In this document: positions 1 to 64,000 of the stretch, one piece after another
Numbering within the stretch: the stretch's first letter is position 1
How the letters are laid out: each line of letters opens with the position of its first letter
Origin: Phycisphaerae bacterium
GTDB taxonomy: Bacteria; Planctomycetota; Phycisphaerae; Sedimentisphaerales; UBA12454
Reading direction: 5' to 3'
Length of the DNA stretch: 64,000 nt
Assembly (NCBI GenBank): GCA_026386845.1
Contig: JAPLMW010000028.1
Span: forward strand, 2,729-66,728
Position numbers and translations under genes: made by a program
The notes under the pieces: generated by a model
Database searches by the model: none
The model's input: only the letters and a program-made list of their open reading frames with translations
Told to the model about the DNA's origin: nothing

Positions 1-296
1 GCGATTGCCTGAATTTCTTTGCAGGTCTGTTCTATTTTATCGCAAACCTGTTTTAATGTTTTTTTATCTTTTTTCCCAGGCATATCCCATTCGACATCAA
101 CAGCTTCAATTTTTATCGGCAATTTTGATTTCGCAATGGCTTTTCTTTCGCCAAGCAGCAGGGCAGGGGGTTTAAGGAATTGATAAATAATAACACTTTT
201 TCCCCAGCCTGCTGCACGGAGCGCAAGACCCAAGGCGGCGGTTGTTTTGCCTTTGCCGCTGCCTGTATAAATCTGGACTAATCCTTTTTCTGCCAT
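1..296 (-). CDS. cobO: cob(I)alamin / cob(I)yrinic acid a,c-diamide adenosyltransferase (CobO/BtuR family), C-terminus outside window
   Basis: Own translation of the minus strand from the ATG (complement of 294-296) gives MAEKGLVQIYTGSGKGKTTAALGLALRAAGWGKSVIIYQFLK... The P-loop GSGKGKTTAA and the N-terminus are typical of CobO/BtuR. It is absent from the ORF track because it runs off the window. Confidence 0.75.
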   Translation of the reverse strand, partial: MAEKGLVQIYTGSGKGKTTAALGLALRAAGWGKSVIIYQFLKPPALLLGERKAIAKSKLPIKIEAVDVEWDMPGKKDKKTLKQVCDKIEQTCKEIQAI

Positions 297-481
297 AGCA
301 ATATGATAGAAGGGCAAATGCAAAAAGGCAAAAGGAAAAGAAGCGATGCGGGATTCCGTCATTTTTATGTTTTAACGGCTCAAAGATTCTCCGATTTTTT
401 GCTTTATATGCTTACAAAAACGTCTATAATTCCGACAAAATTGTGAATGTGCCAAATTTGTAGCTTTTCAGGGAGGATAAG

Positions 482-3400
482 ATGCCAAGAAGAAACGATG
501 TAAAGAAGGTAATGATAATAGGTTCCGGGCCGATTATAATCGGCCAGGCCTGTGAATTCGACTATTCCGGCACACAAGCCTGCAAGGCCCTGCGCAAGCT
601 GGGCTATCAAATCGTTCTTGCCAATTCCAACCCCGCCACAATTATGACCGACCCCGGTATGGCGGATATTACATATATCGAACCATTGACGCTGGAGGCT
701 ATGACTGAAATTATCAAAAAGGAACGGCCTGACGGCCTTCTGCCAAATCTCGGCGGGCAAAGCGGTCTTAACCTTGTTTCCGAATTGAGCAAGGCGGGCG
801 TTCTGGAAAAATACGGCGTTAAAGTCATTGGCGTCAATGTTGACGCAATAGAACGCGGCGAAGACAGAATCGCATTCAAAAATACGATGAACAAACTCGG
901 CATCGATATGCCCAAAAGCGACCCTGCCTATACCGTTGAAGAGGCGGAAAAGGTGGCAGAAAAACTTGGTTATCCGGTGGTTATCCGGCCGGCATATACA
1001 ATGGGCGGAACCGGCGGCGGATTAGTCTATAACATCGAAGAACTTCGCGTTATAGCAAGCAGGGGCATATCGGCAAGTCTTGTAGGGCAAATCCTGATTG
1101 AAGAGTCTGTATTGGGCTGGGAAGAGCTTGAACTGGAAGTCGTCCGTGACGCGAAAAACCAAATGATTACAGTCTGCTTTATCGAAAATGTCGATGCGAT
1201 GGGCGTTCATACCGGCGATTCATATTGCACCGCTCCTATGCTGACAATCGACCCGAAACTGCAGAAAAAATTGCAAAAATATTCTTATGATATTGTCGAG
1301 GCAATTCAGGTTATCGGCGGGACAAATATCCAGTTCGCACACGACCCGAAGACCGGCAGGGTAGTAGTTATCGAGATTAATCCGCGAACCAGCCGGTCAA
1401 GCGCCCTTGCCTCAAAGGCTACCGGCTTTCCAATCGCACTTGTCTCGGCAATGCTCGCAGGAGGCCTGACGCTTGATGAGATTCCTTACTGGAGAGATGG
1501 GACACTCGAAAAATACACGCCAGATTTTAATAAAAAATCGCTGCCGGAATTGATGGATATGCTAAGCGAACCGACAAGCGAACGGCAATTTATAATGTAT
1601 GAAGCCCTGCGAAAAGGCGCTGATATTGATGAACTTTTCAAAAAGACGTATATCAAGACGCACTTCCTGAAACAAATGAAAGAGCTGGTCGAGCTTGAAG
1701 AACAGATTCTGAAATACAAAGGCAAACAGTTGCCGGATAAGCTTTTGACGCAGGCCAAGAAGGACGGTTTTGCAGATAAGTATCTCGCTCAAATTCTCGG
1801 CGTTAAGGAAGAGCAAATCAGAAAACAGAGAACGGCTCTTGGCGTTGTCGAAGGCTGGCATGCTGTGCCGGTCAGCGGAGTCGAAAACGCGGCGTATTAT
1901 TATTCGAGCTATAACGCTCCCGATACAGTTGGCGTGAGCGATAAAAAGAAAATAATGGTCCTTGGCGGCGGACCGAACAGAATCGGACAGGGTATCGAAT
2001 TCGATTATTGCTGTGTTCACGCGGCCTTTGCCCTTCGCGATTTAGGCTACGAAACCATAATGGTAAACTGCAATCCTGAAACTGTCTCGACTGATTATGA
2101 TACTTCCGATAAATTGTATTTCGAGCCTTTGACAGTCGAAGATGTTCTAAGCATTTATCAAAAAGAAAAACCAGTCGGTGTAATCTGCCAGTTCGGCGGA
2201 CAGACGCCGCTTAATCTTGCTGCGGAGCTTGAAAGAGCGGGCGTAAGAATCATCGGCACATCGGTTGAGTCTATCGACCTTGCGGAAGACCGCGACAGAT
2301 TCCGGAAGAAAATGGAAAGCCTCGGTATTCCGATGCCGGCATCCGGTATGGCAAGCACATTTGAAGAGGCAGCAAAAGTTGCGGCCAAGATTGGGTATCC
2401 GCTGATGGTTCGGCCATCTTACGTTCTCGGCGGACGCGGTATGGAAGTCGTTTACGATGTCGAAATGCTGAAGCGATATGTTGACGCCGCCGTTGGCGTA
2501 ACACCTGAAAGACCAATATTGATTGACAAGTTCCTTGAAAATGCACTTGAATGCGAAGCTGACGCTCTTGCTGACGGCACGGACGCATTTGTACCTGCTG
2601 TGATGGAGCATATCGAACTTGCGGGAATACACAGCGGCGATTCGGCCTGCGTTATTCCGCCAATAAGTATCCCGCAGAAACATCTCGATACAATTTACGA
2701 ATACACGCGAAAAATCGCGATAAAACTTAATGTCGTCGGTCTTATGAATATGCAGTATGCAATCGCCGAAGACAAAGTTTATGTTCTTGAGGCAAATCCG
2801 AGGGCATCTCGAACCGTGCCGTTAGTCTCAAAAGTCTGCGGAATACAAATGGCAAGACTTGCTACGCAATTAATGCTCGGCAAAAAAATCGTCGAGCTGA
2901 AACTGAAACCAAAAAAGTTCCCGCACTTCGGCGTAAAAGAATCAGTGTTTCCATTTAATATGTTCCCTGAAGTTGACCCGATTTTAGGGCCTGAGATGCG
3001 CTCAACCGGCGAAGTTTTGGGTATGGCTGATTCTTTCGGTCTTGCGTTTTATAAGGCTGAGGATGCCGCAAAGCAAACTTTGCCATCAAAAGGGACAGTC
3101 CTGATTACCGTAAATAACGCTGATAAGGATGCGGTTGTTGATGTCGCAAAAAGGTTTGTGAAATTAGGCTTTAAAATTCTCGCAACCAACAGCACCTGCA
3201 AACATCTCAAAAATAACGGCGTCAAGGTTGAGTCGATTTACAAAATGCAGGAAGGCAGGCCGAATATTATGGATGCCATAAAGAACGGCGAAATCCAGCT
3301 TTTGATAAACACGCCGGCGGGCAAGACAAGCCAATATGACGATTCCTATATCCGCAAGGCTGCGATAAAACACAAGATTCCTTACATAACAACCATTGCT

Positions 3401-3493
3401 GCCGCGACCGCAAGCGCAAAAGGCATTGAGGCAGTCCAGAAAGGCAAAGGCAAAATCAAATCGCTGCAGGAATACCACGCGGAGATTGAATAG
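482..3493 (+). CDS. carB: carbamoyl-phosphate synthase large subunit (shortened form, see findings)
   Basis: 1003-aa ORF with two ATP-grasp halves (IIGSGPIIIGQACEFDYSGTQA... and VLGGGPNRIGQGIEFDYCCVH...). It carries EINPRTSRSSALASKATG and EANPRASRTVPLVSK motifs and an MGS-like C-terminal domain. An RBS (cagggaggataag) precedes the ATG. Confidence 0.93.
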   Translation: MPRRNDVKKVMIIGSGPIIIGQACEFDYSGTQACKALRKLGYQIVLANSNPATIMTDPGMADITYIEPLTLEAMTEIIKKERPDGLLPNLGGQSGLNLVSELSKAGVLEKYGVKVIGVNVDAIERGEDRIAFKNTMNKLGIDMPKSDPAYTVEEAEKVAEKLGYPVVIRPAYTMGGTGGGLVYNIEELRVIASRGISASLVGQILIEESVLGWEELELEVVRDAKNQMITVCFIENVDAMGVHTGDSYCTAPMLTIDPKLQKKLQKYSYDIVEAIQVIGGTNIQFAHDPKTGRVVVIEINPRTSRSSALASKATGFPIALVSAMLAGGLTLDEIPYWRDGTLEKYTPDFNKKSLPELMDMLSEPTSERQFIMYEALRKGADIDELFKKTYIKTHFLKQMKELVELEEQILKYKGKQLPDKLLTQAKKDGFADKYLAQILGVKEEQIRKQRTALGVVEGWHAVPVSGVENAAYYYSSYNAPDTVGVSDKKKIMVLGGGPNRIGQGIEFDYCCVHAAFALRDLGYETIMVNCNPETVSTDYDTSDKLYFEPLTVEDVLSIYQKEKPVGVICQFGGQTPLNLAAELERAGVRIIGTSVESIDLAEDRDRFRKKMESLGIPMPASGMASTFEEAAKVAAKIGYPLMVRPSYVLGGRGMEVVYDVEMLKRYVDAAVGVTPERPILIDKFLENALECEADALADGTDAFVPAVMEHIELAGIHSGDSACVIPPISIPQKHLDTIYEYTRKIAIKLNVVGLMNMQYAIAEDKVYVLEANPRASRTVPLVSKVCGIQMARLATQLMLGKKIVELKLKPKKFPHFGVKESVFPFNMFPEVDPILGPEMRSTGEVLGMADSFGLAFYKAEDAAKQTLPSKGTVLITVNNADKDAVVDVAKRFVKLGFKILATNSTCKHLKNNGVKVESIYKMQEGRPNIMDAIKNGEIQLLINTPAGKTSQYDDSYIRKAAIKHKIPYITTIAAATASAKGIEAVQKGKGKIKSLQEYHAEIE

Positions 3494-3827
3494 TCGTTTT
3501 GGTTATGCCGTCTGCAGCCATAAAAAAATGAATAAAAATTTGTTGAAATCGCAAAAACACTTTATATACTTATCCTCTTCTCATAGAAACACAGACCCCA
3601 AAATTCCCCCGGAAATCTACGGCAGGATGTGTGAAAATGAGCAGGAAAATATGAGCATAACATATTGATTATAAAAGGGTTAAGGATTTGTTCGTATATG
3701 CAAGAAAGGAGGCGACGAGCCAGTAGTACTGATAGGAAAATTAAAAACGTTAGTTTTTAAGTTTTATAGAAAAATTTAGAAGTAGAAACAAAGTTAAAAA
3801 AAACAGTTTTATTAAGGAGATTAAAAA

Positions 3828-4130
3828 ATGAAAAAGTTGATTGTATTGGCTCTCATTGCGGTGATGATAGCAATTGTTTCTGTTAATTTGGTAAAAGCTA
3901 AAGATTGTAATGCACCTGACCCTAATGCACCTCAAGACCCCAATGCACTGAAAGCCAATATTAGCTGGTTTGCACAGGCCGAAGAGCCGAATACAGCTGA
4001 ACCTAATGCACCCCAAGACCCTAATGCGCCTAAAACCGAGATTAGCTGGTTCGCACAGGCTGAAGAGCCAAATACGGCTGAACCTAATGTGCCCCAGGAA
4101 CCTAATGCACCAGCACCTAAAATAATTTAA
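3828..4130 (+). CDS. small secreted repeat protein (signal peptide + (D/E)PNAP / ISWFAQAEEPNTAEPNAP repeats)
   Basis: N-terminus MKKLIVLALIAVMIAIVSVNLVKA looks like a signal peptide. AGGAG RBS (ttaaggagattaaaaaATG). The 27-aa repeat is conserved at protein level despite synonymous DNA differences. A rho-independent terminator follows. Confidence 0.7.
   Translation: MKKLIVLALIAVMIAIVSVNLVKAKDCNAPDPNAPQDPNALKANISWFAQAEEPNTAEPNAPQDPNAPKTEISWFAQAEEPNTAEPNVPQEPNAPAPKII
3930..4118 (+). repeat. 81-nt tandem repeat, about 2.3 copies, inside the small secreted protein gene
   Basis: Repeat units start at 3930, 4011 and 4092 (cctcaagaccccaatgca... / ccccaagaccctaatgcg... / ccccaggaacctaatgca...). Differences are mostly at third codon positions. 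Confidence 0.85.
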
Positions 4131-4143
4131 TTTAATGATATAA

Positions 4144-4178
4144 AGCCCCAATACGAAATTTGTACTGGGGCTTTTTGT
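4144..4178 (+). terminator. rho-independent terminator
   Basis: Stem AGCCCCA (4144-4150) pairs with TGGGGCT (4166-4172), followed by a TTTTTG run, immediately after the stop at 4130. Confidence 0.75.
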
Positions 4179-4438
4179 TTGCGCTATTTTACAACATTTG
4201 TCTCATCCGCGGGGTTTTATTATAATAAGTTGTTCCGTCTGAATCCATTATTAGATAAAATCTTCATCATTATGCAATATTTTGCCTGATTGAAACGTCT
4301 ATAAATATATAATTAATATGTTTTTTATGAAAGAAAGGAAGTGATGAAACGGCAGTAACATATTTATTTGTCAGATGTTATAATAGAATGTTGTAGAAAT
4401 AAAGTTGAAAAGGGTAATTTAAATTAGGAGTTTTAAAA

Positions 4439-4873
4439 ATGAAAAAATTGATTGTATTAATCCTTACGGCTGCGATGGTTGAATTTTTGTTTGTTGGTGT
4501 ATCTAAAGCCCAGGAGCCTAACGCGCCCAAGCATGAGCCTAATGCACCCAGATTTGACCCAAATATGTTCAGGGGCAGGGTCGTTGTGGTTAAAGATGCA
4601 AATGGCATTATCACGGCGGTAAAATTAGAAAACAGAAGACGCGGGACATTCAATATTGTCCTTGATGAAAAAGGCAAAGAGCTTGGCGAGAAAATGGTGG
4701 ATAAGTTTGTAGAAATCACCGGCACGGAAACAACCAAGGATAACGAAAAATGGCTGACTGTTGAAAAGTACACCGAAATGCAACGACCAGGTCCTCGCGG
4801 CCCAGGCGATCCCAATAGACATGGACCAGGTGGTCCTCCGCGAGGTGGTCCGGGCGGCGAAGGCGGGCGGTAA
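4439..4873 (+). CDS. small secreted protein, paralogous N-terminus (MKKLIVL..., EPNAP repeats) with a Gly/Pro-rich C-terminal tail
   Basis: Signal-like MKKLIVLILTAAMVEFLFVGVSKA, then QEPNAPKHEPNAPRFDPN, ending RPGPRGPGDPNRHGPGGPPRGGPGGEGGR. RBS aggag. The upstream leader resembles that of the 3828 gene. Confidence 0.7.
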   Translation: MKKLIVLILTAAMVEFLFVGVSKAQEPNAPKHEPNAPRFDPNMFRGRVVVVKDANGIITAVKLENRRRGTFNIVLDEKGKELGEKMVDKFVEITGTETTKDNEKWLTVEKYTEMQRPGPRGPGDPNRHGPGGPPRGGPGGEGGR

Positions 4874-4906
4874 GTCAACTTCGTAGATTTACAAAGAGCT
4901 GAAATT

Positions 4907-4935
4907 ACCGGCGGATTAAGTCCGCCGGTTTTTTA
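4907..4935. terminator. bidirectional hairpin terminator between convergent genes
   Basis: ACCGGCGGA-ttaag-TCCGCCGGT followed by TTTTTT. It lies between the 4439-4873 gene (+) and budA (-). Confidence 0.75.
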
Positions 4936-5691
4936 TTTCTCAACTTTTTGAAGGTCTTTCGACTTGTCTTTCGATAAATCTATATTTTTCAACGAATCAT
5001 CTTCCGGCAGGATGAGCAAAAACTTACTGCACTTGTCTATTCTGCATTTACCTGTTTCCAATTCAAAATCAAGAATATGACCGCCGAATGTAAAATTGCC
5101 GCTTAAAAAATGGAAATGACAGCCGGTAACATTTAAACCTTTCGCAAAAGCCGGCGTTCTAAAGCCGACAATAGTTCCTCTTACATCATTCATTTCAAAA
5201 ACAGGTTGAGTTTTGGCGACCTCGGCCAAAGGCGGATAGGGTTTTTGCTGGGCAGGGACGCTTCGGACCTTAATATGTTTAAATGTTCCTGAAATCTCGA
5301 CGGCTAAAAAAATATTCTGATTCGAGACTTTCTTATTAATAATCGACTCAGCAGTTTTGAAATCCGCAGACTGTATGGGAAATTGCTCATCAGGCTGGAA
5401 ATTACAGACTGTTGCGAAAGGGGTTTTGGTACTTAACGCAGGGCGGTAAACCTTGCCATCGGACTTAATTTGATATATTTTGCCTTGCAGGATAGTCATT
5501 TCTCCGTCGAGCTTGTCGAAAGTGCCGATACCCAAATTGCCATAAGCCAATAATTGCTGACAGGTCATTTGCCCGTCATAAGTTCCGGCCAGCAAGGCAT
5601 CAATGGTTGACGTCTGGGTAATTTGGTTCTTTGCCGCAGGCAAACAGCCGCTGCAAAATACTAATACAAAAACAAACAATATCTTTTTCAT
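4933..5691 (-). CDS. budA: alpha-acetolactate decarboxylase with lipoprotein-type signal peptide
   Basis: IDALLAGTYDGQMTCQQLLAYGNLGIGTFDKLDGEMTILQGKIYQ matches the conserved AlsD/BudA N-terminal core. The N-terminus MKKILFVFVLVFCSGC has a lipobox-like FCSGC. Confidence 0.8.
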   Translation of the reverse strand: MKKILFVFVLVFCSGCLPAAKNQITQTSTIDALLAGTYDGQMTCQQLLAYGNLGIGTFDKLDGEMTILQGKIYQIKSDGKVYRPALSTKTPFATVCNFQPDEQFPIQSADFKTAESIINKKVSNQNIFLAVEISGTFKHIKVRSVPAQQKPYPPLAEVAKTQPVFEMNDVRGTIVGFRTPAFAKGLNVTGCHFHFLSGNFTFGGHILDFELETGKCRIDKCSKFLLILPEDDSLKNIDLSKDKSKDLQKVEK

Positions 5692-5796
5692 TTTTACTCC
5701 ACAAGAATAAGATATTAGAATATAATCAGTTCCATAAAATCTTCAATCTTAAATTCAATTGTTGTAGTGGCTGTAGGGAACTTTTAAAATTAAGGT

Positions 5797-6306
5797 ATGA
5801 TTTATTTTTGGTTAATTCTGCTGTTAATAGTAAATGCCTTTTGGCTGGGACTGGTATTTTTTTCTTTGCCGGGCAGCTGGCTGATGATTATTACAACAAT
5901 TCTCTTTGCCTTATGGCAAAAAAATATCTTTAGTGTTTATACCATTATAGCAGCAATAATTTTAGCACTTGTCGGTGAGATTCTCGAATTTTTAGCAGGT
6001 GCGGGTGGGGCAAAGGCAGCCGGCGGCGGTAAAAAAGCTATGGCGGCAGCGGTAGTCGGCGCAATAATCGGTGCTATCATTGGTACAATAATAATTCCTA
6101 TTCCAATTTTTGGTACTCTGATTGGTTCTGCTCTCGGAGCAGCAATAGCGGCTTTAATTGTCGAAAGAAAAGCCGGAAAAGAGATGAAACAGTCGCTCAA
6201 GATTGCGACAGGGGCGGGGTTGGGACGGTTTGCGGGGTTAGGCGCGAAAATTATCGCGGGGGTCATTATCTGGCTGATTTTTACAGCAGCGGCATTTATA
6301 AATTGA
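5797..6306 (+). CDS. DUF456-family inner-membrane protein
   Basis: Polytopic Gly/Ala/Ile-rich protein with the EILEFLAGAGGAKAAGGGKK segment characteristic of DUF456, from memory of the family. Confidence 0.55.
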   Translation: MIYFWLILLLIVNAFWLGLVFFSLPGSWLMIITTILFALWQKNIFSVYTIIAAIILALVGEILEFLAGAGGAKAAGGGKKAMAAAVVGAIIGAIIGTIIIPIPIFGTLIGSALGAAIAALIVERKAGKEMKQSLKIATGAGLGRFAGLGAKIIAGVIIWLIFTAAAFIN

Positions 6307-6324
6307 ATTTGAGGAAATCTGATT

Positions 6325-6753
6325 TTAATCCATATTAGACAGGAGTTTTTCGAGAAGAGCGTTCTTTTCGACCTGATGGGAATACTGCTCAGAAACTTCA
6401 GAAACGCCTTTGAGTTTCTTTTTAGACCTTTCTATAAGGTACTCAATCTTCTCTTTTTTTGTGTCCCAACTGATAACGGCGTCGGCGGCTATTATATTTA
6501 CCATATTTGAATGAATCAGAGCAAATCCGCCGTCTATTAGAGCGAATTTTTTACGGTCGGTTTTTGTTTCTGTTTGGGCAGGCTCAATCGCCATTATGCC
6601 CAGGCCGAGTTCGCACAGCATCGGCATGTGATTGCTCATAACACCGACACTGCCGTCATGTGCGATAAAAGTTGCACAGATAGCCGAACAATCAAGCAAT
6701 TTGCCTGCCGGTGAAATAATTACACATCTGAATATATTCGGAGAGTCAGTCAT
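6325..6753 (-). CDS. atpC: F1 ATP synthase epsilon subunit
   Basis: 142 aa and last gene of the atp operon. The beta-sandwich N-terminus (VIISPAGKLLD...VGVMSNHMPML) fits the epsilon family. Confidence 0.85.
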   Translation of the reverse strand: MTDSPNIFRCVIISPAGKLLDCSAICATFIAHDGSVGVMSNHMPMLCELGLGIMAIEPAQTETKTDRKKFALIDGGFALIHSNMVNIIAADAVISWDTKKEKIEYLIERSKKKLKGVSEVSEQYSHQVEKNALLEKLLSNMD

Positions 6754-6760
6754 ATTTTTA

Positions 6761-9075
<2,315 letters not shown>

Positions 9076-9076
9076 A

Positions 9077-10594
9077 TCAGCTTATCAGTTTGTTTGCTTC
9101 TTTAAAGACTTTGATTTCATTGGCGATTTTGTCTGCAAGTTCTTCGGAAAATTTACTGGTTTTATTGATTTCGTCTATATATTCGCCCCGTTCGCTTTTT
9201 AATCTTTGGATAAACGCTTGTGTAAATTTAGCAACTTTTTTGACAGCAATATCATCGACAAAGCCGCCTAAGCCGATAAATATAGTTATTACTTGTTCTC
9301 CGACGCTGATTGGTGAAAATTGCGGCTGTTTGAGCAATTCAACCATTCGAGCGCCTCTATCGAGCTGTGCTTGGGCGGTTACATCAAGCTCTGTGCCGAG
9401 TCTGGCAAAATTAAGCAGTTCATTATAAGCCGCAAGATACAGTCTTAACTTGGACGACACTTTCTTCATAGCTTCAACCTGAGCGTCTCCGCCGACGCGG
9501 CTTACACTTGTGCCGACGTCGATAGCAGGCCTTATGCCGGACAGGAACAAGTCTCTTTTAAGATATATCTGACCGTCCGTAATCGAAATGACATTGGTCG
9601 GAATATACGCCGAGACCTGCTCTTCCAGAGTTTCGACTATCGGCAGGGCGGTTATTGAGCCGCCGCCGAGTTTTTCCGATAGTTTTGCGCTTCGTTCGAG
9701 CAAACGGCTGTGCAGATAGAAAATGTCGCCGGGATAGGCTTCTCTGCCGGGCGGACGACGCAAAAGCAAACTAAGCTGACGATACGCTACGGCGTGTTTG
9801 CCTAGGTCGTCATAAACGCATAATACGTCGCGATGATGTTCATACATAAAATATTCCGCCAAAGCACAGCCGGCATAAGGAGCGATATACTGCATCGCTG
9901 CGAAGTCGGCAGCCGAGGAGATAACAACAGTAGTATATTCCATTGCTCCATTTTTGCGAAGGGTTTCAATTACTTCGGCTACGGTTGATTCCTTTAGGCC
10001 TATTGCAACGTAAATGCAAAGAACGTTTTCGCTTCGCTGATTTATTATCGTATCGATGGCGATAGCGGTTTTGCCGGTCTTTCGGTCGCCTATTATCAGT
10101 TCTCGTTGGCCGCGGCCAATAGGTATCATAGAATCAATGCTCTTAATACCGGTTTGCAGAGGCTTTTTGACCGGCATACGTTGAGATATGCTGGGAGCGT
10201 CGCATTCGATAAATCGGGTCGAGGCGGTTCTAATCGACGGTCCGCCGTCCAATGCCTCACAGAGTGGATTTACCACTCTGCCGAGAAGTTCATAGCCGAC
10301 CGGAATAGACAACAACTGACCGGTCGAATGAACATCCGAACCTTCCTTAACCTTTACATAGTCGCCGTAAATTACAGCGCCGATGGAGTCTTCTTCAAGG
10401 TTAAACACTTCGCCTTTGACGCCGTTTTCGAACATCAGCATTTCGCCTGCCATGGCGTTTTGCAGGCCGTAAATTCTTGCTATGCCGTCGCCGACCTCTA
10501 CAACCCGTCCGACAGCCGAGATATCAAGTTTGTTTTTATATTGGCTGATTTCCTGTTTTAGAATACTGCTTATTTCGTTGACATCGAGTTTCAT
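9077..10594 (-). CDS. atpA: F1 ATP synthase alpha subunit
   Basis: Walker [16 protein letters not shown] and the [25 protein letters not shown] motif. Confidence 0.97.
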
Positions 10595-11169
10595 ATGCTT
10601 TTCCCTGAATTTCTGCCCCGAGCAATTATTGTATCAACCATGCTATGCAGTCTGATTCTAACGGAATTGTCAATCATTTTTCCTGCATACCTTATGATCG
10701 CTCCGCCTATTATGGCCGGCTCGACGTTGAATTCTAATGTAATTTTGTCTGTATTCAGAGCCGCCGACATCTCTGCCTTTACAGATTCTATTTCACTTGG
10801 GCTCAGGGCCTGCGCAACCGTCATCCAAATCTCACGGTGGCCGTTCTTCGCCTTGTAGAGCCTGATATATTTTTTGATTGCATAATACAAAGCGCCGGTT
10901 CGATTATGTGCTACCGCCGCCTGCAGAAAACCGAAAGTTAATTCATTAAATTTTCCGCCAAACAGTGTTTCTATCAACTGACTCTTTTGTTCTATGGAAA
11001 AGTACGGTGAGGTCATAACCATCATAAACGAACCTTCCAATAACATAAACCTTTCAAGTTCGTCCAGGTCGGATTTGACATCTTCGACGGCCTGCCGCTC
11101 AACGGCAAGCTCAAAGAGGACGCTGCTGTAAACTTCCCCTACGCAATAATTTATATCAGAGGCAATCAT
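10591..11169 (-). CDS. atpH: F1 ATP synthase delta (OSCP) subunit
   Basis: 192 aa. Its position between atpF and atpA and its OSCP-like C-terminus ([17 protein letters not shown]) support the call. Confidence 0.85.
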
Positions 11170-11738
11170 TTGTTGAGACTTTCTTCCTGAAGTTTGCCGA
11201 TAGCTTCGTGAATGAGCCGCTTGTTATCTTCCGGTGTTATGGTACGTCCGATTACTTCATGACCGATAGCCAGCAGCATATTGCCGGCCATGTGCCATAA
11301 ATGCTGAGAAGCTACAATTTGCACATTGCTGATTTCAGATGTCGCTCTTTGTGTTATCGCCGCAGCCTCTTTGCCGGCCTGCTCGATGATTTCCTTTTTT
11401 GTCTGGGTAGCGTATCGGTTGGACTGCTCTATGATGTCTGAACCCTGCTTCTTGTACTCGTCCAACAGATGGTCGGCTCTGGCTTTGGCAGCTTCAGCAT
11501 CGGTAACCTGCTTTTTTATATGGTCTTCCCTGTCGGTAAGAACCTTTAGCATCGGTTTCCATGCCAGCTTGCTCAGGACAGCCAACAGCGCAGCAAAAGC
11601 GATTATTACCCACAGTGCGTCCGCCCATGCACCGTTGAAAATATTTTGTTGCTCTTCAGACGCCGCTTGTTCCGCCCCGAAAGCGATAGATACGACGGCA
11701 AAGAACAGCAGACTCGCCGTTATTGCTTTTTTGTTCAT
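11166..11738 (-). CDS. atpF: Fo ATP synthase subunit b
   Basis: One N-terminal TM segment followed by a long charged helix, located between atpE and atpH. Confidence 0.85.
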   Translation of the reverse strand: MNKKAITASLLFFAVVSIAFGAEQAASEEQQNIFNGAWADALWVIIAFAALLAVLSKLAWKPMLKVLTDREDHIKKQVTDAEAAKARADHLLDEYKKQGSDIIEQSNRYATQTKKEIIEQAGKEAAAITQRATSEISNVQIVASQHLWHMAGNMLLAIGHEVIGRTITPEDNKRLIHEAIGKLQEESLNK

Positions 11739-12002
11739 TTATTTCATCCAGAAAGCGATGAGGAAACAAATCAGCAGCGCAAACAGCGTTACGCCTTCGA
11801 TTAGAGCCGCGGCTATAATCATTGTCGAGAAAATACGTCCGCCGACTTCCGGCTGCCTTGCCAGCGATTCGAGAGCTTTACCTCCGATTGTGCCCACGCC
11901 TAAACCTGCGCCGAGGATAATTATTCCACAGCCGATGCCTGCGCCGAGAATCGCCAATCCGCCGCTTTCAGCCAGTGCTAATGTCATACCTGCTAAGTCC
12001 AT
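11739..12002 (-). CDS. atpE: Fo ATP synthase subunit c
   Basis: 87-aa two-helix proteolipid with loop ARQPE and the ion-binding Glu in AALIEGVTLFALL. Confidence 0.93.
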   Translation of the reverse strand: MDLAGMTLALAESGGLAILGAGIGCGIIILGAGLGVGTIGGKALESLARQPEVGGRIFSTMIIAAALIEGVTLFALLICFLIAFWMK

Positions 12003-12026
12003 AATAGTAATTCTCCAAAATAATTT

Positions 12027-12836
12027 TTAGTGTTCCTGTGATACCGAAAAACTTATAAACAGAGTCGATAAAAGCGTAAAAATATAGGCCTGCAAAAATG
12101 CTACGAAAAGTTCCATCATCGACATTGCTACCGCCATAGTTATTGATGCCGCCGCTACGAAATAATTCTCAAACACCAGTATCAATCCAAGTATCGTGGC
12201 CAGCAGGGTATGGCCTGCCACTATATTGGCAAAAAGTCGTATCGCCAACGCTATCGGTCTTATGAGTGAGCTTATGATTTCCAGGAAGTATATAAAAGGC
12301 ATTATTGACCAATGCACATGCGGCGCAAAATTGGCAAAATAGTTTCGCAATCCCTGTTTTTTTATTCCGGCCGCATGTGTTACAAAAAACGTAGTAACCG
12401 CCAGACCTCCGGTAATCCATATATTAGCTGTGGCAGGCCCGCCAAAGTGATTTTCTTTGCCGGTAATCAGATATATTATTGCTTCGGTCGGTATCATCGC
12501 CAGCAGGTTCAGCGTGAGTATCAGGAAAAACATAGTCCAGACGAAGTATATAAATGAATCAGTGCTGTGGCCGAGCAGCGGACGAGCTACCTGTTCCCGC
12601 AGGAACACGCATATAAACTCAATGAGGTTTTGAAACCCCTTAGGCAAAAGCCTTTTAGGATGCACCGCTATAGGTAAAAATATCAGCAGAATGACAGTTG
12701 CCACCGCCACCATAAACATATGGTTGCTTACGACAATGGTATATCCACCGACTGAAAAACTGAACAGCGGCGCAGACACAATCGCTCGCAGCGGATTAAA
12801 CTCACCTAAAACGAAATTGTTCAGATATAATTTCAC
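12027..12836 (-). CDS. atpB: Fo ATP synthase subunit a
   Basis: Polytopic protein with the conserved Arg motif LAIRLFANIVAGHTLL. Confidence 0.93.
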   Translation of the reverse strand: MKLYLNNFVLGEFNPLRAIVSAPLFSFSVGGYTIVVSNHMFMVAVATVILLIFLPIAVHPKRLLPKGFQNLIEFICVFLREQVARPLLGHSTDSFIYFVWTMFFLILTLNLLAMIPTEAIIYLITGKENHFGGPATANIWITGGLAVTTFFVTHAAGIKKQGLRNYFANFAPHVHWSIMPFIYFLEIISSLIRPIALAIRLFANIVAGHTLLATILGLILVFENYFVAAASITMAVAMSMMELFVAFLQAYIFTLLSTLFISFSVSQEH

Positions 12837-13117
12837 TGTTCTCGCTTGTTGTTTATCTGCTTAAATATCAAGTACAACATACCTATGAAACTCAGGAAGA
12901 AACCTGCCAGAAGGAAGTAAGGACTTGAATTGATAGCGATATCAAGCTGATAGCCTATATAACAAAAAATAGCGGTTACGACGCCGAATTCAAGGCCGAA
13001 ACTCGCCCATTGCAGATGGTTGGGTTTGTCATTGGAGTCTTGGTCAGGCATTTTAAGTTTGTCCATTCCGCAGGCTATATCCTTACCTAATTTAACAGTC
13101 CTATTGTCAAAATCCAT
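12833..13117 (-). CDS. AtpZ/AtpI-like small membrane protein (first gene of the atp operon)
   Basis: 94 aa with two predicted TM helices. It overlaps the atpB start by 4 nt, and its position matches atpI/atpZ. Confidence 0.6.
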   Translation of the reverse strand: MDFDNRTVKLGKDIACGMDKLKMPDQDSNDKPNHLQWASFGLEFGVVTAIFCYIGYQLDIAINSSPYFLLAGFFLSFIGMLYLIFKQINNKREQ

Positions 13118-13296
13118 TTTGTAATGCTATTATCGGGAATTTACAGAAAATTATAAATATATTCATATGAATTTTGAGTAGATTTTGAATGGTATGGATG
13201 AGCAAATGGGTAAATGGGTAGATGAGTATCTCATAACTCTTATTTACCCATTCCAATTTTTGGCACTTTGATTGGCGCTATAGCAGCATTTGTGAA

Positions 13297-13788
13297 TTAA
13301 TCGCTTTGACTGGTCTGGTCTTTTCTGAATTTCTTTTCGAATGGCGGCAGCAGCAGCAATATAATCAAGGACACAAAAGCCGCGACAATAGCCAGAAAAT
13401 ACATTCTCGCACCGCAGGCCATTCCGACACTTGCGACGACCCATATCCCAGCGGCTGTTGTAAGACCGTGAATACCGGCGCCGCTGTGGATTATGGCGCC
13501 TGCACCGAGAAAGCCGATACCTGTTACAATCTGAGCCGCTATCCTGCCGGGGTCGGAACCGGAAGAAAGGCTTGTTGAGATAATAGTAAAAACACACGAA
13601 CCGAGGCAGATAAGGATATTTGTGCGAAGGCCGGCTGGTTTGCCCCGCAATTCTCTCTCAAGTCCGATTATGCCGCCAAGAACGGCGGCAGCCAAAAGCG
13701 AAACGACGTCAAGCCAATTTACTTCCATGTTCATACTCCCTAAAATTCCATCTGCAATGCATTGTAATAAAAATTCCGCTGTAAACAA
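13297..13788 (-). CDS. MgtC/SapB-family membrane protein
   Basis: LLAAAVLGGIIGLERELRGKPAGLRTNILICLGSCVFTII is the MgtC-family signature. The start codon is TTG. Confidence 0.85.
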   Translation of the reverse strand: MFTAEFLLQCIADGILGSMNMEVNWLDVVSLLAAAVLGGIIGLERELRGKPAGLRTNILICLGSCVFTIISTSLSSGSDPGRIAAQIVTGIGFLGAGAIIHSGAGIHGLTTAAGIWVVASVGMACGARMYFLAIVAAFVSLIILLLLPPFEKKFRKDQTSQSD

Positions 13789-13996
13789 GTAATTATCCCT
13801 GATTTGCGGTGGAAGTTAAAATACTTGACCGGTTGGCTGATTTGTGTTTTAATATCCGGCCAGATAACCTTTTATAGAAAATGGAGCAAGGTATGAATCC
13901 CGTTAAACCTTGTTGGATTTGTATATGTGCTTTAGAATATGAAATAGCAGTAATTATTTTATACCGTTTTACGACTATGAAAGGAGGTCTAACGGG

Positions 13997-15184
13997 ATGA
14001 AAGTAAGCAAAAGGGCGAAGGCAGTGCCGCCTTCGGCAACAATGGCGGTTGATGCAAAAGCCAAAGAATTGAAAGCAAAAGGCGTTGACATAGTAGGATT
14101 CGGAGTCGGCGAGCCGGATTTCGACACACCGCAATATATTAAAGACGCGACAATTGCGGCATTAAAAGCGGGCAAGACAAAATATACCCCTACGCCGGGC
14201 ATACCGGAACTGAGAAAGATTATTGCTGAAAAACTGCTAAAGGAAAATAACCTCAAATATACTCCCGAGCAGATTATCGTAAATATCGGGGCGAAACATT
14301 CGGTATATGAATCTATGCAGGCGGTGCTCGATGAAGGCGATGAGGTAATTGTGCCTGCGCCATATTGGGTTACATACCCTGAAACTATTAAGCTGGCAGG
14401 CGGAATAATGAAGGTGGTTCAGACCGACCCGAAAAATGATTACAAGATTACACCACAGCAGTTGAAAAACGCAATTACGCCAAAGACGGCGATGTTTTTG
14501 CTGAACAGCCCGAACAATCCGGGCGGTTTTACCTATACGCCGGAAGAATTGAAAGCTATCGCAAAGGTTCTCGAAGGCACCGATATTATGGTGCTCAGCG
14601 ATGAGATATATGAAAAACTTGTTTACGGCGATACGAAATTTATAAGTTTTGCCGCGTTAAGTGACGATGCTTATAAACGGACAATTACGATAAACGGGTT
14701 CAGCAAGGCCTTCGCGATGACCGGCTGGCGGCTTGGTTATACGGCAGGGCCGGTAGAAGTGATAAAGGCGATGGATAGGTTACAGGGACATATGACGCAA
14801 AACCCCGTGAGTTTTGTGCAGTCAGGAGCTCTTGTTGCTTTTGGCGACCCGAATAATGAAGGCGAGAAGATGCGGCTTGAATTCGAGAAACGCGCAAAAT
14901 ATATGGCCGACAGACTCAATGCCATAAAAGGTGTAAAATGTCCGCAGCCGACCGGGGCGTTTTACTGCTTCCCGGATGTTTCGGCTCATTTCGGCAGAAC
15001 AATCGGCGGGGTGAAAATTAATAATAGTATGGATTTTGCGGCAGCTCTGCTGGAACAGGCCAACGTGGCACTTGTGCCGGGCGGACCGTTCGGCTGCGAC
15101 AAAAATGTCCGGTTGAGCTTCGCGACGTCTATGGAACAGATAACAAAGGGACTTGACAGGATTGAAAAATGGCTCAAGAGCTGA
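13997..15184 (+). CDS. aspartate/aromatic aminotransferase, class I PLP enzyme
   Basis: 395 aa with GFGVGEPDFDTPQYIKDA, NSPNNPGG and the SKAFAMTGWRLGY (PLP-Lys) motifs. RBS aaaggagg. Confidence 0.9.
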   Translation: MKVSKRAKAVPPSATMAVDAKAKELKAKGVDIVGFGVGEPDFDTPQYIKDATIAALKAGKTKYTPTPGIPELRKIIAEKLLKENNLKYTPEQIIVNIGAKHSVYESMQAVLDEGDEVIVPAPYWVTYPETIKLAGGIMKVVQTDPKNDYKITPQQLKNAITPKTAMFLLNSPNNPGGFTYTPEELKAIAKVLEGTDIMVLSDEIYEKLVYGDTKFISFAALSDDAYKRTITINGFSKAFAMTGWRLGYTAGPVEVIKAMDRLQGHMTQNPVSFVQSGALVAFGDPNNEGEKMRLEFEKRAKYMADRLNAIKGVKCPQPTGAFYCFPDVSAHFGRTIGGVKINNSMDFAAALLEQANVALVPGGPFGCDKNVRLSFATSMEQITKGLDRIEKWLKS

Positions 15185-17901
15185 TTGGTAAAAAACCGGC
15201 GTTAAGCGGCTGGGCGATGCTTATTTTCTGGTGGGCGATGATACTTTTCGCTTTGCAAGCCTCAACGCATATGATCGGGGCAGGCGATACATGGGTCGCA
15301 ATGGCCTGCGGAAGACATTTTATAAATCACGGCGTAAATACCGTTGAGCCTTTCAGCGCAAATTCCCACAAGCCCGGTCCGACGGCGGAAGAAGTAAAAA
15401 CCTGGCCGAAATGGGCACAGAAAATTACCGACATAGTCGGACTTGATACTGTCAAGTTCTGGCATCCGACCGGATGGGTAAACCAAAACTGGCTGACACA
15501 TGTTTTTTTCTACTGGCTGACTCATATGTCGCCAATCGCCGATGCGGAAACTTTCGATAAGCCTATCGTTGGACAAAACATCACTTATAACAGCCTGGTT
15601 TACTGGAAATACGCCCTGTATATCGTTACCGTCATAGTGGTTTATTACACCGGCAGAAATTTAGGCGTAAATCCGGCCCTTTCCGCGGCATTTGCCTGCT
15701 TTGCATTATTTGTCGGCAGGACATTTCTCGATGTCCGGCCGGCAGGGTGGTCAAATTTGCTTACGGCAGTTCTTTTGTTTATCTTTGTCCTGACCATAAA
15801 TCGCAATTACCTTTACATCTGGCTGATTGTGCCGGTAACAGCATTGTGGTGCAACCTGCATGGCGGATATGTTTACGCATTTATTGTTCTCGTCCCATTC
15901 ATTGGATTGCATTTGTTGATGCTGCTGCCGAAAAAAACCGCAATGTGTTTATATTATACCCTCGGCTGGCTGTTTTTTTATGTTATTACAGTAAAATTCC
16001 GCTCACATGAATATTTAAGAGGCATAAAATTTGATTCGACGGGATTGTTGTATTTTATTTTGATTTTGGCTGCCGGAAATATCATTCTTACGTATTTAAA
16101 GAACATAAAAGCAGGACTGCTTTATGCATATCACATTATCGGCACATTTATCATTTTTGTCGCGGCCTCATCAATGTTTTATCCTCAAGGTATAGATGTG
16201 CTGTTGAGACAGCAGCTTTCCAGAGATTATGTAAGAGACTCCAGAGACGGGTTTTTTGTGGCTTTCATCGGTTTTATGATAATAGCAGTGCTTCTGACGA
16301 CATTTAGACACAGACTTAAGATGATGAGCTGGAAAGGCTGGTGGCATACGACCGCCGCCACAGTCGTTGCATTTGCGGCTATGATTCTTGCAAACCCGTT
16401 CAGACTGACGAATCTCACGCATACGTTCGTAGTCAGCGTAAGCGAGGACGCCAAACTCTGGAAAACAGTCAACGAATGGCATCCTGCCTTTGAATGGAGC
16501 AATCCGGTAGGTGTCGAGCAGCCGTTTCTTTGTATGTATATATTGGCGTATGTTCTGATTGCCTTGTGGGTTGTCTGCCTTCTGTTAAAGCCTCGAATCA
16601 GTGTAAAACAAACCAAAACCAAAGTCAAAGCAGTTGTTGCGGAAGGCCCGGCACAATACGAATGGCCGATGATAGATTTACCTCTTTTGGTCATCGCGTG
16701 TCTCACAATCTATATGGCTATCGGCTCACGAAGATTTATACCAATAGCGGCAATAGCGGCCTGTCCGATTATGGCGATGTTTCTTGAAAGCAGTATCAAA
16801 ATGATTACCGCTCTGACTATGCGCAGAACTACCGGCAGCGCAATCATAGTCCCCGTACCCAAAATATTGCAATACTCATTTGCCGGTGCTGCTTTTATTG
16901 CTGTAACGTTCCTGACTATCTGGTGGGGCTACTGGTATAAAGTTATTTATCTTGACCCCTGGCCGGACAGCAGCTACCTGACCAGCGAGTTTATGCGAAT
17001 GACGGCTTCCTACGCCAAACCATTCAAGGCCTGCCAATTTATAAGAGACAATAATCTTAAAGGAAAAGTTTTTAATTACTGGACGGAAGGCGGCTTCATC
17101 GCTTACGGACAGATTCCCGACCCCAATACCGGAAAAACACCTCTGCAGCTTTATATGGACGGCAGGGCACAGGCCGCGTATAACACTGCAACCTATCACC
17201 GCTGGATGTTTATAATGAACGGCGGAGAACCTGCCAGACAGGTACAGAATGCCGGAAGGGGGTTTACCGCGTCGGATTATCAGGCTGTCGGGAAATGGCT
17301 CGACGAGATTTTTCAACGAGAGAATGTCAGCACCGTTTTTATGCCAATCTCGCAATCAGACACGGAATTTGTCAAGGGGCTGAATTCCAGTCCGAACTGG
17401 CGCATCGTATATATGGATGAAGAACAGCGGATATTTGTTGATGCAAGGTCCGAGCAGGGCAGAGATTTATTTATGGGTTTGTTCACAGGGCAGACAAAAT
17501 TCCCGGATGAATTTTCAAAACTGCTGACCGTCGGATATAATCTTCAGCGAATACAGGATGCGAATAAAGTTAGCAAAGGCTGTGAATATACAGCGGAGGC
17601 ATTTATGCGGCTGCCATGTCAAATTTCCGCCATCGAACTGCTTCGTACCGCAGACATCCATCCCGAGTATCGAAACGAGATAGTGAAGGTTTTGACTCAA
17701 TACCTTAATGATTTTGTCGAGAAAAAACAAGTTTATAAGAAACAGAATAACTATCGCGAAAAAATGATGGCGGCAGTGATTATCGGAAATTATCTCATTA
17801 ATATAAATAGCGGCAACCCCGACATTGTTAATAAGTATAAAGCGTATGTGGAAGAATTTAAGAAGGAACAGGGACGGTTTAACGATACTTCCCGCTGGTA
17901 G
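15169..17901 (+). CDS. large polytopic membrane protein, putative GT-C-type glycosyltransferase
   Basis: 910 aa with many TM helices in the N-terminal ~600 aa and a soluble C-terminal domain. It overlaps the aspC-like stop and is followed by a GT2 polyprenyl-phosphate glycosyltransferase. The function is inferred from architecture and context only. Confidence 0.4.
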   Translation: MAQELIGKKPALSGWAMLIFWWAMILFALQASTHMIGAGDTWVAMACGRHFINHGVNTVEPFSANSHKPGPTAEEVKTWPKWAQKITDIVGLDTVKFWHPTGWVNQNWLTHVFFYWLTHMSPIADAETFDKPIVGQNITYNSLVYWKYALYIVTVIVVYYTGRNLGVNPALSAAFACFALFVGRTFLDVRPAGWSNLLTAVLLFIFVLTINRNYLYIWLIVPVTALWCNLHGGYVYAFIVLVPFIGLHLLMLLPKKTAMCLYYTLGWLFFYVITVKFRSHEYLRGIKFDSTGLLYFILILAAGNIILTYLKNIKAGLLYAYHIIGTFIIFVAASSMFYPQGIDVLLRQQLSRDYVRDSRDGFFVAFIGFMIIAVLLTTFRHRLKMMSWKGWWHTTAATVVAFAAMILANPFRLTNLTHTFVVSVSEDAKLWKTVNEWHPAFEWSNPVGVEQPFLCMYILAYVLIALWVVCLLLKPRISVKQTKTKVKAVVAEGPAQYEWPMIDLPLLVIACLTIYMAIGSRRFIPIAAIAACPIMAMFLESSIKMITALTMRRTTGSAIIVPVPKILQYSFAGAAFIAVTFLTIWWGYWYKVIYLDPWPDSSYLTSEFMRMTASYAKPFKACQFIRDNNLKGKVFNYWTEGGFIAYGQIPDPNTGKTPLQLYMDGRAQAAYNTATYHRWMFIMNGGEPARQVQNAGRGFTASDYQAVGKWLDEIFQRENVSTVFMPISQSDTEFVKGLNSSPNWRIVYMDEEQRIFVDARSEQGRDLFMGLFTGQTKFPDEFSKLLTVGYNLQRIQDANKVSKGCEYTAEAFMRLPCQISAIELLRTADIHPEYRNEIVKVLTQYLNDFVEKKQVYKKQNNYREKMMAAVIIGNYLININSGNPDIVNKYKAYVEEFKKEQGRFNDTSRW

Positions 17902-17916
17902 TTTTAAGGGATTAAT

Positions 17917-18627
17917 ATGAACGCCCAGTGCGTTAAGTCATTGTCCGTTTTTTTCCCCTGTTTCAATGAGCAGGATAATGTTGGAAGAGCAATAAAGTCT
18001 GCCATTGATGTTCTGTCGCCTTTAAAAATAGATTTTGAAATTATTGTCGTTAATGACGGCAGCAAAGATAAAACCGGCGAAATCGCGGACGGGATTGCGG
18101 CAGAAAACAAAAATATAAAAGTTGTTCATCATAATATAAATCGCGGGTATGGTGCTGCACTTCAAAGTGGTTTTAAGGCCGCAACAAAAGAATATGTCTT
18201 TTATACGGACGGAGATGGACAATTCGATATCAAGGAACTGCCCTTATTGTTCAAATATATGGATGATTACGATATCGTAACCGGTTACAGAATCGAAAGA
18301 CAGGATAACCTGATTAGAAAAATAAACGCTTTCTGCTGGACAACGATGGTAAACCTGCTGTTTGGGATGAAAATAAAGGATATGGATTGCGCCTTTAAAC
18401 TTTACAGACATAGCGTTTTTGATAATATAAAACTGGAAAGCACCGGTGCTCTGATAAATACGGAAATATTTGCGCGGGCAAAAAACAAAGGGTATAAAAT
18501 ATTTCAAATCGGCGTCCATCATTATCCCAGAACTGCCGGTGTTCAGACCGGCGCAAAATTAAGGGTTATTTTACGAGCCTTTAAAGAGCTGTTTGCTCTC
18601 TATAAACAGATTAAGAGCGATAAGTAA
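17917..18627 (+). CDS. family-2 glycosyltransferase (polyprenyl-phosphate sugar synthase, DPM1/ArnC-like)
   Basis: SVFFPCFNEQDN..., IIVVNDGSKDKT, YTDGDGQFD (DxD) and the short 236-aa length. Confidence 0.8.
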   Translation: MNAQCVKSLSVFFPCFNEQDNVGRAIKSAIDVLSPLKIDFEIIVVNDGSKDKTGEIADGIAAENKNIKVVHHNINRGYGAALQSGFKAATKEYVFYTDGDGQFDIKELPLLFKYMDDYDIVTGYRIERQDNLIRKINAFCWTTMVNLLFGMKIKDMDCAFKLYRHSVFDNIKLESTGALINTEIFARAKNKGYKIFQIGVHHYPRTAGVQTGAKLRVILRAFKELFALYKQIKSDK

Positions 18628-18629
18628 TA

Positions 18630-19778
18630 ATGCAGTTTCAAACAAGCAACCAGTTTATAAGAAACGACCAGAAGGTTCATATTTATTCGAAAGCACTGTT
18701 AAGTAATCTGGCAAGTCTCAAAAATCTATGCAGGCCCGAAACAAAGTTCTGCGCAGTGATAAAAGCCAACGGATATGGGCACGGTATTAGAGAGATTGTC
18801 GAGATACTTAAAAAAGGACAGGTTGATTTTTTTGCTGTAGCCAATGTTTATGAGGCTGCTTTTATTGCTGATGTTGTCGGACAGGCAAAAATTCTGATAC
18901 TCGAACCGATACATACCGCATACAGCAGCGATGCTGTGCAGTTATGTGCTAAAAAAGGTTTTCATTGTGCTGTTGTTGATATTGAAGCCCTGCAATTTGT
19001 CCAGGACTGCCTGGCAAACAGTTCTGATGTATTGAATGTTCACATAAAGGTCGAAACAGGTATGGGACGCTGCGGTGTGGATGCCGAAAAAGCCGCTGAG
19101 CTGATTAAAAAAACTCGTTCTTTTCCCAATCTCAGGCTCGCGGGTGTATATACCCACTTTTCGACGGCAGCGGAAAAAGACCTCATCTTTGCCGAGCAGC
19201 AGCTTGAAAAATTCAAAAAATTCCTTTCTGGTCAATCCCTGCTTGCCTGCAAAGATATAATTATTCACGCTGCCAACAGCGCGGCAATGCTTAATATGCC
19301 GCAGGCTCATTTCGATATGGTTCGCTGCGGAATAGCGATGTTCGGCTGGGCGGAACACCGGGATATTCTCAATGTAAAACTTACTCCTGCGATGAAATTT
19401 GAAGCGCCGATAGTCCAGATAAACCACTACAAAAAAGGACAGACGGTCGGTTACGGCAGAACATTTACCGCCTGGCGAGACACAATCGGGGCGATTGTGC
19501 CGGTCGGCTATGCCGATAATTACTGGCGTTTGTATTCAAACAATGCGGTTATGAAAATCGGAGATAATTTCGCACAGGTCATCGGCAGGGTAAGTATGGA
19601 TAAAACCATAATTGATGTTACTGATATTCCTGATGTGAAGATAGGCCGGTATGTAACGATAATCGACAATGACCCCCAAAGCCTGTGCAGTGTATATAAA
19701 TTAGCTGAAATGGCAGACACAATATGCCACGAAGTGCTGACTTCGCTGCCGAGCAGGGCGTTAAGAATTATTCATTAA
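18630..19778 (+). CDS. alr: alanine racemase
   Basis: AVIKANGYGHG (PLP lysine) and the C-terminal VGYADNYWR / GRVSMD motifs. Confidence 0.9.
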   Translation: MQFQTSNQFIRNDQKVHIYSKALLSNLASLKNLCRPETKFCAVIKANGYGHGIREIVEILKKGQVDFFAVANVYEAAFIADVVGQAKILILEPIHTAYSSDAVQLCAKKGFHCAVVDIEALQFVQDCLANSSDVLNVHIKVETGMGRCGVDAEKAAELIKKTRSFPNLRLAGVYTHFSTAAEKDLIFAEQQLEKFKKFLSGQSLLACKDIIIHAANSAAMLNMPQAHFDMVRCGIAMFGWAEHRDILNVKLTPAMKFEAPIVQINHYKKGQTVGYGRTFTAWRDTIGAIVPVGYADNYWRLYSNNAVMKIGDNFAQVIGRVSMDKTIIDVTDIPDVKIGRYVTIIDNDPQSLCSVYKLAEMADTICHEVLTSLPSRALRIIH

Positions 19779-19827
19779 GAATGTAGCTCAAAATTGAACG
19801 CGAATAAAAGTCGTTTGATTTATAGAG

Positions 19828-20031
19828 TTATTTTGGCTGCGAATTATGACCTTTCCTGCCAGCGAAGATAAGAATAAAGAATGACCCGCAGGCAAGAAAA
19901 AAGTAAGCAGAGGTAAAACCGAGGCCGATACAATCTGTCCATATATGTCCCGAAATGAACCGATAGCTCAAAATCGATGTAATTAGAAAAGCTATACTGG
20001 CGATTAGATTTGCCCATAATTTTTTTTGCAT
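19828..20031 (-). CDS. small two-TM membrane protein, unknown function
   Basis: 67-aa hydrophobic ORF in an otherwise empty gap. There is no recognisable motif. Confidence 0.4.
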   Translation of the reverse strand: MQKKLWANLIASIAFLITSILSYRFISGHIWTDCIGLGFTSAYFFLACGSFFILIFAGRKGHNSQPK

Positions 20032-20067
20032 ATCATCCTCACGAGATAAACAATTCTGACATTTTCA

Positions 20068-20514
20068 TTACATTAGAGTTTTCAATCTTTTTATTGCAAT
20101 CATCGCGACATCATTGTGGTCAAATGCCAGTGGGGGCAGATTATTTATATCAAACCATTTTGCCTCCGCGGCGTCATCACCGCCTTTAATTTTACTGTCT
20201 TTTGTAATTCCGATAAACATTACAGATATATTTCTGCCGCGGGGGTCTCTGCCGCATTTGCCGAAAGCCCGTAGTTGTGTCAGTTTAACACCTGTCAGTC
20301 CGGTTTCCTCGGCAAGTTCTCTTGCCGCCGCATCTTCAAGTTCCTCGTCCATATCCACAAAACCGCCGGGGAAAGCCCACTTGCCCTTAAAAGGTTCGTT
20401 GCCGCGTTTTATCAAAAGCAGCCTGGGACTATCGCCGCTTATATTAAAAACTATGGCGTCAACCGTAACCATCGGCCTTGGCCAGTCGTAAGCGTATTTC
20501 TTCTTTTCAGCCAT
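20068..20514 (-). CDS. NUDIX hydrolase
   Basis: Nudix box GGFVDMDEELEDAAARELAEETGL (GX5EX7REUXEEXGU). Confidence 0.9.
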   Translation of the reverse strand: MAEKKKYAYDWPRPMVTVDAIVFNISGDSPRLLLIKRGNEPFKGKWAFPGGFVDMDEELEDAAARELAEETGLTGVKLTQLRAFGKCGRDPRGRNISVMFIGITKDSKIKGGDDAAEAKWFDINNLPPLAFDHNDVAMIAIKRLKTLM

Positions 20515-20596
20515 ACCGGAATCTTAACAAATTACACGAGAAAATAAAGATAAAAGACGTTTGATAATAAACTGTATTCGATTAAAATACTGTCCT

Positions 20597-21436
20597 ATGA
20601 GCCCATTTATGCCACAAATAATCGTAGAATTGAAACTGCCCGGCGGCTGGAAGGGAGCCATCCTCGAAAAATGGTCTGTTCTGCTGCTTGAGCCTGAAAA
20701 ACTAACTGAAAAACCGGAGCTTATTTTCAAATTGGAAAAAGGCAATATCACAGCCTTAAAAAAAATCGATTATGACGACAAAAAAATCACTTTTGTTGTC
20801 AAAAAGACTGTTAAGCCTCGCGGTTTAAAAGCCCTTGCGGATATCCTCAGGGCTCCAAAATCGCTGAGAAATTTCTATCTTGCGATACTGCTGAAGCAGA
20901 AGGGTATTGAAGTTGCCGAGCCTGTGGCGGCTTTATGGAACAAAAAAGAAGGAAGCATTTATATAACAGAATATATACAAAACAGTTTAAGTCTTTATGA
21001 AGTTGTGTCCGGCAAAGATAAGGAAATTATTACGAACTTTTCCGCCAGAAAAACTGTTATCAGGCAGGTTGCTGAAATTATCGCAAAACTGCACAAATCG
21101 AATTTCTGGCACAGAGACCCAAAGGCGGGAAATTTTATCATATATAAAGATGGTGGTATTTATAGAGTCAAACTTATTGACCTTGACGGGATAAAACAGG
21201 ATTCCGCTAATAAACCGGAAAATCATATCAGGACCCTTGCAAAACTTGCCGAGACGCTGACCCGCTACAAGGCCGTTAATTTTACCGACCTGTATCGAGG
21301 ATTTTTGATTTACTGCAACGCGATGGGGAAAAGTCGCGATGAGGCCAAAGAGCTTTTCCGCAGGGTTGAGCGTGCAACTGTTGCCGCAAGATTACTGACG
21401 ACAGCCTCGGATTCGTATTCACCCCCACATCAATAG
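20597..21436 (+). CDS. lipopolysaccharide kinase (Kdo/WaaP/InaA) family protein
   Basis: FWHRDPKAGNFII...VKLIDLDG is a catalytic loop plus DxD of the LPS-kinase family. I prefer the ATG at 20597 (MSPFMPQ...) over the TTG at 20561 used in the ORF track. Confidence 0.7.
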   Translation: MSPFMPQIIVELKLPGGWKGAILEKWSVLLLEPEKLTEKPELIFKLEKGNITALKKIDYDDKKITFVVKKTVKPRGLKALADILRAPKSLRNFYLAILLKQKGIEVAEPVAALWNKKEGSIYITEYIQNSLSLYEVVSGKDKEIITNFSARKTVIRQVAEIIAKLHKSNFWHRDPKAGNFIIYKDGGIYRVKLIDLDGIKQDSANKPENHIRTLAKLAETLTRYKAVNFTDLYRGFLIYCNAMGKSRDEAKELFRRVERATVAARLLTTASDSYSPPHQ

Positions 21437-21521
21437 CTGGTAAAAGGGTCAATGTAATATATTGCGAGAAAAAATGAAAATAAAATTTGTACTAAAAAAT
21501 TGCATATTGGTGTGGGGGTAA

Positions 21522-22559
21522 ATGACCGGACAGTTTAAGAAAATCCTTATAATAAAACCGAGCGCTCTGGGTGATATTATTCAGGCATTGCCCGCGGCCT
21601 GCTGTCTTGCCAAGAGCTTCCCTGATGCACAGATAGATTGGTTCATCAGGCCTGAATATGCTGCTCTAATTGAAAACCATCCCTGCATTCATAGTATAGT
21701 CATTTTCGACCGCAGGAAATTAGGCAAATGGTGGTTCAAGCCGGATTCTTTCACGGAGCTTGTAAAACTTGTCAGACACCTGAGAAAAGAAAAATACGAT
21801 ATTGTTTTTGATTTTCAGGGCAGGTTCAGAAGCGCGATTTTCGCCTGGTTCAGTGGCTGCAAACAAAGAATCGGTATGGCCCAAACTCAGGAAATCACCG
21901 GCATTTTCTATACACAAAAAATTAAACAATCGGCATCCTCTGTTCACCTTGTTGATTATTTTCTCGATATGGTTTGCACAGCAGGCGCAAAGCGAAGCAA
22001 AGCGGAATTCGGTTTGAAACCCGATAAACAAAACACCGATGAAATACGAAATATTTTAAAGTCAAACAACGCCAATCCTAATAACTACGCTGTTTTTACC
22101 CCTGCTGCGACGGTTGAAGCCAAACGCTGGCCGATAGAAAACTTTGCCGCCCTTGCCGAAAAAGTCCGTAAAAAATATCAATGCAGTATTGTTGGCATCG
22201 GCGTTGAGTCTGAAAAAATGATAGTGCGGGAGCTTGAAACTCTGGCTGATGTGCCGGTAATAAACCTCGCAGGCAAAACAAATATACAGCAGCTTATCGC
22301 GGCACTTGCCGGAGCAAGAGTTGTTGTCAGTAACGATACTGGCCCTGCGCATATAGCCGCTGCTTTAGGAGTGCCAATGGTGCTTATCTTTGGTTTAACC
22401 AATCCTTCAAGAGTAGGACCATATCGCAGACCGCAAACCATCGCGGCAATAGATGCCGACAGAAGGGAAAAGGAAATTGAAAGCACAAATCCTGTGCATA
22501 ATATAAAGAACGTAACTGTTGAAAGCGTCTTTGAAGTAATCATCAGGCAACTAAATTAA
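21522..22559 (+). CDS. glycosyltransferase family 9 (LPS heptosyltransferase-like)
   Basis: KILIIKPSALGDIIQALPA at the N-terminus and the SNDTGPAHIAAALGVPMV motif. Confidence 0.85.
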   Translation: MTGQFKKILIIKPSALGDIIQALPAACCLAKSFPDAQIDWFIRPEYAALIENHPCIHSIVIFDRRKLGKWWFKPDSFTELVKLVRHLRKEKYDIVFDFQGRFRSAIFAWFSGCKQRIGMAQTQEITGIFYTQKIKQSASSVHLVDYFLDMVCTAGAKRSKAEFGLKPDKQNTDEIRNILKSNNANPNNYAVFTPAATVEAKRWPIENFAALAEKVRKKYQCSIVGIGVESEKMIVRELETLADVPVINLAGKTNIQQLIAALAGARVVVSNDTGPAHIAAALGVPMVLIFGLTNPSRVGPYRRPQTIAAIDADRREKEIESTNPVHNIKNVTVESVFEVIIRQLN

Positions 22560-22589
22560 AAATGAAAATGACACGAATTAACATTGTTT

Positions 22590-22832
22590 GCCACAGAGTC
22601 CACAGAGAAACACAGAGGTTTGTTTTTTGCTTCAACAATCCTGATTTAATCGGGATTGTGTTCAAAACCAAAACGGCTCGCATCAAAAACGCCTTTTTGT
22701 GCCGACCGTTTTGTTTTGAACACAGGCTCATTGAGCCTGTTGAAGCAAAAAACAAACAACCCGTGTTAATCCGTGTCCATCCGTGTCTAAAAATAAACAA
22801 AATATCTCGGTGTTCTCTGTGAGCTCTGTGGC
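22590..22832. repeat. MITE-like nested palindromic element (~243 bp) with ~27-bp terminal inverted repeats
   Basis: The left end gccacagagtccacagagaaacacagag (22590-22617) is the near reverse complement of the right end ctcggtgttctctgtgagctctgtggc (22806-22832). Internal perfect inverted repeat: gtttgttttttgcttcaaca (22618-22637) with tgttgaagcaaaaaacaaac (22738-22757). There are further nested stems. Confidence 0.7.
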
Positions 22833-23370
22833 TAAAAAGAAAAAAAATAAATTCCTGCGTTTTCTTGAGTATAAGATTTTGCACATTGATGATTCGCCGC
22901 ACAAAATTGCGCTCGGTCTCGCAATAGGTTTGTTTGTTGCCTGGACGCCGCTGCTGGGGCTGCACTTATTAATAGTGATTTTTTTAAGTATGCTTCTGCG
23001 GGCAAACAAGTTTGCCGGCCTTGTAAGCGTCTGGGTTTCAAATGTTTTTACTTTCTTTATTATTTACTACCCCAGCTATCTTGTCGGCAGGATTGTATGC
23101 GAGGTGTTTGTGCGGAATGAGGATATGAGTGAGGAGCAGGTCTCGGAGATTTTCAACAAACTTTTTGCGCCGGCAAATATCATTACGGATATTTTTACAA
23201 AACAATACTGGATTCAATTCTGGGACCTGACAAAATCGATAGGGCTGGAATTATGGATTGGCGGGTTTATCATTGGCGGTCTTGTCGCCGTCTGCTCTTA
23301 TGTTATCTGCTATAAACTTATCATGTCTCACCGCGCCAAAAATCCCCACCGCAGGTACAGAAAATATTAA
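22783..23370 (+). CDS. DUF2062-family membrane protein
   Basis: ILHIDDSPHKIALGLAIGLFVAWTPLLGLHLLIVIFLSMLLRAN is the DUF2062 core. The first ~15 codons lie in the MITE-like element, so the true start may be the in-frame GTG at 22828. Confidence 0.7.
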   Translation: MSKNKQNISVFSVSSVAKKKKNKFLRFLEYKILHIDDSPHKIALGLAIGLFVAWTPLLGLHLLIVIFLSMLLRANKFAGLVSVWVSNVFTFFIIYYPSYLVGRIVCEVFVRNEDMSEEQVSEIFNKLFAPANIITDIFTKQYWIQFWDLTKSIGLELWIGGFIIGGLVAVCSYVICYKLIMSHRAKNPHRRYRKY

Positions 23371-23377
23371 TATTTAG

Positions 23378-23402
23378 CCCCCACTTTCAGTGGGGGTTTT
23401 TA
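23378..23402 (+). terminator. hairpin + T-run (also a member of the GGGGG/CCCCC REP family)
   Basis: CCCCCACT-ttc-AGTGGGGG followed by TTTTTA, 8 nt after the stop at 23370. Confidence 0.7.
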
Positions 23403-23403
23403 T

Positions 23404-23436
23404 TTCGTGGTTAGCCCTGCCAACACCTTGGCAGGG
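23404..23436. repeat. REP-like unit (GTGGTTAGCC + CCCTGCCA-N8-TGGCAGGG hairpin)
   Basis: ttcgtggttagccctgccaacaccttggcaggg. The same architecture recurs at 24305-24336, 30421-30450, 31418-31450 and 32304-32333. Confidence 0.8.
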
Positions 23437-23547
23437 TTTGCGTCTCTCACACATTGATTGATAATTATCAACTATCTATTTTTGCTTCAAAATCGCCATT
23501 TTGAGAATTTTAATTTGGGTAATTTGGATTTATTTAGGATTTAGAAA

Positions 23548-23970
23548 TTAGGATTTAGAATTTTGTTCTCCTTTCCACTTATGGCCGCAATTGTTGCATG
23601 TGTACCTTTTGAGTGGGAAAGTCAGCGGCAATCGGTAAAGAAGTATTGAAATAAAGAATGCCCAGCGGGAATATTTTTCATAATCAATATCGGCATTGCC
23701 GCATTTCGGGCATTTTATATCATAGCTTTGGTCTGCATTTGCTTTTTCCGGCCGGTTAATATTTTTAAGAATTTCCAGGGCCTTTTGTTTATCGGATTCC
23801 TTTATATAAAGTTTTATACCGCCTTCGGCATTAGCACAAAGCCAGTAAGTGGCGACGAAATTTTCACCGGACAAAAAACATTGGATACCTTCACGTTCAA
23901 GAGCTATCTTTGCAATTTCCGCCCGCAGGTAGTCATTAAAGGAATCAATTTTTATTATCTTTTCATCCAT
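23548..23970 (-). CDS. DUF2007-like domain protein with C-terminal CxxC...CxxC zinc ribbon
   Basis: The N-terminal region (ALEREGIQCFLSGEN...) resembles the DUF2007 family. The C-terminal region has CPKCGN...CNNCGH. Confidence 0.5.
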   Translation of the reverse strand: MDEKIIKIDSFNDYLRAEIAKIALEREGIQCFLSGENFVATYWLCANAEGGIKLYIKESDKQKALEILKNINRPEKANADQSYDIKCPKCGNADIDYEKYSRWAFFISILLYRLPLTFPLKRYTCNNCGHKWKGEQNSKS

Positions 23971-24039
23971 TTTTTAATTGTAGTAGCTATACTTAACCTG
24001 ACAGACAGATTACTTTGTCTGCCAGGTATTGTCTAACAT

Positions 24040-24340
24040 TTTTTGTTTAGCCGTCGCCGGTCTTGTCCTACGTAGTCTTTGACGAAGTAGGAACGGCGAC
24101 GCGTTTTATTTATTTAGCCCCTCGGCCTTAATCCTGCATAGCAGGATGCCGAGGGGTTCGTTCTCATCGGGGGGGGTTTCGTTCGTGGTTAGCCCCGTCA
24201 TCTTAAATCCGCCTCAGGCAGATTTGATGACGGGGTTACTTTTTATCCCGCACCAATCATTCACAACGCAACAGAGCCCCGAATGTAAATGAGGGGTAAT
24301 CCATAAGTGGTTAGCCCCGCCAACACTTTGGCGGGGTTCA
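24040..24340. repeat. cluster of at least 4 REP-like GC hairpins, each preceded by TTAGCC
   Basis: Units read: ttagccGTCGCCG...CGGCGAC, ttagccCCTCGGC...GCCGAGGGG, gtggttagccCCGTCATC...GATGACGGGG (with an inner ATCCGCCTCAGGC hairpin), and gtggttagccCCGCCAacactttGGCGGGG. Confidence 0.85.
24253..24340. repeat. copy A of an ~88-nt repeat, inverted relative to copy B at 30417-30505
   Basis: ccaatcattcacaacgcaacagagccccgaatgtaaatgaggggtaatccataagtggttagcc + hairpin. It equals the reverse complement of 30417-30505 with a 1-nt indel and paired (compensatory) changes in the hairpin stem. Confidence 0.85.
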
Positions 24341-24451
24341 TTCAACTGCATAAAAAAACTTGCTTTTCTTTCCAGTTTAACGATATACTGCTTACTTTTA
24401 TAATAGAAATTAGTATGGTGTCCCCATATTTTTCAAAGGAGATTTACTCTT

Positions 24452-24928
24452 ATGTGTTCAAGTACCTACGACCCCAAATATGTCTTTCGCTATGACAAAC
24501 ATATGCCTGATACTGATGATTTATCGTTAATAGTATTGAAAGGACATCTTCTTATCGAGGAAATGCTCATTGATATAAGAGATAAACTTTTCCCGCATGC
24601 TGAGTATTTGGATTCCGTCAATATAAATTTTAACCAACTTTTAAATGTTATAAGATCAGCCATAAAATCAAAACACGATCACAAATCTTGGGATTTGATT
24701 GTCGCGTTCAATAGACTTCGTAATAAACTTATTCACAACCTTGAACCTCCTGAGCTTAAAAGTCTACTAAACCAATTATTCAACGTGTACTCTCATACTC
24801 AACCTTATGAGGAAATACAAATAGATAAGAGCGACGAGACAGAACTTGATACTGCCCAACGTTTAAAAAATGTTGTAATAGACTGTATGCAATTTTTGAT
24901 GTCCGTATTATCCTTGTATAATAAATAA
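24452..24928 (+). CDS. hypothetical protein with HEPN-like Rx4H motif (RNKLIH)
   Basis: A+T-rich 158-aa all-helical-looking ORF with RBS aaaggag. The motif NRLRNKLIHNLEP fits the HEPN R-[N/D/H]-x3-H signature in the C-terminal half. Confidence 0.45.
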   Translation: MCSSTYDPKYVFRYDKHMPDTDDLSLIVLKGHLLIEEMLIDIRDKLFPHAEYLDSVNINFNQLLNVIRSAIKSKHDHKSWDLIVAFNRLRNKLIHNLEPPELKSLLNQLFNVYSHTQPYEEIQIDKSDETELDTAQRLKNVVIDCMQFLMSVLSLYNK

Positions 24929-24997
24929 GCCTAATCACGTGCTTCGCATAAAGCTATACAGTATATTATAGGGTAGGGGTCGTTTACCTATTTTCGA

Positions 24998-25056
24998 TTT
25001 TCTACTGTTGTCCATCCTCGTTGTCTGCCAAAATTCTATCTCTTTTTCTTTTCAAA
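24998..25056 (+). repeat. ~60-nt dispersed repeat, copy 1 (copy 2 at 43498-43556)
   Basis: attttctactgttgtccatcctcgttgtctgccaaaattctatctctttttcttttcaaa compared with attttctgctgttgcaattcctcgttgctttacaaaattctaccaccgcttttttcaaa. Confidence 0.75.
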
Positions 25057-25060
25057 CTTT

Positions 25061-25161
25061 ACCCGCCTCAGGCGGGTCAACCGAAATAATTTTATTTAGC
25101 CGCCGCCATTCAGGGCGGCGTTTCCTCAACTCAAAACTAAGATTTATCCGCCTCAGGCGGA
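25061..25161. repeat. REP-like hairpin cluster (CCGCCTCAGGCGG x2, TTAGCC-CGCCGCC hairpin)
   Basis: cccgcctcaggcggg (25062-25076), ttagcCGCCGCCattcagGGCGGCG (25101-25120), tccgcctcaggcgga (25147-25161). Confidence 0.8.
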
Positions 25162-25240
25162 ACTCAAAATTAAAAACTATAAAATTTTCTCCCTCATTCT
25201 CTACCGCCCGCGTCTTTTTGTCAAACCTTCTTTTCTCCTA

Positions 25241-25527
25241 ATAAATCCGTGAAATCCGTGGTTAAAAACTGTGCTGTAACCGTGTTTTGTTTCAACAAAG
25301 GATGCTTTTTCAGCCTGTGGACAAAGCAAACCGGCAAGTATAAGAAATTCTTTTTGCTTTAAGGCGCAATTGCGCAGCGGTAAAAAATTCAATTACAGAC
25401 CCGTTGAAGTTTGACTTCAAAAAGGGGCTGTTTGAATTTTACTGTGTTCGCAGAACACCGCCTTAAAGCAAATATACCGTGTAAATCTGTGTCTAAATTC
25501 TCTGTGTTGCTCGGTGAACTCTGTGGC
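25241..25527. repeat. second, degenerate copy of the MITE-like nested palindrome
   Basis: Its right end ccgtgtaaatctgtgtctaaattctctgtgttgctcggtgaactctgtggc parallels 22761-22832. Internal inverted repeat: tttgctttaaggcg / cgccttaaagcaaa. The left end has ccgtgaaatccgtgg words. Confidence 0.6.
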
Positions 25528-25604
25528 TATATAATTAGTGTCGATTCGTGCCTGCCCCGCCATAGCCTTGGCGACGGCGGGTTCATTCGTGGTTCAAAAC
25601 CGTT

Positions 25605-28466
25605 TTAGCTTTTCACGACCTCGATACAACGCTCGCAAAGCTCTGGATTATCCGAATTTGTTCCCACGCTCGGCCAATAATTCCAGCATCTCTGGCACTT
25701 TTTATGAGGACTCTTCTCGGCTGAAATAAGCTTTTGCGATTTTGCCTTATTTAGTTTTATCTCGCTTGCAATGCAGAGTGCCGCGAAGTTCTTAACGCCG
25801 AATTGCTCAACCGTATTTATTAAATCATTGTCTCCGGTTGTTATGGTTATCGACGATTCCTGATTACTGGCGATGGTCTGGTTCTGGCGAAGGCCTTCAA
25901 GCTCTTTTAAAACCTCATCGCGAAGTTTCATCAGCTTTTCCCATTTCGGCTCTTCTTTCTGCCAGTCAATCGTCTTATCAATCTGCGGCATCTTCAGCAA
26001 ATGAATACTTTCAGCAATTTCAGTTTTGAAGGTTATAGATTCATAAATTTCTTCTGCTGTATGAACAAGGATAGGTGCAAGCATTCTGGCTAAGCAATCG
26101 AGGATGGAATACATTGCCGTTTGTGCGCTTCGTCTTGAAAGCGAATCTTTCGCATCGCAATAGAGCCTGTCTTTGAGCAAATCCATATAAATACTGCTCA
26201 TTTCGATAACGCAGAAGTTGTAAATGAGCGTATAAACCTTGTGGAAAAGGAAATTTTCATAAGCGTCCGTAACTTCACTAATGAGTTTTTGCAATTGTTG
26301 CACTGCCCAGCGGTCAATCTCGAACATCTTTTCATAAGGCACGCTGTTTTTCGATGGTTCGAAATCGGATGTATTGCCGAGCAGATAGCGTAATGTGTTT
26401 CTTATTTTCCTATAGGCATCTTGAAGTCTTGCGATAAGCGAATCGCTGCACCGCATATCTTCCTGATAATTTACGCTCGCGACCCAAAGCCGCAGAATAT
26501 CCGAGCCGTATTTTGTAACTTCATCCTGTGCGTTAACATAATTTCCGAGCGATTTTGACTGTTTTTTCCCTTCTGCATCAACAGTAAAACCGTGGGTGAG
26601 GACTGTTTTGAAAGGCTCAACGCCTTCGGCTCCGAGGGCAGGCAGAAGTGAAAGTTGGAACCAGCCTCGATGTTGGTCGGAGCCTTCGAGGTATAAATCG
26701 ACTGGAATCGGCCAGCCGGCCTGTTTCGCAACGCTATACCAGCTGCAGCCTGATTCGAACCAGACATCGAAGATATTTTCTTCCTTTTGTAAGTCGTCGA
26801 AGCTGAAGCCTGCCGGCAGTTTGAAATTTTCGCCGAGTATTTCTTTGGGGCTGTCTGTAAACCAGCTATCCGAACCTTTTTTTCTTATATGTTCCGCGAC
26901 TGCCAATACAGATTCCTTTGTTAAAAGAGATTTACACTCTGAATTATAAAAAACAGGTATTGGCATACCCCAGCATCGCTGTCTGCTAATACACCAATCA
27001 GGTCTTGATTCGAGCATCCCCGTAATCCGTTTTTCGCCCCAGGCAGGAATCCATTTAACCTTTGGTATTCTTTCAAGTGCTAATTGCCTTAAACTTTTTC
27101 CGTCCTGCGGTGAGCCTGCCGAACCCGTCGGCATTGTTCTATCAACACTAATGAACCATTGCTCCGTACTACGGAAAATTACGGGCATTCTGCTTCTCCA
27201 ACAATGCGGATAGCTGTGCGTAATCTGACCCTCCGCGAAAAGTAAGCCTTTGTTCCTGAGATAGTCATTAACCTCTTTATCAACTTTCAGGACATTTTTG
27301 CCGCAAAGCCATTCAGGAACAGTCTCGTCATAACAGCCATCGTCCTTCACCGGCGAGTAAACCGCTAATTTGTTCTGCTGACCGGCCACATAATCTTCAA
27401 GGCCATGGCCGGGGGCGATGTGAACAAGACCTGTGCCGTCCTCTGTTGTAACAAAATTGGCGCTGATTATCAGCCAGGCATCCTTATCAGTCGGATTCTT
27501 CTCAATGCAAGGATGACTATATCGCAAACCAATAAGACAGGAGCCTTTTACGGTTTTTTCGCTAACTGTATAATTAGACAATTTGCCTGCAGCAATAACA
27601 GCCTCGAGGCGAGCCTGCGCGATAATCGAAGTAAACTTTTGGCCGTTCTGTGAATAGCTGACAGCCTTATAATCGAGGTCTGGATTGGCTGCTATCGCAA
27701 GATTCGCGGCAAGTGTCCAAGGCGTTGTCGTCCAAATCATAAAACAAACGCTGCTGTCGTCTTTGACAAGACCCAGCGATTTTAATTTTGCTGCGGACTC
27801 TTTCGCCGCAGTAAAATTGACGAAAATGCTCGGCGAAGTAATATCCTCATATTCCAATTCGGCATCGGCAAGGGCGGTCTGACAGCCAATCGACCAGTGA
27901 ATAGGTTTTAACTGCTTATAGACAAGACCTTTTCCCACAAGCTCGGCAAAGACTTCACAGATGCCAGCCTCGTATTGCGGCTTGAGGGTAAGATAAGGAT
28001 TTTCAAAATCGCCGAATACGCCGAGGTCTTTAAACTGCTTTGTCTGAAGTTTTACATATTTGCTCGCGTATTGCTTGCAGAGCTTTCGGATTTCGAGCTT
28101 GCTGAGGGTTTTGGCCTTTTCGCCAAGCTCCGTAAAGACCTTCGCCTCAATCGGCAGGCCGTGGCAGTCCCAGCCGGGGACGTAAGGAGCCTTGAAGCCG
28201 GACATTGTTTTGTATTTGACGACTATGTCTTTTAAAACTTTATTTATGACGTGGCCCATGTGGATATCGCCATTGGCGTAAGGGGGGCCATCGTGAAGAA
28301 TATACTGCGGACAATCCGCTCTTGAATCGAGGATTTTTTTGTAGATGCCCATCTTGTCCCAGCTTTTCCGCTGCTGCGGCTCGCGCTGGGTGAGATTGGC
28401 CTTCATCGCAAAGTTAGTCTGCGGCAGATTTAACGTCTTACTGTAGTTTTTCTTGTCTTCGGTCAT
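25605..28466 (-). CDS. ileS: isoleucyl-tRNA synthetase
   Basis: HIGH-type motif PYANGDIHMGHV, KMSKS-type motif GKKQSKSLGN, and a C-terminal Zn finger CQRCWNY...CERC. I prefer the ATG at 28466 (MTEDKKNYSKTLNLPQT) over the ORF-track start at 28490. Confidence 0.96.
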   Translation of the reverse strand: MTEDKKNYSKTLNLPQTNFAMKANLTQREPQQRKSWDKMGIYKKILDSRADCPQYILHDGPPYANGDIHMGHVINKVLKDIVVKYKTMSGFKAPYVPGWDCHGLPIEAKVFTELGEKAKTLSKLEIRKLCKQYASKYVKLQTKQFKDLGVFGDFENPYLTLKPQYEAGICEVFAELVGKGLVYKQLKPIHWSIGCQTALADAELEYEDITSPSIFVNFTAAKESAAKLKSLGLVKDDSSVCFMIWTTTPWTLAANLAIAANPDLDYKAVSYSQNGQKFTSIIAQARLEAVIAAGKLSNYTVSEKTVKGSCLIGLRYSHPCIEKNPTDKDAWLIISANFVTTEDGTGLVHIAPGHGLEDYVAGQQNKLAVYSPVKDDGCYDETVPEWLCGKNVLKVDKEVNDYLRNKGLLFAEGQITHSYPHCWRSRMPVIFRSTEQWFISVDRTMPTGSAGSPQDGKSLRQLALERIPKVKWIPAWGEKRITGMLESRPDWCISRQRCWGMPIPVFYNSECKSLLTKESVLAVAEHIRKKGSDSWFTDSPKEILGENFKLPAGFSFDDLQKEENIFDVWFESGCSWYSVAKQAGWPIPVDLYLEGSDQHRGWFQLSLLPALGAEGVEPFKTVLTHGFTVDAEGKKQSKSLGNYVNAQDEVTKYGSDILRLWVASVNYQEDMRCSDSLIARLQDAYRKIRNTLRYLLGNTSDFEPSKNSVPYEKMFEIDRWAVQQLQKLISEVTDAYENFLFHKVYTLIYNFCVIEMSSIYMDLLKDRLYCDAKDSLSRRSAQTAMYSILDCLARMLAPILVHTAEEIYESITFKTEIAESIHLLKMPQIDKTIDWQKEEPKWEKLMKLRDEVLKELEGLRQNQTIASNQESSITITTGDNDLINTVEQFGVKNFAALCIASEIKLNKAKSQKLISAEKSPHKKCQRCWNYWPSVGTNSDNPELCERCIEVVKS

Positions 28467-28758
28467 TATTTTAAGTTCCTGATAAAACAAGACATAATAG
28501 TTTCTATTTGCAGGTCTGTCAAGTGTTTAGAACGGATACGAACCACGGATATCACGGATTCTTGGGATATTTGGTATTTAGTATATGGTATTTGACAAAG
28601 AGATAAGAATGGTAGAAAATGTGGCATAGACACTAAGGTACTAAGACACAAAAAAATCGTAAAAGTGTTGCGAATCGAGGCGTATAATATGGGAATGCCA
28701 GTCGGATATGCATCGAAAAAGTATCCCGATGTTTGTCTGAACTGTTGCAGGATTTAGG

Positions 28759-30057
28759 ATGACGTCGGCAAAACACAGCGAACAAGGGGTTAGAAAAACG
28801 GGGATACCTGCACTGGGAGATATTCCCTGGGGCAGTCATGTGTGCCAATTCTACCATACAAAGGAAGATTTAATTGATATTCTGGTGCCTTATTTCAAAG
28901 CAGGATTGGAGAGTCACGAATTATGTATGTGGATTACTTCTGAGCCTCTTTGTGCACAAGAAGCTAAAGAAGCATTGGCAAAGAGTGTGTCCGGTTTAGA
29001 GGAACATATAAAAAGCGGGCAAATTGAAATCATTCCGGCCGGCGAATGGTATCTTAAAGAGGGCGCTTTTGACCCACGACGAGTTCTGAAAGGATGGGTC
29101 AATAAACACAACAAGGCGCTGGACAACGGTTATAAAGGTATCAGGGTAACAGGTAATACGTTATGGCTTGAGAAAAGACTCTGGAAGGATTTCATGGATT
29201 ATGAAAAAGAGATAAATGAAATAATCCACCAGTATCGGATAATTGTCCTTTGCAGCTACAGTCTTGGCGACTGCGAAATATCTGAAGTTATACAAGTGTC
29301 CAACAACCATCAATTTACCCTTATCAAGAATGAAGGTAAGTGGGAACTGCTTAAGGATGGCGAACGCAAACTCGCGGAGAGAAAGCTTCTTGCCTATCAG
29401 GGGCGACTCAAATCCCTGGCTTCGGAATTGGCGTTAGTTGACGAGAAGGGAAAGCACCACATCGCAGTACAACTGCGGGAAAAGGCTGCCCAGACTTTGA
29501 TAGCTTCCAGGGTGAAGTTGGAAATGTTGTCTAAGTCTATAAGTTCTGAAGAGTTTCGCAAGATAGTGGACGAGGTATGCCAGCTGCTCAGCGCAACAAC
29601 TCGCGATCTTTGTTCATTGTCACTTGAAATTAATTCTCCCATATTATACGAGCTGGGTTTTGAGAAGGGGGTGGCTTGCCTGGTCGAGGAGCAAATGGAT
29701 AGTAAAAGTGCGATTAAGTCTAAATTTGAGGATGATGGCCAGGTCAAACCCCTAAGTAATGATGTTAAGATTCTTTTGTTTCGGAGCGTAAGGGAGTTGC
29801 TCTCTAACGTTATCGAGCATGCGCACGCACAAAATGTAAAGGTCTCTATTCGCAAACTTGGGAGTCAGATAAAAGTCAGGATTGAAGATGATGGAGTTGG
29901 GTTCAGCCCTTCTGAAACAGCTCAAAGAAAGGAGGGCTCTGGGCATTTTAGTATTGGCGTACGATTGAGAGAATTAGGTGGATATCTTGAGATTGACTCT
30001 AAGCCTGAGCAAGGGTGCAGAGTCACGATGACGGCACCATTGACCAGCGACAGTTAA
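28759..30057 (+). CDS. sensor histidine kinase with N-terminal MEDS domain (HisKA_3/NarL-type), no adjacent response regulator
   Basis: MEDS-like HVCQFYHTKEDLIDILVPYFKAGLESHELCMWITSE, H-box KHHIAVQLREKAAQTL, and ATPase motifs LLSNVIEHAHA, EDDGVGF and GGYLEIDS. Confidence 0.8.
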   Translation: MTSAKHSEQGVRKTGIPALGDIPWGSHVCQFYHTKEDLIDILVPYFKAGLESHELCMWITSEPLCAQEAKEALAKSVSGLEEHIKSGQIEIIPAGEWYLKEGAFDPRRVLKGWVNKHNKALDNGYKGIRVTGNTLWLEKRLWKDFMDYEKEINEIIHQYRIIVLCSYSLGDCEISEVIQVSNNHQFTLIKNEGKWELLKDGERKLAERKLLAYQGRLKSLASELALVDEKGKHHIAVQLREKAAQTLIASRVKLEMLSKSISSEEFRKIVDEVCQLLSATTRDLCSLSLEINSPILYELGFEKGVACLVEEQMDSKSAIKSKFEDDGQVKPLSNDVKILLFRSVRELLSNVIEHAHAQNVKVSIRKLGSQIKVRIEDDGVGFSPSETAQRKEGSGHFSIGVRLRELGGYLEIDSKPEQGCRVTMTAPLTSDS

Positions 30058-30229
30058 AATTGCCGGTAAATAAAAAAACTTCTCACCACAGAGGCACGGA
30101 GAAAACAGGGTTATTAGACACGGCTAAACCCCGATGAGATAGCACCGAAGCGGAGAAAGAAAAGTGCGAAAGGGGGATTTTTTCAGTTTTTAGTTTTTAG
30201 TTCTCCGTAAGGAGTCCATAGGACTTAGT

Positions 30230-30450
30230 TTTGAGTTGTGGAATCGCCGGGGGCGAAAGTGTCAATTTTAGATCCGCCGTCGCCAACCCTCCGTCGCATT
30301 GCGTGCTATGTAGGGCAGGGGCTATGGCGGACAAGTTTTGGATTGACGATTTTGGATTTCGGAAACGGACGCCGCACCAATCGGAATGAATACCGCGGAC
30401 TTACGTCCTGCGGCTCTGAACCCTGCCATAGTGATGGCAGGGCTAACCAC
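30230..30450. repeat. REP-like hairpin cluster, including a nested unit
   Basis: ccgccgtcgccaa[33-nt insert]ggctatggcgg is the reverse-oriented version of the 25556-25581 hairpin. ccctgccatagtgatggcagggctaaccac lies at 30421-30450. Confidence 0.75.
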
Positions 30451-30505
30451 TTATGGATTACCCCCTCATTTACATTCGGGGCTCTGTTGCGTTGTGAATG
30501 ATTGG
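30417..30505. repeat. copy B of the ~88-nt inverted repeat (partner at 24253-24340)
   Basis: See copy A. It overlaps the last ~13 codons of the HNH gene. Confidence 0.85.
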
Positions 30506-31119
30506 GGCGACATTTTGAATTTGTATTTGTTCAAATCGGTTTCCAATAAAAAACTCCTGAATGGTTCATATTTAAAGATTTCGAAATTCAACGGCGCGTA
30601 TTCCTCATCGTTTGCCAACAAAACAAATTTATCGTGGGCGTAAGCGGCTAAAATCCGATGCTCGGGACAATCAATAGCACAGAATAGAAGCGTTTTGCCA
30701 TCCCTATTGTAAAACCGGCCTCTGCAAAAATTTTTGCCTTTTATTGTGTAAATGCTAACGCCGGCAAAGCCGGTATTGTTTCTTGGTTTCCTGTTCAGGC
30801 CGTTTTGCCTGTGATTGGTGATTCTGAGGTTCTCTCTGCGATTGTCAAGCCTGTCGCCGTTAATGTGGTCAACAACTGAATCCGGCGGCGGGTTCATAAT
30901 AAAACGTGAAACGGGGACGAGCCTTGTCGGATTTTTTCCGATGTGAAGAATCGGGTAGTTTTCGCCGGAGAGGCGCAGGCCGATTATATCGCCGACATAT
31001 TTTCGGCGAGGGCGAGTGGGACGGATGTTAAAAATCTGATAATAAATATCAGGGTCAACTTTAACGGTCCGGCCGCTAATCGTAAAAGTCAGAAAATCAA
31101 TTGCGCTTTGTGAAGACAT
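30466..31119 (-). CDS. HNH endonuclease with AP2-like DNA-binding domain (homing-endonuclease type)
   Basis: HNH motif VDHINGDRLDNRRENLRITNHRQN, followed by the AP2-like stretch GFAGVSIYTIKGKNFCRGRFYNRDGKTLLFCAIDCPEHRILAAYAHDKFV. Confidence 0.8.
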   Translation of the reverse strand: MSSQSAIDFLTFTISGRTVKVDPDIYYQIFNIRPTRPRRKYVGDIIGLRLSGENYPILHIGKNPTRLVPVSRFIMNPPPDSVVDHINGDRLDNRRENLRITNHRQNGLNRKPRNNTGFAGVSIYTIKGKNFCRGRFYNRDGKTLLFCAIDCPEHRILAAYAHDKFVLLANDEEYAPLNFEIFKYEPFRSFLLETDLNKYKFKMSPQSFTTQQSPECK

Positions 31120-31378
31120 AGAAATACTAACGCGAGAGAAATTGGGGAATTAAAAAGGATAGAGGGTTGTGGACGCAGGAGGTAAAGAACTGTTTTTTTA
31201 CAGTTTATCGTTTACGGCAATTCGCCGTAAACCATTTACCATAGGCATTTTAAGTGAATAAATGCCTAAGAATTCACTAATTATCAAATAACAAGAGTAT
31301 TTTACCATATTGTTAACTAGAAATCAAATAAAAAATTGTAAAAATTCAGAAAAACTTCAGTACTAAAAGTAAGACGAA

Positions 31379-31476
31379 CCCCCAATATAAAATTGGGGGC
31401 TTCAGGATTTTAACGAACCCTGCCATAGTGATGGCAGGGCTAACCACGAACAAAAACCCCCACTGAAAGTGGGGGC
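31379..31476. repeat. REP-like hairpin cluster (3 units)
   Basis: cccccaatataaaattggggg, ccctgccatagtgatggcagggctaaccacgaa and cccccactgaaagtgggggctaa. The last is the inverted copy of 23378-23396. Confidence 0.85.
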
Positions 31477-31574
31477 TAAATATGGAATTAAACAATGGAA
31501 CAATTCTGTTTAAAAATTGCCTGAAAGACGATAATACTATAAGAATACCATTTTTAATTAAAGGGAGGCCAATT

Positions 31575-31760
31575 ATGAAGTCATCTGTAATTGTCGTAAC
31601 AATATTTCTGCTGCTTGTTTCAATAGCGCATTTGTTAAGGCTAATCTTTCAGGCGAAAGTAATGTTAAATAATACCGAGATACCAATGTGGATGAGCGCC
31701 GCGGCGTGCGTAGTTACCGCGTTACTAGCAATCTGGCTTCGGAAAGAAAACAAGAAGTAA
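31575..31760 (+). CDS. small two-TM membrane protein
   Basis: Strong RBS aagggaggccaattATG at 31575. The product is MKSSVIVVTIFLLLVSIAHLL...AACVVTALLAIWLRKENKK. The ORF-track start at 31482 is probably too far upstream. Confidence 0.55.
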   Translation: MKSSVIVVTIFLLLVSIAHLLRLIFQAKVMLNNTEIPMWMSAAACVVTALLAIWLRKENKK

Positions 31761-31787
31761 AAAAAATTGGTTCATTCTAAAAAATAG

Positions 31788-33320
31788 ATGAATAAAACCG
31801 CAAATCAATATCAAATCCATACGATTTATATACTGCTGGCGGTGGTGACTTTTATCGCGTTTGAGCCGATAATTCATAACGGGTTCATAAGCTTTGATGA
31901 TGATGTATATATTTATCAAAACAATCATATAACTGGCGGCCTGAAACTCGAAAATATTGTCTGGGCGTTTACGAATGTTCACGCCAATAATTATCATCCC
32001 CTGACTTCACTGTCTCATATGCTGGATTGTGAGCTTTACGGGACAGCGGCCGGCGGTCATCATTTTACCAATTTGCTTTTTCATATAGCTAATACTTTGC
32101 TGCTGTTTACTGTTTTGAGCCGTATGACAAAGCAATTATGGGCAAGCGCATTTGTCGCGGCTCTTTTCGCTATTCATCCGCTTCACGTGGAATCCGTAGC
32201 GTGGGCATCGGAGCGAAAAGACACTCTCAGCACGTTTTTCTGGATGCTCACTATGCTGGCCTATATCCGTTATTGCGCCTGCGCCGCTGACGCGGCGGCT
32301 AAACCCCGCCATAGTAATGGCGGGGCTAACCACTACTACATATTATCTATTATATTTTTTGCATTGGCATCGTTATCAAAACCAATGGTTGTTACACTTC
32401 CATTCGTTCTGCTTTTGCTGGACTATTGGCCGCTGAGCCGCTTTAAGAAAGTTCATTTAAGCCGCCTGATTTCTGAGAAAATTCCCTTTTTGGTCCTTTC
32501 AGCGATTCTAAGTATTGTTACTATCTGTGTTCAGCAAAAAACGGGAATGGTAAAAACTTTTTTGAATTATCCATTGTCGTGGCGAATTGAAAATGCCCTT
32601 GTTTCATATATTATATACATTGAGAAACTGTTCTGGCCTGCCAAACTGGCGATATTCTACCCGCATCCGGAAGGCGGAATCCTTCTATGGCAAATTGCAG
32701 GAGCGGTATTAATTCTGGTAATTATAACATTAACGGCATTGCGGACACTTCGCCGGCGGCCTTATATTGCTGTGGGCTGGTTATGGTTTTTGGGAACTCT
32801 TGTGCCTGTCATCGGTGTATTTCAGGTAGGGCTGCAGGGATATGCCGACAGATATACATATGTTCCTTATATAGGTCTTTTTATTGCAATTACGTGGGGT
32901 GCCTGGGAACTTCTATCGAAATTGAAATACCGAAAAGTTTTCTTTACTTTATCCGCGATTGTTTTGCTTTCGGCTCTCGGCATTAAGACCTACGTTCAAA
33001 CTTTGTATTGGAATAATAACATATTGTTATATAAACACACAATAGACGTAGTTGAAAATGTCTGGTGGGCGCACCATTTTCTGGGCAATGTATTTGCTTC
33101 ACAGGGGAAATTTGAAGAGGCTGTTATACAATATAAAGAAGCTCTTAAAGTTGACTCACAAAATGTTACCGTGTATTGCGCCCTGGGCGAAACACTTCTT
33201 AACAAGGGCGATGTAAACGAGGCTGCCAAATATTTCAAAGAAGCTTTACGAATCGCGCCTAATGCCGAGGCTGCCCGCAGGGGGCTTGAAGATATAGAAA
33301 AGCGGGCTATCGCCCCTTAA
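31788..33320 (+). CDS. TMTC-like membrane protein (DUF1736-type GT-C core) with C-terminal TPR repeats
   Basis: FISFDDDVYIYQNNHI and HPLHVESVAWASERKDTLSTFFWMLTMLAY resemble the TMTC/DUF1736 signature. The C-terminal TPRs include GKFEEAVIQYKEALKVDSQN... and GDVNEAAKYFKEALRIAPN. Confidence 0.65.
   Translation: MNKTANQYQIHTIYILLAVVTFIAFEPIIHNGFISFDDDVYIYQNNHITGGLKLENIVWAFTNVHANNYHPLTSLSHMLDCELYGTAAGGHHFTNLLFHIANTLLLFTVLSRMTKQLWASAFVAALFAIHPLHVESVAWASERKDTLSTFFWMLTMLAYIRYCACAADAAAKPRHSNGGANHYYILSIIFFALASLSKPMVVTLPFVLLLLDYWPLSRFKKVHLSRLISEKIPFLVLSAILSIVTICVQQKTGMVKTFLNYPLSWRIENALVSYIIYIEKLFWPAKLAIFYPHPEGGILLWQIAGAVLILVIITLTALRTLRRRPYIAVGWLWFLGTLVPVIGVFQVGLQGYADRYTYVPYIGLFIAITWGAWELLSKLKYRKVFFTLSAIVLLSALGIKTYVQTLYWNNNILLYKHTIDVVENVWWAHHFLGNVFASQGKFEEAVIQYKEALKVDSQNVTVYCALGETLLNKGDVNEAAKYFKEALRIAPNAEAARRGLEDIEKRAIAP
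32304..32333. repeat. REP-like unit embedded in frame in the TMTC-like CDS
   Basis: ccccgccatagtaatggcggggctaaccac matches the intergenic family. It translates as ...AAKPRHSNGGANHYY... Confidence 0.8.
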
Positions 33321-33375
33321 CTAAGGCGCCTAATTATATTGACATCGCAGCAAATAATAAATAAAGTTATCTCCA

Positions 33376-36126
33376 ATGGCGAAAAAACTCTATATTATTG
33401 ACGGACACGCACATATTTACGCGGCGTTTTACGCGCCGATGAAACCGCTTACCAGCCCATCGGGGGAACATACTAAAGCAACATATATATTTACGACAAT
33501 GATTCTCAATCTTCTCGCAACCAAAAAGCCGGATATGCTCGTCGTCGCGATGGACTCAAAAGAGCCGAGTTTCAGAAGAGAAATGTATAAGGAATACAAG
33601 GCACACAGGCCGCCGATGCCGGATGAAATGCCGATGCAGATAAACCGTATCGAACAAATTCTTGAAGCGATGAATATTCCAATCATCCGCAAAAGCACAT
33701 TCGAGGCCGACGATATAATCGGCACACTTGCCGCAAAGGCGATAAAAACCGGCATTGATACTTATATTTGCTCCAAAGACAAAGATATGCTCCAGCTTCT
33801 TGATATAGGCGTTCATATATATGATGTCAAAACAGACGCTGTAACTGATGCCAAATCATTTAAGCAGGAAACCGGCCTTGAGCCGCGGCAGTTTATCGAT
33901 GTCCTTGCTTTGCAGGGCGACGCGAGCGATAACGTGCCGGGTATTCCGGATGTCGGGCCAAAAACCGCAATCGAATGGGTAAAACAATACGGCTCGCTTG
34001 AAAATCTTTATAAACACGCTGACGAAATTACCGGCAAGCGGGGCGATAATCTGCGAAGCTCAAAAGATATGGCGTTTCTAAGCAGAAAACTTGTAACAAT
34101 AAATTGTGATATGCCTATAAATCTTGACCAGAAAACATTTACCGTTAAAGAGTTTGACAAGGAAAAACTTGCTGCTGTATTTACCGAACTGGGCTTTAAC
34201 AGGCTTTTAACACAATTAGGCCTGTCGCCTGCGGAAGTGAAAAAAATAAAAGAAACAGAAGAAAAACCAACTGTAAAAACTTCTTTGATTACCGGAGTTG
34301 ATTCAATAAAAACCGTTAAGCACGATTATCATTTAATAGACACTCCTGAAAAACTTGATGATTTTGTCGCGGAAGTAAAGAAGCAGAATCTTTTCGCTGT
34401 CGATACAGAAACTACCTCAATATCCGCTCATCGTGCCGAGCTTGTGGGAATCAGTTTTTGCTGGGAGCCGCACAAGGCGTATTATATTGCCGTGAAAGGC
34501 CCTATGGGAGCAAAATACCTGGGGCTTTCCAAAACCAAACAGAAACTGGCAGCGATTTTAGCCGATGAAAAAATCAAAAAAATCTGCCAGAACGCAAAAT
34601 ACGATATGATAGTCCTGGCAAATTCCGATATGCCGGTAAAGGGACTGTTCTTTGACACAATGATAGCTTCGTATGTGCTGGAAGCGGAACACCGGAGTCA
34701 TTCACTTGATAATATGGCGCTGGATTTTCTGAATTACCGCAAAATTCCCACTTCGGACCTGATAGGCAAAGGCAAAAATCAATTGAGTTTTGAAATGGTC
34801 GATACCATATCGGCCTGCGATTATTCCTGCGAAGATGCCGATTTTACATTCCAACTCTACAAGTACCTGGGCGAAAGACTTGAAAAAGAACCAAAGCTGA
34901 AAAAGCTTTTTGAAGAAATTGAAATGCCGCTGGTTGAGGTTCTTACCATAATTGAACTCAATGGCGTAAAACTTGACATAGGTATTCTGAAACAGTTGTC
35001 TGTTGAGATAAATAAGCAACTTGAAGAGGCAACAGAAAAAATTTACGCTCTCGCAGGCGGACCGTTCAATATAGATTCGCCCAAACAGCTTTCAGAGGTG
35101 CTTTTTGACAGGCTGGGTTTAGAATCGGTGCGGGAAGGGAAAACAGGCCACAGCACCGATGCCGATGTGCTTGACGAACTTGCCGGTGAACATCCCGTCA
35201 TCGAGCAAATAATTCAACATCGTCAGTTAAGCAAGCTCAAGAATACTTATACCGATAAGCTTGGCTCGCTTATAAATCCGCGGACCGGCAGGGTGCACGC
35301 ATCATTTAACCAGACAATAACCGCAACAGGCAGACTAAGTTCATCCGACCCGAACCTGCAGAATATTCCAATCCGAACTGAAATAGGCAAAAAGATTCGT
35401 GCTGCATTTATACCGGAAAAGAAGGACGATAAAATTTTAAGCCTTGATTATTCGCAGATTGAGCTTCGAATGGTGGCGCATTTCAGCGGCGACAAGGAAT
35501 TGAAAAAGGCATTTGAGGAGGATAAAGATATTCATACCTATGTGGCATCGCAGATTTATAATGTTGATATTAAAGATGTAACATCAGAAATGCGTTCGCG
35601 CTGCAAGGCGGTTAATTTCGGCCTGATTTACGGGCAGGGGGCTTTCGGTCTCAGTAAAACAACCGGTATGAGCAATGCCGAGGCTCGGAAGTTCATCGAT
35701 GAATATTTTACACGCTATAAATCCATACAGCAGTTCAAAAAAGACGCTATTGAAAAGGTAAAAAAGAGCGGCTACGCTGAGACTATCTGCGGCAGAAGAA
35801 GAGAAATCAGCGGCCTTGAAAGTAAAAACGGCAATGTGCGTTCGCAGGCCGAAAGGCTCGTTATAAATACGCTTATTCAGGGCTCCTCCGCTGATTTGAT
35901 TAAAATCGCAATGATAAAAATCCAGAAAAGAATCGAAAAGGAAAAATTGCCTGCGAAAATGATACTGCAAATCCACGATGAGTTGGTTTTTGAATCTGAC
36001 GGCAAAGAAGCTGAAAAACTTGCGAAGGTTTTCAGCAGTGAAATGACGGACGCGATAAAACTTAATGTGCCATTGAAGGTGGATATCACAATCGGCAGAA
36101 GCTGGATGGCGGAGCAGGAATTATGA
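33376..36126 (+). CDS. polA: DNA polymerase I
   Basis: 5'-nuclease N-terminus (LYIIDGHAHIYAAFYA), 3'-5' exo motif FAVDTETTS, and pol motifs DYSQIELRMVAHFS, RSRCKAVNFGLIYG and QIHDELVFE. Confidence 0.96.
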   Translation: MAKKLYIIDGHAHIYAAFYAPMKPLTSPSGEHTKATYIFTTMILNLLATKKPDMLVVAMDSKEPSFRREMYKEYKAHRPPMPDEMPMQINRIEQILEAMNIPIIRKSTFEADDIIGTLAAKAIKTGIDTYICSKDKDMLQLLDIGVHIYDVKTDAVTDAKSFKQETGLEPRQFIDVLALQGDASDNVPGIPDVGPKTAIEWVKQYGSLENLYKHADEITGKRGDNLRSSKDMAFLSRKLVTINCDMPINLDQKTFTVKEFDKEKLAAVFTELGFNRLLTQLGLSPAEVKKIKETEEKPTVKTSLITGVDSIKTVKHDYHLIDTPEKLDDFVAEVKKQNLFAVDTETTSISAHRAELVGISFCWEPHKAYYIAVKGPMGAKYLGLSKTKQKLAAILADEKIKKICQNAKYDMIVLANSDMPVKGLFFDTMIASYVLEAEHRSHSLDNMALDFLNYRKIPTSDLIGKGKNQLSFEMVDTISACDYSCEDADFTFQLYKYLGERLEKEPKLKKLFEEIEMPLVEVLTIIELNGVKLDIGILKQLSVEINKQLEEATEKIYALAGGPFNIDSPKQLSEVLFDRLGLESVREGKTGHSTDADVLDELAGEHPVIEQIIQHRQLSKLKNTYTDKLGSLINPRTGRVHASFNQTITATGRLSSSDPNLQNIPIRTEIGKKIRAAFIPEKKDDKILSLDYSQIELRMVAHFSGDKELKKAFEEDKDIHTYVASQIYNVDIKDVTSEMRSRCKAVNFGLIYGQGAFGLSKTTGMSNAEARKFIDEYFTRYKSIQQFKKDAIEKVKKSGYAETICGRRREISGLESKNGNVRSQAERLVINTLIQGSSADLIKIAMIKIQKRIEKEKLPAKMILQIHDELVFESDGKEAEKLAKVFSSEMTDAIKLNVPLKVDITIGRSWMAEQEL

Positions 36127-36735
36127 AGAAACTAATGAAAAGATATGGATGGCAGATAATGCTGGGCATCGGGCTGCTTGTGCTTACCGTGGTTCTTTAT
36201 CTGGTGCATTTTCTTATATTTCACGATGCACGTCATATTTTCATATACCTGCTCGGCGATATAGCCTTCATACCAGCTTGACACTGATGCTGAAGGGATA
36301 CGCAGCCAGCTTGTAATAAAGGACGACTGGACGAGTGAAAGATTTTTGTCCGCGGTCGGCATCCTTAAAAGACACGAGTATAACCTGCGGATTGACAAGG
36401 CGGACCTTGTGGAACTTCGGGCATATCTTCTCGACAAGAGGGAATTTTTAATGCGGCTGCTGGAAAACCCCAATCTTCTGGAACACGATAGTTTTTCCGA
36501 TATGCTTTGGGCGATTTTTCACCTTACAGAGGAGCTGATTTGCAGAAAAGAATTGAAAAATTTGCCGGAAAACGACATAAAACATCTTCTCGGTGATATG
36601 AAAAGAGCATATCGAACGATTATTTTTGAGTGGATTGAATATATGAAATATCTCAAGGCCGAATATCCATACCTGTTCAGTCTTGCGATGAGAACGAATC
36701 CGTTTAATCCCAATATCTCTGTTTATGTTCCTTGA
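36123..36735 (+). pseudogene. split/frameshifted gene for a small membrane-anchored protein of unknown function
   Basis: The ATG at 36123 (ATGA overlap with the polA stop) gives MKKLMKRYGWQIMLGIGLLVLTVVLYLVHFLIFHDARHIFIYLLGDIAFIPA*, stopping at 36279-36281. A second frame is open from 36265 and continues ...QLVIKDDWTSERFLSAVGILKRHEYNL...LLENPNLLEHDSFSDMLWAIFHLTEEL... to 36735. The two pieces are in different frames. Confidence 0.5.
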
Positions 36736-36747
36736 AGAAAAAATATT

Positions 36748-36978
36748 ATGAACCCGGGTTCTGATAATTTCGCCAAAATATTAATCTTTACCGGAGCAGT
36801 TTTGCTGCTGGCGGGATTGGGAGTTCTTGTACTGGGCAAAATCGGTTTTTTCCGTCTGCCCGGCGATGTGGAAATGGGCGGGAAAAACTGGAAAATTTTT
36901 CTGCCGATTACAAGTTCCATACTCATTTCAATTGTTCTCACTTTTATTTTGTGGCTGATTAGCTCTCTGCGAAAATAA
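36748..36978 (+). CDS. DUF2905-family small membrane protein
   Basis: 76 aa. The FRLPGDVEMGGKNWKIFLPITSSILISIVLTFILW pattern is typical of DUF2905. Confidence 0.7.
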   Translation: MNPGSDNFAKILIFTGAVLLLAGLGVLVLGKIGFFRLPGDVEMGGKNWKIFLPITSSILISIVLTFILWLISSLRK

Positions 36979-36981
36979 TTT

Positions 36982-38208
36982 ATGCGGCAATTTTTCAAAG
37001 ACAAAAATTTTCTATTGTTGTGTCTGGCAGCCTTTTTTATGAGCTCCTGCCTGCAATTGGGAGGTATTGTTCTGCCTTTCGCTGTCAAGGCTATGAGGGG
37101 CAGCGATACTGATATAGGCTTGTGCTTTTTAGGGCAGATGAGCGCTTATGTTATTTGCTGCATGCTGGCTTTTGCAGTAATCGACAGGTTCAAGCCGAAG
37201 AGAGTCCTCCTGATAACCGCAGGGGCAGGAATTATTATTTCATTCGGCTTCTTTGTGATAGTCTGGTACGGAAACAATAACGGCATATTTTTTAATCCGA
37301 TAACGCGGCTGATTATTCTAATGGTTATGGTCGGAGTCATTACAGCTTTTTTCTGGCCTGTGATAATGGGCTGGATTTCGACAGGCTATGAAGGCGCAGA
37401 GCTTACAAAAAGATTCGGTTTTTATAATGTAGCGTGGGCGAGCGCGAATACTATTATGCCCGTCATCGGCGGATACCTTATGGAAATCAATTATTCTTTC
37501 CCTCTTGCCGTTTCAGTTGTTATAGCGTCTCTCTGTTTCATATCGCTCTATCCAACAAAATGCATCAGTCAAAGCCCAAAACCGCATCAAAGCGGCAGCG
37601 ATACCGTTCGTCAGCAGACAGCGAAACAAAACAGACAATTTGTCTGGATGTCGCGAGTCGCACTTTTTGCCACATGGGTATATGTAGGGATTTTTAGAAG
37701 CCAGCTTGGCATCTTGTATAAATTTGAGCTTAATCTGTCGGAATCAGTCTATGGCTGGGCAACGGCTCTGATGTGTTTATCGAACGTTATAGTTTTCTTG
37801 ATGATGGGCAGGAGCCATTGGTGGCATTACAAAAAAACGCTGTTTGCATTGATTCAGGCCTCGGCTGTGCTTAGTTTGATAATTATTCTGTTTTCCGGCA
37901 ATGCCGCATTTCAGCTTTTTGCCGCCGGTTTAAGCGGCGTCTGCTACGGTTTTATTTACGGCTCACATCAGTATTACGGCGTCAGCGGCGGCACAAAACG
38001 CTCAGGCTTAATGGCAATACACGAAACAATCATCGGTGCAGGTTTCGCGATAGGCGCTCTTGTCGGCGGAATTTTAAGCGATAGTTTCGGCAGATATTCG
38101 CCATATTGGTTTGCCTGTGCCGTCATCGTCACAGGAGGATTTATTCAGGTGCTTTTATGGAAATCTCTGCAAAAATCAGAGCCGCGACCGTTAGAGAGCG
38201 GTATTTGA
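36982..38208 (+). CDS. MFS transporter
   Basis: 408 aa, roughly 12 TM helices, with typical MFS two-fold organisation. Confidence 0.75.
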   Translation: MRQFFKDKNFLLLCLAAFFMSSCLQLGGIVLPFAVKAMRGSDTDIGLCFLGQMSAYVICCMLAFAVIDRFKPKRVLLITAGAGIIISFGFFVIVWYGNNNGIFFNPITRLIILMVMVGVITAFFWPVIMGWISTGYEGAELTKRFGFYNVAWASANTIMPVIGGYLMEINYSFPLAVSVVIASLCFISLYPTKCISQSPKPHQSGSDTVRQQTAKQNRQFVWMSRVALFATWVYVGIFRSQLGILYKFELNLSESVYGWATALMCLSNVIVFLMMGRSHWWHYKKTLFALIQASAVLSLIIILFSGNAAFQLFAAGLSGVCYGFIYGSHQYYGVSGGTKRSGLMAIHETIIGAGFAIGALVGGILSDSFGRYSPYWFACAVIVTGGFIQVLLWKSLQKSEPRPLESGI

Positions 38209-38241
38209 ATGGAGGTTAGCCCCCACCCCTGCGGTGGGGGT
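38209..38241. repeat. REP-like unit (TTAGCC + CCCCCACC/GGTGGGGG hairpin) flanked by a 33-nt imperfect direct duplication
   Basis: The flanks 38176-38208 (tcagagccgcgaccgttagagagcggtatttga) and 38242-38274 (tcagagccgcgaacgtaagtgagcggtgttaga) match at 28/33 positions. Confidence 0.8.
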
Positions 38242-38335
38242 TCAGAGCCGCGAACGTAAGTGAGCGGTGTTAGATTTCATCCCGTTAGAGACAAAGCATC
38301 GCTGATGCTTGACGGCCGCCAAAGGCGGCCTGTCT

Positions 38336-38635
38336 CTAACGGGATTCATCAAAGGCAAACACATCCGTTTTTACATCGCCGACATAGAATCTGCCGTCGT
38401 TGTATATAAAGTTCATAATCGTATCAATCTGACTGACGGTAAAAGTCCTGTCGTTTGATACCACCGCTATCCCGATAACCGCCATTCGTCTATTATCGAG
38501 TCTGTCAATCTCCGCTGCGGAAACGTTAAATCTGCTCTTGAGCCTTTCAATAACGCTCTTAACTATCCTTCTTTTGTCTTTCAGAGTCATCACTCCCTGA
38601 AGATGAATACAAATTTTCGCTGTTCCCGTAAACAT
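38336..38635 (-). CDS. DUF503-family protein (YlxP-like)
   Basis: 99 aa. The LKDKRRIVKSVIERLKSRFNVSAAEIDRLDNRRMAVIGIAVVSND pattern is typical of DUF503. Confidence 0.7.
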   Translation of the reverse strand: MFTGTAKICIHLQGVMTLKDKRRIVKSVIERLKSRFNVSAAEIDRLDNRRMAVIGIAVVSNDRTFTVSQIDTIMNFIYNDGRFYVGDVKTDVFAFDESR

Positions 38636-38674
38636 TCAAAACTTTTCACTTTTAACTATTCACTTTTCACTTTC

Positions 38675-39576
38675 TTACGGCCTCGGGTGATACTTCTTAT
38701 GGATACTTCGCAATCTTTCCTGGTCAACGTGCGTATAAATCTGCGTTGTTGCTATATCGACGTGTCCGAGCATCTCCTGAACGCTGCGCAAATCTGCTCC
38801 GCCGCTCAAAAGATGGGTCGCAAAACAGTGCCGAAGGGTATGCGCCGTCATTTGTCTTGATAGGCCTGCCCGGCAGACATATTTTTTTACAATCCGCCAG
38901 ATTTCAATCCTGCTCAATGCTCTGCCAGTTCGGCTTAAAAACAGAGAGTCACTGTGGCCTAAGCCATCCCTGACGGGACTGAATGGCTTTAAAAGTTTGC
39001 CCCTTAACTGCTCAATATATTCGATAACAGCGGCAATAGCGGTTTTGTTAAGAGGAATTACCCGCTCTTTTTTACCTTTGCCAAGGCATCGGACATAACC
39101 GATTTTTAAATTCACATCGCCGAGCTTTAGGCCTGCGGCCTCGCTTGCCCTTGTGCCGGTAGCGTAAAGCAGTTCCAGCAGGGCACGGTCCCGCAGATGA
39201 TAAGGCTCTTTCTCGTCAGGGGCGTTTAATAGTTTCGCGACCTGTTCTTTATTGCAGACTATCGGCAGCTTTTGCCACAGAATCGCATAAACATCTTTAT
39301 CGCGACAACGCTGCGGTTTATAGATGCTTCAGCTTTATTTTTACGGGCAAGACTCTTTGCGTAACCGAAAAGCGTTTCGTTATCGATGTCACCAGGTTTT
39401 TTAATGTTTTTCGCAAAGCAAAACTCGGCAAAATCCCGCAGGTCTCGCCCATATCCGAGAATCGTATTTTCGCTCAGCCCGGCCTCGATATTAAGGTAGT
39501 CCAGAAACGCCTTCACAATCTTTCCCAGCGATTGCTCGGCCAATTTCGTATTTAAGTTTTGAACTTGCGTTGACAT
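38675..39576 (-). pseudogene. XerD/XerC-type tyrosine recombinase, disrupted (frameshift plus ~15-aa gap at the domain linker)
   Basis: The N-terminal SAM-like domain ORF (39259-39576) ends ...VAIKMFMRFCGKSCR*. The catalytic domain is in another frame: AILWQKLPIVCNKEQVAKLLNAPDEKEPYHLRDRALLELLYATGTRASE...AHTLRHCFATHLL...LGHVDIATTQIYTHV. The catalytic R, HxxR and Y are all present. Confidence 0.75.
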
Positions 39577-39946
39577 TGTTTAACCCCCAGTTCTACTGGG
39601 GGTTCCGTTAAATTCTGTCTACTGTCTACTGTATCCTGTGTTCTCTCAAATAGCCCTATAAAACCTTGTTTTTTGGGCTATTTCTTGACATCTGTTTCAT
39701 TGGTCTGTAAGTTCCATCGTCAAAATCATTCCTTTTGCCTTAATAAATTTTGTGGGTTAACAGAGCCCAAGCGACAGCGCAGGGGGCAAATAAATAAGTA
39801 CGGTGGTTACCTTAATTATTCTGGAATAACCGGAGTTTATTTTGCCTTTCCTTTTTCCTCTTCTTCTGCCATCTTCACAGATTTCGAGAATGAATTAGCG
39901 AATAGACATGGCAGATAAATCTTGCTTCTAAGATCTTGAAAAATGG

Positions 39947-41290
39947 ATGTACTTAGCAGTAATATTGGAGGATAAAAACATAGAACAATGGTATAATTTT
40001 TTAAATGATACTATGCTTAACAAAAATAATAAATTGATTAAACGCTACAAAGCTCGAATAAAAAGGGCAAGAAAAAAGAGGTTTTCTTTATATGACAAAC
40101 ATTATTTTCAGTTAAAAGGCAAAAACGCAGAGGCTGTCTTGAATGAATTAGCACAAAAAACGTTTCTAACTGACTGGTGTTATCTCAACCCTAAATTACC
40201 TGATGAAAAGGAATTATGCGATTTGCTTGTCGTTTTTGATGATATTGCGATTATTTGGCAACTTAAGGATGTAAAACTAAAAAATGACCAAATTAAAGAA
40301 TCGGATTTCAATAAAAATATTAAACAAATATCCGGAGCATATAGGCAGTTATTTGAAATAAAAACAGAGATCGAATTAGTCAATCCAAGACGGGGGAAAG
40401 AAAAGTTTGACCCGGGCAGAATCAAAAATGTGTACCTTATCTCGGTATTTTTTGGAGATAATCCTTTCCGTCTTATGTCTATGATTGATATAAAAGGAAA
40501 GTATGTACACACTTTTACCAGACATTCAATTCAAATTATACTGAATGAATTGGACACAATATCAGATTTTACCAAATACTTAAAAGATATCGAGGATTTT
40601 CGTAAACAAACTAAAGCTGTTATTATAGATGGTGGCGCAGAAGAACTATTAGGGTATTATGTTAAAAACAACAGAAATTTTGATGGGGTTTTAAAACAAC
40701 ATTCCGATATCGGTTTGTATGTTCAAGGTGGGCATTGGGAGAACTTAATCAGAAGAAAAGAATATATTGCGAAACAAAAAGAGAATAAAATTAGTTATGC
40801 CTGGGATTATTTGATTGATATATGCCACACTGGAGATAATCCGGAATACGAACCAATTGCGAGAAAAATGGCCATTCACAATCGCTTCGAAAGAAGAATA
40901 CTTGCTCAAACATTTATTGAAGCACATGAGAAAGCAGAAAGTGTTCAGAATGGAATGTCGTATCGTCGTGCAACAACTTCAAATGGCATAACTTATTGTT
41001 TTTTGTTTTATGGTTATTCGGGAGATAAAGAACAACGGGAAATTCGCAAAACACAGCTTTTTGTATTTTGTTTTATTGCAAGAGGACAATTAAAGAACAA
41101 GGAAGTCATTGGTATAGCAACTGACCAATATGTAAAACCAGATATTGCTTTTGATTATTGCTATATCGATAAGCCAGAATGGACGCAAGAAGACCAAAAA
41201 ATAATGGAAAATGATATGAGAGAGACAGGCATATTTACGAAGATGGACGCGACGCATAAACAATTTTTTGAATTTCCGAAAAACGAATAG
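39947..41290 (+). CDS. hypothetical protein with NERD / PD-(D/E)xK-like N-terminal region
   Basis: A+T-rich 447-aa ORF. GKNAEAVLNELAQKTFLTDWCYLNPKLPDEKELCDLLVVFDDIAIIWQLKD follows the NERD layout (G..GE...L...E-x-D-hhhh...hhhh-[E/Q]-x-K). I recognise no domain in the C-terminal 270 aa. Confidence 0.45.
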   Translation: MYLAVILEDKNIEQWYNFLNDTMLNKNNKLIKRYKARIKRARKKRFSLYDKHYFQLKGKNAEAVLNELAQKTFLTDWCYLNPKLPDEKELCDLLVVFDDIAIIWQLKDVKLKNDQIKESDFNKNIKQISGAYRQLFEIKTEIELVNPRRGKEKFDPGRIKNVYLISVFFGDNPFRLMSMIDIKGKYVHTFTRHSIQIILNELDTISDFTKYLKDIEDFRKQTKAVIIDGGAEELLGYYVKNNRNFDGVLKQHSDIGLYVQGGHWENLIRRKEYIAKQKENKISYAWDYLIDICHTGDNPEYEPIARKMAIHNRFERRILAQTFIEAHEKAESVQNGMSYRRATTSNGITYCFLFYGYSGDKEQREIRKTQLFVFCFIARGQLKNKEVIGIATDQYVKPDIAFDYCYIDKPEWTQEDQKIMENDMRETGIFTKMDATHKQFFEFPKNE

Positions 41291-41365
41291 AAATAATAAT
41301 GACCATGATTTCCCCGCCGCGCAATCAATCCAAAAACTTTTCAACCATCTTCCTATGCCTATTTG

Positions 41366-41388
41366 TTAAAGGTGTCCGGCCCCTTTAA
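41366..41388. terminator. hairpin between the two convergent island genes
   Basis: TTAAAGG-tgtccggcc-CCTTTAA. There is no strong T-run, so it is weak. Confidence 0.3.
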
Positions 41389-41415
41389 TTCTCTCTTCTG
41401 TATCTCTCCTGTAAA

Positions 41416-43386
41416 TTAAATCTCCTCAGCATCTTCCATCATAGCCACACTTCCGAATGTTACTTTAAGAGGTGGTCTTAGAACATCTTTGATTGTATCC
41501 CAATTTATGTTGTTCCCTTCTTCCCGTTCTTCCCAAGTCTTTTTAATAATTTCCACTCCTTTCTGGCATCCTATAGCTATTTCATGAGATAGTTTGCCGA
41601 AACCCAAAACCTCGCCTATCCGGAGACTTTGCTTTCTCTTGTGAATATATTTATATTCTCTAATTTCGTCTTGGTGAATTTGACCTATAAGCGCCGCCGC
41701 TGATTTAGCGGACTTCTCTATCTCTTTTGGCTCCCACAATTCTACCTTTTTTCTGAAATTCTCTTCCAAACTAGTTGTCACAGACATGTGCTCGATGTAG
41801 ACAAGCTCTTTAATAAATTTTTGTATATAATACTTTCCTGCGGGTGTGCATGAAACATAAAATGGAATTTCCAATTGACCCTTCTCAATAAAATCTTCAG
41901 GCAACTGCCCTTGGGGAGAATGTATCAAACTCGAGCTCATCAAAATATCCATGCTTCTCCGCAAGGTCATTTCTGGATACCCACATATTTTTAATACCTT
42001 TAACACTCTCGTCAGAGGAAGTTCATAGTGGAAGGAATTTAATATACTCAAAATGCGAGGCATACAAAGCGAATTACAGAACTCGTGTTCAATATCTCCA
42101 CTTTCAAAAATATTCACTACGAGCGATTGGTCTTCTCCATATTCTCTATGAAAACAGTAATCTCCGCATATGAGACTTTCCATAAATCGCCGCCAAGATA
42201 ATTTTACTTGGAAGTTATTCCCGTCGTAGGAGCTAATCATGTCGTAGATCACCTTCATTGGAATATGACCAGATCGGAACGCAAGTTTTGCCATCGCCAG
42301 TTGAATACGCACGTTATCACTGGACATATCGCACAGTGTTTCCTTAGCATCTTGTTCCGTTAGACTTTCCAGCATCACATTAAGGAATCTATCCGGCTTT
42401 GACAGCGCGACTGATGTTCGTTCAGTCAAATTTATAACAGGAGGGGTTGGGGTAGAAGGCAATTTTTCAACGGCCGTATCTACTCGCTGTTTCAATACAG
42501 AACATGCGTCTGGAGCAAACAACTCTTGATCTGAGAGAAGGTAAGCAGCGGGGGCAATCTCTTGCTGGACAATGGGATAAGTGTGTTCTCTGACGGCAAT
42601 TATGATTTTGGCTCCAGGCATCCACGACAATTTATGGCGAGCCAGTTGAATAGCTCTGCGCTGAACTTCCATAGAAGCATGATCCAAGTTATCCCAAATT
42701 ATAATGGGTTCTTGACCATGTTTTATTAAGTAGTTAATACGTACCCTGTTAAAATTATGGATATCGTCTCGGAATGGTTTTATATGTTTCAGTTTCTCGA
42801 TTTTGGTAGCTGCAGGTGTTAGGTCGCTCCACATTTCCATATAGAAGAGTTTATCAAAGTCACATTCTTCTTCCCACATATTTAAATAATGAGGATCTTC
42901 CTCCAGCCAATTATACCGCCTATTTTTCGTAAAATAGTCGTTAATTCGGTGGTCTACATCTTGCTCCAACATACTTGCTGAAACGGATGCTGTCGCACAA
43001 TCGATAATTATCGGAGTTAAATTTTTGCAAACATCAGGATACTCCCTCGGCAAATATACGGAAAAGAAGAAATTCAAAAAGGTGGTTTTTCCACATCCTG
43101 CATGACCATAAATAAGACGGAGATGTCGTCGGCCTTTCCCTTTTTCTATAATAAAGGATAATAGTCTTTTTTCAGCATCTTCTTTAGGCATGTACCTTTG
43201 CTGTCGTCTATCCCAACGCTTACCAACATACCAGTTAGCTTGATATTTTTCCCGTGGACGTCCGTCAAATTCCTCAAATAAAATTAGAAATGCGGGTTCA
43301 TATGCACGAAATACCCCATTTCGTGGTAGATTGTAATTGCGGCCTATCTCTTCGTCTGTCAAGACACGTTTGCGTTGTTCAGACAT
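41416..43386 (-). CDS. P-loop NTPase, NACHT/STAND-like, with a long helical C-terminal region
   Basis: 656 aa. Walker A LIYGHAGCGKTTFLNFF, Walker B EPIIIWDNLDHAS (compare NACHT hhhhDGhDE), then AKIIIAVREHTY. RBS ggaaggg precedes the ATG. The ORF is A+T-rich. Confidence 0.6.
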   Translation of the reverse strand: MSEQRKRVLTDEEIGRNYNLPRNGVFRAYEPAFLILFEEFDGRPREKYQANWYVGKRWDRRQQRYMPKEDAEKRLLSFIIEKGKGRRHLRLIYGHAGCGKTTFLNFFFSVYLPREYPDVCKNLTPIIIDCATASVSASMLEQDVDHRINDYFTKNRRYNWLEEDPHYLNMWEEECDFDKLFYMEMWSDLTPAATKIEKLKHIKPFRDDIHNFNRVRINYLIKHGQEPIIIWDNLDHASMEVQRRAIQLARHKLSWMPGAKIIIAVREHTYPIVQQEIAPAAYLLSDQELFAPDACSVLKQRVDTAVEKLPSTPTPPVINLTERTSVALSKPDRFLNVMLESLTEQDAKETLCDMSSDNVRIQLAMAKLAFRSGHIPMKVIYDMISSYDGNNFQVKLSWRRFMESLICGDYCFHREYGEDQSLVVNIFESGDIEHEFCNSLCMPRILSILNSFHYELPLTRVLKVLKICGYPEMTLRRSMDILMSSSLIHSPQGQLPEDFIEKGQLEIPFYVSCTPAGKYYIQKFIKELVYIEHMSVTTSLEENFRKKVELWEPKEIEKSAKSAAALIGQIHQDEIREYKYIHKRKQSLRIGEVLGFGKLSHEIAIGCQKGVEIIKKTWEEREEGNNINWDTIKDVLRPPLKVTFGSVAMMEDAEEI

Positions 43387-43497
43387 TGTTAATGCCCTTC
43401 CAAATTACAAACCTTATTTTTTTGATAATAAAATAAATTAAGACAGTGAAACTTTTGAAAAAGTCCACGCCATTAAATTGTTTATTAATTTTTGACA

Positions 43498-43556
43498 TTT
43501 TCTGCTGTTGCAATTCCTCGTTGCTTTACAAAATTCTACCACCGCTTTTTTCAAAG
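43498..43556 (+). repeat. ~60-nt dispersed repeat, copy 2 (copy 1 at 24998-25056)
   Basis: See copy 1. It lies ~110 nt upstream of the NTPase start codon. Confidence 0.75.
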
Positions 43557-43639
43557 TCAATAAAATTTATCCACAAAAACTGATAACCGATAACTGATAA
43601 CCGAATTGCTAAGTCCCAATAGCACAAAACGCGCAACTA

Positions 43640-43772
43640 CGAGTTCGTGAAATTCCTCAAAAACCCTCGGAGCCGTTGAAGCCGCAGCGCAAACCCCCGC
43701 AGGGGGCAGCGAAGACCCCCACGCTTAGTTTTCTCGCTTCGGGGAAACTGTGGGGGCAAAAACTCGTAAAAA
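43640..43772. other. GC-rich multi-hairpin structured element closed by an 8-bp long-range stem
   Basis: tacgagtt (43640-43647) pairs with aactcgta (43765-43772). Inside are cccccgcaggggg and cccccac...gtggggg hairpins. It is followed by iteron-like words: taaaaatccc taaaaaccca taaaaatccc. Confidence 0.4.
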
Positions 43773-44090
43773 CCCCTTACTTTTCGTTAAAAATCCCTAA
43801 AAACCCATAAAAATCCCAAACTTTTTGCCATTTTTCCTGACACTATTATGCTAAGTTGCGCGAATATCAAAAAAAGTTGCGCATTTGAGCGAAAAAAATT
43901 ATCCTAACCCCTTTATTCTCACAAAATATTAACGACTTACATCATTTTCTCCAACGCGAATTAAGGACTTACATTAGTTTTATACTTCTTTACTTCCTTA
44001 TTTCCTTACTTCCTACTTCTAAATTATCTTGTGAGTCTTTTATTTGCAGTTTATAATCTTACTAAACTTACGCATTTAAAGGGATTGACG

Positions 44091-44663
44091 ATGGCAAAGC
44101 AAGTTGTTATTTGGACGCTGGTTACGGCAATATGTTTATTTGCCGGTTGTGCGCAAAAGCAGGTTAAGAAGCCTGATCCGGTATGTTTGGCTGGCACGGA
44201 TGTGAATTCCGCAATGGAGCGGGTTGAGAAGGTTTTATTGAGGATGAATTTCGTTGTTGTAAAAGCCGACCCCACAATAGGTTATATGCTCACCAAACCT
44301 TTGCCCGGCAGCCAATTCTTCGAAATATGGAAAAGGGATAATCGCGACGGCTACAGCAGCGCGATGGCAAATCTTTCCAGCATTCAGCGGACAGCGGAGC
44401 TTAACTTTGTGCAGAGAAATGACTTACTATGCATTGACTGCAATGTTACAATTGAAAGACTCTCGATTCCTGAAAAGGAAATCGACAGCTCCGCAAGGGC
44501 ATATAGTATGTATTCAAAGAGCAACGAAACGACGCACACATTGATTCTCAATAAAGAGCAGGCAAAGAAAATGGACTGGATTAATCTCGGAGAGGATAAC
44601 AACCTTGAAAAATATATCCTCGACAGGATTTATAAGGAATTTACGAAGAAAAAGGGCAAATGA
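44091..44663 (+). CDS. lipoprotein of unknown function
   Basis: MAKQVVIWTLVTAICLFAGC carries a lipobox (LFAGC). I prefer the ATG at 44091 over the ORF-track start at 44031. Confidence 0.6.
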   Translation: MAKQVVIWTLVTAICLFAGCAQKQVKKPDPVCLAGTDVNSAMERVEKVLLRMNFVVVKADPTIGYMLTKPLPGSQFFEIWKRDNRDGYSSAMANLSSIQRTAELNFVQRNDLLCIDCNVTIERLSIPEKEIDSSARAYSMYSKSNETTHTLILNKEQAKKMDWINLGEDNNLEKYILDRIYKEFTKKKGK

Positions 44664-45646
44664 TGAATGTTCTGGTTTGCGGCGGGGCAGGATATATCGG
44701 CAGCAATATGACGGCAATGCTTGCCTCACAGGGGCATAGGCCTATTGTTTTTGATAATCTCAGCAAGGGACATAAAGAGGCTGTAAAAGGACAGGAACTG
44801 ATTGAGGGCGACTTGGCGGATTTTGACCTTCTTGTAAAAGTTTTAAAAGAGAAGAAAATCGATGCGGTAATGCACTTTGCCGCGTTTATTGAAGTCGGGG
44901 AGTCGGTCGAAAAACCGCTCGAGTTTTATCGCAATAATGTTTGCAATACCAGAACACTGCTGACTGCGATGGAAAAAACAGGTGTTAAAAAGTTTGTATT
45001 CAGCAGTTCGGCAGCCGTTTATGGTATGCCAAAAAGCGTTCCGATTACAGAAGACCTTCCAAAAGAACCAATCAATCCCTACGGCGAAACAAAATGGGCT
45101 GTCGAGCAAATGTGCCATTTTCAAAGCCATACCGGAAAACTAAATTACGCTGCTTTGAGATATTTCAATGCTGCCGGAGCAGGCGGAAACGGGACGCTGG
45201 GCGAGGACCACAAACCTGAATCCCATCTTATCCCGCTGGTTATCGCCGCTGCGATGGGCAAAAGAGAAGATATTAAAATCTTCGGCACGGATTATCCAAC
45301 GCCGGACGGAACGTGCATAAGAGATTATATTCATATTGAGGATTTATGCAGTGCGCACCTTTTGGCACTTGAAAAACTCGAAAAGTATAATGAGCTGGTT
45401 TATAACCTCGGCAACGGCAAGGGATATTCGGTTCGGCAGGTAATAGAGACAGTAAAAAAGGTGTCAGGAGCCTTTTTTAAGGTTGTCGAGGCACTACGCC
45501 GACCGGGCGACCCGCCGGTTTTAACCGCCGATGCGGCAAAGGCAATAAAAGAACTTGGCTGGAAAGTAAAATATCCCCAAATTGAGAAAATCGTTGAAAC
45601 CGCCTGGAAATGGCATTCGGCCCATCCCAATGGTTATGGAAAATAA
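44660..45646 (+). CDS. galE: UDP-glucose 4-epimerase
   Basis: VLVCGGAGYIGSN Rossmann motif, SSSAAVYG, and the YGETK (YxxxK) catalytic motif. ATGA overlap with the upstream stop. Confidence 0.92.
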   Translation: MMNVLVCGGAGYIGSNMTAMLASQGHRPIVFDNLSKGHKEAVKGQELIEGDLADFDLLVKVLKEKKIDAVMHFAAFIEVGESVEKPLEFYRNNVCNTRTLLTAMEKTGVKKFVFSSSAAVYGMPKSVPITEDLPKEPINPYGETKWAVEQMCHFQSHTGKLNYAALRYFNAAGAGGNGTLGEDHKPESHLIPLVIAAAMGKREDIKIFGTDYPTPDGTCIRDYIHIEDLCSAHLLALEKLEKYNELVYNLGNGKGYSVRQVIETVKKVSGAFFKVVEALRRPGDPPVLTADAAKAIKELGWKVKYPQIEKIVETAWKWHSAHPNGYGK

Positions 45647-46598
45647 AAATTATATCGGAATAGATTTCGGCGGCACAAACATCAAGATTGGATGTTTCTC
45701 GGCAGATATGAAACTTCTCTGGAAAACTTCTATTCCAACAGACGCACAAATGGGTCCTGCTGCAGTTATCGACAGGATAGTCGAGATAATAAAAGAAATG
45801 GCGGGCAAAAAAAACACTTCCTTAGAAACGATTAAAGCTGTTGGTATCGGCGCACCGGGACCTGCGAAATATACAGAAGGTATTATTATACAATGTGCGA
45901 ATCTGCCGAAGTTTACTAATGTGCCGATAAGCAAAATGCTCAAGGAAAAACTCGGCAAGCCGGTAATTCTCGATAATGATGCGAATGCTGCCTGCTACGG
46001 CGAATTTGTCGCGGGAACCGGCAAGAATATAAAAAATATGGTATTTTTCACATTGGGAACGGGCATCGGCGGGGGGGTTATTTCTGACGGCAAACTGCTT
46101 CGCGGCAGCGATGGCAATGCTGCTGAACTGGGACATATAATCGTGCAGATAAACGGCAGGTTATGCACTTGCGGCCAGCACGGCTGTGCAGAAGCTTATG
46201 CATCAGCTTCAAATACTGCAAAGAGGGCAGTGGAAGCGATAGAAGCAGGAGCCGAGTCAAGTCTTAAAGAGGTATTGAAAAAGAACGGACAGATAACCTC
46301 TAAAGATGTATATGAATATTTGGCCAAAGGCGATGAGCTTGCAAAAAAGATAACAGATGAGACTGCCGAGGTATTGGCAGTGCTTTGTGTTAATGCGCTA
46401 CATTTCACAGAGCCTGAAAAAATTGTTTTTGCCGGCGGGATGATTGCCGCAGGAGATATACTTCTCGACAGGATTAAATATTATTTCAAACAGCATATCT
46501 GGAAAATTAAACAAGAGGATAACGTAGAGATTTGTTTTGCGACCGTCGGCGAAGACGCCGGCATTATCGGCGCCGCTGCTTTAGCAAAAGAATTGTAA
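45630..46598 (+). CDS. glk: ROK-family glucokinase
   Basis: IGIDFGGTNIKIG, GIGGGVI, and the Zn motif CTCGQHGCAEAY. The start is ATG 45630 or 45636; both overlap the galE 3' end. Confidence 0.85.
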   Translation: MVMENKNYIGIDFGGTNIKIGCFSADMKLLWKTSIPTDAQMGPAAVIDRIVEIIKEMAGKKNTSLETIKAVGIGAPGPAKYTEGIIIQCANLPKFTNVPISKMLKEKLGKPVILDNDANAACYGEFVAGTGKNIKNMVFFTLGTGIGGGVISDGKLLRGSDGNAAELGHIIVQINGRLCTCGQHGCAEAYASASNTAKRAVEAIEAGAESSLKEVLKKNGQITSKDVYEYLAKGDELAKKITDETAEVLAVLCVNALHFTEPEKIVFAGGMIAAGDILLDRIKYYFKQHIWKIKQEDNVEICFATVGEDAGIIGAAALAKEL

Positions 46599-47180
46599 TT
46601 AATGTGTGCCTGATTCTGATATTACCTTTTGGAGAAGTTCGTTTAATCCGAGTTTTTTGGCCCAATTTTTCAAATATTCAAAATCGAGAGAATTTTTCTG
46701 CACGGACAAAACGCCCAAAACATCCGTCCATTGACGGTCTGAAGAAAAGTCTGACTGTTTATACCATTTGAGCTTTAAAAGTATAATATCTTCCGGTGAC
46801 ACAAGAGAGAAGGACTTATTGATAGATTCCTCGATTTTGTTTTTTTTGCTTCGAGTCAGAAGCAGTTTTTCAAATTCGCTGTTTGCAGTAAAGATATCTA
46901 TTTTAAAAGCTGTCTCAAAATGAATGATATTAAAACTGCTTTGGGCACGAATCGCCTGATACATAGCCTCCTTACTGATGTAGAAACTATCTTTCAGCAT
47001 TTCATAAAGCCGCTCTGCGACCGGCAAAAAAGGTTGTACCGTAATATCCGCATCTTGTGTAAAACGCGGCGTTCCATATATCGAACTTGCGATTGAACCG
47101 CCGATGGCATATCCTATCTTCAATTCATCAAGAATATCTGTTAGTCTTTTAATTACTTCGCTCTGCTGAACATCACTCAT
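46599..47180 (-). CDS. nucleotidyltransferase-fold protein (downstream gene of an overlapping two-gene cassette)
   Basis: IGGSIASSIYGTPRFTQDADITV fits the NTase signature hG[GS]x9-13Dx[DE]. Its start ATG at 47180 overlaps the upstream gene's stop (ATGAGTGA). Its stop codon directly abuts the glk stop. Confidence 0.55.
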   Translation of the reverse strand: MSDVQQSEVIKRLTDILDELKIGYAIGGSIASSIYGTPRFTQDADITVQPFLPVAERLYEMLKDSFYISKEAMYQAIRAQSSFNIIHFETAFKIDIFTANSEFEKLLLTRSKKNKIEESINKSFSLVSPEDIILLKLKWYKQSDFSSDRQWTDVLGVLSVQKNSLDFEYLKNWAKKLGLNELLQKVISESGTH

Positions 47181-47442
47181 CGGCTTTGTCCCCATAGACT
47201 TTGTTATATAGTTCTTCACCCAGGTGCTGTTTTGCCCATATATGCCAAACCTCTCTTTTGTCGGCATTGGGATATCTCATTCGAATTCCAGTCATTGCAA
47301 GAGACTGTCCAAAACGATAAGCGTCACAGACAATCCCGAATTTTTTTGCCGGACTCATTTTGCGATACAAATCATATTGAATTTCGAGAATCTCTTTTGG
47401 TGTGTCAGTCTTCATTTTCTTATGCAATTCGGTCATAAACAT
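47173..47442 (-). CDS. small protein (89 aa), upstream partner of the NTase gene
   Basis: It is translationally coupled to the NTase gene (8-nt overlap) and I recognise no motif. Confidence 0.5.
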   Translation of the reverse strand: MFMTELHKKMKTDTPKEILEIQYDLYRKMSPAKKFGIVCDAYRFGQSLAMTGIRMRYPNADKREVWHIWAKQHLGEELYNKVYGDKADE

Positions 47443-47552
47443 TATTAGTAAAATCCGCTACATCTGGATTCCCGCTTTCGCGGGAATGACACGACTGTTC
47501 TATCATTATTTTATATCTCTGTGTTCTCTGTGAACTCTGTGGCTAAACTTAA

Positions 47553-47624
47553 AAGCCGATGGTGGGATTCGAACCCAAAACCTCGGCTTTACGAAAGCCG
47601 CGCTCTACCGTTGAGCTACATCGG
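47553..47624 (-). tRNA. tRNA-Thr (anticodon CGT)
   Basis: 72-nt cloverleaf read by hand. Acceptor GCCGATG/CATCGGC; D arm GCTC-AACGGTA-GAGC; anticodon arm CGGCT-TTCGTAA-AGCCG; T arm TTGGG-TTCGAAT-CCCAC (one mismatch). No CCA is encoded. Confidence 0.88.
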
Positions 47625-47894
47625 CACATTTATTGAAGAATGAAAATTGAAGATTTAAAATTACTAAAAATAATTCCGCCACAGGCGTTCTATAATCTTC
47701 ATTCTTCAATCTACAATCTTCATTGTCTAAAAGAATATAACCCGACAAGCAATAATTGTAAAGCAAACATCCGCGACTCCGAGCCGGTATAATATTTCTT
47801 GCAATTAAACCATTTGTTTGATATAAGATTCTTTTTCCTATATAAATCAATTTCTAAAATGTAACTCTTTATTATCTAATGACTTATAAGGACA

Positions 47895-48999
47895 ATGTTA
47901 CTTTATAGCAAAGGAAATCCTGAAGCTGATTTAAGTGCAAAAGACCTTAAAGAAGGCCTGCACTCAGCGCTCGACAAACTCGGCAATCGCAGGAAAGTTC
48001 TTGTAATCGGCCCGGATATTACACGTTTTTATTGTAACACTTGGACGTGTGCCTGCTGATTTTATTAAGAAAGTCAGCGGCGGCAAATTAGATTACGACT
48101 GGCCTGCTCAGGTAAATAAGCTGCTTGTCGAGGGCGGCTTTGACCTGATTTTGTCAATCGGCCAGGTTGTGCCGCACGAAGTTATAGGTATGGCCAATTA
48201 TAACAAAAATATCTTTGTCGGCACCGGCGGCCCGGAAGGCATCAACAAGAGTCATTTCCTCGGCGCAGTCTGCGATATGGAAAAAATTATGGGCAGGGCG
48301 GACACGCCGGTCAGAAAGGTTCTTAATTACGCATCCGAACACTTCGCTAAAAAATTGCCGATTGTTTACGCCCTCACGGTTGTTTCGTCGGATGGCCCAA
48401 GAAATACGAATACCAGAGGTCTTTTCATAGGCGACGATATCGAATGTTTCAATCGGGCCTGCGAACTTTGTTTAAAGGTCAATTTTACAATGCTCGATGA
48501 ACCGCTCGAAAAGGCAGTTGTTTATCTTGACGGGCACGAATACAAAAGCACCTGGCTCGGCAACAAGAGCATATATCGAACGAGAATGGCGATGGCCGAT
48601 AATGGTCAGCTTATAGTTCTTGCGCCGGGAGTAAGGGAGTTCGGTGAAGACAAGGAAATTGACAGGCTTATTCGCAAATACGGTTATATCGGCACAGAAA
48701 AGGTTCTCAACGCCGTCAAGCACAATGAAGACTTAAAGGCGAATCTAAGCGCCGCGGCACATCTCATTCACGGCTCAAGCGAGGGCAGGTTTAAGATAAC
48801 ATACTGTCCCGGCAAACTTTCAAAACGGGAAATTGAATCGGTAAATTTCAGTTACGCTGATTTGTCTGAAATGCTGAAAAAATATAATCCGGAAAAACTT
48901 CAAAATGGTTTTAATACAATGCCCGATGGAGAAAAAATATTTTTTATCTCCAATCCGGGCCTGGGTCTATGGGCGTATAAAAACAGATTTAATCAATAA
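47895..48999 (+). pseudogene. DUF2088 / LarA-like (lactate-racemase-domain) protein gene with internal deletion and frameshift
   Basis: N-terminal piece MLLYSKGNPEADLSAKDLKEGLHSALDKLGNRRKVLVIGPDITRF, then out-of-frame residues and a stop at 48057-48059. The C-terminal 316-aa ORF (frame +1, open from 48007) reads IVTLGRVPADFIKKVSGGKLDYDWPAQVNKLLVEGGFDLILSIGQVVPHEVIGMANYNKNIFVGTGG... From memory, family members have ~70 aa between the PDxTRF and VTLGxVP segments. Confidence 0.6.
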
Positions 49000-49016
49000 A
49001 TAAGGAGTAAATGAAA

Positions 49017-50468
49017 ATGTCGAAAGCTGATATTGGTCTTATTGGTCTTGCTGTAATGGGTGAAAATCTCATCCTCAATATGGAAAGCAAGGGTTTTACC
49101 GTTGCCTGCTTTAACCGCACCGTTTCGAAGGTCGATGACTTTATCGCCGGCCGCGCGAAGGGCAAAAATATAATCGGCTGCCATTCCATCCAGGAGTTTT
49201 GCGCAAATCTCAAAACGCCTCGCAAAGTAATGCTGATGGTAAAGGCAGGTCAGGCAGTTGATGATTTTATCGAGATGGTTTTGCCTCATCTTGAAAACGG
49301 CGATATAATTATCGACGGCGGAAATAGTCATTTCCCTGACACAACCCGCAGAACGAAATATGTCGAAAGCAAAGGTAAACTCTATATCGGCACCGGCGTT
49401 TCCGGCGGCGAAGAAGGCGCTTTGACAGGACCATCGATTATGCCCGGCGGTTCGCCCGCTGCGTGGCCTGCCGTTAAGCCAATCTTTCAAAAAATTTCCG
49501 CTCATACTGATAAGGGCGAACCCTGCTGCGACTGGGTCGGCGAAAACGGCGCAGGACACTTTGTAAAGATGGTTCACAACGGCATCGAATACGGCGATAT
49601 GCAGATGATTTGCGAAACCTATCAAATGATGAAACAGGGCCTCGGTTTGACTAACGCCGAGATGCATAATGTTCTTGTCGAATGGAACAAAGGGGAACTG
49701 GATTCATATCTTATTGAAATTACTCGCGATATTCTCGCTTATAAAGACGAGCAGGGCAACGAAGTTATTGATTTGATTCTCGATACGGCAGGGCAGAAGG
49801 GCACAGGAAAATGGACTGCCATCGCCGCTCTCGACGCAGGTCAGCCCTTGACGCTTATCGGCGAAGCAGTTTTCGCGAGATGCCTGTCGGCACTGAAGGA
49901 AGAGCGTGTCGAGGCATCGAAAATTCTTACAGGCCCTGCAAAACCATTCAAAGGCGATAAAGCAAAGATGGTTAACGACCTTAGCAAGGCTCTCTACGCA
50001 TCGAAAATCGTAAGTTACGCACAGGGCTATCAACTTATGAGGTCAGTCGCGAAAGAATCCGGCTGGAATCTTAATTACGGCGGAATCGCACTTATGTGGC
50101 GGGGCGGCTGTATTATCCGCTCGGCATTCCTGGGCAAGATAAAAGATGCGTTTAAGAAAAATCCGAATTTGGTAAATCTGCTGCTCGACCCATTCTTCCA
50201 AAGAGCAGTCAAAAAATCCCAAAGCTCCTGGAGACGAGTTGTAAGGGCTGCTGTTGATATGGGTATTCCAATGCCGACAATAAGTGCCGCTCTTGCTTAT
50301 TATGACGGCTATAGAGCCGAGAGACTGCCGGCAAATCTTCTGCAGGCACAGCGTGATTATTTCGGCGCACATACTTACGAAAGGGTCGATAAACCTCGCA
50401 AACAATTTTTCCATACAAACTGGACAGGCCGCGGCGGCACTACAAGCGCATCGACCTATATCGCATAA
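49017..50468 (+). CDS. gnd: 6-phosphogluconate dehydrogenase (decarboxylating)
   Basis: MSKADIGLIGLAVMGENLILN (NADP fold), GGNSHF, and the C-terminal QAQRDYFGAHTYERVD. RBS aaggag. I prefer ATG 49017 over 49011. Confidence 0.93.
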   Translation: MSKADIGLIGLAVMGENLILNMESKGFTVACFNRTVSKVDDFIAGRAKGKNIIGCHSIQEFCANLKTPRKVMLMVKAGQAVDDFIEMVLPHLENGDIIIDGGNSHFPDTTRRTKYVESKGKLYIGTGVSGGEEGALTGPSIMPGGSPAAWPAVKPIFQKISAHTDKGEPCCDWVGENGAGHFVKMVHNGIEYGDMQMICETYQMMKQGLGLTNAEMHNVLVEWNKGELDSYLIEITRDILAYKDEQGNEVIDLILDTAGQKGTGKWTAIAALDAGQPLTLIGEAVFARCLSALKEERVEASKILTGPAKPFKGDKAKMVNDLSKALYASKIVSYAQGYQLMRSVAKESGWNLNYGGIALMWRGGCIIRSAFLGKIKDAFKKNPNLVNLLLDPFFQRAVKKSQSSWRRVVRAAVDMGIPMPTISAALAYYDGYRAERLPANLLQAQRDYFGAHTYERVDKPRKQFFHTNWTGRGGTTSASTYIA

Positions 50469-50502
50469 AACCAAAACTATTTTTAGATGATAAGGAGGTC
50501 AT

Positions 50503-51465
50503 ATGATTAAGGAGATTAAGGCAAACAAGCTTAATACTGCGCAGTTCATCAGCCAAAAGGTTAATGAAATAAAGAACGCAGTAGGAAAAGGATTAGCGAT
50601 TAACGCCTTGTCGGGTGGCGTCGATTCGTCCGTGGTTACAATGCTCGGCCACAAAGCCCTGGGAAAACGACTTAAAACCGTTTTTATCCAGAACGGCCTT
50701 ATGCGGCAGGGCGAACCGGAACGGGTCGTAAGCCTTTTCAAGAAATTGGGGGTAAAAGTTGAAATAGTCGATGCCCGCAGGGAATTTTTCGCGGCTCTTA
50801 AAGGCATAACAGACCCCGAAGAAAAGCGCGAAGCCATTACCCAGACTTTTTACAAAAAAGTTTTCGGACGCATCGTTAAAAAAAGCGGAGCAAGATTTCT
50901 TCTTCAGGGAACAATTCTCACTGATGTTGATGAAACTATCGCAGGAATTAAACGCCAGCACAATGTTTTTGAGCAGATTGGCATCAACCCGCAAAAGGCT
51001 TTTGGCTACCGTATCTTAGAGCCGCTGATTCAGCTTCGCAAGGATGGTGTAAGAAAAGCCGGCAGGGCACTTGGTTTGCCGAATGAAGTATTTAACCGCA
51101 TCCCGTTCCCCGGTCCGGCATTATCAGCCCGTGTGATAGGCGAAGCAAATCCTCAACGAATTGAAACCGTCCGCAAGGCAACAGCCGTTGTTGAAAAACT
51201 GCTTAAGGGTGTAAAGGCATTTCAATATATGGCGATTCTTCACAAAGACCGTGTAACAGGAATGCGTGCAGGCCGCCGGGATTTCGGCCAACAGATTGAG
51301 ATTCGCTGCTGGGACAGTATTGACGCCAGAGTCGCAACGCCAACAAAACTTCCCTTCGCAACCCTTCAAAAACTTGCTAATGAAATTCTCCGCAATGTCC
51401 CCGGTATCGTCAGTGTTACATATAACATAGCGACAAAGCCGCCTTCAACAATCGAAGCTGTTTAA
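50503..51465 (+). CDS. GMP-synthase-like PP-loop ATP pyrophosphatase (subunit-B type, no glutaminase domain)
   Basis: SGGVDSSV PP-loop, ITDPEEKREAI, LLQGTI..D, PFPGPALSARV, and a C-terminal KPPSTIEAV. RBS aaggagg. The 320-aa length is like archaeal GuaA-B. Confidence 0.7.
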   Translation: MIKEIKANKLNTAQFISQKVNEIKNAVGKGLAINALSGGVDSSVVTMLGHKALGKRLKTVFIQNGLMRQGEPERVVSLFKKLGVKVEIVDARREFFAALKGITDPEEKREAITQTFYKKVFGRIVKKSGARFLLQGTILTDVDETIAGIKRQHNVFEQIGINPQKAFGYRILEPLIQLRKDGVRKAGRALGLPNEVFNRIPFPGPALSARVIGEANPQRIETVRKATAVVEKLLKGVKAFQYMAILHKDRVTGMRAGRRDFGQQIEIRCWDSIDARVATPTKLPFATLQKLANEILRNVPGIVSVTYNIATKPPSTIEAV

Positions 51466-51473
51466 AAAATAAA

Positions 51474-51512
51474 AAGCCCCCTTTGCTTTTTGCAAAGCAG
51501 GAAAGGGGGCTT
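51474..51512 (-). terminator. rho-independent terminator of the sugar-kinase gene (hairpin shared with the convergent gene)
   Basis: AAGCCCCCTTT (51474-51484) pairs with AAAGGGGGCTT (51502-51512). On the minus strand it is followed by TTTTTATTTTTT. Confidence 0.75.
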
Positions 51513-51531
51513 AAAATTTCTCTAAAATTTT

Positions 51532-52611
51532 CTACCGCTGGATACGACCTCGTGAGCCTTTAATAAAATTCTCCACCTGCTCCAGAGTTACCATTGTTGT
51601 ATCTCCCGGCGTAGTTGTAAGCAAAGCGCCGTGTGCCCAGCCCAGTTTTACCGACTCTTCAGGACTTCTGCCGGTGAGCAGACCATAGAAGAATCCGGTA
51701 GCGAAGCCATCGCCGCCGCCGACTCTGTCGTAAACATTAAGTTCGCAGGTCGGAGCCTGATAAACCTTGCCGTCAACCCAGGCCACTGAACTCCATGTGT
51801 GATGATTAGTGGAATGCTCTTCGCGGAGCGTTGTGGCAACTGCTTTTACATTTGGAAACTGTTTTATAACTTCGCCGATTACCGCGACAAAAACAGAGGA
51901 GTCAAGTTTGGATTGCTTAACGACATCCGGACCTTTTACGCCCAGGCCATCCTGCATATCTGATTCATTGCCGACAATAACATCGACATTTTCCACAATT
52001 CGACGCAAAATCTTGACAGCCTTTTCCTGTCCGCCGCGGAACTTCCAGAGCTTGGCGCGATAGTTAATATCAAAACTTGTTACTGCGCCTTTGGATTTGG
52101 CGTATTTCATAGCTTCGATAATCAATTCCGATGTTGATTCCGACAGGGCGGCAAAGATTCCGCCGCTGTGCAGCCATTTAACGCCGTCTTTGAAAATTTC
52201 CGACCAATTAAAATCGCCCGGCTTGAGCTGGGCGGCCGCTTCAATGGCGCGATTGTAATCCACTTCAGGCGTCCGCACACCATACGCACGGTCGCTGTAA
52301 ACCAATGCCATATTCGGTCCCTGAACGCCGTCACGCTCGAACCAGACATAAAACGGTTTTACGCCCATTGCCCTGACTCGTTCCTGAATCAATCGGCCAA
52401 GCCGATATTTCACCATTGCTGTGGCGATACCGGTGTTCAGCTCAAAACAGTCCGACAGGTTAGCGGCAACGTTAAACTCGCCTCCGCTGACGTGGGCCTG
52501 AAAAGTCGTCGCTTTATGAAAAGGGATAATTCCGGGGTCCAAACGGACAACCAGGGCGCCGAGAGATAAAAAATCCAATGCGCCTTTCTGTGGTACAACT
52601 AACTTACTCAT
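51532..52611 (-). CDS. PfkB-family carbohydrate kinase (2-keto-3-deoxygluconate-kinase-like)
   Basis: C-terminal motif DRVGGGDGFATGFFYGLL (PfkB GxGD signature) and an N-terminal GGEFNVA-type motif. Confidence 0.75.
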   Translation of the reverse strand: MSKLVVPQKGALDFLSLGALVVRLDPGIIPFHKATTFQAHVSGGEFNVAANLSDCFELNTGIATAMVKYRLGRLIQERVRAMGVKPFYVWFERDGVQGPNMALVYSDRAYGVRTPEVDYNRAIEAAAQLKPGDFNWSEIFKDGVKWLHSGGIFAALSESTSELIIEAMKYAKSKGAVTSFDINYRAKLWKFRGGQEKAVKILRRIVENVDVIVGNESDMQDGLGVKGPDVVKQSKLDSSVFVAVIGEVIKQFPNVKAVATTLREEHSTNHHTWSSVAWVDGKVYQAPTCELNVYDRVGGGDGFATGFFYGLLTGRSPEESVKLGWAHGALLTTTPGDTTMVTLEQVENFIKGSRGRIQR

Positions 52612-52635
52612 AGCAAACCTTTCTAAATTTTATTA

Positions 52636-54246
52636 TTAGTGTTTAAAATGTCTTTTGCCTGTAAAGACCATAGCGATGCCGTATTTATCCGCAGCGGCGA
52701 TTACTTCATCATCTTTCTTTGAGCCGCCGGGTTGAACAATACAGGCAACGCCGACCTTCGCGGCGTTATCGACATTATCAGGGAACGGGAAAAACGCGTC
52801 AGAGCCCATCGCAGAGCCTTTGGTTTCCTCGCCTGCGTGTTTAAACGCCAATTGTCCTGAATCGATACGGTTCATTTGCCCTGCGCCAACACCTATAAGA
52901 CGCCTGTCTTTTACCAGCGTAATCGTATTGCTTTTTACGTGTTTTGCGCAAATCCAGGCAATTCTCAAATCCTCAAGCTGTTCTTTATTGGGTTTTACTT
53001 TTGTCGGATAGGTAAGCAACGCCGGCTCCCAGCCGATGAGGTCTCTATCCTGCAAAAGCATTCCGCCAACGATGCAGCGGACGTCAAATTCACTGCAATC
53101 TATTTTTGCCCTGTCTATCGGGCCTGTTTGAATCAATCGTGCTCTTTTGCCCCATTCTTTTAATGTCTTGATTGTCTCGATAGCGTCTTTGTCAAATTCC
53201 GGAGCGATTATCACTTCCGCAAAGAATCCGCCTGCGCCTTTAGCCTTGCCAAACCTTGCGTAAGATTCCATTATTGTTGCAGCAAGCGCCTTATCGACTT
53301 TTCTATTAAGTGCGACTATTCCGCCAAATGCGCTTACAACATCGGTTTCATAAGCCTTTTGATATGCCTTGTGAATATCATCATCAATCGCACAGCCGCA
53401 GGGGTTTAAGTGCTTGACTACCACAGCGGCAGGGTCGGAAAATTCTTTTACAAGTTCAAAAGCCGCGTTTGCATCGAGCAGGTTATTAAAACTTATTTGC
53501 GTCTGGTCTTCCATAAGGTTTGCGGATGAAATATTCACTTCATTATTGGCAGGCAGTTTATAAAACGCGCCGCTCTGATGCGGATTTTCGCCGTAGCGAA
53601 GTTCCATCGCCTTTAAAAGAGAAATGCTTATTCTTTCCGGGTATCTTATGCCGGCCTGCTGATTGAGATATTTTGAAATTGCCGCATCGTAGCTTGCGGT
53701 AAGGCCGAATGCGATTCTGGCAAAATCATTTCTTGTCTTTTCGCTTACCGTGCCGCTGTTGGCTTTCATCTCGGCAATTACTTTTTCATATTGCGCCGGA
53801 TTTGTTACTACCGTTACAAATTTATGATTTTTCGCCGATGAGCGGACCATACTCGGTCCGCCGATGTCTATATTTTCAATTGCGTCTTCGAATTTACAAT
53901 CAGGTTTTGCTACTGTTTGTTCAAACGGATAGAGATTTATACAGACCATATCAATCGGTTCAATGCCGTGCTTTTTCATCGCCGCCTGGTGTTCGGCGTT
54001 GTCCCTGATTCCCAGCAGGGCACCGTGAATTTTCGGATGCAGCGTCTTTACTCTGCCGTCCATCATTTCGGGAAAGCCGGTTACGGAATCGACGCTGACA
54101 ACGTTAACACCGGCCTGTGCAAGTGCCTTGGCCGTTCCGCCGGTGCTGATAATTTTAACGCCCATAGCCGATAAGCTTTTCGCAAATTCTACAACGCCTG
54201 TCTTATCGGAAACACTGATTAGCGCTGTCCTGATTTTCACATCCAT
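52636..54246 (-). CDS. purH: bifunctional AICAR transformylase / IMP cyclohydrolase
   Basis: ALISVSDKTGVVEFAK..., TGGTAK, MDGRVKTLHPKIHGALLG, and a C-terminal GGSKKDDEVIAAADKYGIAMVFTGKRHFKH. Confidence 0.95.
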   Translation of the reverse strand: MDVKIRTALISVSDKTGVVEFAKSLSAMGVKIISTGGTAKALAQAGVNVVSVDSVTGFPEMMDGRVKTLHPKIHGALLGIRDNAEHQAAMKKHGIEPIDMVCINLYPFEQTVAKPDCKFEDAIENIDIGGPSMVRSSAKNHKFVTVVTNPAQYEKVIAEMKANSGTVSEKTRNDFARIAFGLTASYDAAISKYLNQQAGIRYPERISISLLKAMELRYGENPHQSGAFYKLPANNEVNISSANLMEDQTQISFNNLLDANAAFELVKEFSDPAAVVVKHLNPCGCAIDDDIHKAYQKAYETDVVSAFGGIVALNRKVDKALAATIMESYARFGKAKGAGGFFAEVIIAPEFDKDAIETIKTLKEWGKRARLIQTGPIDRAKIDCSEFDVRCIVGGMLLQDRDLIGWEPALLTYPTKVKPNKEQLEDLRIAWICAKHVKSNTITLVKDRRLIGVGAGQMNRIDSGQLAFKHAGEETKGSAMGSDAFFPFPDNVDNAAKVGVACIVQPGGSKKDDEVIAAADKYGIAMVFTGKRHFKH

Positions 54247-54297
54247 TTGAATTGTCTTTCCCCTTAATTAATTTAATACTGCGGTCTTTTTTAAGCC

Positions 54298-55386
54298 TTA
54301 TTTTACTTTTGGCCCAATGCAGGAGATGTTTTTATCTTCCATAATATATATTTTGTCGTCATAGACATTGGCTGCGAATGTGGTTACAGGCGCGAAATTG
54401 ATTGTATAAATCTTTTTGGCCTGTTTGTTATCCATTACGATGCAGGTATTGTTTTTCTCGAAGACATAAGCCGTATTGCCGTTCTGGGCGAGCAATTCAA
54501 TCCCATCCGGCAAAAGCCAAATCTGTTTTCCGCTGTTTGCGTCTATCGCGTAAAGCCCCTTATTGATGGCGTATTGATAAACAATTGTCTCAGCAGCCCT
54601 TGCGGAGGTATCAAGTGCGGAACCGGCGTAAAATTTCCATATCATTTTTCCGCTGCCGGTGTCTAATTTATAAAGATTGGTATCTTTGCTGCCGACATAG
54701 AGCCAGTTTTGCACAATGACCGGCAGTGCCGTAACAGCCCCAACGGCGTCAAACTGCCAGAGCCGTTTCGGTTCGGACGGATTCATACATATTACATTGC
54801 CGGCTTTGGTTGTAAAAATTGCGAATTTATCGGTTGCAATAACACCTGTTATAGCGGAAGCATCGTTGTCGGAGCCTACTTTGAATCTTTCAAACCTGCC
54901 GTTGACGTCTGTAATATGCAGGCGTTTATCCGTTCCGGGAATATACAAATAAGCGGCATTTACCGCAGCAGCGGCGGAAACTGAAAAGGGAATTTTATGC
55001 CGGTAAAGTTCTGCGCCTTTTTCAACATCCACAGCAATGACATTATTGGCGGCTATCAAATAAGCAATGCCGTTATAATCCGCCGGCTCAAAAACCGGCA
55101 TTTTCGGCTCCGCGGCAGCAGCGGCAAAACTTAATCGGCCCGTATGCCTGTCTAAGCAGAACAAATAATTGCTGTTGGTTAAAATATACAGATAATTGCC
55201 GAGGACAGTTATTTTCTCCACCTTTTCCTTCGGACTTGTCCGACTGGGCGGATTTAAGGGAATCGCGCTTTGCCAGACCGTCTGCAGACCGGCTTCATTG
55301 AGCAACTTCTCGCTTATAACCGCGTCGCAAACCGACGGCAAAAATATCGTAAAAACCAACAACCAGACCAGGCAAAAGTTCTTCAA
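54298..55386 (-). CDS. secreted PQQ-like beta-propeller repeat protein (BamB-like)
   Basis: Signal peptide MKNFCLVWLLVFTIFLPSVCDA. Repeated LY.....G.l.a.D..tGk..W blades, for example GLYAIDANSGKQIWLL and NLYKLDTGSGKMIWKF. Confidence 0.65.
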   Translation of the reverse strand: MKNFCLVWLLVFTIFLPSVCDAVISEKLLNEAGLQTVWQSAIPLNPPSRTSPKEKVEKITVLGNYLYILTNSNYLFCLDRHTGRLSFAAAAAEPKMPVFEPADYNGIAYLIAANNVIAVDVEKGAELYRHKIPFSVSAAAAVNAAYLYIPGTDKRLHITDVNGRFERFKVGSDNDASAITGVIATDKFAIFTTKAGNVICMNPSEPKRLWQFDAVGAVTALPVIVQNWLYVGSKDTNLYKLDTGSGKMIWKFYAGSALDTSARAAETIVYQYAINKGLYAIDANSGKQIWLLPDGIELLAQNGNTAYVFEKNNTCIVMDNKQAKKIYTINFAPVTTFAANVYDDKIYIMEDKNISCIGPKVK

Positions 55387-55424
55387 GACTATCTCCCTGA
55401 AAAATTCTCATAATGCCGAAACAA

Positions 55425-55733
55425 TCATTCTACGGAATCAACATAGTCACATAGATTTACGCTGTGCTGCTGCTCAAACTTTCGCATCTGCTCGATTCTT
55501 TCTATATCGTCGTTGATGCGGTTCGCCAGCTTGAATATATAAGGCTTGCCTTCCAGGCGGTTCTTCAAATCCTGATACATCGGCTCCCATTTGCCGCCGT
55601 AAAGCTGAGCTTTCAGGATTATCAGCATTTTATGTTCCGATGAAAGCCCTTTGACGAAATCCGTTACCGCACTTTCGTGCTGTTTCCCGTCAATTTTACT
55701 GCCTTTGGGGGCAATTTTAGCCATAACAGGCAC
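55425..55733 (-). CDS. hypothetical small protein
   Basis: 102-aa ORF between the HEAT-repeat and propeller genes on the same strand. I recognise no motif. Confidence 0.45.
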   Translation of the reverse strand: MPVMAKIAPKGSKIDGKQHESAVTDFVKGLSSEHKMLIILKAQLYGGKWEPMYQDLKNRLEGKPYIFKLANRINDDIERIEQMRKFEQQHSVNLCDYVDSVE

Positions 55734-55760
55734 CTGAGACTAAGGCATAATTCAACCGAC

Positions 55761-57554
55761 TTATATTTTCGCCTGATTAAGAATCAGTTCTTTTACTTTC
55801 TTGCTCGGCAGGTTCAGCGACCCGAAAGCCGCTGCCGCGGATGATCGCAGCTCGGCATTTGCATCCGTTGACTGAACAATCGAATATATCCTGTTGACCT
55901 GCTCATCGAGCAGAAGATTGGCATTTACTTTCGCCGAGTCAGCCAGCGAGCTGAAAGCCGCAATTCTGATTTTTATTTCGTTGTCCTCCTTAAGTGCCAT
56001 TTCAGCGATAGCCCTCTGTGCGTCAGGACTGGGCAGATATACAAGAATCTGAATGGCAAGGAGTCTTATATCTTCTCTTGTATCATTCGCAGCGGACACG
56101 AGAGACGAAAGGGCGACAGAAAGGTCTATAACTTTATTTCTCGTCTGGGCAAGTTTCAGCATTGCCCGGCAGGCACGAGCGGCATAAGCATCGGCCTTTT
56201 CTTTCGGCCAGTTTGCGTCGGAAGCGGTTGAAAGAGCGTCAGAAAGATTTTTTACAACCAGTTCGCTTTCGGCGAATTTTTCGGTCGGACCGGCAAGAGC
56301 AATAGCGATGGCCGCGCTGAATTTAACCGCTCTGTCGTCATACGTCAAAGCATCAATCAGCGGCTGAGATGTCTTGAATCGGTACATAAGCGATTTTTCG
56401 CCCGCGTTTTTACCAAGGGCTTCAACTATACCAAGCGAAATCTCTGTATCTTTGTCTTTTATGGCACGGGCGAGCGCCTGATGAAGATATTCGGCTCCCG
56501 CCGTTGTGGCGTAAGTCATTGCATCAGCGTGACCGGAACCAAAATATTTCGGATATGCAATATTGGCTTTCTCTAACCGGTAAAAAGCGTCTAACCACAG
56601 CGAAATCGCATCCCCAAATTCAGGATTGGCCCGCAGTGACCATTCGCAGCATCGCATCGTCATAAGCTCGTGGAAATAAGATTTATCGACTTCCTCTTTA
56701 ACGAGCCTTTTGCCGTCTTTGTCCCAGAACCAGATATTTGCGAAGTTTGCCTCAGCGGCAGGGCGGAGCGATTCGGCTTTATAGTAGTAATTTTCCGCCA
56801 GTGCGTAAAAAAGTTCCGCTGCCGATTTGTTTACACTTGCCGAATCTATCTGGCTCATACTGTCAATCGCAATCTGGCGAAGCTGTTCGGATGAATCTTT
56901 TTCAGCGATAAATTTCAAATAGCCCAGCGATTCAGGGTATCCTATTTTGCCCAGCGCCTTTATTATTTCAGCCTTCACGGCGGCATTCTCCATAACAAGC
57001 GAAGCCGTCAGCGGCCGGACAGCCTCTTTGCCGATTTCGGGCAGGGCGGTAGTAATACTTGGTAATTCAGCCTTGCGGCTCTCGTCGCTAAGGGCGTCAA
57101 TCATATATGGAATCGCGTATTCGCCGGCGTTTCGCAGCCTTTCGATAGCGGTGTATTTGCCGCGAACGGTGCTGCTTAGTCTTTTAATTTCATCGCGTAT
57201 AATTTCGGAATCAGTCCGGCGGAGATACCGTCCCTGTTCAATAATATCGAGAATTTTTGCCGCAAGGGGGGCAAGGTCGGGATTGCTTGCTTGAACTTTT
57301 ACTAATATTCCATAACCGCTCGGATTGTCCTCGCTCAAACTCAATAATGTCAGCGGGTCGGCGTTACTGTCAATGATTTTTTGAGCAAAACCGGCGGCAA
57401 GGTCGAATCGCCCTATCACCGTATAATGCAGAAAATCATCCCAGTTGTCTTTGAGTTGTTGTTTATTTTCGGCCTGTTGTGCTGAAACGAAAGTGCTGAA
57501 AAGTAAACAGCTTAGAACCACAACTATCCTATTCTTCATAGATTTACTCCGCAT
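55761..57554 (-). CDS. secreted HEAT/ARM-like repeat protein
   Basis: Signal-like N-terminus. Recurrent alpha-helical repeats include AVRPLTASLVMENAAVKAEIIKALGKIG, DRAVKFSAAIAIALAG and EDIRLLAIQILVYLP. Confidence 0.55.
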   Translation of the reverse strand: MRSKSMKNRIVVVLSCLLFSTFVSAQQAENKQQLKDNWDDFLHYTVIGRFDLAAGFAQKIIDSNADPLTLLSLSEDNPSGYGILVKVQASNPDLAPLAAKILDIIEQGRYLRRTDSEIIRDEIKRLSSTVRGKYTAIERLRNAGEYAIPYMIDALSDESRKAELPSITTALPEIGKEAVRPLTASLVMENAAVKAEIIKALGKIGYPESLGYLKFIAEKDSSEQLRQIAIDSMSQIDSASVNKSAAELFYALAENYYYKAESLRPAAEANFANIWFWDKDGKRLVKEEVDKSYFHELMTMRCCEWSLRANPEFGDAISLWLDAFYRLEKANIAYPKYFGSGHADAMTYATTAGAEYLHQALARAIKDKDTEISLGIVEALGKNAGEKSLMYRFKTSQPLIDALTYDDRAVKFSAAIAIALAGPTEKFAESELVVKNLSDALSTASDANWPKEKADAYAARACRAMLKLAQTRNKVIDLSVALSSLVSAANDTREDIRLLAIQILVYLPSPDAQRAIAEMALKEDNEIKIRIAAFSSLADSAKVNANLLLDEQVNRIYSIVQSTDANAELRSSAAAAFGSLNLPSKKVKELILNQAKI

Positions 57555-57791
57555 AATAAAAGATGAGTCATTATAAATAATGAGGCTTATCTGTCAACAA
57601 AAAAGCCTTTTTGCAGTTAAAACGGATGATTAAGGCAGAAATGGCAAAATATCACCGGAATTTCAGCGTTTTTTACATAATGCGATACTCGTTTTTTATT
57701 GAATTTTGAATAGAATACGGTATAATTACATTTTCCGAAAATTGTAAATAATGGAGCCGCCTTTTTCAAAAATATCGAGAGGAAGATATAG

Positions 57792-60305
57792 GTGAAGATT
57801 TACAAAAGGATAAAGTCATCAGCCGGCACTTGCGGCCTGGTCGTTTTCGTCTTATCAGCAATAGCAATCTCGCCTGCCTTTTCACAGTGTAACTTCGAAT
57901 GGAAACAGGGTTATGGTCCTCCGGGTATGAGTGGACGTGCTTATCAGGGTAAAAGTTTGGCTGTTTTTGCTGTAACTAAATGGGACCCTGATGGAGCAGG
58001 ACCTCAGTCTGAACTTCTCGTTGCCGGGGGAAGTTTTACTAAAGCAGGGGGTATAGATGCTAATAACATTGCCGCATGGAATGGCAGCAATTGGCAGCCG
58101 CTTGGCAGCGGAATAAGCGGGGACTCTTCTGCTTGTATCGTGGCCCTTACGATCTATAATGGCCGGCTTATCGCAGGAGGCAATTTTACTACTGCAGGTG
58201 GTCAGACAGCCAACTATATTGCCGCATGGGACGGCAACAGTTGGCAATCCCTTGGTAATGGAATGAACAATCTGGTTTACTCTCTTACAGTCTATAATGA
58301 CCGGCTCATCGCAGGAGGCGAGTTTACTACAGCAGGCGGTCAGAGTGCCAATTACATTGCCGCCTGGGACGGCAATAGTTGGCAGCCACTTGGCAGTGGG
58401 ATGAGTGAAACTCCTGGTCATGCTTTTCCTGGTGTCGAAGCTCTTACAGCCTATAATGGCCGACTTATCGCAGGAGGCAATTTTACTACTGCAGATGGTC
58501 GGGATGTCAACAACATTGCTGCTTGGGATGGCAATAGTTGGCGGCCGCTTGGCAGCGGGATGAACAATCAGGTTTATGCTCTTACGGTCTATAACAGCCG
58601 GATTATTGCAGGGGGCAATTTTGCCACAGCAGGTGGTATAGACGCCAATTGTATCGCCGCATGGGACGGCAACAGTTGGCAGTCGCTTGGCAATGGAATA
58701 AGCGGAGGCTCTTATCCTGATGTCCGGGATCTTACAGTTTATAACAACCGGCTTATTGCAGGAGGCATTTTTACTACTGCCGGTGGTCGGGATGTCAACA
58801 ACATTGCTGCCTGGGATGGCAATAGTTGGCAGTCGCTTGGTAGTGGGATGAGCGATGGTGCTTATTATCCTCCTTATGTCGAAGCTCTTACAGTCTATAA
58901 CGATCAGCTTATTGCAGGGGGCAATTTTACCAAAGCAGGCGGTATGATAGTCAACCATATTGTTGCATGGGATGGTAGTAATTGGTCGCCGATATTAGGC
59001 GGTCCAAGTAAACCGGTTGTGGCTTTTACGATTTATAATGACCGGCTTATCGCAGGAGGTGGTTTTATTGCAGCAGGCGGCCAGAGTGCCAGCCGTATTG
59101 TTGCATGGGATGGTAATAATTGGCAGCCGCTCGGCAGCGGAGTAAGCAGGAACTCTCCCGCTGATTCCAATTGCTATGTCGGAGCTGCTACGGTCTATGA
59201 CGGTCGGCTTATTGCCGGAGGTAACTTTACCAAAGCAGGCGGTATAGATGCCAACCAAATTGCTGCATGGGATGGCAATAGCTGGCAGCCGCTCGGAAGC
59301 GGAATGAACTATTCGGTTTATGCTCTTGCGGTCTATGACGGCCGGCTTATCGCAGGAGGCAATTTTACTACGGCAGGCGGTCAGAGCGCCAATTGCATTG
59401 CCGCATGGGACGGCAATAGCTGGCAACCGCTCGGCAGCGGTATGAACTATGGGATCTATGCGCTTACAGTCTATAATGACCAGCTTATCACTGGAGGTCT
59501 TTTTACTCAAGCGGGCGGTCAAAATGCTAACTACATCGCTGCATGGGATGGCAATAGTTGGCAGCCGCTTGGCAGCGGTATAACCGGAAGTATGCCTATT
59601 GTCTTTGCCCTTACAGTTTATAATGGCTGCCTTATCGCGGGTGGCAGTTTTACCTCGGCGGGTGGCCGGAGTGCCAACCGCATTGCCGCATGGGATGGCA
59701 ATAGTTGGCAGCCGCTTGGCAGTGGAATGAGTGGAGGCTCTTTTCCTTCTATTTCTGCCCTTACGACATATAATGGTGAGCTTATTACCGGCGGCAATTT
59801 TTCCAAAGCAGGCGGCATAGATGCTAATCGCATTGCCGCTTGGGACGGCAATAGCTGGCAGCCGCTCGGCTACGGTATTGATGGAAATTTTCCTTCTGCT
59901 CTTGCGGTCTATAACGGTGAGCTTATCGTGGGCGGCAATTTTACCAGGGCAGGCGGAAAATATTCATATTACTGGGCAAGATGGGGGCCGGTATTTTATG
60001 CAGGAGATTTAAACAGCGATTGCATTGTCGATACATTGGATTTGGGATTGCTCGCAGATCAGTGGCTGCTTGAAAAATTATCTGCTGATGTTGCTCCAAG
60101 CGGAGGTGACGGTATTGTTAATTTTATTGACTGGGCGGCCTTTGCCAATAATTGGCAGGGTGATATGAATAGTCTTGCGGATTTTTCTTCTCAATGGTTA
60201 ATGCGAAGCGCTTATTCCGCTGATATTGCGCCTACTCCAAGCGGCGATGGGTTTGTCAATATGCTGGACTTTGCCTTGTTTGCTGAACACTGGCTTGAAG
60301 AATAG
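57792..60305 (+). CDS. secreted ~14-blade beta-propeller repeat protein with C-terminal dockerin-like module
   Basis: GTG start after a gaggaag RBS, then a signal peptide. There are ~13-14 repeats of ~48 aa (IAAWDGNSWQPLGSGMN..VYALTVYNGRLIAGGNFTTAGGQSANY). The C-terminus has DLNSDCIVDTLDLGLLADQWL, GDGIVNFIDWAAFANNW and GDGFVNMLDFALFAEHW (dockerin/EF-hand-like). Confidence 0.75.
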   Translation: MKIYKRIKSSAGTCGLVVFVLSAIAISPAFSQCNFEWKQGYGPPGMSGRAYQGKSLAVFAVTKWDPDGAGPQSELLVAGGSFTKAGGIDANNIAAWNGSNWQPLGSGISGDSSACIVALTIYNGRLIAGGNFTTAGGQTANYIAAWDGNSWQSLGNGMNNLVYSLTVYNDRLIAGGEFTTAGGQSANYIAAWDGNSWQPLGSGMSETPGHAFPGVEALTAYNGRLIAGGNFTTADGRDVNNIAAWDGNSWRPLGSGMNNQVYALTVYNSRIIAGGNFATAGGIDANCIAAWDGNSWQSLGNGISGGSYPDVRDLTVYNNRLIAGGIFTTAGGRDVNNIAAWDGNSWQSLGSGMSDGAYYPPYVEALTVYNDQLIAGGNFTKAGGMIVNHIVAWDGSNWSPILGGPSKPVVAFTIYNDRLIAGGGFIAAGGQSASRIVAWDGNNWQPLGSGVSRNSPADSNCYVGAATVYDGRLIAGGNFTKAGGIDANQIAAWDGNSWQPLGSGMNYSVYALAVYDGRLIAGGNFTTAGGQSANCIAAWDGNSWQPLGSGMNYGIYALTVYNDQLITGGLFTQAGGQNANYIAAWDGNSWQPLGSGITGSMPIVFALTVYNGCLIAGGSFTSAGGRSANRIAAWDGNSWQPLGSGMSGGSFPSISALTTYNGELITGGNFSKAGGIDANRIAAWDGNSWQPLGYGIDGNFPSALAVYNGELIVGGNFTRAGGKYSYYWARWGPVFYAGDLNSDCIVDTLDLGLLADQWLLEKLSADVAPSGGDGIVNFIDWAAFANNWQGDMNSLADFSSQWLMRSAYSADIAPTPSGDGFVNMLDFALFAEHWLEE
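58060..59990 (+). repeat. ~144-nt tandem coding repeats (propeller blades)
   Basis: Strings such as gccgcatgggacggcaatagttggcagccgcttggcagcgg recur about every 144-150 nt. Confidence 0.85.
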
Positions 60306-60514
60306 GAAGTAAAGAGGTAAGGAAATAAAGAAGTAAGAAAAATCATTTAACGGTTGCGGTTCCTCCTTTTGACGTAATTGTTTAATTTCTCCCTAATATT
60401 GAACGTCCCATAATATATGTTATGTTTCATTCAGCGTTTTCAGGTTTCAAGGCAGGATTGGCTTAAAACGGGCTTTTAGCCCTTGTAGTGCAATTTATCC
60501 GCTTGTAGCGAGAT

Positions 60515-62143
60515 TTATTCGCCTACGGCGTGACTTACCATATCGCTTATAAGGTTCCAGCCTGCAAAGGCCCTGTCGATAAGCCCCATATTTTGAAGCG
60601 TCTCGTTTATGGTGTTTAAGGCGTTTTGAGAGTCAAAATTCTCTTCAAGCCGGTGCTTGGTTGTTTTTAATGCCTCTATGAAACTGCCCCGGCTGCAATA
60701 CAGTAATGAGGTTTTATAGTGGAGACTAAGAAGTTCGCTGCCGATTTCATTCTCAGTTCCAAGATACATAAGTGTTTTGGATTTTTCCCCTCTTTCCGCA
60801 AAGCAAAGCACTAATCTGCTAAGCGCCCTGTAATGGGTCGGATTTTTCCGGATAATTTCCCTGAAACATTCAGCCGCCTCTCTAAATAAACCCGCCTTCA
60901 TAAGCAGCAGTCCCTGGGCATATAACAGAGACTGGTTGCCCGGATTCAGCAGGCATTGCTGCTTTAGGGTCTCAAACATAACTCCAAAGGAGTTTTGACC
61001 TTCCTCGCTGTCCAACGACGCTATTTGAGCCGCCGCGCAATATCTTAATCTTGCCGCCTCAGCGAAAAGAATACAACTGTTCTGCTGTATTGTAGCGCCG
61101 AGGATTAAGGTGTTATATGCTGTATTTTCGTCTCCTGCCTTTCTTTGTGCCGCGGCTAAACCGAAATATGCATCCACAATTTCGTCATTGATTGCTACAG
61201 CCTTGTTGAAACACTCAGCGGCAATGGAAAAATTACCCTGACCCAGATGTAAAGAGCCGAGCTTTACAAGTCCCTGCAGGAAACTGGGCTGTAATCTTAT
61301 AGCTTTTTCGTATTGCACAATAGCATCTGCCATTTCGCCTTCATCAGCCAGTATATCGCCGAGCTGCAGATACAATTCCGCCGCCTCAGGCTGCTGCTCA
61401 AGCAGATTATTCAGATATTCGATTGCCTGGCCGCAGCTGCTGGCGGCTATAAGCTCTTTCATCTTTTCTTCTTCTATCGGGTCTGCGAAGTTATCCGGAT
61501 GGATAAGTATTGCGTTGTTAAAGGCGTCTATCGCCGCATCGTAGCTGCCGTTCTGCATAAACAGATGCCCTAAAAGCACAAATGTTTCGATATCGTCGGG
61601 ATGCTCGTTTCTCTGCTGCATATATTCTTTTATCGTCCGCTCAAGCTGGCCGTTTTTGAAATATATCGCGGCAAGTCTCAGTCTCGGCAGTTCAAGGTAA
61701 TTCTTGAATTTCAGGCAGTCCTGATAAAACTCGACAGCCTCGGCTTCTTTGCCGAGTCTTTCATAGCAATGTCCGAGCGTATAAAGTGCGATGGTATTAT
61801 TCGGCTGTCTGTAATAAACGGATTGTAAATTCTCGACCGCCCCTGCCAGGTCGGAATTTTCAAGACATATTGCCGTTGCTGCCATTCTGCCTATGGTGCA
61901 GTCAGGTTTTTCGAGCAGATACTGCTTAACCTTTTCTTCTGCAATGTCGAAACTTCCCAGCGACACAAGATCAAGGATTTCATCAATCGACTCGGATTTA
62001 TCCGCTGACCCGGACTTGTCCGCCGAAGCTTCAGCGAAGGCGGAATCCGGACTGTGCTTGATTATCACATCAATCCAGTGCCAGATAAGCCCTGCGGTGT
62101 TAACGGCTATTCCCCTGCCGAGAATTTCAAGAAGTTTAGACAT
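60515..62143 (-). CDS. TPR-repeat protein
   Basis: Multiple 34-aa TPR units, for example LGHCYERLGKEAEAVEFYQDCLKFKN, LGDILADEGEMADAIVQYEKAIRLQP and EAAECFREIIRKNPT. Confidence 0.75.
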   Translation of the reverse strand: MSKLLEILGRGIAVNTAGLIWHWIDVIIKHSPDSAFAEASADKSGSADKSESIDEILDLVSLGSFDIAEEKVKQYLLEKPDCTIGRMAATAICLENSDLAGAVENLQSVYYRQPNNTIALYTLGHCYERLGKEAEAVEFYQDCLKFKNYLELPRLRLAAIYFKNGQLERTIKEYMQQRNEHPDDIETFVLLGHLFMQNGSYDAAIDAFNNAILIHPDNFADPIEEEKMKELIAASSCGQAIEYLNNLLEQQPEAAELYLQLGDILADEGEMADAIVQYEKAIRLQPSFLQGLVKLGSLHLGQGNFSIAAECFNKAVAINDEIVDAYFGLAAAQRKAGDENTAYNTLILGATIQQNSCILFAEAARLRYCAAAQIASLDSEEGQNSFGVMFETLKQQCLLNPGNQSLLYAQGLLLMKAGLFREAAECFREIIRKNPTHYRALSRLVLCFAERGEKSKTLMYLGTENEIGSELLSLHYKTSLLYCSRGSFIEALKTTKHRLEENFDSQNALNTINETLQNMGLIDRAFAGWNLISDMVSHAVGE

Positions 62144-62535
62144 ATTTTGTTTCCATTCGGCAAATACCTTTGGGAGGTGAGATAACTGCGTATCCGCCCT
62201 CCTGAATCTGTATCGACAACACGAAAGGCAGGCTTAATGGAATTGTGGGGAAAAACAGCTTTTTTAGCTCAAAATTAAGGTTTTTCTGCGACTTCTATAA
62301 CGCCTGTAGCGAGTTTTCCGGCCAGTTTTTATATTGGGACCCCCCTATCAGAAAATTCGAAATCCTAATCTGCCCCGCCTGTCCACCTGAGGCGGATAAA
62401 AGGCGGGTAAACGTCACCATTCTACTTCACAAGGTTACGAAGAAACCGGCTGCGGCGGACAAACCAGAAAGAAGAAATTTGACATAATAAAAAAGGCGGG
62501 GTATATTTATATATACAATTTAAAGGATAAATAAA

Positions 62536-62826
62536 ATGATAACAATAATGATTTTGGCGGCCCTTTTGTTTGCTCTGCTGTTTATTAAAATCTTTTTCTT
62601 CGCAATTAAGCTCGCTTTAAAACTTTTATTCGGGCTCTCAGCTATAATGGTTTCACTGGTCTTTTTGCCGGTTGTTATGCTGCCTTTACTTATTGTCGGG
62701 GCTGTTTTCTTTGTGCTGCTGGCAATTCTGGGATTAATAGCTTTGCCAATAGTGCTGCCGATAATACTGGCACTGGTTATCTTTCTTGTCCTGCCGTTTT
62801 TATTGATAAAACGTTTGGTATTTTAA
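62536..62826 (+). CDS. small, highly hydrophobic membrane protein
   Basis: 96 aa and almost entirely L/I/V/F/A. RBS-like aaaggataaataaaATG. Confidence 0.45.
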   Translation: MITIMILAALLFALLFIKIFFFAIKLALKLLFGLSAIMVSLVFLPVVMLPLLIVGAVFFVLLAILGLIALPIVLPIILALVIFLVLPFLLIKRLVF

Positions 62827-62904
62827 TGCTATACGAGGCCGGCAGCAGCCTAAATTTACAGGAGCCTGCTGCTGCGTGTAATATTTTATTTTAAGGTATA
62901 AATT

Positions 62905-64000
62905 ATGACAGAATATTCAATAAGTCCATCCGGAGAAAAATTCGCAATCCCCCAGCCGGCAGACTACGCGGCAGAACTGCAACGCGTCCGAAAACTTGCC
63001 GAGACTGCACGAAAAGAGGGTAAGGAAATCGTAGTAGTAATGGGAGTAGGATTCGTCGGAGCGGTAATGGCGGCTATCGTTGCAGATACCGTCGATAAAA
63101 AAACAGGCAAGCCATCTAAATTCGTAATCGGCTGCCAACGGCCCAGCCCGCGAAGCTACTGGAAAATCCCAATGCTCGATAAGGGACAATCGCCTGTCAA
63201 GGCGGAAGACCCTGAAGTTGACCCGATGATAGCCCGATGCGTATTGGAGAAAAAAACACTAATCGGCACATACAACAGCGATTGTCTTGAACTGGCGGAT
63301 TGCGTTGTTATCGATGTTCAATGCGATTATCTAAAGAAAGATTTAGGCAATCTGCATACAGGTTCAACCGATATGGTGGCGCTCGAGGCAACGATGAAAA
63401 CTATCGGCCAGAAGATTGGGCCGAATTGCCTTGTTCTTATTGAAACAACCGTAGCGCCCGGCACGACAGAATTCGTCGCCTGGCCGATACTGAAAAAAGC
63501 ATTTCAGGTTCGCGGTATCAAGACCGAACCGCTGCTCGCTCACAGTTTTGAGCGAGTTATGCCGGGCAAACAATATGTTGCTTCAATCCGCGACTTCTGG
63601 CGAGTATGCTCGGGATGCAATGGCGAGGCACGCAAACGTGTAGAAAAATTTCTGCACGAAGTTCTTAATACTGAAAAATTCCCGCTGACTGTTATGGACA
63701 GGCCAATCGAATCTGAAACCACTAAAATCGTTGAAAACTCCTACCGAGCAACTATTCTTGCGTTCCTCGATGAATGGTCGATTTTCGCCGAACGCAACGG
63801 CGTGGACCTGATTAAAGTAATTAAGGCCATCAAAATGCGGCCTACCCATAATAATATGATATTCCCCGGGCCAGGCATCGGCGGATACTGCCTGCCAAAA
63901 GACGGCGGATTAGGCTACTGGGCATATAAACATCTGCTCGGATTCGAAGATGATATTTTCAAAATATCGACAATGGCTATCAATATCAACGACACCAGAG
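62905..64000 (+). CDS. nucleotide-sugar dehydrogenase (UDP-glucose/GDP-mannose dehydrogenase family), 3' end outside window
   Basis: Own translation from ATG 62905 gives MTEYSISPSGEKFAIPQPADY...IVVVMGVGFVGAVMAAIVAD (NAD fold)...TTKIVENSYRATILAFLDEW...GPGIGGYCLPKDG (catalytic Cys motif). It is absent from the ORF track because it has no stop in the window. Confidence 0.8.
   Translation, partial: MTEYSISPSGEKFAIPQPADYAAELQRVRKLAETARKEGKEIVVVMGVGFVGAVMAAIVADTVDKKTGKPSKFVIGCQRPSPRSYWKIPMLDKGQSPVKAEDPEVDPMIARCVLEKKTLIGTYNSDCLELADCVVIDVQCDYLKKDLGNLHTGSTDMVALEATMKTIGQKIGPNCLVLIETTVAPGTTEFVAWPILKKAFQVRGIKTEPLLAHSFERVMPGKQYVASIRDFWRVCSGCNGEARKRVEKFLHEVLNTEKFPLTVMDRPIESETTKIVENSYRATILAFLDEWSIFAERNGVDLIKVIKAIKMRPTHNNMIFPGPGIGGYCLPKDGGLGYWAYKHLLGFEDDIFKISTMAININDTR

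Follow-up and report, generated by a model that had tools for sequence, protein, structure and literature searches.

The window is the whole stretch of 64,000 nucleotides from a Phycisphaerae bacterium that was analyzed. A stand-alone gene, predicted to encode a HEPN-domain protein of 158 residues, is located on the forward strand at positions 24452–24928. It starts with ATG, and the ribosome-binding site AAGGAG (24436–24441, forward strand, read from the sequence) is found 10 nt 5′ of this codon. A sigma-70-like promoter candidate, TTAACG-16-TATAAT (24377–24404, forward strand), matches the consensus in 10 of 12 positions; it is local and not kept in relatives. The ribosome-binding site is the sole upstream sequence conserved among close relatives: AAGGAG is kept in the related loci L002, L007 and L008 and everything further 5′ diverges. 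With a GC content of 33%, compared with 44% for the window, the base composition of the ORF is atypical, i.e. foreign. Coordinates, ribosome-binding site and GC content agree with the initial annotation, which had described an A+T-rich ORF of 158 residues with a good ribosome-binding site. The gene is under purifying selection (dN/dS of 0.19–0.74). In the public annotation the protein has 141 residues and begins at Met18. This start is judged too late because the VFRYDxHMP block and the ribosome-binding site are both conserved, and Met1 is favored as the true start.

The gene is part of an islet (23971–25604) that also comprises arrays of REP-like hairpins and lies between two core genes of the reverse strand. 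One of them encodes a DUF2007 plus zinc-ribbon protein (23548–23970) and is ancestrally coupled to the other one, the isoleucyl-tRNA synthetase gene ileS (25605–28490; assigned from the ORF and by comparison with relatives). The HEPN gene has the opposite orientation. In five related loci (L031, L032, L034, L035 and L036) the site is empty and ileS and the DUF2007 gene abut or overlap. Therefore, the window has an insertion of ~1.6 kb at a hotspot. The HEPN gene is absent from this junction in all eight syntenic relatives that have both flanking genes, and in three relatives a different cargo occupies this place. The last few ileS codons in the window differ from those of the empty-site relatives. 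As judged from these gene orders, the HEPN gene and the repeat hairpins are inserted at the junction of two housekeeping genes. The locus provides a clean example of an empty versus a filled site, at a hotspot within the overlapping ileS-DUF2007 pair of Phycisphaerae.

Members of the HEPN superfamily carry an Rx4-6H motif, in which the arginine is usually followed by a polar residue (N, D or H). Their RNase activity is metal-independent and relies on a composite, dimeric active site. The motif NRLRNKLIHNLEP of the protein has the form R-N-x3-H (Rx4H, with N after R). The predicted catalytic residues R90-N91-K-L-I-H95 are encoded at 24719–24736 (forward strand), with the codons of Arg90 and His95 at 24719–24721 and 24734–24736, respectively. 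Conservation was assessed in an alignment of 28 close homologues and in a deep alignment of 132 representatives. Arg90, Asn91 and His95 are invariant across the close homologues and form the sole invariant columns among the distant representatives (identity down to ~25%), in which there is no conserved stretch of 7–10 residues. The initial annotation had recognized R-N-x3-H at the position of HEPN RNases and had asked whether R and H are conserved among homologues. They are invariant in both alignments, and the motif is not a chance occurrence.

A second conserved block, Leu26–Glu37 (LIVLKGHLLIEE; 24527–24562, forward strand), falls within the first long helix (residues 24–46 of the AF2 model). 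Lys30, Gly31, His32, Leu33 and Glu36 are near-invariant in both alignments, and this helix may line the active site or the dimer interface. The family comprises at least 1001 clusters at 50% identity from many phyla, including Planctomycetota, Acidobacteriota, Proteobacteria and others, and its members are annotated as "hypothetical" by all sources. Fused Pfam domains were sought in family members and none was found. One sub-clade has a fused and conserved N-terminal domain of ~135 residues; it has no Pfam match and is encoded neither in the window nor in any fetched locus. This domain was considered as a hidden partner and dropped, given its absence from the window and the loci; its AF2 model (pLDDT 46) is of too low quality for use.

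The AF2 model of the 158-residue protein (pLDDT 87, pTM 0.84) is all-helical and contains no β-strands according to DSSP. Its predicted architecture is an all-α up-down helical bundle, as in the HEPN superfamily. In a Foldseek search against the PDB the best matches are two entries of HepS (9oik and 9oij, probability 0.99–1.0, TMq 0.54–0.57). These are followed by MtlR/YggD, SsR10 (2q00), 1wwp, toxins of HEPN-MNT pairs (7bxo, 8xeh and 5yep) and the HEPN domain of sacsin (3o10). In terms of E-value the matches are weak (the best one reaches 0.035, at a TM-score of ~0.57). HEPN folds are returned first; the initial annotation had named the lack of a HEPN-fold match as a counter-argument.

The sequence comparisons point in the same direction. 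A profile of 132 sequences searched against PDB sequences gave Csm6 (5yjc), Csm6 (6tug) and HepS (9oij) as its top three matches, all aligned at the motif. The motif corresponds to 'LRNsIAHNL' in Csm6 and to 'IRNKYAHKI' in HepS (R100/N101/H105). Among the 132 members, sub-threshold Pfam matches include RiboL-PSP-HEPN (18 members), Cthe_2314 HEPN (17) and DUF4145 (6), and further Swt1, Csm6_HEPN and Abi_2. Weak matches to PADLOC models comprise CARF_HEPN, Csm6, Cas13 and RTasHEPN. No curated HEPN model of Pfam or NCBIfam is matched above its cut-off (best member E = 9.3e-5), and the protein from the window alone gave no match in the PDB sequence search or in NCBIfam. Two other matches were rejected. 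DUF4455, found in Pfam with the single sequence, is a chance match. In the dNTP triphosphohydrolase 9p8v, the first profile match, R and H are unaligned, and it disappeared with the deeper profile. Together, the predicted fold, the invariant R-N-x3-H and the concordant weak profile matches support the assignment to the HEPN superfamily made in the initial annotation. Because no member reaches the gathering score of PF18730, PF18735 or PF13643, the proteins appear to form a HEPN family of their own, for which there is no curated model. In the absence of a model in Pfam or NCBIfam, thousands of its genes currently read "hypothetical protein".

There is no adjacent partner ORF in the window, as had been stated initially. 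Among 52 ORFs of the window, none matches an MNT-type protein, and no neighbor family recurs across 22 related loci, which were retrieved using the 28-sequence alignment. Homology to copies with 86–94% identity is confined to positions 24431–24969 of the window (21 nt upstream to 41 nt downstream of the ORF), and the flanking genomic contexts of these close copies are unrelated to one another. These observations support that the HEPN gene is an orphan that moves as a single unit. A gene of the phrog_1599 family (SRAP/YedK-like) was considered as a partner and rejected; it is found downstream in two viral loci and nowhere else. Two ORFs that seemed 100% identical in one alignment proved to be an artefact of that alignment.

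No defence system was found within the window, and the neighbors of the HEPN gene are housekeeping genes. For this reason, the association with defence is based on the relatives. Genes in the neighborhoods of family members code for XhoI and SacI restriction-modification systems, FRG, integrases, SNF2, HsdM, PIN, ParE, a resolvase, a phage tail-tube protein, SIR2, a DUF4145 HEPN protein, and McrBC together with HepT/MNT. Family members are also present on viral contigs, and one copy lies beside an integrase. This evidence for mobile and defence neighborhoods is anecdotal, as it comprises about 25 loci and no background comparison.

The protein is probably a defence or suicide nuclease that works on its own, without an antitoxin. 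We infer a solitary, trigger-activated HEPN RNase of the HepS type and assign a probability of roughly 0.55 to this reading. The protein would be made constitutively from its own promoter and would form a dimer or a higher oligomer, as HEPN nucleases do. Within the oligomer, two Rx4H motifs would be held apart or occluded. An invader-derived cue, such as a protein of a phage or of another mobile element, or a stress signal would switch on the enzyme. The activated protein would then cut cellular RNA (tRNA or mRNA) and cause growth arrest. The outcome would be a defence of the abortive-infection type, the kind demonstrated for HepS. The REP-like hairpins would lie outside this system and mark a recombination-prone hotspot; they may also insulate or terminate converging transcripts.

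Alternatively, the protein might have no role in defence and simply be encoded between core genes, either as an enzyme of RNA processing with a housekeeping or regulatory role or as a non-catalytic binding protein like MtlR/YggD. MtlR and YggD are indeed among the fold matches, the neighbors in the window are core genes (ileS, DUF2007, DUF2062 and LPS genes) and no defence system was found in the window. However, the predicted catalytic residues (R, N and H) are invariant. Furthermore, the absence of the gene from the junction in the eight syntenic relatives, the atypical GC content, the mutually unrelated contexts of close copies and the recurrence of mobile-element and defence genes beside relatives argue against a resident core function. 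This alternative is therefore considered unlikely.

The non-coding DNA on both sides of the gene raises the question of an antitoxin. The gaps measure 481 nt upstream (23971–24451) and 676 nt downstream (24929–25604), in line with the ~480 and ~680 nt of repeat-rich DNA described initially. Their hairpins are GC-rich and have the form [T/G]GTTAGCC-stem-loop-stem-GGTT. An upstream array (24040–24343, hairpin scan and folding) comprises four REP-like hairpins (TTAGCC-stem-loop-stem-GGTT), which the hairpin scan places at 24052–24101, 24118–24156, 24193–24235 and 24315–24336. Downstream, hairpins with two copies of CCGCCTCAGGCGG and one of GCCGCCGCC..GGCGGCG occupy 25058–25160 (hairpin scan and motif matches), with individual hairpins at 25061–25077 and 25101–25120 (hairpin scan). 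Related hairpins are found at 25148–25160 and 25553–25590 (sequence reading and CCGCCTCAGGCGG matches), and a REP-like hairpin at 25551–25597 adjoins the ileS stop codon (sequence reading and folding). The junction has 3.7 hairpins per kb, the rest of the window 0.72. The folding z-scores are −9.3 for the upstream and −4.7 for the downstream flank, and TTAGCCSC...GGTT has 8 matches where 0.5 are expected. Further copies of the hairpin are located in intergenic regions of the window at about 23.4, 30.4, 31.4, 32.3 and 38.2 kb. REP elements are imperfect palindromes, short and GC-rich, that share a sequence frame and are scattered over numerous intergenic sites, often in clusters. The flanks show the same features: GC-rich palindromes, shared frame, dispersal and clustering. 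They are best read as generic dispersed REP-like DNA and not as an antitoxin.

In type III toxin-antitoxin systems (ToxIN-like), a short direct-repeat array next to the toxin gene is conserved together with it and encodes the RNA antitoxin. Tandem Repeats Finder (TRF) detected in the flanks only a 9-mer in two copies (25243–25260), i.e. no ToxI-like array, and an Rfam search of the flanks gave no match. The initial annotation had raised the idea that the flanks could hide an RNA antitoxin and had advised a search for a conserved antisense or tandem-repeat RNA. The idea is not supported: there is no array, the flanks have no homology to those of the copies with 86–94% identity, and their hairpins are a dispersed genomic repeat. 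Two antisense ORFs inside the HEPN gene (24490–24663 and 24780–24938) occur in some loci, but neither is open in all close copies. Judging from this pattern, they are shadows of the conserved coding sequence.

A toxin whose antitoxin has escaped recognition would nevertheless, whether this antitoxin is a type I or III RNA or a very small protein and whether its gene lies in the flanks or overlaps the HEPN gene, be in keeping with the long, highly structured flanks and with the antisense ORFs. Many HEPN proteins are toxins of toxin-antitoxin systems (Anantharaman et al. 2013, PMC3710099). In addition, a 3′ tail of ~40 nt (GCCTAATCACGTGCTTCGCATAAAGCTATACAG...; 24929–24969, forward strand, comparison with relatives) is conserved and moves with the gene. 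This tail, however, folds into a weak 5-bp hairpin only, and no small ORF recurs in the 22 related loci. Together with the results for the flanks and the antisense ORFs, this makes an overlooked antitoxin quite improbable. The assumption that HEPN proteins require an antitoxin is outdated, since HepS is a solo protein and non-toxic until triggered (PMC13043305).

The 3′ tail also bears on how the gene spreads. In relatives it runs on into an element of ~100–150 nt that is missing from the window. With regard to mobility and not to function, the gene might be an integron-type cassette whose attC site is largely lost in this genome. An attC site has the cores R″ (RYYYAAC) and R′ (GTTRRRY) and forms an imperfect single-stranded hairpin in which the R and L boxes pair. 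In relatives, RYYYAAC (GCCTAAC) directly follows the stop codon. In L001, L002, L007 and L008 the ~100–150-nt element, which ends in GTTRRRY (GTTAGGT, ATTAGGC, GTTAGGG), brackets the gene and also precedes the next gene. Additionally, the homology between copies begins at the ribosome-binding site. On the other hand, the single-stranded folds are weak (z of −0.2 to −2.3), with no paired R/L-box hairpin and no consistent end-to-end pairing. The elements are longer than typical attC sites and contain a TATAAT box; they could simply be a promoter or leader that the copies share. Among the called genes of L001–L005, no integron integrase was seen. The window, where the element is absent, retains only a degenerate R″ (GCCTAAT) and lacks R′. 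A decayed integron cassette thus has little probability.

It is very unlikely that the protein is the effector within a multi-gene system, with the remaining components encoded in trans and with a trigger such as a sensor protein or a second messenger of nucleotide type. In favor of this, Csm6 and CARF-HEPN effector domains are its closest matches at the sequence level, and the fused ~135-residue domain of the sub-clade could be a sensor. Against it, the 158 residues comprise the HEPN domain only, without CARF or another ligand-binding domain. Genes of CRISPR, CBASS or similar systems do not recur in the vicinity, and the HEPN gene moves on its own.

The interpretation as a trigger-activated solitary RNase can be extended, although the extension is speculative and more doubtful than not by a wide measure. 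The proteins might constitute a large family of single-gene immune sentinels, with at least 1000 clusters at 50% identity in many phyla and no recognition in databases. They might be mechanistically distinct from HepS, with an activation logic of their own that does without terminal β-strands and with the K-G-H-x3-E block taking part in catalysis or substrate choice. The gene might spread as a minimal cassette of ORF and ribosome-binding site into recombination hotspots, possibly in an attC-like manner.

Among known systems, the HEPN-MNT pairs (HepT-MntA) share the HEPN fold and Rx4-6H with the protein from the window, and 7bxo, 8xeh and 5yep are among its fold matches. However, the TM-scores of these matches are lower (0.28–0.36), the HepT-like PF01934 is matched only at E = 0.036 and by 2 of 28 members, and there is no MNT gene beside the gene in the window or in the 22 loci. 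The commonest Pfam matches are PF18730 (Cthe_2314-like, 17/132), PF18735 (RiboL-PSP-HEPN, 18/132) and PF13643 (DUF4145, 6/132), whereas the protein from the window itself matches none of them. Cthe_2314 is an Rx4-6H-positive bacterial family for which no fusions or operon partners were detected in the 2013 HEPN survey (PMC3710099).

Csm6/Csx1, the ancillary RNases of type III CRISPR systems (5yjc and 6tug), are the best match at the sequence level. The similarity concerns the catalytic helix, which reads INxLRNxIAHNLD in Csm6 and LNxLRNxLAHxLE in the family, and the matches span only ~22 residues (E of about 0.03–0.05). In contrast to Csm6/Csx1, the protein from the window is a single domain of 158 residues without a CARF/SAVED sensor, and there are no cas genes in the neighborhoods of its gene or in the family loci.

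The best structural match is HepS, the HEPN Solo defence element of the Salmonella Gifsy-1 prophage (PDB entries 9oij and 9oik; PMC13043305). HepS is a single HEPN protein without a partner, is non-toxic on over-expression and cuts tRNA anticodon loops once it is switched on by a phage tail-tip protein (PMC13043305). It forms an inactive tetramer that the siphophage tail-tip protein J opens, and homologues were reported from Bacillaceae to Enterobacteriaceae (PMC13043305). Both HepS and the protein from the window are small stand-alone proteins, lack conserved partner genes and belong to groups found on mobile elements or prophages. The motif has the same form, R-N-x3-H (LRNxLAHxLE in the family, IRNKYAHKIE in HepS). 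There are also differences. The identity is 16% in the structural alignment, and the profile match to 9oij (E = 0.066) is non-significant and covers the motif region only. The protein from the window has 158 residues compared to about 190–212 in HepS, and its model lacks the N- and C-terminal β-strands that HepS uses in trigger-induced remodelling. Its family has the near-invariant KGHLLxE block in addition and occurs in other host phyla (Planctomycetota, Acidobacteriota, Proteobacteria and others, as opposed to Bacillaceae to Enterobacteriaceae). HepS is the characterized example of a single-protein HEPN defence nuclease so far. If the preferred reading of a solitary, trigger-activated RNase is true, a large and phylogenetically broad family joins this very short list, and its small, well-modelled member from the window is a candidate for showing how a lone HEPN RNase stays silent without an antitoxin.

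The HEPN gene (window 24452–24928, + strand) is an ATG-started ORF of 158 aa with an AAGGAG RBS (24436–24441, +) 10 nt 5' of the ATG and a plausible local promoter candidate (TTAACG-16-TATAAT, 24377–24404, +). Its R-N-x3-H motif lies within the peptide NRLRNKLIHNLEP, with the R90 codon at 24719–24721 (+) and the H95 codon at 24734–24736. Position, length, RBS, motif and A+T-rich composition (33% G+C versus 44% in the window) all agree with the initial annotation. In the public annotation of the source, a Phycisphaerae MAG, the gene (NTW93_02880, "hypothetical protein") begins at M18 (24503 versus 24452) and codes for 141 aa, which removes the family-conserved VFRYDxH segment. Because the VFRYDxHMP block and the AAGGAG RBS are conserved, comparison of the homologues shows M1 as the probable true start of a 158-aa product. 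The dN/dS values among close copies are 0.19–0.74. Thus, the HEPN gene is a real coding gene that evolves fairly fast.

The proposed HEPN assignment is borne out by four independent lines (conservation, fold, sequence profiles and family libraries). A word-indexed search with the product found 47 homologues at E ≤ 1e-3 and an exhaustive search matched at least 1001 cluster representatives (clustering at 50% identity), of which 174 had E ≤ 1e-10. The initial annotation had counted on conservation of R and H: R90, N91 and H95 are invariant in a close alignment of 28 sequences, as is the N-terminal LIVLKGHLLIEE block. The same three residues are the sole invariant columns in a deep set of 132 representatives (identity down to ~25%), where L29, K30, G31, H32, L33, E36, F60, W80 and N87 are nearly invariant. 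The HEPN Rx4-6H signature consists of R, then a polar residue, with H four residues on (Anantharaman et al. 2013, PMC3710099).

The AF2 model of the product is all-helical and confident (pLDDT 87, pTM 0.84). The top Foldseek matches in the PDB are 9oik and 9oij of HepS, a solo HEPN defence protein (probability 0.99–1.0, TMq 0.54–0.57), followed by MtlR/YggD, SsR10 (2q00), 1wwp, three HEPN-MNT toxins and the sacsin HEPN domain. The Foldseek E-values are weak (0.035 or worse) and the modelled fold by itself would not be enough for HEPN identity. The best three PDB matches of the 132-sequence profile are Csm6 5yjc, Csm6 6tug and HepS 9oij; the motif is aligned in all three (family LNsLRNklAHnLE, Csm6 INGLRNSIAHNLD, HepS MNNIRNKYAHKIE). 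In family-library searches the product passed no curated family model. Among the 132 members, the commonest weak Pfam matches are RiboL-PSP-HEPN (18), Cthe_2314 HEPN (17) and DUF4145 (6), with further ones to Swt1 HEPN, Csm6_HEPN and Abi_2, and the commonest PADLOC matches are CARF_HEPN, Csm6, RTasHEPN and Cas13 models. Every source labels the family members hypothetical, and no precomputed Pfam domain is recorded for any of them. By conservation, fold, profiles and library matches together, the product is a predicted HEPN-superfamily domain in no curated family, and that it is a HEPN RNase is highly probable.

A DUF2007/zinc-ribbon gene upstream (23548–23970, −) and ileS downstream (25605–28490, −) are the closest genuine neighbours. 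Related metagenomic loci (38) were fetched with the DUF2007 neighbour as probe. In five of these (L031, L032, L034, L035 and L036) ileS and the DUF2007 gene share a strand and either adjoin directly or overlap; in these empty sites the ileS stop TGA falls within ATGGATGA. In the window, ~1.6 kb (23971–25604) separates the two genes at this junction and holds the hairpins as well as the HEPN gene, which runs on the opposite strand. At its end, ileS reads ...CIEVVKS* in the window versus ...CIEVI(R)NG* in the empty sites; the insertion (23971–25617) also replaced these last codons. Loci L026, L027 and L033 lack the HEPN gene and carry 2.3–3.6 kb of other cargo at the junction: a PD-(D/E)XK nuclease, DUF2321, a membrane protein and an FRG protein in L027 (2360–6000), and unknown ORFs in L026 (412–2756) and L033 (3629–6000). 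Thus, the junction is a recurrent insertion hotspot in this Phycisphaerae lineage, with cargo varying between genomes, and the HEPN gene came in as cargo by horizontal transfer, which its low G+C content fits. That the product is a housekeeping or regulatory HEPN protein is unlikely, since empty sites exist, the distribution is patchy and the catalytic residues are invariant. One L033 cargo ORF (4310–4927, 205 aa) has an RHRASH (Rx4H-like) motif and no Pfam match; it may encode another divergent HEPN-like protein.

Close copies of the gene occupy unrelated contexts, beside a secreted-nuclease gene, beside FRG and XhoI R-M genes, and near a SacI-type R-M system. Distant members are found in Planctomycetota, Acidobacteriota, Alpha-, Gamma- and Deltaproteobacteria, Melainabacteria and Methylomirabilota. 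They adjoin tyrosine integrases (two loci), an SNF2 helicase with a sacsin-like protein, HsdM, PIN, ParE (two loci), a resolvase, a phage tail-tube protein, a SIR2 protein and a DUF4145-like HEPN; the member P0208 has McrBC and a HepT/MNT pair next to it. In IMG/VR, four viral contigs encode relatives, one directly by an integrase. Taken case by case, these neighbourhoods look like those of a mobile gene for conflict or defence. In the close-copy locus L008, a 288-aa gene (4923–5789) immediately 5' of the family member has an RGLRNLAAH motif and a sub-threshold DUF4145 match (E = 3.6e-4), so that two different HEPN genes adjoin. In viral contigs L064 (1–2345) and L065/L066 (6001–7255), an SRAP/YedK-like gene (phrog_1599, N-terminal MCGR) that occurs in no other locus lies 3' of distant members; in L064 a prophage integrase lies 5' of the member.

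The gene is an orphan, as had been claimed. When the ORFs lying up to 3 kb from the family gene in 22 loci were compared all against all, no neighbour family was shared between loci, the exceptions being antisense shadows of the family gene and synteny between near-identical loci. Among the 52 other window ORFs none is an MNT-type antitoxin and no defence system could be recognised, and longer family members have no fused domain recognisable by Pfam. In one sub-clade (P0048, P0129, P0206, P0208, P0210; L025 2925–3932) a conserved ~135-aa N-terminal domain (DYHHIDDxRCF...AGWEGDG...PPCF...YHVKQxNNG) without Pfam match is fused to HEPN; the AF2 model (pLDDT 46) is too poor for interpretation.

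The non-coding flanks (481 nt upstream, 676 nt downstream) have the lengths noted initially and were suggested to hide an RNA antitoxin. Both flanks fold strongly (z = −9.3 and −4.7), owing to a dispersed hairpin family ([T/G]GTTAGCC-stem-loop-stem-GGTT) that recurs at ~23.4, 30.4, 31.4, 32.3 and 38.2 kb; hairpin density at the junction is ~5x that in the rest of the window. Five close copies (L001, L002, L007, L008, L009) are 86–94% identical in DNA, and their homology with the window is limited to 24431–24436 through 24960–24969. This span comprises the RBS, the ORF and a ~40-nt 3' tail, and the sequences are unrelated beyond it. The flanks contain no ToxI-like tandem array and no Rfam match, and neither antisense ORF in the gene stays open across all close copies. 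Judged from these comparisons, the flanks do not appear to conceal an antitoxin, and the suggestion is not upheld. A toxin with an unrecognised antitoxin is quite improbable for an orphan gene with such flanks.

Two longer dispersed repeats, 24249–24340 with 30417–30509 (93 nt, 94% identity) and 23370–23438 with 31416–31483 (69 nt, 93%), contain REP-like hairpins; therefore, repeat units exceed single hairpins. An imperfect palindrome of ~120 nt in the downstream flank (25352–25475, GCTTTAAGGCG...CGCCTTAAAGC) is distinct from the REP hairpins and has no Rfam match and no second copy within the window. CYGTG-containing short motifs cluster at 25243–25290 and 25480–25530 (AAATCCGTG twice, then CTGTG and CCGTG repeats), and short stretches at 25244–25263 and 25499–25529 match 28541–28560, 47516–47545 and 22590–22617. 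Unrelated to the HEPN gene, periodic repeats at 58021–59956 (72–77% identical copies, offset ~140–290 nt and ~1.2 kb) lie inside an 837-aa ORF (57792–60305), which therefore encodes a repeat-domain protein.

An integron-type cassette, which concerns mobility only, is suggested by RYYYAAC (GCCTAAC) directly 3' of the stop codon in close relatives and by a ~100–150-nt element ending GTTRRRY (...TATACAGACTGTATAATCATTGTTAGGT) that brackets the gene in L001 (6481–6626), L002 (5893–5985, 6481–6640), L007 (744–905) and L008 (5912–5985). However, single-strand folds of this element are weak and it is absent from the window, which makes a cassette doubtful at best. The element, which begins with this GCCTAAC, is also found 5' of the next gene in close relatives and may be attC-like or else serve as a shared promoter/leader. 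That the product is the effector of a trans-encoded system is very improbable; no co-occurring genes support this reading.

Starting from the HEPN fold, the invariant catalytic-type motif and a solitary, mobile gene with its own RBS and plausible local promoter, all established here, we favour a solo HEPN RNase (probability roughly 0.55 for the whole statement) that would be occluded at rest as an oligomer and, triggered by an invader, would cleave RNA and arrest growth. By analogy with HEPN nucleases and HepS, the product would oligomerise and its composite Rx4H site would be occluded at rest, so that an antitoxin would be unneeded. An invader-derived cue would open the site, and cleavage of tRNA or mRNA would then arrest the cell. 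Over-expression of HepS is non-toxic (PMC13043305). The K30-G31-H32-x3-E36 block in the first long helix of the model may border the active site or the dimer interface.

Since no MNT accompanies the gene, the product is not a HEPN-MNT toxin, and with no CARF and no CRISPR it is not Csm6/Csx1. Nor is it a type III TA toxin; of the initial interpretation, HEPN and orphan status stand and the RNA antitoxin falls. The Cthe_2314-like and RiboL-PSP HEPN Pfam families are nearest in sequence space, with thresholds unreached. The gene belongs to a large family, so far without a name, of solitary HEPN proteins and would work most like HepS, but it is not a firm member of the HepS family (family-profile match E = 0.066). 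Compared with HepS, the product is shorter, its model lacks the terminal β-strands and it carries an extra conserved block. Being compact, it would be a good candidate for a second example, in mechanistic terms, of a HEPN nuclease that defends the cell as a single protein.

What the first reader, a model, noticed from the sequence alone, without database searches (positions are those of the whole stretch)
39947..41290. 447-aa protein with a NERD-like nuclease core in which the canonical ExK is QxK
The segment GKNAEAVLNELAQKTFLTDWCYLNPKLPDEKELCDLLVVFDDIAIIWQLKDVK follows the NERD/PD-(D/E)xK order: helix with E, then E-x-D, a beta strand, then [E/Q]-x-K. The last motif reads QLK. The 270-aa C-terminal part is unassignable by eye. 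This could be an active nuclease variant, or a DNA-binding or sensor derivative.
Basis: inference. Interest (0 to 1): 0.55.

Follow-up and report, generated by a model that had tools for sequence, protein, structure and literature searches.

The report
Unnamed NERD-like nuclease gene family
The gene encodes a member of a large, unnamed, horizontally mobile protein family (also carried on clinical IncN resistance plasmids) that joins a divergent NERD-type nuclease core, in which Gln or Ser replaces the usual catalytic Glu, to a conserved C-terminal domain of unknown fold; it works alone, not with the neighbouring NTPase.

Summary
The 447-aa ORF at 39947-41290 (+) is real, and the quoted segment is residues 57-109. 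The N-terminal domain (about residues 52-195) is a distant NERD / PD-(D/E)xK relative. Evidence: 31 of 115 family members give sub-threshold hits to Pfam NERD and to no other nuclease family; a confident AF2 model shows the helix-strand-strand-strand-helix-strand order; and E62, E89, D92, K107 and Q127 are near-invariant in 240 homologues. Position 105 is Q (173) or S (61) and E only once, so this is a fixed (Q/S)xK variant, not decay. QxK (Mrr) and SxK (Cfr10I, ThaI, EcoO109I) are known in active enzymes, so an active nuclease is most likely. The C-terminal 250 residues fold confidently (pLDDT 95.7) but match nothing in PDB, Pfam, NCBIfam or PADLOC. The family is large (1,552 clusters at 50% identity), spans bacteria and archaea, and has no conserved neighbour in about 95 loci. 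It sits on 126 plasmids, occurs sporadically beside or inside R-M loci, and is once fused to HsdS. The neighbouring NTPase is unrelated. Function and substrate (DNA or RNA) are untested. I judge it a new variant of a known kind, of moderate interest.

The parts
39947..41290 (+). Complete gene, 447 aa plus stop; member of an unnamed family of about 400-aa proteins
   Evidence: ORF list. 808 homologues at E<=1e-3 in the word-indexed search. 1,552 50%-identity cluster representatives in the exhaustive search. GC 0.326 against 0.44 for the window.
39947..40096 (+). Residues 1-50: non-conserved N-terminal tail with a K/R-rich stretch (about residues 25-46); other members have a SEC-C zinc-knuckle here or at the C-terminus
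   Evidence: pLDDT below 50 for residues 1-26 and 42-57. Alignment A1 shows K/R-rich or SEC-C alternatives. SEC-C found in 14 of 115 members.
40100..40531 (+). Residues 52-195: divergent NERD-like PD-(D/E)xK nuclease domain
   Evidence: Secondary-structure order H59-73, E78-80, E93-97, E100-109, H118-137, E142-146. NERD hit in 31 of 115 members. The higher-probability local Foldseek hits are PD-(D/E)xK nucleases. The N-core HMM aligns the motif region to the D..D-I-K segment of a HincII-family REase.
40115..40273 (+). E89-x-x-D92 ... Q105-x-K107 (Q127 lies on the next helix)
   Evidence: Conservation counts in 240 sequences. The same residues are >=90% conserved in both the Q-type and S-type subfamilies. 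Spacing 30/13/2 against 32/13/2 for the mutated residues E535/D567/E580/K582 of the NERD nuclease ZwsA (bioRxiv 10.64898/2026.04.06.716636).
40532..41287 (+). Residues 196-447: conserved C-terminal module of unassigned fold. A helical part carries the ELDTxxDF motif; an alpha/beta part carries invariant R313, R316 and R317 and other conserved arginines
   Evidence: AF2 of this region alone: pLDDT 95.7, pTM 0.90. No PDB match at E<1e-3, TM<=0.27. No Pfam, NCBIfam or PADLOC hit. No profile similarity to the N-terminal domain. Conserved residues.

Best explanation
The gene encodes a stand-alone, metal-dependent endonuclease. The N-terminal domain is a distant NERD-type PD-(D/E)xK fold. Its active site is built from E62 (first helix), E89 and D92 (second core strand), K107 (third strand) and probably Q127 (following helix). 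The residue that is Glu in canonical ExK is a hydrogen-bonding Gln or Ser, as in Mrr-type (QxK) and Cfr10I/ThaI-type (SxK) enzymes. The conserved, arginine-rich C-terminal 250 residues, of a fold not yet seen in solved structures, most likely bind and select the nucleic-acid substrate or gate the nuclease. The variable K/R-rich or SEC-C tail is an accessory binding element. The protein acts on its own. It is a horizontally transferred single-gene module found in chromosomes, in conjugative plasmids and occasionally inside R-M loci, so its most probable role is in genetic conflict: restricting or excluding foreign nucleic acid. What is shown: the gene, its conservation, the fold class, the lack of partners and its mobility. 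What is inferred: catalytic activity, the role of the C-terminal domain and a defence role. The substrate (DNA or RNA) is open.
For: Fold and family: NERD is the only recurrent nuclease family, hit by 31 of 115 members with best E 1.8e-4, and the hits cover the motif region. The AF2 secondary-structure order fits. The N-domain-derived Foldseek hits are R.BspD6I (prob 0.85, TMt 0.45), Nt.BspD6I, the R2 endonuclease domain and Cas4, plus viral Cas4-like and RecB-like proteins at prob 0.93-0.97. The HincII-family D..DxK segment aligns to D92..Q105xK107.

Active-site integrity: E62, E89, D92, K107 and Q127 are conserved at 97% or more in 240 sequences and in both subfamilies, with no subfamily-specific compensating acid. 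QxK and SxK occur in active enzymes (PMC11037411; PMC3025569).

Stand-alone status: no neighbour cluster is shared by more than 4 of 91 loci. No Pfam family occurs in more than 2 of about 80 upstream or downstream neighbours.

Mobility and conflict context: GC is 0.326 against 0.44. Identity is 45-50% between bacterial and archaeal members. There are 126 plasmid records, 86 of them conjugative. One member lies inside a Type I R-M operon, others lie beside EcoRII-type R-M on IncN and two genes from a HincII-like REase, and one is fused to HsdS. The SEC-C tail is shared with the PADLOC PDC-S12 and CBASS E2 models.
Confidence: 0.55

Rival explanations
1. The NERD-like domain is catalytically dead and the protein is a nucleic-acid-binding sensor, regulator or scaffold derived from a nuclease.
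For: The canonical Glu of ExK is absent in 239 of 240 members. No cognate methyltransferase or immunity gene is conserved next to a potentially toxic nuclease. The gene is tolerated as a singleton among housekeeping genes.
Against: Inactivated nuclease folds usually lose several catalytic residues, yet here E62, E89, D92, K107 and Q127 stay near-invariant at 25-30% overall identity. Q and S at this position are compatible with catalysis in Mrr-type, Cfr10I, ThaI and EcoO109I enzymes.
Confidence: 0.2
2. The protein is the nuclease effector of a two-gene system with the adjacent 656-aa P-loop (STAND-like) NTPase at 41416-43386 (-).
For: The two genes are adjacent, both are below the window's GC, and they lie together between a xerD-like gene and sugar-metabolism genes. 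The NTPase gives weak AAA_16 and nSTAND5 hits.
Against: The genes are convergent. No NTPase homologue was found in any of about 95 loci carrying family members, including the 64-75% identical relatives. The NTPase family has only 11 members, and three of their loci lack the NERD-like gene.
Confidence: 0.03
3. It is a housekeeping DNA repair or recombination nuclease (resolvase or RecB-like) and not a conflict gene.
For: Weak fold resemblance to Cas4/RecB-family exonucleases. Many loci are in housekeeping surroundings.
Against: Distribution is patchy: 152 stretches confirmed by tblastn in a pattern-limited scan of one genome per 185,579 species. Identity is high across domains of life. The gene has atypical GC, is carried on conjugative plasmids, and has no conserved synteny with repair genes.
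Confidence: 0.1
4. It is an RNA endonuclease, like the only NERD domains with functional data, possibly acting at the ribosome or on RNA through its K/R-rich or SEC-C tail. This is a sub-variant of the best explanation, differing in substrate.
For: ZwsA NERD cleaves RNA-phage genomes, and TbLrRP2 NERD is required for rRNA processing. SEC-C-type tails are known from my own background knowledge as ribosome/SecB-binding elements of SecA.
Against: Nothing in the sequence discriminates RNA from DNA. Association with R-M loci and the fusion to HsdS point towards DNA.
Confidence: 0.2

Closest known systems
NERD (nuclease-related domain, Pfam PF08378), e.g. ZwsA of Pseudomonas aeruginosa and TbLrRP2 of Trypanosoma brucei
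   Same: The order of elements is the same: Gly-x-x-x-Glu helix, acidic residue plus Asp on a strand, then x-K on the next strand. The spacing of catalytic positions is nearly identical (E-30-D-13-Q-x-K here, E535-32-D567-13-E580-x-K582 in ZwsA). NERD is the only Pfam nuclease family hit recurrently. ZwsA is also a stand-alone effector.
   Different: Scores are below Pfam's threshold. Glu of ExK is replaced by Gln or Ser throughout the family. An extra invariant Glu (E89) sits three residues before the Asp. The domain is joined to a 250-aa C-terminal module found in no described NERD architecture. There is no transmembrane segment, helicase, S4 or zinc-ribbon partner.
Mrr-type catalytic domain (PD-QxK) of Type IV restriction enzymes
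   Same: Same superfamily and the same D...QxK active-site variant in an enzyme class that works as a solitary gene without a methyltransferase (PMC11037411).
   Different: No Pfam Mrr_cat hit in any of 115 members. No recognisable modified-base reader domain (wH, SRA/PUA, YTH). One quarter of the family has SxK instead.
Type II REases with SxK active sites (Cfr10I/Ecl18kI group, EcoO109I, ThaI)
   Same: Ser replaces the acidic residue of (D/E)xK while activity is retained. ThaI uses Glu (helix), Asp and Lys, which parallels E62, D92 and K107 (PMC3025569).
   Different: No sequence relationship was detected, there is no adjacent methyltransferase, and no relocated subfamily-specific acid was found.
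Rugutis (single-gene Abi-like antiphage protein of lactococcal plasmids; SEC-C motif plus a body of unknown fold)
   Same: Same design: a terminal SEC-C knuckle on a roughly 350-400-aa plasmid-borne single-gene protein whose body matches nothing in the PDB (PMC11381338, PMC13064643).
   Different: A 359-aa N-terminal-SEC-C protein of an L. lactis dairy plasmid, presumed to be Rugutis or a close homologue, shows no similarity to this family beyond the tail (hhalign probability 0.4%, hmmsearch score below 0).

Membership tests
NERD (PF08378) | Match to the Pfam NERD model at or above the gathering score (22.1 bits) | tested here: not met
   The query gives no NERD hit at E<=1. 31 of 115 members hit it only below threshold (best E 1.8e-4; 14.6 and 15.2 bits for P0213 and P0232). 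This indicates distant homology, not formal membership.
NERD (PF08378) | Catalytic E (helix) ... D ... E-x-K, as mutated in ZwsA (E535, D567, E580, K582) | tested here: not met
   E62, D92 and K107 are conserved with matching spacing, but the ExK Glu is Q (173), S (61) and E only once in 240 sequences.
PD-(D/E)xK superfamily | alpha-beta-beta-beta-alpha-beta core fold | tested here: inconclusive
PD-(D/E)xK superfamily | Conserved Asp at the start of the second core strand and Lys on the third, about 10-20 residues apart, plus an acidic residue on the first helix | tested here: met
   D92 (239/240), K107 (238/240) and E62 (234/240), with D-to-K spacing of 15. The motif aligns to D..D-I-K of a HincII-family REase.
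Mrr-like Type IV restriction enzymes | Mrr_cat domain plus a DNA-modification reader domain | tested here: not met
   No Mrr_cat or reader-domain Pfam hit in the query or in 115 members. The C-terminal fold is unassigned. Only the QxK motif is shared.
Type II restriction-modification system | Adjacent cognate DNA methyltransferase | tested here: not met
   N6_Mtase/Eco57I appears in 2 of 77 downstream and none of the top families among 82 upstream neighbours. There is none in the window.
STAND/AAA NTPase + nuclease two-gene defence system | Conserved co-occurrence of the two genes | tested here: not met
   No NTPase homologue in about 95 loci with the family gene. NTPase relatives lack the family gene. 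The two genes are convergent.
Rugutis | Homology of the protein body, not only the SEC-C tail | tested here: not met
   hhalign probability 0.4% and hmmsearch score below 0 against the presumed Rugutis-type L. lactis protein. That protein's identity with the published Rugutis is inferred from length, motif and source only.
Catalogued anti-phage defence systems (PADLOC-DB 2.0.0) | Match of the protein body to a defence-system model | tested here: not met
   No hit for the query. In 8 other members only the ~20-residue SEC-C tail, or the fused HsdS domain, matches.
Any nuclease | Metal-dependent phosphodiester cleavage | not testable with these tools
   Requires biochemistry.

The most novel reading that the evidence does not exclude
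This is the founding description of a widespread single-protein immune nuclease. It spans more than 1,500 sequence clusters across many bacterial phyla and several archaeal lineages, and includes a recurrent gene of clinical IncN resistance plasmids. A NERD-derived (Q/S)xK nuclease is controlled by a new C-terminal sensor fold and restricts phages or competing plasmids, possibly backing up neighbouring R-M systems in the way PrrC does inside a Type I R-M operon.
Probability: 0.3. Interest if true: 0.65.

Novelty: new variant of a known kind. Interest (0 to 1): 0.45.

Why it matters
The family is large, phylogenetically very broad and entirely unannotated: it has no Pfam, NCBIfam or PADLOC model and is labelled 'hypothetical' or, misleadingly, 'SEC-C metal-binding domain-containing protein' or even 'SecA'. 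It is present on many conjugative IncN-type plasmids of Klebsiella, E. coli, Citrobacter and Enterobacter that carry resistance genes. Recognising it as a probable nuclease gives a testable function to a recurrent plasmid gene. It adds a (Q/S)xK branch to the little-studied NERD group, whose only characterised members cut RNA. It also flags a confidently folded 250-residue domain with no structural precedent. If it proves to be a defence or exclusion factor, it would bear on plasmid-phage-host conflict in clinical strains.

Tried and rejected
1. **NTPase partnership.** Rejected: no co-occurrence anywhere.
2. **Rugutis membership.** I followed this through the literature and retrieved a 359-aa SEC-C protein from an L. 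lactis plasmid. No similarity beyond the tail.
3. **Internal duplication / second nuclease domain in the C-terminal half.** hhalign probabilities were at or below 0.4%. The weak Cas4/RecB-like Foldseek hits of the C-terminal model have TM<=0.27 and RMSD above 15 A, so I did not accept them.
4. **Direct searches of the query.** Pfam, NCBIfam and PADLOC gave nothing; a Spore_GerAC_N hit at E 0.016 was judged spurious. PDB sequence searches with the single sequence and with the profile gave nothing meaningful.
6. **Conserved-neighbour search.** ORF clustering and bulk Pfam scans of flanking genes found no recurrent partner.
7. **Promoter and terminator scan around the gene.** Counts did not exceed the shuffles.
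8. **Phage collection.** No homologue.
9. **Compensating acidic residue specific to the S-type subfamily (Cfr10I-style).** None found near the site.
10. **Literature on IncN + SEC-C.** No papers.

Full report
**Observation.** The window holds an ATG-initiated ORF at 39947..41290 (+) of 447 aa. It is identical to a deposited hypothetical protein of a Phycisphaerae MAG. The only correction is that the acidic pair reads E89-L-C-D92 (E-x-x-D, not E-x-D). The gene has 32.6% G+C against 44% for the window and 43-48% for its housekeeping neighbours (polA, an MFS transporter, a xerD-like gene, galE, a ROK kinase). It therefore looks recently acquired.

**Family.** Pfam, NCBIfam and PADLOC give nothing credible for the protein, and PDB sequences give nothing either. 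It nevertheless belongs to a large family. The word-indexed search found 808 proteins at E<=1e-3. The exhaustive HMMER search found 1,552 representatives of 50%-identity clusters, 958 of them below 1e-10. Nearly all are about 400 aa and match from residue ~50 to the end, so the two halves always travel together. A scan of one genome per species confirmed 152 matching stretches. These came from Planctomycetota, Chloroflexota, Patescibacteria, Acidobacteriota, Bacteroidota, Desulfobacterota and Pseudomonadota, and from Woese-, Bathy- and Micrarchaeota. Identity between bacterial and archaeal members is 45-50%, which indicates horizontal transfer. The first ~50 residues of the query are not conserved and are poorly modelled. 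They contain a K/R-rich stretch that other members replace with a SEC-C zinc-knuckle at the N- or C-terminus.

**The nuclease core.**
- In 240 sequences, E62 (234), E89 (240), D92 (239), K107 (238) and Q127 (238) are essentially invariant. Position 105 is Q in 173, S in 61, T/A in 5 and E in one.
- The Q-type and S-type subfamilies share the same conserved set: E62, W77, P82, E89, C91, D92, L94, K107, Q127, G130, A131, H188, E201, L202, D203, T204, D207 ... R313, R316, R317. No subfamily-specific acidic residue compensates near the site.
- An AlphaFold2 model built on 44 sequences is confident (pLDDT 84.5, pTM 0.82). It places H59-73, E78-80, E93-97, E100-109, H118-137 and E142-146 in the alpha-beta-beta-beta-alpha-beta order expected of a restriction-endonuclease-like fold. 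E62 falls on the first helix, D92 at the start of the second strand and Q105-x-K107 on the third.
- When 115 diverse members were scanned individually against Pfam, NERD (PF08378) was hit by 31 (best E 1.8e-4). SEC-C was hit by 14, and no other nuclease family by more than one.
- The NERD hits map to the stretch carrying the motifs (P0213 26-87 to model 30-91; P0232 23-95 to model 24-95). All are below the gathering score, so this is distant homology.
- Foldseek of the whole model against the PDB and BFVD gave no hit below 1e-3. The local hits with raised probability are nevertheless almost all PD-(D/E)xK proteins: Cas4 SSO0001, R.BspD6I small subunit (prob 0.85, TMt 0.45), Nt.BspD6I, the R2 endonuclease domain, an alkaline exonuclease, and viral Cas4-like and RecB-like proteins at 0.93-0.97.
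It is a HincII-family restriction endonuclease (Pfam E 5.6e-126), with D92...Q105-x-K107 aligned to its D...D-I-K at the same 13-residue spacing (E 0.007).
- The spacing E62-30-D92-13-Q105-x-K107 also parallels E535-32-D567-13-E580-x-K582, the residues whose mutation inactivates the NERD nuclease ZwsA.

**Is (Q/S)xK compatible with catalysis?** Yes, by precedent. PD-QxK is the recognised motif of the Mrr catalytic domain (PMC11037411). SxK occurs in EcoO109I, the Ecl18kI/Cfr10I group and ThaI. In those enzymes the serine is dispensable and Glu (helix), Asp and Lys form the site (PMC3025569). Given the strict retention of E62, E89, D92, K107 and Q127 at 25-30% overall identity, an active enzyme is more likely than a dead one. 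I could not inspect coordinates to confirm spatial convergence.

**The C-terminal half.** Residues 196-447 modelled alone give pLDDT 95.7 and pTM 0.90. They consist of a helical part carrying the invariant ELDTxxDF, GGEE and SYxWD motifs, then an alpha/beta part (helix, two strands, long helix, two strands, helix) with invariant R313, R316 and R317 and further conserved arginines. Foldseek finds nothing significant in the PDB (best E 5e-3, TM<=0.27, RMSD above 15 A). There is no profile similarity to the N-domain. I treat it as an unassigned fold. A role in substrate binding or regulation is inferred only from its arginine-rich conservation.

**Context.**
- ORF clustering over 91 loci (83 non-redundant) found no neighbour shared by more than four loci.
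- Bulk Pfam scans of the immediate upstream (82) and downstream (77) genes found no family present more than twice.
- The closest relatives (64-75% identity) are singletons among fatty-acid, amino-acid and other housekeeping genes.
- The window's neighbour, a 656-aa P-loop protein on the opposite strand (convergent), has no homologue in any of these loci. It belongs to a family of only 11 proteins, and three of their loci lack the NERD-like gene. The two genes are not a system.
- A minority of loci are conflict-related. One member lies inside a Type I R-M operon (hsdS-hsdM-hsdS-DUF3800-X-hsdR). Another lies beside R-M, HEPN, AbiEi and conjugation genes. One is fused to an HsdS domain, and one lies two genes from the HincII-like enzyme.
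- Distant full-length homologues (24-28% identity, SxK type, all core residues kept) occur on 126 plasmid records, 86 of them conjugative, mostly Klebsiella, Citrobacter, Providencia, E. coli and Enterobacter. They are annotated 'SEC-C metal-binding domain-containing protein', 'hypothetical' or even 'SecA'.
- On an IncN KPC plasmid the gene lies next to the resolvase and an EcoRII-type R-M pair. On another plasmid it lies downstream of repA near ardB, ardK and mucAB.
- None occurs in the phage collection. PADLOC models match only the SEC-C tail, shared with PDC-S12 and CBASS E2.

**Comparison with known systems.** The closest known kind is NERD within the PD-(D/E)xK superfamily. Formal Pfam membership fails, and so does the ExK criterion. 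It works like Mrr-type or ThaI/Cfr10I-type variants at the active site, but shows no homology to them. The only NERD domains with functional data act on RNA (ZwsA, TbLrRP2), so the substrate here is open. Rugutis is a validated lactococcal single-gene Abi with a SEC-C tail and an unmatched fold, and looked like a possible identity. A 359-aa L. lactis plasmid protein fitting its description shows no similarity beyond the tail, so the resemblance is architectural only.

**Verdict.**
- The variant is (Q/S)xK and is family-wide.
- It has precedents among active enzymes.
- The NTPase is irrelevant.

The most likely reading (confidence 0.55) is an autonomous, horizontally mobile endonuclease with a novel C-terminal recognition or regulatory domain, plausibly used in genetic conflict. 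A catalytically inert binder (0.2), a housekeeping repair nuclease (0.1) and a two-gene system (0.03) are the rivals. Novelty: a new variant of a known kind. Interest is moderate (0.45). It is raised by the family's size, its complete lack of annotation, its presence on clinical plasmids and the unassigned C-terminal fold. It is limited by the absence of any functional data and by an active-site variant that already has precedents.

Noticed in passing
window 41416-43386 (-): A 656-aa P-loop protein (GHAGCGKTT) with only weak AAA_16/nSTAND5/ATPase_2 hits. It belongs to a very small family (11 proteins in 5.8 billion), is convergent with the NERD-like gene, and has GC 0.40. Its relatives sit in varied contexts: one next to a MNT/HepT toxin-antitoxin pair, one near an integrase.
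   Followed up: partly
window 38675-39576 (-): The XerD/XerC-type tyrosine recombinase is split into two ORFs (105 aa N-terminal SAM-like domain, 146 aa catalytic domain) by a single frameshift around 39116-39258. This is either a pseudogene or an assembly error in the MAG.
   Followed up: partly
window about 39580-44030: A low-GC stretch (0.33-0.40 against 0.44) comprises just the NERD-like gene, the NTPase and a 644-bp intergenic region, wedged between the xerD-like gene and a lipoprotein-like ORF plus galE. It looks like a small acquired islet. No flanking repeats were searched for.
   Followed up: no
L001 / L014 (Sedimentisphaerales MAG, contig of 605 kb), L001:3316-13204: A Type I R-M operon carries two inserted passenger genes between hsdS and hsdR: a DUF3800 protein and the family member. 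A YgjP-like metallopeptidase gene follows. This arrangement recalls PrrC/RloC-type guards of R-M systems.
   Followed up: partly
protein P0131 (603 aa): A full-length family member (residues 3-398) is fused to a Type I R-M specificity (HsdS, Methylase_S) half-domain (residues 401-571). I did not check whether the fusion is real or a gene-calling artefact.
   Followed up: no
L032:13266-14102 (+) (Woesearchaeota MAG): A HincII-family Type II restriction endonuclease (Pfam E 5.6e-126) lies two genes downstream of the family member. It was the only non-family ORF detected by the family's N-core HMM.
   Followed up: partly
L101 (E. coli IncN plasmid pEC517_KPC) 1998-3473; L096 (pQnrS1_035148) 8962-10437: A 491-aa homologue annotated 'SEC-C metal-binding domain-containing protein' recurs on IncN-type clinical resistance plasmids, beside resP and an EcoRII-like R-M pair, or downstream of repA near ardB/ardK/mucAB. 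One record even labels it 'preprotein translocase subunit SecA'. No paper holding both 'IncN' and 'SEC-C' was found.
   Followed up: partly
PADLOC models PDC-S12 and CBASS E2/E1-E2 versus family members: The ~20-residue SEC-C knuckle is shared as a terminal add-on by several otherwise unrelated defence proteins: PDC-S12, CBASS E2 variants, Rugutis and this family. This suggests a common accessory role for the motif in conflict systems.
   Followed up: no
L102:2986-4065 (L. lactis plasmid pUL021A): A 359-aa N-terminal-SEC-C protein matches the published description of the antiphage protein Rugutis. It is flanked by IS712 and a CHAP-domain gene. It is unrelated to the family studied here.
   Followed up: yes
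window 46599-47442 (-): Two minus-strand ORFs (222 aa and 89 aa) overlap by about 95 bases. This could be a small two-gene module; it was not examined.
   Followed up: no
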